A stretch of DNA of 16,465 nucleotides, taken from IMG/VR virus record IMGVR_UViG_3300006183_000003; one strand, written 5' to 3'. The position numbers and the translations under genes are program-made. The stretch comes from a virus. The notes under the pieces were generated by a model. It was not told the origin of the DNA, did no database searches, and saw only the letters and a list, made by a program, of their open reading frames with translations. Positions 1 through 16,465 of the stretch are shown here, piece by piece; the first letter of the stretch is position 1, and each line of letters begins with the position of its first letter.

Positions 1-34
1 CAGTGGGTTCCGGGTTCAAGTCCCGGGGGGTGTA
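1..34 (+). tRNA. 3' portion of a tRNA gene (end of anticodon stem, variable loop, T-arm, acceptor 3' strand); 5' part lies outside the window, isotype not assignable
   Basis: T stem is CCGGG (10-14) / CCCGG (22-26) with the canonical T-loop TTCAAGT (15-21). It is followed by the 7-nt acceptor strand GGGGTGT (27-33) and discriminator A (34). CCA is not encoded. Confidence 0.5.
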
Positions 35-36
35 CT
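1..36 (+). repeat. attL core: 36-bp direct repeat identical to 16430..16465
   Basis: CAGTGGGTTCCGGGTTCAAGTCCCGGGGGGTGTACT occurs at 1-36 and again, base for base, at 16430-16465. Confidence 0.85.
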
Positions 37-265
37 TTCCAGTCACGAGCCACTCGTAGGGTGCGCCCGTCTTCAGTGCCCACAGCCGAAGCGTCTGCAC
101 GCCCGGCTGGACTCGATCATTCATCCAAGTGCTGACGGTCGTGGGCTCGACGTCGAGGTAGTCGGCCATTTCGCCCCGGCTGACGCCGGCCACCTTCATG
201 GCGCGCTTCATCCTGTCGCCGAGCGTGAACGCGAAGCGATCGGGCATGGTCTGAGTGATGGTCAT
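1..265 (-). CDS. XRE/Cro-CI family HTH repressor, prophage form; 3' end runs through the att core and out of the window
   Basis: This ORF is absent from the ORF track because no stop occurs inside the window. From ATG at 265-263 the reverse frame reads MTITQTMPDRFAFTLGDRMKRAMKVAGVSRGEMADYLDVEPTTVSTWMNDRVQPGVQTLRLWALKTGAPYEWLVTGKYTPRDLNPEPT (88 codons) and continues past position 1. The HTH (VSRGEMADYLDVEPTTVSTWMN) is typical of the XRE family. Track ORF 117..335(-) is an Arg-rich off-frame overlapping it. Confidence 0.8.
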   Translation of the reverse strand, partial: MTITQTMPDRFAFTLGDRMKRAMKVAGVSRGEMADYLDVEPTTVSTWMNDRVQPGVQTLRLWALKTGAPYEWLVTGKYTPRDLNPEPT

Positions 266-307
266 GGGGCGATTCTCGCATAACGTTGTGCCCGCTTGCA
301 ATACGGC

Positions 308-349
308 CAGATCGCAACCTTGTGCCAGATCGCACAATGTGCGATGATC
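308..349. promoter_or_regulatory. Operator-like palindrome(s) in the divergent repressor/early intergenic region
   Basis: A perfect palindrome ATCGCAC-AAT-GTGCGAT lies at 329-345. A degenerate copy, ATCGCA-ACCT-TGTGCC, lies at 311-326. CAGATCGCA is directly repeated at 308-316 and 326-334. The region lies just upstream of the ATG at 357. Promoter hexamers could not be assigned confidently by eye. Confidence 0.55.
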
Positions 350-356
350 CAACACT

Positions 357-545
357 ATGAACGATGAAGAACTGCTCGACACTGCGCAGGTGCAGCGCGA
401 GCTCGGCTTCAAGTCACCATCGGCCGTCTCGAAGATGGTCAAGCGCGGAGCGCTGGACCCCATCAAGAAGCACCGCGGCGTCCGCGGACCCTTCCTGTTC
501 TCTCGCGCCGACGTCGATCGCATCAAGCAGGAGCGTGCGTCGTGA
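357..545 (+). CDS. Excisionase-family (MerR-like) HTH small DNA-binding protein; Cro and/or Xis candidate
   Basis: This 62-aa ORF is divergent from the repressor. LLDTAQVQRELGFKSPSAVSKMVKRGALDP...FLFSRADVDRI matches the excisionase-type HTH pattern (HTH followed by a wing, then xxxDV/L). Confidence 0.75.
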   Translation: MNDEELLDTAQVQRELGFKSPSAVSKMVKRGALDPIKKHRGVRGPFLFSRADVDRIKQERAS

Positions 546-694
546 AGACGCGGTCGACGCATGTTGGTGGGTGGCGGTTCCGGTTGAAGGTGCTGCCGTG
601 GGCGCAGCTGTTCGCGGGCGGGTTCTTCGTATTCACGCTGCTCGCGGCGGGGGTTCTCGCTCTGGTGATCGCGACCGCTGGGGGTGCCCGATGA
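542..694 (+). CDS. Small membrane protein (50 aa), hypothetical
   Basis: GTG at 542 overlaps the preceding TGA (GTGA). Translation is VKTRSTHVGGWRFRLKVLPWAQLFAGGFFVFTLLAAGVLALVIATAGGAR, with one clear TM helix and high GC3. It is below the ORF-track size cutoff. Its stop overlaps the next ATG (ATGA at 691-694). Confidence 0.5.
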   Translation: MKTRSTHVGGWRFRLKVLPWAQLFAGGFFVFTLLAAGVLALVIATAGGAR

Positions 695-918
695 CTCCGG
701 GTGCGGCCGTGGTGCGGTCGACGATGGCGAGCATCCTGTCCGACCTCGCCCGCCGCCTGCTCGATCTGGGGCAGCGGCGTCCTGCGCAGCAGCTGAACTT
801 GCAGGCCGAGATGGTCGCCGCTGGTGGCGACCTCGACGTCGCGGAGGCGTGGCGGGATGCCGGCCGCGTGTATGTGGCCGAGCTCGAGGCAGCGGCAGGG
901 GGGGGCGAAGCTTCGTGA
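691..918 (+). CDS. Hypothetical early protein (75 aa)
   Basis: This is the in-frame tail of track ORF 364..918. ATG 691 forms an ATGA overlap with the upstream micro-ORF. The sequence MTPGAAVVRSTMASILSDLARRLLDLGQ... looks helical, whereas the track ORF upstream of 691 is Arg/Ser-rich off-frame sequence. Confidence 0.55.
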   Translation: MTPGAAVVRSTMASILSDLARRLLDLGQRRPAQQLNLQAEMVAAGGDLDVAEAWRDAGRVYVAELEAAAGGGEAS

Positions 919-1025
919 ACGTCTCTGATCCGATCCTCGACGTGGTCGTGTGGATTTCGCTCGGCGTGATCGCCGTGACCTTGTGGGCGGCCGTTGTCAC
1001 CTTCGGCATCCGGGGTGACCTGTGA
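915..1025 (+). CDS. Small membrane protein (36 aa), hypothetical
   Basis: GTG 915 forms a GTGA overlap with the preceding gene. Translation is VNVSDPILDVVVWISLGVIAVTLWAAVVTFGIRGDL, with one TM helix and high GC3. Its stop overlaps the next GTG. Confidence 0.45.
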   Translation: MNVSDPILDVVVWISLGVIAVTLWAAVVTFGIRGDL

Positions 1026-1312
1026 CCGCCCCCTGCTCGGCCATGTGGACCGATCACGTGCTGCCGCTCACCCACCACTGCGGAGGTGACGAGGGGCATC
1101 CGGGGCCGCACAGTTGCGCGGCCTGCACACAGAACCTGGCCGGGGCGGCAGGCGCGCAAACCAGAAAGGAACCCTTGCAGGGGGGCGCCGACGGGAACCG
1201 CCCCGGCCCGGAGCTCGTGACCGCGGAGTGCGGCCCGTTCTGGGCGCACGAGGACTGCGACGACCCGGGATGCACGTGCCGCTGCCATGAATCCGGAGGT
1301 TCCGAGTCATGA
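1022..1312 (+). CDS. Cys/His-rich small protein (96 aa), putative zinc-binding
   Basis: The track ORF contains nine Cys, including HHCGG...HSCAAC and CDDPGCTCRCH clusters. It has a GTGA overlap upstream and an ATGA overlap downstream. Confidence 0.55.
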   Translation: MTAPCSAMWTDHVLPLTHHCGGDEGHPGPHSCAACTQNLAGAAGAQTRKEPLQGGADGNRPGPELVTAECGPFWAHEDCDDPGCTCRCHESGGSES

Positions 1313-1689
1313 GCGCCGCCGAGGATCGATACCCCGAGGTGGCTCCGTTCGTCGCGTCGATGTACGCCGAGCTCGAGGCAAACGCACACAAGGGCGACCA
1401 GGCGGGCTGGCGGCTGATGACGCTTCGCCAGGCGTGGCAGGAGATCTCGTGGCACACCGCGAAGCTCGCAGTCGCGATCAAGGGGAACGACGACGAGCGG
1501 ATGAGGGAGTACGCGGCCGACGTCGCGAACGGCTGCATGATGCTCGTCGACATCCTGAACCACGGAGAGGTCGACAGGTGTCCGGCGTGTGGGTGGGTGA
1601 CCACCGTCGAGAACCCCGCTTGCCCGTGGCACGCGATGCGCGAAGCGAAGGGCGAAATCCCTGAATCGTCCGATTCCGGGAGGTCATGA
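1309..1689 (+). CDS. All-alpha NTP pyrophosphohydrolase-like (MazG/DUF550-like) protein with C-terminal Cys4-type ribbon
   Basis: 126 aa. YAELEANAHKGDQAGW...LRQAWQEISWHTAKL...MREYAADVANGCMMLVD resembles the phage MazG-like helix pair (E..E ... E..ADVAN..MM..D). It is followed by CPACGW...CPWH. The function is recognised by eye only. Confidence 0.55.
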   Translation: MSAAEDRYPEVAPFVASMYAELEANAHKGDQAGWRLMTLRQAWQEISWHTAKLAVAIKGNDDERMREYAADVANGCMMLVDILNHGEVDRCPACGWVTTVENPACPWHAMREAKGEIPESSDSGRS

Positions 1690-1940
1690 GCATGTGGATC
1701 GCGACCTACACGCAGCCGATCGACGCCGAGACGTTGGTTGAGCTGCTGACGGGACTCAAGACGGAGTGGCCCGACTACAAGCTGGTTGTTCGTTCGACCT
1801 GGGAGGAAGAGCTGGAGGTGTACGGGTATCTGCCGGAGTGTGACCGAGGGCCTTGCTACCTCGGCGCTGGTCATGATGGCGACTGTCAGCCGGGGCCGTC
1901 GGTGCGCTCGGAACCGTCCGATTCCGGGAGCAGCACGTGA
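1686..1940 (+). CDS. Hypothetical early protein (84 aa)
   Basis: This track ORF has an ATGA overlap upstream. An alternative ATG at 1692 is better spaced from the GGGAGG at 1678-1683. The C-terminal part contains CDRGPCYLGAGHDGDC. Confidence 0.6.
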   Translation: MSMWIATYTQPIDAETLVELLTGLKTEWPDYKLVVRSTWEEELEVYGYLPECDRGPCYLGAGHDGDCQPGPSVRSEPSDSGSST

Positions 1941-2073
1941 CCATCTCGGCCGCCATCCTTGTCGGCCTCGGCATGGGCCTTATCGGTGGCTTCCTCGGCC
2001 ACCTCATCGTGATGAGCGACCACCACGAATCACAGGATTCCGGCCCTGAGCCGGTGAACGAAAGGAACACACC

Positions 2074-2077
<4 letters not shown>
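1937..2077 (+). CDS. Small membrane protein (46 aa), hypothetical
   Basis: GTG 1937 forms a GTGA overlap with the preceding gene. Translation is VTISAAILVGLGMGLIGGFLGHLIVMSDHHESQDSGPEPVNERNTP, with one TM helix. Its TGA overlaps ATG 2074 (ATGA). It is below the ORF-track cutoff. Confidence 0.45.
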
Positions 2078-2904
<827 letters not shown>

Positions 2905-2914
2905 AATCCAGACT

Positions 2915-2956
2915 CCGTGTGACCCTGCACGCCCGCCCGCGTGTGGGGTCACACGG
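2915..2956 (+). terminator. Strong hairpin after the early operon (candidate terminator or attenuator; no U-tract)
   Basis: CCGTGTGACCC (2915-2925) pairs perfectly with GGGTCACACGG (2946-2956), giving an 11-bp stem and a 20-nt GC-rich loop. It starts 11 nt after the stop at 2904. Confidence 0.4.
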
Positions 2957-3003
2957 CTACCCGAAGTGGTGTGGATGCCTTGGTGCGTCCCCGCCGATTC
3001 ACC

Positions 3004-3020
3004 GTCAACCGGGGGTTGAC
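3004..3020. promoter_or_regulatory. Palindrome GTCAACC-GGG-GGTTGAC abutting the start codon at 3022
   Basis: Perfect 7-bp inverted arms lie at 3004-3010 and 3014-3020. The G-run that could serve as the SD is inside the palindrome. Confidence 0.35.
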
Positions 3021-3021
3021 C

Positions 3022-3261
3022 ATGAAAGTTGAGACGAGTGAGTACCTGCGGATGCTTGCCCGGATGCTGGCTGCCGCGGGACGACGCGTTGCGGAGGCGG
3101 ACGAGGATGAGCTCGCGCAGCTCGTTGCGTTGCGTGACGTGTTGGAGAGCGCGATCGAGGCTGGTGTGCGTGGTCAGCGTGCCTCGGGGTCGTCGCTGGC
3201 TCAGATCGGCCGTGGGCTGGGCGTGAGCAAGCAGGCCGTGCACAAGAGGTGGGCGTCGTGA
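3022..3261 (+). CDS. Small HTH DNA-binding protein (79 aa)
   Basis: The preferred start is ATG 3022 rather than track start GTG 2941, which lies inside the hairpin. The C-terminal HTH is SLAQIGRGLGVSKQAVHKRW, preceded by a helical acidic segment. A small-terminase-like or regulatory role cannot be resolved. Confidence 0.6.
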   Translation: MKVETSEYLRMLARMLAAAGRRVAEADEDELAQLVALRDVLESAIEAGVRGQRASGSSLAQIGRGLGVSKQAVHKRWAS

Positions 3262-3878
3262 GCTGGCAGGCGACGGAGGTCGTTGACCAGCTGCCCTACG
3301 ACCTGGTCAAGCCTCTCGCGTTCCGGGTGCTGTTGAAGCTGGCGAACGTCGCGGACCCGGAGGGGCGGCGTGCGTGGCGGTCGAAGTTCGAGCTGGCGAA
3401 CGAGCTCGGTGTCGATCAGCGTTCCATCCAGCGGGCATTGCGGGAGCTCGAGCAGGCACACCTGATCCGTAAGGGGGATCAGAAGTTCGTCACGCACATC
3501 CGCGCCGGGTACCGGCCGACCGTCTACGACATTGTCATGCGCCGCCCCGGTGACCACGGAATGCAGCCCCTCGATGACGGCATGGAGGAAGTTGAGACCA
3601 GGGGAGACACGGTTATCCACAACCCCGTGAGGGGAGACACGAGGGGAGACACGGACAGTTCCACAGAGGAACTAAAGAACCATCTACTTAACACTCAAGA
3701 AGAATCTCTAGACCCAGCCGCGCGCGAGCACGAGGCCCTCCGGTCAAGGTGCGCCCCGCCGTTCAAGGCGCACGAGTTCGTGGGCGGGATCTGCATCCAC
3801 GGGTGCGGCGTCTATGCCGACGGTCGAGTCGAGGACCCCAGGACCGGGCTCACGATCCTCGAGGCGGTGCCGCGATGA
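3258..3878 (+). CDS. Winged-helix DNA-binding protein, replication-initiator-like (alternative: small-terminase-like)
   Basis: GTG 3258 forms a GTGA overlap with the preceding gene (track start is 3249, in frame). The N-terminal wHTH is FRVLLKLANVADPEGRRAWRSKFELANELGVDQRSIQRALRELEQAHLIRKG, as in DnaD/replication-organiser-type phage proteins. The gene contains a triple DNA repeat plus an AT-rich patch. Confidence 0.65.
   Translation: MSWQATEVVDQLPYDLVKPLAFRVLLKLANVADPEGRRAWRSKFELANELGVDQRSIQRALRELEQAHLIRKGDQKFVTHIRAGYRPTVYDIVMRRPGDHGMQPLDDGMEEVETRGDTVIHNPVRGDTRGDTDSSTEELKNHLLNTQEESLDPAAREHEALRSRCAPPFKAHEFVGGICIHGCGVYADGRVEDPRTGLTILEAVPR
3600..3654 (+). repeat. Three direct copies of AGGGGAGACACG (iteron-like) inside CDS 3258..3878
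   Basis: The copies lie at 3600-3611, 3630-3641 and 3642-3653 and encode a repeated RGDT. They are immediately followed by the most AT-rich stretch of the window (about 3655-3712). Confidence 0.6.
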
Positions 3879-4171
3879 GCGAGTGGCACCGCGATCCGGT
3901 CTACGTGAAGAACTCACGACAGGTGCGTCGCATCCTCACCCCGCAGATCGAGCACGGCGAGTACGTGCGGTGCGTCAACTGCGGACGCCCCGTGCACGAG
4001 GGGCAGCGCTGGGACGTGGGGCACATCGTGGCACCGAGGCACGGCGGCACCCACGACCTCTCGAACCTCGGCGCGGCACACCGTCGCTGCAACCGTAGCG
4101 ATGGTGGCCGTGAGGGTGCGGCCATCACGAACCGCGGTAGCCGCAGGGCTCGCCGTCTGCCGAGTTGGTGA
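3875..4171 (+). CDS. HNH endonuclease (packaging-associated)
   Basis: ATG 3875 forms an ATGA overlap with the preceding gene, giving 98 aa. CVNCGRPV...WDVGHIVAPRHGGTHDLSNLGAAHRRCNRSDG is a classic HNH motif. The gene lies directly upstream of the large terminase, as in HK97-like cos phages. Confidence 0.85.
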   Translation: MSEWHRDPVYVKNSRQVRRILTPQIEHGEYVRCVNCGRPVHEGQRWDVGHIVAPRHGGTHDLSNLGAAHRRCNRSDGGREGAAITNRGSRRARRLPSW

Positions 4172-5907
4172 CGGCGATGGGTCGACCGAAGCTGAGCTAC
4201 ACCACGCAGCAGCACCAGCCGCTGTCCCTGCTCGACGAGGAGGTCGAGGCGGAGGCGGGCTTTTTTTCAGCGACGCCGCCACCCCCGCCTACGGCTCTCA
4301 AAGCGGCTTCTCCCCCCGAAATAAAAAATAACTCGGGCCGGAAAATCGCGGCAGACTTCCCGCCGGACCTGACCGGCAACCCTCTGCTCGAGGAGGCCGC
4401 TTGGCTCGATCTGCGCTCTCGTGCGCTCACTCCCAAGCACGTCTCGGAGCTCGTCACGAGCGATCGGGATCGGCGCGAGTTCCTCGAGGGCGCAAGGCTG
4501 CTCCGCCTCGACGGTGCAACGCGCCAAGGGGACCGGCGCCTGCAACCTCAGCAGCTCGTCATCGCGGATATGCTCGCCGCCGGCCACAAGCACAACGCGG
4601 TCATCATCCCGCGCCGCGGCACCAAGTCCACCTCGGTCTACATGACAGGTATCGGGCGCGCGGTGCATCGTGAGGACTACCGGGTCGGGATCTTCGACAC
4701 CCGCTCCGGGAAGGCCGGCCGGTCACGGTTCCTCAAGGACGTGGCGCCGCACCTCGAGCGCCTCTACCCGGACAAGCGCAGCCGTCCCTTCACCGTGGTG
4801 CGGATCGCGGGCATGGAGGGCATGTCGTTCGCGCGCACCGGCGGCGGGGTCGTCAACTGGCTCTCCACGATCGACGACATCCGCGGCGAGGCGTTCGACA
4901 TGCTGGTCCTCGACGAGGCCGGCGAGCCCCGCGACCCGGGGTTCGTGTCCGAGATCATGGCCGCCGCGCTGCCGACCTTCGACACCCGCCCCGATGGGCA
5001 GCTCGTCATCATCGGCACCGCGGGCCGGTTCAAGGCCGGCAACATGCTCTGGGACGCGCTCGAGCAAGGCCGCAACGGGTCCGGCGGCATCGTGGAGTAC
5101 GCCGCGCCTGACGGAATCACCGACGAGCAGCTCGAGGCGTGGGAACCCACCGAGGAGCACCCCTACGCCCGGGTGCGCGAGCTCGTCGAGCTCACCCATC
5201 CAGGCGTCGACACCCTCACCACCATCGAGACCATCCACGGCAACTACGATCTCTCGACCGACGTGGAGAAGTTCGCGCGCGAGTACCTGTCAATCTTCGG
5301 CAACATCGGCGAGAGCGTCGGCCTCATCGACCCCACCAAATGGGCAGATGGCGGCACCGGCGGCGACCTCCCGACCCCGCCGCCGAACTTCGCCCTCGCC
5401 TTCGCCCCGCACCCCGACCAGCTGTGCGGGTCGATCGTCGCCGCCTGGCGCGACAAGAAGGGCCGCGCGCACGTGCTCATGCTCGAGCACAAGACCAACG
5501 TGAAGTGGATGGCCGCCGAAACCGCCCGCCTCGCCCGCAAGTACCAGCGCCGCCTCACCTACGACGGGAAATCGCAGGTCGCCCTCAACATCGTCGAGGA
5601 CCTCACCCGCGCCCGGCCCCGGCCCCGCATGGACCCCCGCGACGTCACCGACGTGAAGCAGGGAGCCGCGCTCCTCGTCGATGAGATTCACCGCGGCAAC
5701 CTCACCCACTACCGCCAACCCGAGCTCGACCTCGCCGCCCGCCGGGTCCTCAAGCGCTCCATCGGCGTCAACGGGTGGGCCTTCGGCCGCGGCCGCGACT
5801 TCGACATGGACATCACCCCCCTCGAAGCCGCAGCCCTCGCCCTCCTCGCCTACGACCAAGGCCAACCCCGCACCACCGGCAAACCCGCCATCACCTTCGC
5901 CGCATAG
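4168..5907 (+). CDS. terL: Terminase large subunit with ~110-aa low-complexity N-terminal extension
   Basis: GTG 4168 forms a GTGA overlap (alternatives: TTG 4165, ATG 4177). Landmarks are the Q-motif-like LQPQQLVIADML, the P-loop-like IIPRRGTKST and the Walker B FDMLVLDEAGE. Size and position upstream of the portal fit a large terminase. No in-frame ATG/GTG/TTG exists between 4177 and 4572. Confidence 0.85.
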   Translation: MTAMGRPKLSYTTQQHQPLSLLDEEVEAEAGFFSATPPPPPTALKAASPPEIKNNSGRKIAADFPPDLTGNPLLEEAAWLDLRSRALTPKHVSELVTSDRDRREFLEGARLLRLDGATRQGDRRLQPQQLVIADMLAAGHKHNAVIIPRRGTKSTSVYMTGIGRAVHREDYRVGIFDTRSGKAGRSRFLKDVAPHLERLYPDKRSRPFTVVRIAGMEGMSFARTGGGVVNWLSTIDDIRGEAFDMLVLDEAGEPRDPGFVSEIMAAALPTFDTRPDGQLVIIGTAGRFKAGNMLWDALEQGRNGSGGIVEYAAPDGITDEQLEAWEPTEEHPYARVRELVELTHPGVDTLTTIETIHGNYDLSTDVEKFAREYLSIFGNIGESVGLIDPTKWADGGTGGDLPTPPPNFALAFAPHPDQLCGSIVAAWRDKKGRAHVLMLEHKTNVKWMAAETARLARKYQRRLTYDGKSQVALNIVEDLTRARPRPRMDPRDVTDVKQGAALLVDEIHRGNLTHYRQPELDLAARRVLKRSIGVNGWAFGRGRDFDMDITPLEAAALALLAYDQGQPRTTGKPAITFAA

Positions 5908-5913
5908 TGTGTC

Positions 5914-6978
5914 GTGATCGCACAATGTGTGATGATCTGCCAAACTACAACCGTGGGATTCTGGAATTGGTTGCTGGGGCGTCCTGCTCCGACTGCTCCG
6001 GCGTCCCCGTATGCGAGCGGGTCGGATCTGGTGCAGCTCACCGTGAAGGAGCTGTTCGGGGATCTCGATCCGCAGATCGTGACGGAGGACATCGCATCCC
6101 GGGTGCCGGGGCTGAGGCGTGCGCACGCGGCGCACTGCGGTCTGGTCGCGTCGATCCCGTTCGCGCAGTACGACAAGGCGACCCGTCTGGCCGAGCAACC
6201 GTCGTGGCTGTCGACGTCGCAGTCGGGCCGGTCGCCGTATCTGCGGTGGATGGGCATCACCTCCGACATGTTCTGGTGGCGGTGGGCGCTGCTGGCCGCT
6301 GAGCTCGGCCCGGACGGGTACCCAGCCGACGCGATCCACGTCCCGCAGGGATTCTGGTCCGTCGACGAGAACGGCGACATCCAGGTCGACGAGAAGGTCG
6401 TCGAGCCCCGCTACCGTGACCGGTTCATCCCCATCGATCTCGGCATCAACGGCGTCCTCACCGACGGGATCGACACCATCCGCTCCGCTCGCTGGCTCGA
6501 GCAGGCCTGGCAGAAGCGGGCCGAGAACCCCGTCGCGCAGACCGAGCTGCACCTCACCGAGGAGATCCAGCTCTCCCGCAAGGACAAGCTCAAGATGGCG
6601 CGCGACTACGAGGAAGGCCGCCGCGCCTACGCCACCTCCGTCACCCCCCACAACATCGAGGTCAAGCAGCACGGCATCGCCGCCGCCGACCTGTTCGAAT
6701 CCGGCCGCAACGCCGTCCGCCTCGACATCGCCAACATCGCCCTCGTCCCCGCATCCCTCATCGAGGGCGCCAAGAACGGCTCCGCGGGCGAGATCAGCTA
6801 CAGCAACGAGACCACCAAACGCAACGAGCTCTACGACTTCGGTACCGCCCTGTTCGTCAACGCCATCGCCGCCCGGCTCTCCGAGGACGACGTCTGCCCT
6901 CCCGGTCAGTCGATCCGACCCGAGCTCGCCGACCTCATGCAAGTACCCACCCCGACCCTCACCACCGTGGAGGACTGA
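5914..6978 (+). CDS. Portal protein (small, HK97-like); true start probably ATG 5932 or GTG 5953
   Basis: The gene lies immediately after terL and before the protease-capsid gene and encodes 342-354 aa. The central and C-terminal region (RNAVRLDIANIALVPASLIEGAKNG) is portal-like. An N-terminus VGFWNWLLGRP from GTG 5953 resembles typical portal starts. Confidence 0.7.
   Translation: MIAQCVMICQTTTVGFWNWLLGRPAPTAPASPYASGSDLVQLTVKELFGDLDPQIVTEDIASRVPGLRRAHAAHCGLVASIPFAQYDKATRLAEQPSWLSTSQSGRSPYLRWMGITSDMFWWRWALLAAELGPDGYPADAIHVPQGFWSVDENGDIQVDEKVVEPRYRDRFIPIDLGINGVLTDGIDTIRSARWLEQAWQKRAENPVAQTELHLTEEIQLSRKDKLKMARDYEEGRRAYATSVTPHNIEVKQHGIAAADLFESGRNAVRLDIANIALVPASLIEGAKNGSAGEISYSNETTKRNELYDFGTALFVNAIAARLSEDDVCPPGQSIRPELADLMQVPTPTLTTVED
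5916..5937. promoter_or_regulatory. Second copy of the operator-like palindrome (21/22 identical to 328-349) in the terminase-portal gap
   Basis: GATCGCACAATGTGTGATGATC (5916-5937) compares with GATCGCACAATGTGCGATGATC (328-349). It lies in the only sizeable non-coding gap of the late region. Confidence 0.5.
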
Positions 6979-6981
6979 CCC

Positions 6982-8880
6982 ATGACCGACAACCTCATCC
7001 AGTTCGAGGCGGGCGACGTGCTCGCCAACCTCGAAGCGCGCACCATCTCCGGGCTCCTGCTCCCGTTCAACGAGGAGGGCCGCACCAACGTCGGCCGCTT
7101 CCAGGTGCAGGCGTCCGCCGTCGCGATCCCTGCCGACCCCGCCGTCGTGGGCCTGAACATCGGCCACGAGCGCTCGCACCCCGTCGGCCGCGCGGTGAAG
7201 CTCGAGCAGCGCAAGGGCGGCATCTTCGCCACCTTCCAGATCGCCAAGACCCCCGAGGGTGACCAGGCCCTCGCCGCCGCCCTCAACGGCACCCGCCGCA
7301 AGCTGTCCGCCGAGTTCGGGCCCGCGTTCATCAAGGCGGGCAAGCTCGTCGCCGGGCACGCCAAGCTCTGGGGCGCCGCCCTCGTCGAAGCCGGCGCGTT
7401 CCCGTCCGCGCAGGTCCTCGCCGCCGACACCCCCGACGAGGAGGTGCCCGCCTCCGACCCCTACACCTCACCCGAGGCATCCAGCTCCTCGCAGTACGTG
7501 ACCGAGTTCACCGACACCGACGGCGTCAAGTGGCGCCGCATCGAGGAGAACACCTCCACGACCACCATCGAGAAGGTGACCGAGACCCCCGAGTCCGCCC
7601 CGGACGAGGAGACCCCCAACGAAAGTGAGACCGAAGTGACCGCATCCGCCGCCGGGGTTCAGACGCCGGCCATCCCCCAGACCGTGCTCGCCTCCGCCCC
7701 CCAGACGCCCGCGACCACGACCCCCCGCCCCGTCGACCTGCGGCAGGTGTTCGCGTCGATCGCCGCCGTGAAGGCCGACCCCGGCGACCAGGAGAACACC
7801 CAGGTCCTCGCCGCGCTCACCGACATCAAGATCAGCGGCGCGAACGCCCTCCCGACCACCGACGTCCTGCGCCCCAACTGGGTCGGCCAGATGTACGACG
7901 GCATCCCCTACGAGCGCGAGTACATCAACCTCGGCAACCTCGGCACCGACATCTCCGCCGCCGGCAAGAAGGGCTTCAAGGTCAAGCGCGGCACCACCGG
8001 CTCCCCGATCCCCTCGCCCGCCGGCATCCCCAACGGCGGCGACTGGGCCGGCAACAAGACCGAGATCAACTCGTACAACGGGTTCACGCAGACCGCGGTC
8101 TCGGCCCTGCGGCGCTTCGCGGTCGGCCACGACATCGCCCGCGAGTTCTACGACCTCCCCGGCGGCGCCGAGGTCGTCGAGGCGTTCCTCAAGCTCGTGC
8201 TCGAGGACCACCTGTACTGGTCGGACATGTGGGCCCTGTTCGACCTGCAGTCCGCCGCCGGCATCCCCATCGCCGCGGGCACCTACCCGACCGACTACCC
8301 CGCCGCCCTCGGGCAGCTCATCCAGGGCATCCTCGCCGTCAAGGCCCGCAAGGCCGACGGCCGCCGCGACGTCCCCACCTTCGCGATCGCCAACGACGAG
8401 GCCTACGCGCAGCTCGTCTACGCTGCCGGCGGCGAGCAGCACCTGCCCGCGTTCGTGAAGATCGCGATCTCGACCAACTCCTCCGGCACGGTCGACGGCG
8501 ACATCCAGGTCGTGCAGGGCGACACCGGCATCACCGGCAGCCCCTCGGTCATCGTCGGCGCCAAGCGCGCCGTCGAGTTCGACGAGCTCGCCGGCGGTCC
8601 GCTCATCGTCAACGCCCTCGAGCTCGCCAAGGGCGGCATCGACCGCGCCGTGCACGGCTACCTCCAGACGTTCCCCGTCCGCGACGAGGCCGTGGTCATC
8701 ATCGGCACCGCCCCGAACCGTGCCAACTCCACCGCCTACGACCGCGGCGACCTCCTCAAGCGCGGCAGCAACACCTACCGCGTCGTCGTCGCCGGCACCA
8801 CCGCCGGGTCCGCCCCGACCGAGCCCGCCGCCGGCGAGACCGTCGGGGACGGCACCGCGACCCTGCTCCGCCTCGCGTGA
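6982..8880 (+). CDS. Prohead protease (HK97 S78/U35-type) fused to HK97-fold major capsid protein
   Basis: 632 aa, with RBS GGAGGA at 6969-6974. Residues ~1-150 carry protease landmarks (ISGLLLPFNEEG, NIGHERSHPVG, KLSAEFGP, LWGAALVEAGAFPSA). Residues ~150-265 form an acidic/Thr/Pro linker. Residues ~270-575 are capsid-like. A ~57-aa tail follows. Confidence 0.8.
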   Translation: MTDNLIQFEAGDVLANLEARTISGLLLPFNEEGRTNVGRFQVQASAVAIPADPAVVGLNIGHERSHPVGRAVKLEQRKGGIFATFQIAKTPEGDQALAAALNGTRRKLSAEFGPAFIKAGKLVAGHAKLWGAALVEAGAFPSAQVLAADTPDEEVPASDPYTSPEASSSSQYVTEFTDTDGVKWRRIEENTSTTTIEKVTETPESAPDEETPNESETEVTASAAGVQTPAIPQTVLASAPQTPATTTPRPVDLRQVFASIAAVKADPGDQENTQVLAALTDIKISGANALPTTDVLRPNWVGQMYDGIPYEREYINLGNLGTDISAAGKKGFKVKRGTTGSPIPSPAGIPNGGDWAGNKTEINSYNGFTQTAVSALRRFAVGHDIAREFYDLPGGAEVVEAFLKLVLEDHLYWSDMWALFDLQSAAGIPIAAGTYPTDYPAALGQLIQGILAVKARKADGRRDVPTFAIANDEAYAQLVYAAGGEQHLPAFVKIAISTNSSGTVDGDIQVVQGDTGITGSPSVIVGAKRAVEFDELAGGPLIVNALELAKGGIDRAVHGYLQTFPVRDEAVVIIGTAPNRANSTAYDRGDLLKRGSNTYRVVVAGTTAGSAPTEPAAGETVGDGTATLLRLA

Positions 8881-8897
8881 CCCCGAGGGCGTAGGCG

Positions 8898-9290
8898 ATG
8901 ACCACCTGGTTCACGACCACCGACGAGGAGGCGCTCGCGAGGCTCCTCGTCGAGTGGCCGGACGCGCCCGAGGAGCGGCCCGAGACGCTCGGGTTCCTCC
9001 TCGACACGGCGCGCACCCAGGTCATCGCCTACGCCCAGGGTCTCCCCGATGACGCTGTCCTCGCCGACTACAAACTGCTCGACGAGGACGGCGAGGAGGT
9101 CACCGACGTTCCCCCGCGGCTCGTGTACGTGCAGCTCCGGCAGGCGATGGTCATCTGGGACTCGATGAGCAGCAACGGCGACGGCGGCGACTACGGCCCG
9201 GATGGCTTCGCGTTCTCCTCGCCGCCCGCGACGCTCGCGAAGCCGCTGCAACTCATCATCCGCCCCAAGGGGGTGCCCAGTGTCGTCTGA
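8898..9290 (+). CDS. Head-to-tail adaptor/connector protein
   Basis: 130 aa, directly after the capsid gene. The N-terminus TTDEEALARLLVEWPD...LLDTARTQVIAYA and the overall pattern resemble gp6-like head-tail connectors. Confidence 0.55.
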   Translation: MTTWFTTTDEEALARLLVEWPDAPEERPETLGFLLDTARTQVIAYAQGLPDDAVLADYKLLDEDGEEVTDVPPRLVYVQLRQAMVIWDSMSSNGDGGDYGPDGFAFSSPPATLAKPLQLIIRPKGVPSVV

Positions 9291-9714
9291 GCCGCACCTG
9301 GACTCCGTCCGCGCCGCGGTGCGCGGCTGGCTGCTCCCGCTGCTCCCGTCCGGCTGGGACATCAAGCCCGGCCTCTACACGCCCACGACCCTCGCCAAGC
9401 CCACCCTGTTCCTCGAGTACAGCGCAATCGAGCCTCTCCCCGAGGCCCCGCTCGGGCACGTCCGCTGCTCGTTCGAGCTGACCCTCACCACCGAGCTCAC
9501 CGACCCGGCCAAGGGGGAGGAGTGGGTGGACCCCGCCGTCGTGGATCTCGTGCTCGCGATCGACGCGCACCCTCAGCTCGCATGGTCCCGCGCCGAGAAG
9601 AGGGTCATCAAGGACACCTACCTCGCGTGGACCCTCACCGTGTCCGTCCTCGCGAACACCACCCCCACCCCGCCCACCGACCCGGACCCCGCTCCGGACG
9701 ACCCCGAGGAGTAA
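9280..9714 (+). CDS. Neck/head-tail joining protein (positional call)
   Basis: GTG 9280 has RBS AAGGGGG at 9268-9274 and is in frame with the tail of track ORF 9202..9714, whose first part is off-frame. 144 aa, with a Pro/Asp/Thr-rich C-terminus. Confidence 0.45.
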   Translation: MSSEPHLDSVRAAVRGWLLPLLPSGWDIKPGLYTPTTLAKPTLFLEYSAIEPLPEAPLGHVRCSFELTLTTELTDPAKGEEWVDPAVVDLVLAIDAHPQLAWSRAEKRVIKDTYLAWTLTVSVLANTTPTPPTDPDPAPDDPEE

Positions 9715-9717
9715 CCC

Positions 9718-10119
9718 ATGGCCACCGTGCCTCTCGTCCCGTTCAACGCGCTCGTCGGCTTCTCGGTCGGCTCCGACGAGTTCACCCCCGCGACCGCCGA
9801 GGCCCGCTTCCAGGCCACCGCAGGCGCGTCCAGCGAGTTCGTCGACATCACCGGCAAGATCACCAAGTTCGCCGGCCAGTCCGGGTACGACCTCGTCCTC
9901 AACTACGCGCAGGATTGGGAGACCGCCAACTCGCTCGCCCACTTCCTCCTCCAGCACAACGGCGACGAGGCGACCGTGACGCTCGAGGTTCCCGGCGGCA
10001 CGTTCACCGCGACGGTGACCTGCTCCTCCGGCGACATCGGCGGCACCGGCAACCAGGTCGCCACCGGCTCGGTCACCCTGCCGGTCAAGACCGGCCCCAC
10101 CTGGGCCGCGGAGGCGTAG
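9718..10119 (+). CDS. Major tail (tube) protein candidate
   Basis: 133 aa and beta-rich (TVTLEVPGGTFTATVTCSSGDIGGTGNQVATGSVTLPVKTGPTW). Size and position fit small siphovirus or GTA-like tube proteins. Confidence 0.5.
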   Translation: MATVPLVPFNALVGFSVGSDEFTPATAEARFQATAGASSEFVDITGKITKFAGQSGYDLVLNYAQDWETANSLAHFLLQHNGDEATVTLEVPGGTFTATVTCSSGDIGGTGNQVATGSVTLPVKTGPTWAAEA

Positions 10120-10122
10120 ACC

Positions 10123-10623
10123 ATGGCGGGCAGTGGGCGTATCTCGCTGCTCGTCGACTCCCCGCTCCGTGACCTCGCATTCGCCATGCGCGAGCTGGAC
10201 ACGGAGGTGAAGCGGCAGATCGGCGCAGCGACCAAGCAAGCCGCGTCTCCGATCTGGCTCGAGTCGATGCGCGGCCACGCGACCAACCGGATGCAGGTCC
10301 GTCTCGCGGACTCCGCGCAGGTCGGTGTCACCACGCAGAACGTGTTCCTGCGCGCCGGAGCTGTCGGGAAACTGTCCTCCGGCACCCCGATCAGCGTCGT
10401 CGCGAAACCGATCGAATTCGGCGCCAACCCGAACCGCATCGTGACCGTCACCACCCGCAAGGGCACCACCTACAAGCGTCGCCTCGGCACCCGCTACCGC
10501 CTGCCCCGACGCGGCGGGTACGTCGCCTACCCTGCCGCCGGGGACAGCATCCCCCGGTTCGCGTCCCTCTGGGTGCAGACCGCCATCCGCACCATCCACG
10601 AGACCGTGGAAAGGGTCGCCTGA
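10123..10623 (+). CDS. HK97 gp10-like head-tail/tail-completion protein
   Basis: 166 aa. LRDLAFAMRELDTEVKRQIGAATKQAA..., PIEFGANPN and the C-terminal YPAAGDSIPRF resemble the HK97-gp10-like family layout. It occupies the slot where tail chaperones usually lie. Confidence 0.5.
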   Translation: MAGSGRISLLVDSPLRDLAFAMRELDTEVKRQIGAATKQAASPIWLESMRGHATNRMQVRLADSAQVGVTTQNVFLRAGAVGKLSSGTPISVVAKPIEFGANPNRIVTVTTRKGTTYKRRLGTRYRLPRRGGYVAYPAAGDSIPRFASLWVQTAIRTIHETVERVA

Positions 10624-11717
10624 TGGCCAAGCCCCCCATCGAGATCGGCATCTCTTCCGAGACCAAGGCATTCAAACAGGGCGTCGAGGGCGGCATCATC
10701 AAGCCCCTCGAGGACGCATCCGACAAGCTCGACGACCTCGGCAAGAGCAAGGGACCCGACCAGCTCGAGCGCGAGCTCGTCGAAGCGCAGAAGGCCACCA
10801 AGCAACTCGGCCGCGAGGTCGACCGCACCGCTGACGACATCGAACGCGACTTCCGCGACAGCTACCGCTCCGCCGAGCGCTCCGCCGACGACTTCCACGG
10901 CACCGCGACCGAGAATGTGCAGGGCTTCAAGGACGAAGCAATCCAGAACTTTTCCGAAGTCGCATCCAGCTTCGACGGCGATATGCAGTCGATGGCGGAC
11001 GGCGTGCAGGGCCTCACGGGTGGGCTCGCTTCCTCCCTCACCCCGGGTGTCGGCATCCCCATCGCGATCATCGGCGCGATCGCCGGCGCATGGTTGCAGT
11101 CATGGGCCGAAACCACGGAGGAGGCAAAGCAGCGCGTCTCCGACATGTATCAGGACATGATCGAGTCGGGGCAGGCGTTCCTCTCGGAGGACTTCGTCAC
11201 GAAGGCTCTCGCCGACATCATCGACGACGACGGCAAGCTCGCAAAGGCGCGCGAGGACTCCAAAAAGTTCGGCCTCGACATGCAGACCATCCTTCGCGCG
11301 CAGGCTGGCGACCAAGCGGCCATCAACATCGTCATCGAACAAGGTCGCAAGCTCCGTGAGGAAGAGGTCGCCGCCGCCTACTCATCGGGTCAGGCCTACG
11401 ACGTCATGAAGACGAAAGCCGATGAGGTCAACCTTCAGTGGGATCGGGCTCTCGGCACCTACACCGATGTGAACAGCGAGATTCAGAAGTCCGTCGACAA
11501 GGTCAACCTCTACCGCGAGGCCACCGACAAAGCTGCCTCAGCTGACCAAAAGCGGTGGGAGGCCCTCGGCCGCGCCCTCGCCGGCACACCGACCCAGATC
11601 GTCGTGGACGTCGACACCTCCGCCGCGGAGAAGAAGATCGGCGACTTCCTGCGCATCCCGCGGAAGGTGGGCATCGAGACGATCTTCGAGACCCGGAACG
11701 GGAGCAAGGTCCCGTGA
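10623..11717 (+). CDS. Tape measure protein (unusually short, 364 aa)
   Basis: The protein is highly helical and acidic, with a central Gly-rich hydrophobic segment (GGLASSLTPGVGIPIAIIGAIAGAWLQSW). It lies between the tube and minor tail genes, and TGATG overlaps the upstream stop. Confidence 0.6.
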   Translation: MAKPPIEIGISSETKAFKQGVEGGIIKPLEDASDKLDDLGKSKGPDQLERELVEAQKATKQLGREVDRTADDIERDFRDSYRSAERSADDFHGTATENVQGFKDEAIQNFSEVASSFDGDMQSMADGVQGLTGGLASSLTPGVGIPIAIIGAIAGAWLQSWAETTEEAKQRVSDMYQDMIESGQAFLSEDFVTKALADIIDDDGKLAKAREDSKKFGLDMQTILRAQAGDQAAINIVIEQGRKLREEEVAAAYSSGQAYDVMKTKADEVNLQWDRALGTYTDVNSEIQKSVDKVNLYREATDKAASADQKRWEALGRALAGTPTQIVVDVDTSAAEKKIGDFLRIPRKVGIETIFETRNGSKVP

Positions 11718-12064
11718 GCACGATCACTGACGGCGTCACCACAATCACCGTTCCGATCCTCGACGGGTTCGAAGGGTCCGCGCCCGCACGCACGCTGGTG
11801 CGGACCTCACTCAGTGGCGAAGAGTCGGTGACGCTCCGTCCGGCTGGGCCGCGGTCAGGCGTGCTGTCGTGCGTGATGGCCGCCGAGGATGATGCGCTGT
11901 CGCTACACGCCATGGCGCGTTCCGCGTCCGTGCTCAATCTCGCGACCTCACTCCCGGCCAGCGTGGATATGGCCTTCGTGATGTCCGGCGGCGACGTGTC
12001 GATAGCACTCGATGCGACTCGTGCGGCGTGGGTCGTGTCGATCCCGTTCGTGGAGGTGTCGTGA
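11714..12064 (+). CDS. Minor tail protein (116 aa, positional)
   Basis: GTG 11714 forms a GTGA overlap with the tape measure stop. It is in frame with the tail of track ORF 11555..12064. Translation begins VSTITDGVTTITVPILDGFEG... Confidence 0.5.
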   Translation: MSTITDGVTTITVPILDGFEGSAPARTLVRTSLSGEESVTLRPAGPRSGVLSCVMAAEDDALSLHAMARSASVLNLATSLPASVDMAFVMSGGDVSIALDATRAAWVVSIPFVEVS

Positions 12065-13278
12065 TGGCGGTGGTCGACCAGCAGGACATCCAGCTGTCCG
12101 TCGATGGTGAGCCGCTAACGCACGTGCTAGGCGAGGGCGACTTCCTCACGATGGATCGCCGGTGGACACCGTACATCCAGGGACGGTTCACCGTGGAGGC
12201 GCCGGTAGATCCCACCGTGCTGGATCCCCGCACCCGGCCGATGCTCGATGTCGTCCTCACCCAGCGGTTCGGGTCGGGTGTGCAGCTCACCTCAGACCTG
12301 ACCGCGCTGTGGGCGGGTCAGCTCACCTCAGACCTGACCGCGCTGTGGGCGGGTCAGCTCACCTCCGCCATTTCCGCCTACGAGCGGGGCTGGTACGGGG
12401 ATGAGATCCCCGCCACAGCGATGCAGGTGACCGTTCTCGTGCGGCGGTGGAGAGACAACTTCGACGGGACGCACACCCTCACCGTCGAGGGCATCGAGTC
12501 AATGCTGCGGGATTACCCGCTTCCGAACCTCGGGGACTTCAATGTGCTCGGGTTCACCGCAGCCACGGCCCGCGGCCTCTATAAGGTGGCGCTGGCGCAC
12601 TGGCAGCTCCTCTTCCTCGGCACCCCGGTCCTCCCGCTGTCGGCTGGCCCCGGTGATGTTGCTATCCCGCCCGGTCAGCTCACCGACACCCCCGATGCCA
12701 CCTTCGCTCCGGTCGCCGATAAGGCCACCCTCTACACGCTTCTCCAGCCCTATCTGCTCATCGGCAACCTGCGACTCTGGGGCGACGAATGGGGGCGGCT
12801 GCAACTCACCCCTGTCGATGAACCGACCCTCGACACGATCGTGCTCGACGCGCCGAAGATCATGGACGGCGCTCCCGAAGTCAACATCGACGATGACCTG
12901 TGGGCCGATGCTGTCGCGATCGAGTTCGACGAATCGCCGATCTCTGCCGCCCGCCCGCGCCTGTTCTACTACCAGTCGACGTCCGATCCGGCCACGAAGA
13001 TCCTGCGCTGGAAGATCGACGCCCCGTCACCGTTCATCGCCTCCAACCTCGACACCCTCGGCCCGCAGATCGCCGTCCCCGTGCTCGAGCGGTTGCTGCG
13101 GCGAGGCCGCGTCGTCCCCGTCTCGGCCGTGAACAACTTCGCCGCCCGGCCCGGCATGACCCTCGTACTCGAGGGGATGCCGGACGTGCCCGATCAAACA
13201 GGGACGATCGCCGCCATCACATGGCAGATCGATGACGCCGAGATGACCATCACCGCCGACAATCTGGAGGAGCTATGA
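12061..13278 (+). CDS. Minor tail protein (405 aa) containing an in-frame perfect tandem duplication
   Basis: GTG 12061 forms a GTGA overlap (track start 12028 is in frame). The gene lies after the tape measure and the small tail protein. It contains QLTSDLTALWAG x2 followed by QLTS. Confidence 0.6.
   Translation: MMAVVDQQDIQLSVDGEPLTHVLGEGDFLTMDRRWTPYIQGRFTVEAPVDPTVLDPRTRPMLDVVLTQRFGSGVQLTSDLTALWAGQLTSDLTALWAGQLTSAISAYERGWYGDEIPATAMQVTVLVRRWRDNFDGTHTLTVEGIESMLRDYPLPNLGDFNVLGFTAATARGLYKVALAHWQLLFLGTPVLPLSAGPGDVAIPPGQLTDTPDATFAPVADKATLYTLLQPYLLIGNLRLWGDEWGRLQLTPVDEPTLDTIVLDAPKIMDGAPEVNIDDDLWADAVAIEFDESPISAARPRLFYYQSTSDPATKILRWKIDAPSPFIASNLDTLGPQIAVPVLERLLRRGRVVPVSAVNNFAARPGMTLVLEGMPDVPDQTGTIAAITWQIDDAEMTITADNLEEL
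12283..12365 (+). repeat. Perfect 36-bp tandem repeat, 2.3 copies
   Basis: CAGCTCACCTCAGACCTGACCGCGCTGTGGGCGGGT occurs at 12283-12318 and 12319-12354, followed by a partial copy CAGCTCACCTC at 12355-12365. Confidence 0.95.
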
Positions 13279-13928
13279 GCCTCAGCAGCCCGGACGGCAA
13301 CGGCCTTGGCCGATACGCCGAATCCACGCCCATCGGCACCAAGTTCAGCGACTACCTGAACCTCGCCCTCACCGCCGTGTCGCGGCTCTTCGGCCGACCG
13401 ATGCAGTTCGCCAACTCGACCGCCCAGAATGCGCACACGGGGATGCAACTCGGCGACAAGGCGCTCCGGCAGGACACCGGCATCCTCATGCGTTACGACG
13501 GCACCGCGTGGAAGGAATGGGAGTCCGGGTGGTTCACCTTCTCCTCCGTGCTCTCCTTCACGGTCGGCACCGGAGGCAGCAGCAGCGTGAAGTACCGGTA
13601 CGTCAACGGCGACATGGAGATCAAGTTCAAGTTCAAGTTCGGTTCGAGCCCGACCTTCACCGCGTTCGTGTTCACCGTCCCACTCCTCGAACTGCCAGAG
13701 CCGAACGAGGAATACGGGCAGGGCTGGCTGCTCGACTCGGGCACAGCAACCGCTCGGTCGATCATCCGCGCCAACGGCACCCTCAACAACTCCGTCCAGA
13801 TCCTCACCCACACCACAGGCGCATCCTCCGGAGCACCGACCGCGACCGCCACCATCACCGCGACCGCCCCGTGGACATGGGCCAACGGAGATGTCGCCGC
13901 GGGACGATTCATGCGGAGCCCCGCATGA
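13275..13928 (+). CDS. Minor tail protein / receptor-binding candidate (217 aa)
   Basis: There is an ATGA overlap upstream. FANSTAQNAHTGMQLGDKALRQDTGILMRYDGTAWKEW resembles the conserved N-terminal motif of actinophage tail-fibre-like proteins. The C-terminal half is beta-rich. Confidence 0.5.
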   Translation: MSLSSPDGNGLGRYAESTPIGTKFSDYLNLALTAVSRLFGRPMQFANSTAQNAHTGMQLGDKALRQDTGILMRYDGTAWKEWESGWFTFSSVLSFTVGTGGSSSVKYRYVNGDMEIKFKFKFGSSPTFTAFVFTVPLLELPEPNEEYGQGWLLDSGTATARSIIRANGTLNNSVQILTHTTGASSGAPTATATITATAPWTWANGDVAAGRFMRSPA

Positions 13929-14548
13929 GCGCCAACGGTCAACTCCGAGACGACGAGCTCGCCTACATCGACGAGCACACCCGTCTCGCCGTCGCACCCG
14001 CACGTGCATGGGCGGCCGCGAAAGCCGCCGCCGCCCGCGACGAGGTCGAGCTACGAGCAACCCCGTCGACCATCTGCCCAGGGATCGCCGGTTACCGCGA
14101 TCTCGACATGCAGGACTGGCTCATCGCGCACCCGACCGGTCCCGCCCCGATTGCATCCCGCGGCGCATCCACCCACGGCTACGGCACCGTCGTCGACGTC
14201 GACCGGGGGCTCACCTGGATGCGCAAGCACCCCGAGTACGGGTTCGTGTTCGACACCATCCGCGGCGAGCCCTGGCACGTCCTCATCCGCCCGCCCGCAT
14301 GGGCAAGCACCGGCACGACCCCGATCACCACCCCAGAGGAAGAGGAAGAAATGCCCTTCATTCTCATGTCCACAGGCCGCGGCAAGTGGCTCATCAACGC
14401 CACAAACGCCCACCACCTCACCCCCGAGGAGGATCGGCAGATCATAGATCTCGCCGCCTCGGGCATCGGCCCCTACCCGGTCAAGGACTGCGGCACCAAC
14501 GATCGCGCCTTCGACCTCATCAAGACCGCCCACACCCAGCCATCGTGA
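13925..14548 (+). CDS. Endolysin: M15 (VanY-like) zinc peptidase domain plus C-terminal domain of unknown function
   Basis: ATG 13925 forms an ATGA overlap and is in frame with the tail of track ORF 13508..14548. SRGASTHGYGTVVDVD (H-x6-D) and GEPWHV are M15 metallopeptidase motifs. A poly-Glu linker (PEEEEEM) separates these from a ~70-aa C-terminal module. Confidence 0.75.
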   Translation: MSANGQLRDDELAYIDEHTRLAVAPARAWAAAKAAAARDEVELRATPSTICPGIAGYRDLDMQDWLIAHPTGPAPIASRGASTHGYGTVVDVDRGLTWMRKHPEYGFVFDTIRGEPWHVLIRPPAWASTGTTPITTPEEEEEMPFILMSTGRGKWLINATNAHHLTPEEDRQIIDLAASGIGPYPVKDCGTNDRAFDLIKTAHTQPS

Positions 14549-14856
14549 TCGAACTCCTCGGCGCGTCGATCGGCGGCGCGAGCCTCGTGCTCGCCGCCGT
14601 GCTTCCCGTGCTGCTCTCCACCCGCAAGCGCGCGGGTACGGCAGCCGAGCACGCGCGTACCGCCGCCGAGCAGACCACCAACTCCCACGAATCCAACCTC
14701 CGCGACGACCTCGACGAGAAGCACAGCGAGAACGCCGGCCGCATCGGGAAGCTCGAGCGACGCCTCGGCGGCGTCGAGCGCGGTGTGCGACGCATCGAGG
14801 AACACCTCGCCATCGAACAGACCATGCCCGCCCCACCTAGAAGGAAGAGACCATGA
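14545..14856 (+). CDS. Membrane-anchored coiled-coil protein (lysis accessory or holin-like)
   Basis: GTG 14545 forms a GTGA overlap with the endolysin stop. VIELLGASIGGASLVLAAVLPVLLSTRKR provides an N-terminal TM helix, followed by a charged helical segment. It is in frame with the tail of track ORF 13891..14856. Confidence 0.55.
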   Translation: MIELLGASIGGASLVLAAVLPVLLSTRKRAGTAAEHARTAAEQTTNSHESNLRDDLDEKHSENAGRIGKLERRLGGVERGVRRIEEHLAIEQTMPAPPRRKRP

Positions 14857-15074
14857 CCCACACGGCTCCCACCACCGGCAAGACCACCGCTGCCAAGGCG
14901 ATCGTCGGCGCCACCATCGGCGCAGCCATCGCCGGACTGAGCAGCCTCGCGATCGCCCTCGACGACGCCGCCGTGAGCGCCCAAGAAGGCATCTACGTCG
15001 CCATCGCCACCCTCACCGCCCTCGGCGGCGTCTACGGAGGCGTCTACGCCACCACCAACAAACCCAAGCCCTAG
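14853..15074 (+). CDS. Holin candidate (73 aa, two TM helices)
   Basis: There is an ATGA overlap upstream. AIVGATIGAAIAGLSSLAIAL and IYVAIATLTALGGVYGGVYA are hydrophobic segments. The gene is adjacent to the endolysin. Confidence 0.55.
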   Translation: MTHTAPTTGKTTAAKAIVGATIGAAIAGLSSLAIALDDAAVSAQEGIYVAIATLTALGGVYGGVYATTNKPKP

Positions 15075-15241
15075 TCCTGGTCGAACCAGGCTCGGCCCGC
15101 CGGCGGCTGTGCGACGGTCGTGGGTGCGGGCCGCCGGGAATCTCTGATCGCGTGCAGGACGGCGAACCGGATGACGAAGTAGAGCACGACCAGGCTCACA
15201 GCCCAGCCGAGGAGCAGAAGCATGATCGAGACGATGTCCAT
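15071..15241 (-). CDS. Small membrane protein (56 aa), moron candidate
   Basis: This ORF is not in the ORF track. The reverse strand from ATG at 15241-15239 reads MDIVSIMLLLLGWAVSLVVLYFVIRFAVLHAIRDSRRPAPTTVAQPPAGRAWFDQD, with its stop at 15073-15071. It has one TM helix and high GC3. It converges on the holin gene with a CTAG stop/stop overlap. Confidence 0.45.
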   Translation of the reverse strand: MDIVSIMLLLLGWAVSLVVLYFVIRFAVLHAIRDSRRPAPTTVAQPPAGRAWFDQD

Positions 15242-15274
15242 GGCGGCCAGGGTACTCCGGGAGCCCCTAGCATT

Positions 15275-15496
15275 ATGACCATGAGCCGTCGAGGATTCAT
15301 CGGCCTTGGCTCCGCCCTGGGAGCTCTAGTCGTGGTCGCCATCGTTCTGCTGGTGATTGTGCTTGTCCGGATGGATCGTGATCGCCGCCAAGCAGAGCAC
15401 GAACGGCGTGTGGCGATCTGCAAGGAAGGTCTAGCTGATCCGTTCGGGCGAGACCTCGACGCCCTCCTCGCTTGCATTGAGCGCCTCGAGGGCTAG
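15275..15496 (+). CDS. Small membrane-anchored protein (73 aa) with Tat-like SRRGFIGLG N-terminus, moron candidate
   Basis: ATG 15275 is in frame with the tail of track ORF 14783..15496, with GGGAG 11 nt upstream. Translation is MTMSRRGFIGLGSALGALVVVAIVLLVIVLVRMDRDRRQAEHERRVAICKEGLADPFGRDLDALLACIERLEG. It converges on int with a CTAG overlap. Confidence 0.5.
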   Translation: MTMSRRGFIGLGSALGALVVVAIVLLVIVLVRMDRDRRQAEHERRVAICKEGLADPFGRDLDALLACIERLEG

Positions 15497-16371
15497 GCCG
15501 CCGCGGCGGCAGCTCGTCGCAGGTCGTCGTCGTCGATCGCGGTGTAGATCTGCGTCGTAGCGACGCTCGCGTGTCCGAGTAGCTCTTGCACGGCCCGGAG
15601 ATCGTGCGACCCGCGGTAGGCGCGCGTTGCGAATCGGTGGCGAAGCTTGTGTGCGGTCTCGCCAACCGGGAGAACCGCGGAGATGAGTTTGGACACGTAT
15701 CCCGCCGAGAGGTGGCCGTCGATCTGCCCACTGAAGATGAATCCGGGCCCGGCCCGCAGCACCTCATTGGCCAGCTCGTCAGTGATGGGGACATAGCGGC
15801 TCCTTCCACCCTTGCCGAGCACGCGCAGCAACCACCCGCCGGCGGTCGAGACGACGTCGTGTGTAGAGACCTGGCACACCTCGCAGCAGCGGAGCCCCAC
15901 GTATGCGGCGAGCTGGACCATGAGCCGGACCCGCTCGTCTGCGCGCGCGAGGGCTTCCTCGAGCGCCGCATCGGAAGCAGGTCGCGGCTTGCCGGGGGAA
16001 AACGATACGCCGGGGAAGTGCTCGGCGAGGTTCCGCTCGGTGAGGCCTGCTTCGGCAGCCCATCGGTAGAACGCAGCGATAGAGGATCGGGCGGCGCGGC
16101 GGGTGTTCTGTCGCCAGTGGGAGTTGTGCTCGAGGTGGGCGAGCATGTCATCCCGGGTGACGTCGTAGGGCGGTAGGGCAGTCGCACGCGCAAAACGCCG
16201 CAGGTGGTAGTCGCGCAACTTGATGGACGAGACGGGCCGACCGGTGGCGACCTGGTAGCCGCGAAATCGATCGAGCTCGGGCTGCCACGTCGCAGGCGCG
16301 AGGATCTCGGTTCTCATACCCGAGTCTCGCGCTAGGGAATCTTGTGCGCGCGGCCCCCATTCGGGGGTCAC
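15493..16371 (-). CDS. int: Tyrosine recombinase / phage integrase
   Basis: 292 aa. Catalytic landmarks are Arg in AAYVGLRCCE, HKLRHRFAT (H-x-x-R) and LLGHASVATTQIYT (His and the Tyr nucleophile). The gene is adjacent to the right att repeat. Its GTG start is at 16371 (alternative ATG at 16317). The C-terminus is RRAAAAAA. Confidence 0.9.
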   Translation of the reverse strand: MTPEWGPRAQDSLARDSGMRTEILAPATWQPELDRFRGYQVATGRPVSSIKLRDYHLRRFARATALPPYDVTRDDMLAHLEHNSHWRQNTRRAARSSIAAFYRWAAEAGLTERNLAEHFPGVSFSPGKPRPASDAALEEALARADERVRLMVQLAAYVGLRCCEVCQVSTHDVVSTAGGWLLRVLGKGGRSRYVPITDELANEVLRAGPGFIFSGQIDGHLSAGYVSKLISAVLPVGETAHKLRHRFATRAYRGSHDLRAVQELLGHASVATTQIYTAIDDDDLRRAAAAAA

Positions 16372-16429
16372 GCGGCGAGCCTAGTCGCGGATACCCTCGG
16401 CCCACGGAGCGCGATCACCGGCTGGGAAA

Positions 16430-16465
16430 CAGTGGGTTCCGGGTTCAAGTCCCGGGGGGTGTACT
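16430..16465 (+). repeat. attR core: 36-bp direct repeat identical to 1..36
   Basis: It matches 1-36 base for base. The preceding 40 nt do not fold into the 5' part of a tRNA, so this is the copy not joined to the tRNA body. Confidence 0.85.

Follow-up and report, generated by a model that had tools for sequence, protein, structure and literature searches.

A repressor gene read through the attachment core of a 16.4-kb Micrococcales phage points to integration-dependent immunity

At the left end of the viral record IMGVR_UViG_3300006183_000003 (IMG/VR; 16,465 bp, hereafter the window) a leftward open reading frame for a small helix-turn-helix (HTH) repressor runs into the terminal repeat of the element and leaves the window without meeting a stop codon. 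This raises the question whether integration of the element itself decides which repressor is made. An earlier note, based on the letters of the window, placed the attachment core inside the repressor gene and proposed the switch logic of the BPs/Brujita/Charlie type of mycobacteriophages on a much smaller phage backbone. Integration-dependent immunity is described as an int-rep-cro cassette with attP inside rep and -LAA-like tags on viral Rep and Int; with a tRNA attB, a core of about 35 bp, a stop at the junction, no recombination directionality factor (RDF) and no arm sites (PMC3694055, PMC4557955, PMC9262239); and with neighbouring, co-transcribed rep and int in the viral genome, a divergent cro-like gene across a control region of 100-300 bp, and a long Rep that is degraded and inactive as opposed to a short one that is stable and gives immunity (PMC3694055, PMC9262239). 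We took these characters from the authors' addendum (PMC3694055), the study of the BPs repressor (PMC4557955) and the 2022 review (PMC9262239) and compared them with the element, its host flanks and its relatives. We consider it likely, at roughly 85%, that the element, a 16.4-kb temperate tailed phage of a Micrococcales host, carries such a switch.

Positions 1-36 and 16430-16465, the two ends of the window, are an exact 36-bp direct repeat; since the same 36 bases stand at both ends, the window corresponds to one integrated element of 16,429 bp plus the duplicated core. Features are collected in Table 1. Besides a replication initiator, large terminase, portal-position gene, capsid-protease fusion and tape-measure-like protein the gene set includes an HNH gene, and judged from this content the element is a complete small tailed phage. 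A phage satellite (PICI) was considered and rejected, the structural gene set being complete. The source record labels the host as "Micrococcales bacterium" (MAG). The nearest isolate by the capsid fusion is Microbacterium phage PensacolaC28 (16.7 kb, 46% identity), followed by small Arthrobacter and Gordonia phages. When the whole window was compared by megablast with 50,697 phage records there was no match, so that kinship to those records is visible at the protein level only. The ORF at 2074-2904 consists nearly entirely of GCG/GAG-rich tandem units of 9-12 nt and encodes an Ala/Glu/Arg/Trp-rich product without a family match; its counterpart in the assembly that supplied the host flank (L001) measures 190 aa versus 276 aa, hence the repeat length is polymorphic between samples.

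Table 1. Positions of the features of the element within the window, with the basis of each assignment.
Feature	Positions	Strand	Basis
attL common core	1..36	+	exact repeat of 16430-16465; 3' part of host tRNA-Lys(CTT)
rep, prophage form, codons 1-88 of 89	2..265	-	translation; 89-aa gene calls at attL; Pfam
Five-helix HTH DNA-binding domain of Rep (residues 15-75)	41..223	-	AlphaFold, Pfam
rep-cro intergenic control region, 91 bp	266..356	.	read directly from sequence
Candidate operator, perfect palindrome ATCGCACA-A-TGTGCGAT	329..345	.	repressor binding presumed
First rightward gene, 62 aa, HTH_17, cro position	357..545	+	Pfam HTH_17, 1.1e-5
Replication initiator	3249-3878		PHROG and tblastn searches
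Large terminase	4165-5907		PHROG and tblastn searches
Portal-position gene	5914-6978		PHROG and tblastn searches
Second operator-like palindrome copy, 1 mismatch	5917..5933	.	at junction of terminase stop and portal start
Capsid-protease fusion	6982-8880		phrog_2263, 8.8e-40
Tape-measure-like protein	10623-11717		PHROG and tblastn searches
int, tyrosine integrase, 274 aa	15493..16317	-	Pfam Phage_integrase, 9.6e-22
Detached 3' end of viral-form rep	16368..16429	-	in-silico excision; 20 codons with base 16430
attR common core	16430..16465	+	exact repeat; host tRNA terminator hairpin next in host

In the window, which holds just the 3' part of the tRNA, ARAGORN accordingly reported none. We reached the prophage flank through public assemblies that contain the neighbouring 62-aa gene, and in this host flank (L001) ARAGORN predicted a tRNA-Lys(CTT) on the plus strand at L001 5606-5679. 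The core equals tRNA-Lys positions 40-73 plus 2 nt, and the remainder of the tRNA-Lys(CTT) gene stands upstream of it in the flank. In the right-hand host flank the tRNA terminator hairpin lies directly 3' of the core. The identity is exactly 36 bp at both sides, since the attL and attR flanks were compared and the hairpin follows directly after the core. The attB of the element is in this way the 3' end of a tRNA gene, with an exact 36-bp core and the tRNA rebuilt upon insertion.

On the minus strand the ORF from ATG 265 has 88 stop-free codons to position 2 (end ...GKYTPRDLNPEPT / ...WLVTGKYTPRDLNPEPT), and both remaining minus-strand frames are interrupted by stops. Positions 37-2 carry codons 77-88, of which the first base of K77 alone falls outside the core, such that the core encodes, antisense to the tRNA, part of residue 77, residues 78-88 and the first base of codon 89. 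In the host flank one codon follows (GAT, Asp) and then a TAA, which is the antisense of anticodon-loop bases 35-37 and lies just outside the window; no long domain continues there. The prophage form thereby has 89 aa and ends in ...NPEPTD. Because the window contains both att copies, the excised form could also be rebuilt: the in-silico attP joins 16429 to the core and then to position 37. Here the frame continues into 20 codons (VSQPVIALRGPRVSATRLAA), followed by the TGA at 16370-16368, which gives a protein of 108 aa that ends in ...PEPTVSQPVIALRGPRVSATRLAA (...SATRLAA). This detached tail joins rep only in the excised or tandem (attP) configuration. Since the attachment site lies inside the repressor gene, integration into tRNA-Lys replaces a 20-residue tail ending in -LAA by one residue and a stop. 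The architecture drawn by the earlier note, with the core in the repressor ORF and antisense to the tRNA, 12 core-encoded codons at the end of the window and a C-terminus swapped by integration, is thus confirmed, the codon count being right to within one base of K77.

The note had also described the protein as a bare HTH without an S24 domain, and this agrees with what we find. Pfam recognized Phage_CI_repr/HTH_3 only (residues 17-79, E = 1.7e-7) and no S24 peptidase domain in a protein of at most 108 aa. The AlphaFold model of Rep, built with 12 homologues, has five helices over residues 15-75 with pLDDT above 90 for residues 11-75, and residues 86-108 have pLDDT below 50. The helices end at residue 75, and the att core hence begins two codons past the folded HTH domain. 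The low-confidence tail is predicted to be disordered. A cleavable repressor of the lambda CI/LexA type was considered and rejected: the S24 domain is absent, only HTH families match and the modelled tail is disordered.

In the viral layout rep and int lie on one strand, with 50 nt between the excised rep stop (16368) and the int start (ATG 16317), while the HTH_17 gene diverges from rep across the control region. Int residues 17-269 align to 2-262 of the 263-position XerA model, and the XerA/XerC models are covered end to end; because of this end-to-end alignment with two-domain Xer recombinases, Int has no arm-binding domain. The predicted disorder of the Rep tail and the armless Int fit an exposed tag. 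At 16344-16370 there is a G/C hairpin, CCCCC-ATTC-GGGGG (plus strand), at the end of the viral-form rep tail and upstream of int. It lacks a T-run and may be a candidate Int site or an attenuator.

Both forms of rep are present in public assemblies. The 89-aa protein is already gene-called at attL in two of these (L001, L007) and the 108-aa protein is gene-called where int follows rep, at attP-type junctions (L002, L005, L015, L016). Among 12 Rep relatives retrieved by protein search at 47-100% identity, every one of those with 47-85% identity continues through the same core, which speaks against a chance occurrence. Three independent contigs represent the excised form (L008, L011 and L012; 16,942, 16,360 and 16,121 bp, with 36/36, 34/36 and 36/36 core positions identical to the window). 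In all three the HTH_17 gene points one way and rep and int the other, followed by virion genes, with rep directly upstream of int. In none of them does a stop precede the core; such a stop, like a long conserved domain encoded by the host flank, had been named by the earlier note as counter-evidence, and neither was seen. Identical copies of the element occur in many samples and the Int protein is found in 82 index blocks.

Some assemblies show less usual arrangements. Tandem identical copies 16,429 bp apart were found in a 1.8-Mb contig of JGI 3300024981 (L002/L003 and L014/L015) and in ERZ778025 (L005/L016), with the 108-aa rep directly upstream of int at the internal attP-type junction; such a pair may reflect either a true double lysogen or the joining of reads from excised circles during assembly. 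Two independent assemblies (L004, L007) are identical to the window from attL to position 1920 and then continue into unrelated host-like genes (aminotransferase, cation efflux), a second core being absent. These are either a remnant that retains the 89-aa repressor, presumed stable, or chimeric assemblies.

To what extent the C-terminal ends are conserved was studied in a set of relatives enlarged by scans of IMG/VR and GTDB. Loci were classed by whether int follows rep; the prophage-type class has a rep 3' end that overlaps a tRNA or lies at a prophage boundary. The GTDB genome scan yielded only five loci, with one clear tRNA-Lys prophage form. Following the core-encoded YTPRDLNPEPT, the tails of the relatives are unalignable and have 13 to 33 residues. 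Nevertheless 24/30 non-redundant viral-form tails end in -AA, as opposed to 0/16 prophage forms and to a background of 4.4% among six-frame ORFs of at least 60 aa in the same DNA. A strict -AA is missing in the other six viral forms, which end in TA, VA, SA, AS or TG. The difference between viral and prophage forms has a Fisher p of 7.5e-8 and that between viral forms and background a binomial p of 1e-27, both of which overstate independence because the surveyed sequences are related; the tails have nonetheless diverged past alignment. One relative, P0008, and its prophage counterpart (L032, 2501-2791) read the tRNA-Lys core in another frame, with VHPPGLEPGTH instead of YTPRDLNPEPT, and the viral form of P0008 still ends in -SVAA. 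Other relatives embed other tRNA cores, such as tRNA-Asn in L022 and L058. Int of the element ends in ...DLRRAAAAAA, and 14/21 relatives' Int proteins also have an -AA end. An acidic end is the classical non-degron control for ssrA tags; the prophage form of Rep ends in -TD. As judged from these sequences, the -AA end is conserved across the family in viral forms only and is retained with different tRNAs and in two reading frames of one core, and we regard the survey as clean, non-experimental support for the switch model.

The first rightward gene occupies the cro position and is kept at the same place in two of the excised-form contigs (L008, L012). Its match to HTH_17, at 26.0 bits versus a cut-off of 27, falls just under the curated cut-off, and an NCBIfam search of the protein matched no family, excisionase models included. 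This 62-aa protein is the sole candidate for an RDF, the HTH_17 family including excisionases. In Gordonia phage McGonagall (L019, NC_030912.1) an ORF at 14021-14209, unannotated in the RefSeq record, likewise encodes a 62-aa HTH-like protein in the cro position. It equals the gene of the element in length and shares the motif PG..G..F....E.ER by eye; BLASTP between the two proteins gave no reportable match, so the likeness is by eye only.

Promoters in the control region were read by hand and lie below the threshold of a consensus scan of positions 1-700, which found none. The candidates are weak and apparently leaderless: leftward TTGCAA (301-296) with TGcGAGAAT (280-272), and rightward TTGTGC (320-325) with GATGAT (343-348). 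The palindromic candidate operator sits between the -35 and -10 of the rightward candidate and overlaps one of two GCCAGATCGCA direct repeats (306-316, 324-334). The half-site TTGTGC/GCACAA recurs in the control regions of relatives, and a TGCGAGAAT-N6-ATG motif upstream of rep is common to the window and one excised-form contig (L011). The second copy of the palindrome has a chance expectation of only 0.01 matches and may be a further site from which the repressor acts on the late genes. The BPs repressor binds several sites across its own genome (PMC4557955).

Taken as a switch, the system would work as follows. As long as the genome is free, rep (108 aa, -LAA) is followed by int (274 aa, -AAA) in the same orientation; both diverge from the cro-position HTH gene and the lytic genes, and the two would be co-transcribed. 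From the ssrA-like C-termini of viral Rep and Int we infer degradation by ClpXP-type proteases; immunity would then be unattainable from the free genome, because both tagged proteins are presumably degraded. An Int that survives long enough would join attP to the 3' end of tRNA-Lys(CTT) by a crossover inside rep. Integration would strand the 20-codon tagged tail at the opposite end of the prophage and rebuild the tRNA, and Rep would now end past one host codon at the TAA antisense to the anticodon loop. The resulting 89-aa Rep, with a complete HTH and a -TD end, would presumably be stable and would confer immunity from the palindromic operator over the rightward promoter, possibly also from 5917-5933. 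In the lysogen int would be severed from the rep promoter.

Could the overlap of attP and rep simply be incidental? In a compact genome attP may abut a short HTH gene, the antisense T-arm of the tRNA may be open in this frame by accident, both Rep forms may be equally active and lysis or lysogeny may be decided elsewhere. In favour of this, long ORFs arise by accident in GC-rich DNA (125 of at least 40 aa in the window), the sequence of the core-encoded peptide is dictated by the tRNA rather than by protein function, and a similar gene order lacking both tags and an internal attP is seen in Arthrobacter phage Galaxy (PMC5513430). We nevertheless consider this improbable, given that the -AA end is frequent in diverged viral forms, is absent from prophage forms and is rare in the background, that it persists despite a changed reading frame over the core, and that Int bears the same kind of end. 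Moreover, our search found no other repressor candidate, antirepressor or S24 domain. That the element is a conventional Int/Xis phage, in which the 62-aa protein is an excisionase (RDF) instead of a Cro analogue, Xis sets the directionality and truncation of Rep is a secondary modulation, has slightly smaller odds still. HTH_17 (PF12728) contains many excisionases and the match of the protein to it is weak, but the gene opens the rightward early operon, exactly the place of cro in the described systems (PMC3694055), Int lacks the arm-binding domain for an RDF-remodelled intasome, excisionase models did not match in NCBIfam, and the conserved tags would be left unexplained.

The least probable explanation is a decaying cryptic prophage, with the truncated rep as by-product of an old insertion. 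The two assemblies that break off at position 1920 into unrelated DNA could be read in its favour. It is contradicted by the complete gene set, from replication initiator and HNH to terminase, portal, capsid-protease fusion and tape measure, by the recurrence of identical copies and of Int in many samples, and by the existence of attP-type junctions and of complete contigs of excised length. Integration-dependent immunity hence remains our preferred reading, and, so far as sequence can tell, the predictions that follow from the BPs/Brujita/Charlie logic hold.

Both Rep and Int have homologues among the parts of published integration-dependent immunity phages. Annotated immunity repressors of Cluster P mycobacteriophages share 41-44% identity with Rep (E 1e-11 to 9e-13), and Int is 44-48% identical to the integrases of, among others, Gordonia Cluster CW phages, Weirdo19 and an M. 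abscessus prophage (E 1e-45 to 5e-51). BPs (Cluster G), Charlie (N), Brujita (I1) and Cluster P share with the element the int-rep-cro cassette, attP in rep, a tRNA attB, a shorter untagged prophage Rep with the stop at or next to the junction, -LAA-like ends on Rep and Int, and an Int without an arm-binding domain. They differ in that their genomes measure 41-50 kb and their switches are experimentally defined, whereas that of the element is read from sequence. The BPs Rep forms have 136 and 103 aa versus 108 and 89 aa here; BPs uses tRNA-Arg with the stop exactly at the junction, whereas the TAA of the element comes one codon later, within the anticodon loop.

The closest counterparts in size are the Gordonia phages of Cluster CW (McGonagall, Jeanie, GMA5, GRU3), for which this switch with a 37-bp attP in tRNA-Lys has been described (Pope et al. 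2017, PMC5559632). Like the element they are small siphoviruses (17.1-17.7 versus 16.4 kb) with a capsid-protease fusion (about 31% identical), attP inside rep and a tRNA-Lys attB (core of 37 versus 36 bp). McGonagall Rep reads the tRNA antisense in the same frame (RDSNPEPA versus RDLNPEPT) and ends in ...CAIRDSNPEPADRLLSLVAA (-LVAA), and its Int is 47% identical to that of the element. Unlike the element they belong to phages of Mycobacteriales rather than Micrococcales; there is no nucleotide-level similarity, Rep is 30% identical, the core matches at 27/36 positions, and the HNH/replication-initiator early region of the element contrasts with the gene set of McGonagall. Without a megablast match to phage records and with such a distant capsid fusion the element is not a member of Cluster CW. 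In small prophages of Bifidobacterium, Bb423phi2 and 689b-1, the same logic has been described (Mavrich et al. 2018, PMC6109161). Compared by description only, these are also related to small-genome actinophages and have rep by one att and int by the other, and in-silico excision adds 18 C-terminal residues with an ssrA-like tag, versus 20 here; they differ by their tRNA-Met and Bifidobacteriales host. The small backbone stressed by the earlier note was therefore already known, since Cluster CW (about 17 kb, tRNA-Lys attB) was published in 2017, and small bifidobacterial prophages use the switch as well.

Two further phages may carry related modules. PensacolaC28 (L018, PP978844.1) resembles the element in size, in its capsid fusion (the 46% identity extends over the full length) and in carrying its XRE gene on the same strand as a tyrosine integrase. 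It differs by an integrase annotation split in two, an additional HTH gene between XRE and int, a sense-oriented tRNA-like segment in the XRE ORF and an XRE protein with no -AA end; because the arrangement differs, we rejected it as the same system. In its region 13009-14728, XRE gene 20 carries the tRNA T-arm-like peptide SEGWEFESLRAH in sense orientation, and the arrangement could represent the same switch in variant or decaying form. Arthrobacter phage BlueFeather (L071, MT024867.1) has at 13785-14096 a 50%-identical Rep homologue, gene 19, with a divergent HTH gene; an integrase was not found downstream of gene 19, and it seems that int was lost from this small phage while the repressor module stayed.

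A literature search found no description of the switch in Microbacterium or other Micrococcales phages. The mechanism is already known in mycobacteriophages and small Gordonia phages, and novelty is limited to the host order and the phage lineage. Going further is speculative, and we hold the following extension to be doubtful as a whole: that a single 89-aa repressor directly controls the early promoter and, via 5917-5933, the late genes in a Micrococcales lineage of about 16 kb, which would place it among the most compact self-contained temperate tailed phages; that tRNA-Lys is favoured since the Lys anticodon plus A37 always gives an antisense TAA right after the core; and that, as the use of one core in two reading frames and of cores from other tRNAs suggests, any open antisense tRNA frame together with an -AA end would, as a rule, serve.

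The element leaves the current understanding of phage switches unchanged. If our reading is right, the range of integration-dependent immunity widens to take in an uncultured Micrococcales host and a 16.4-kb lineage common in metagenomes. Together with the 36-bp attB, the rep/attP/int cassette (about 1.3 kb) could be a compact integration-and-immunity module for Micrococcales genetics.
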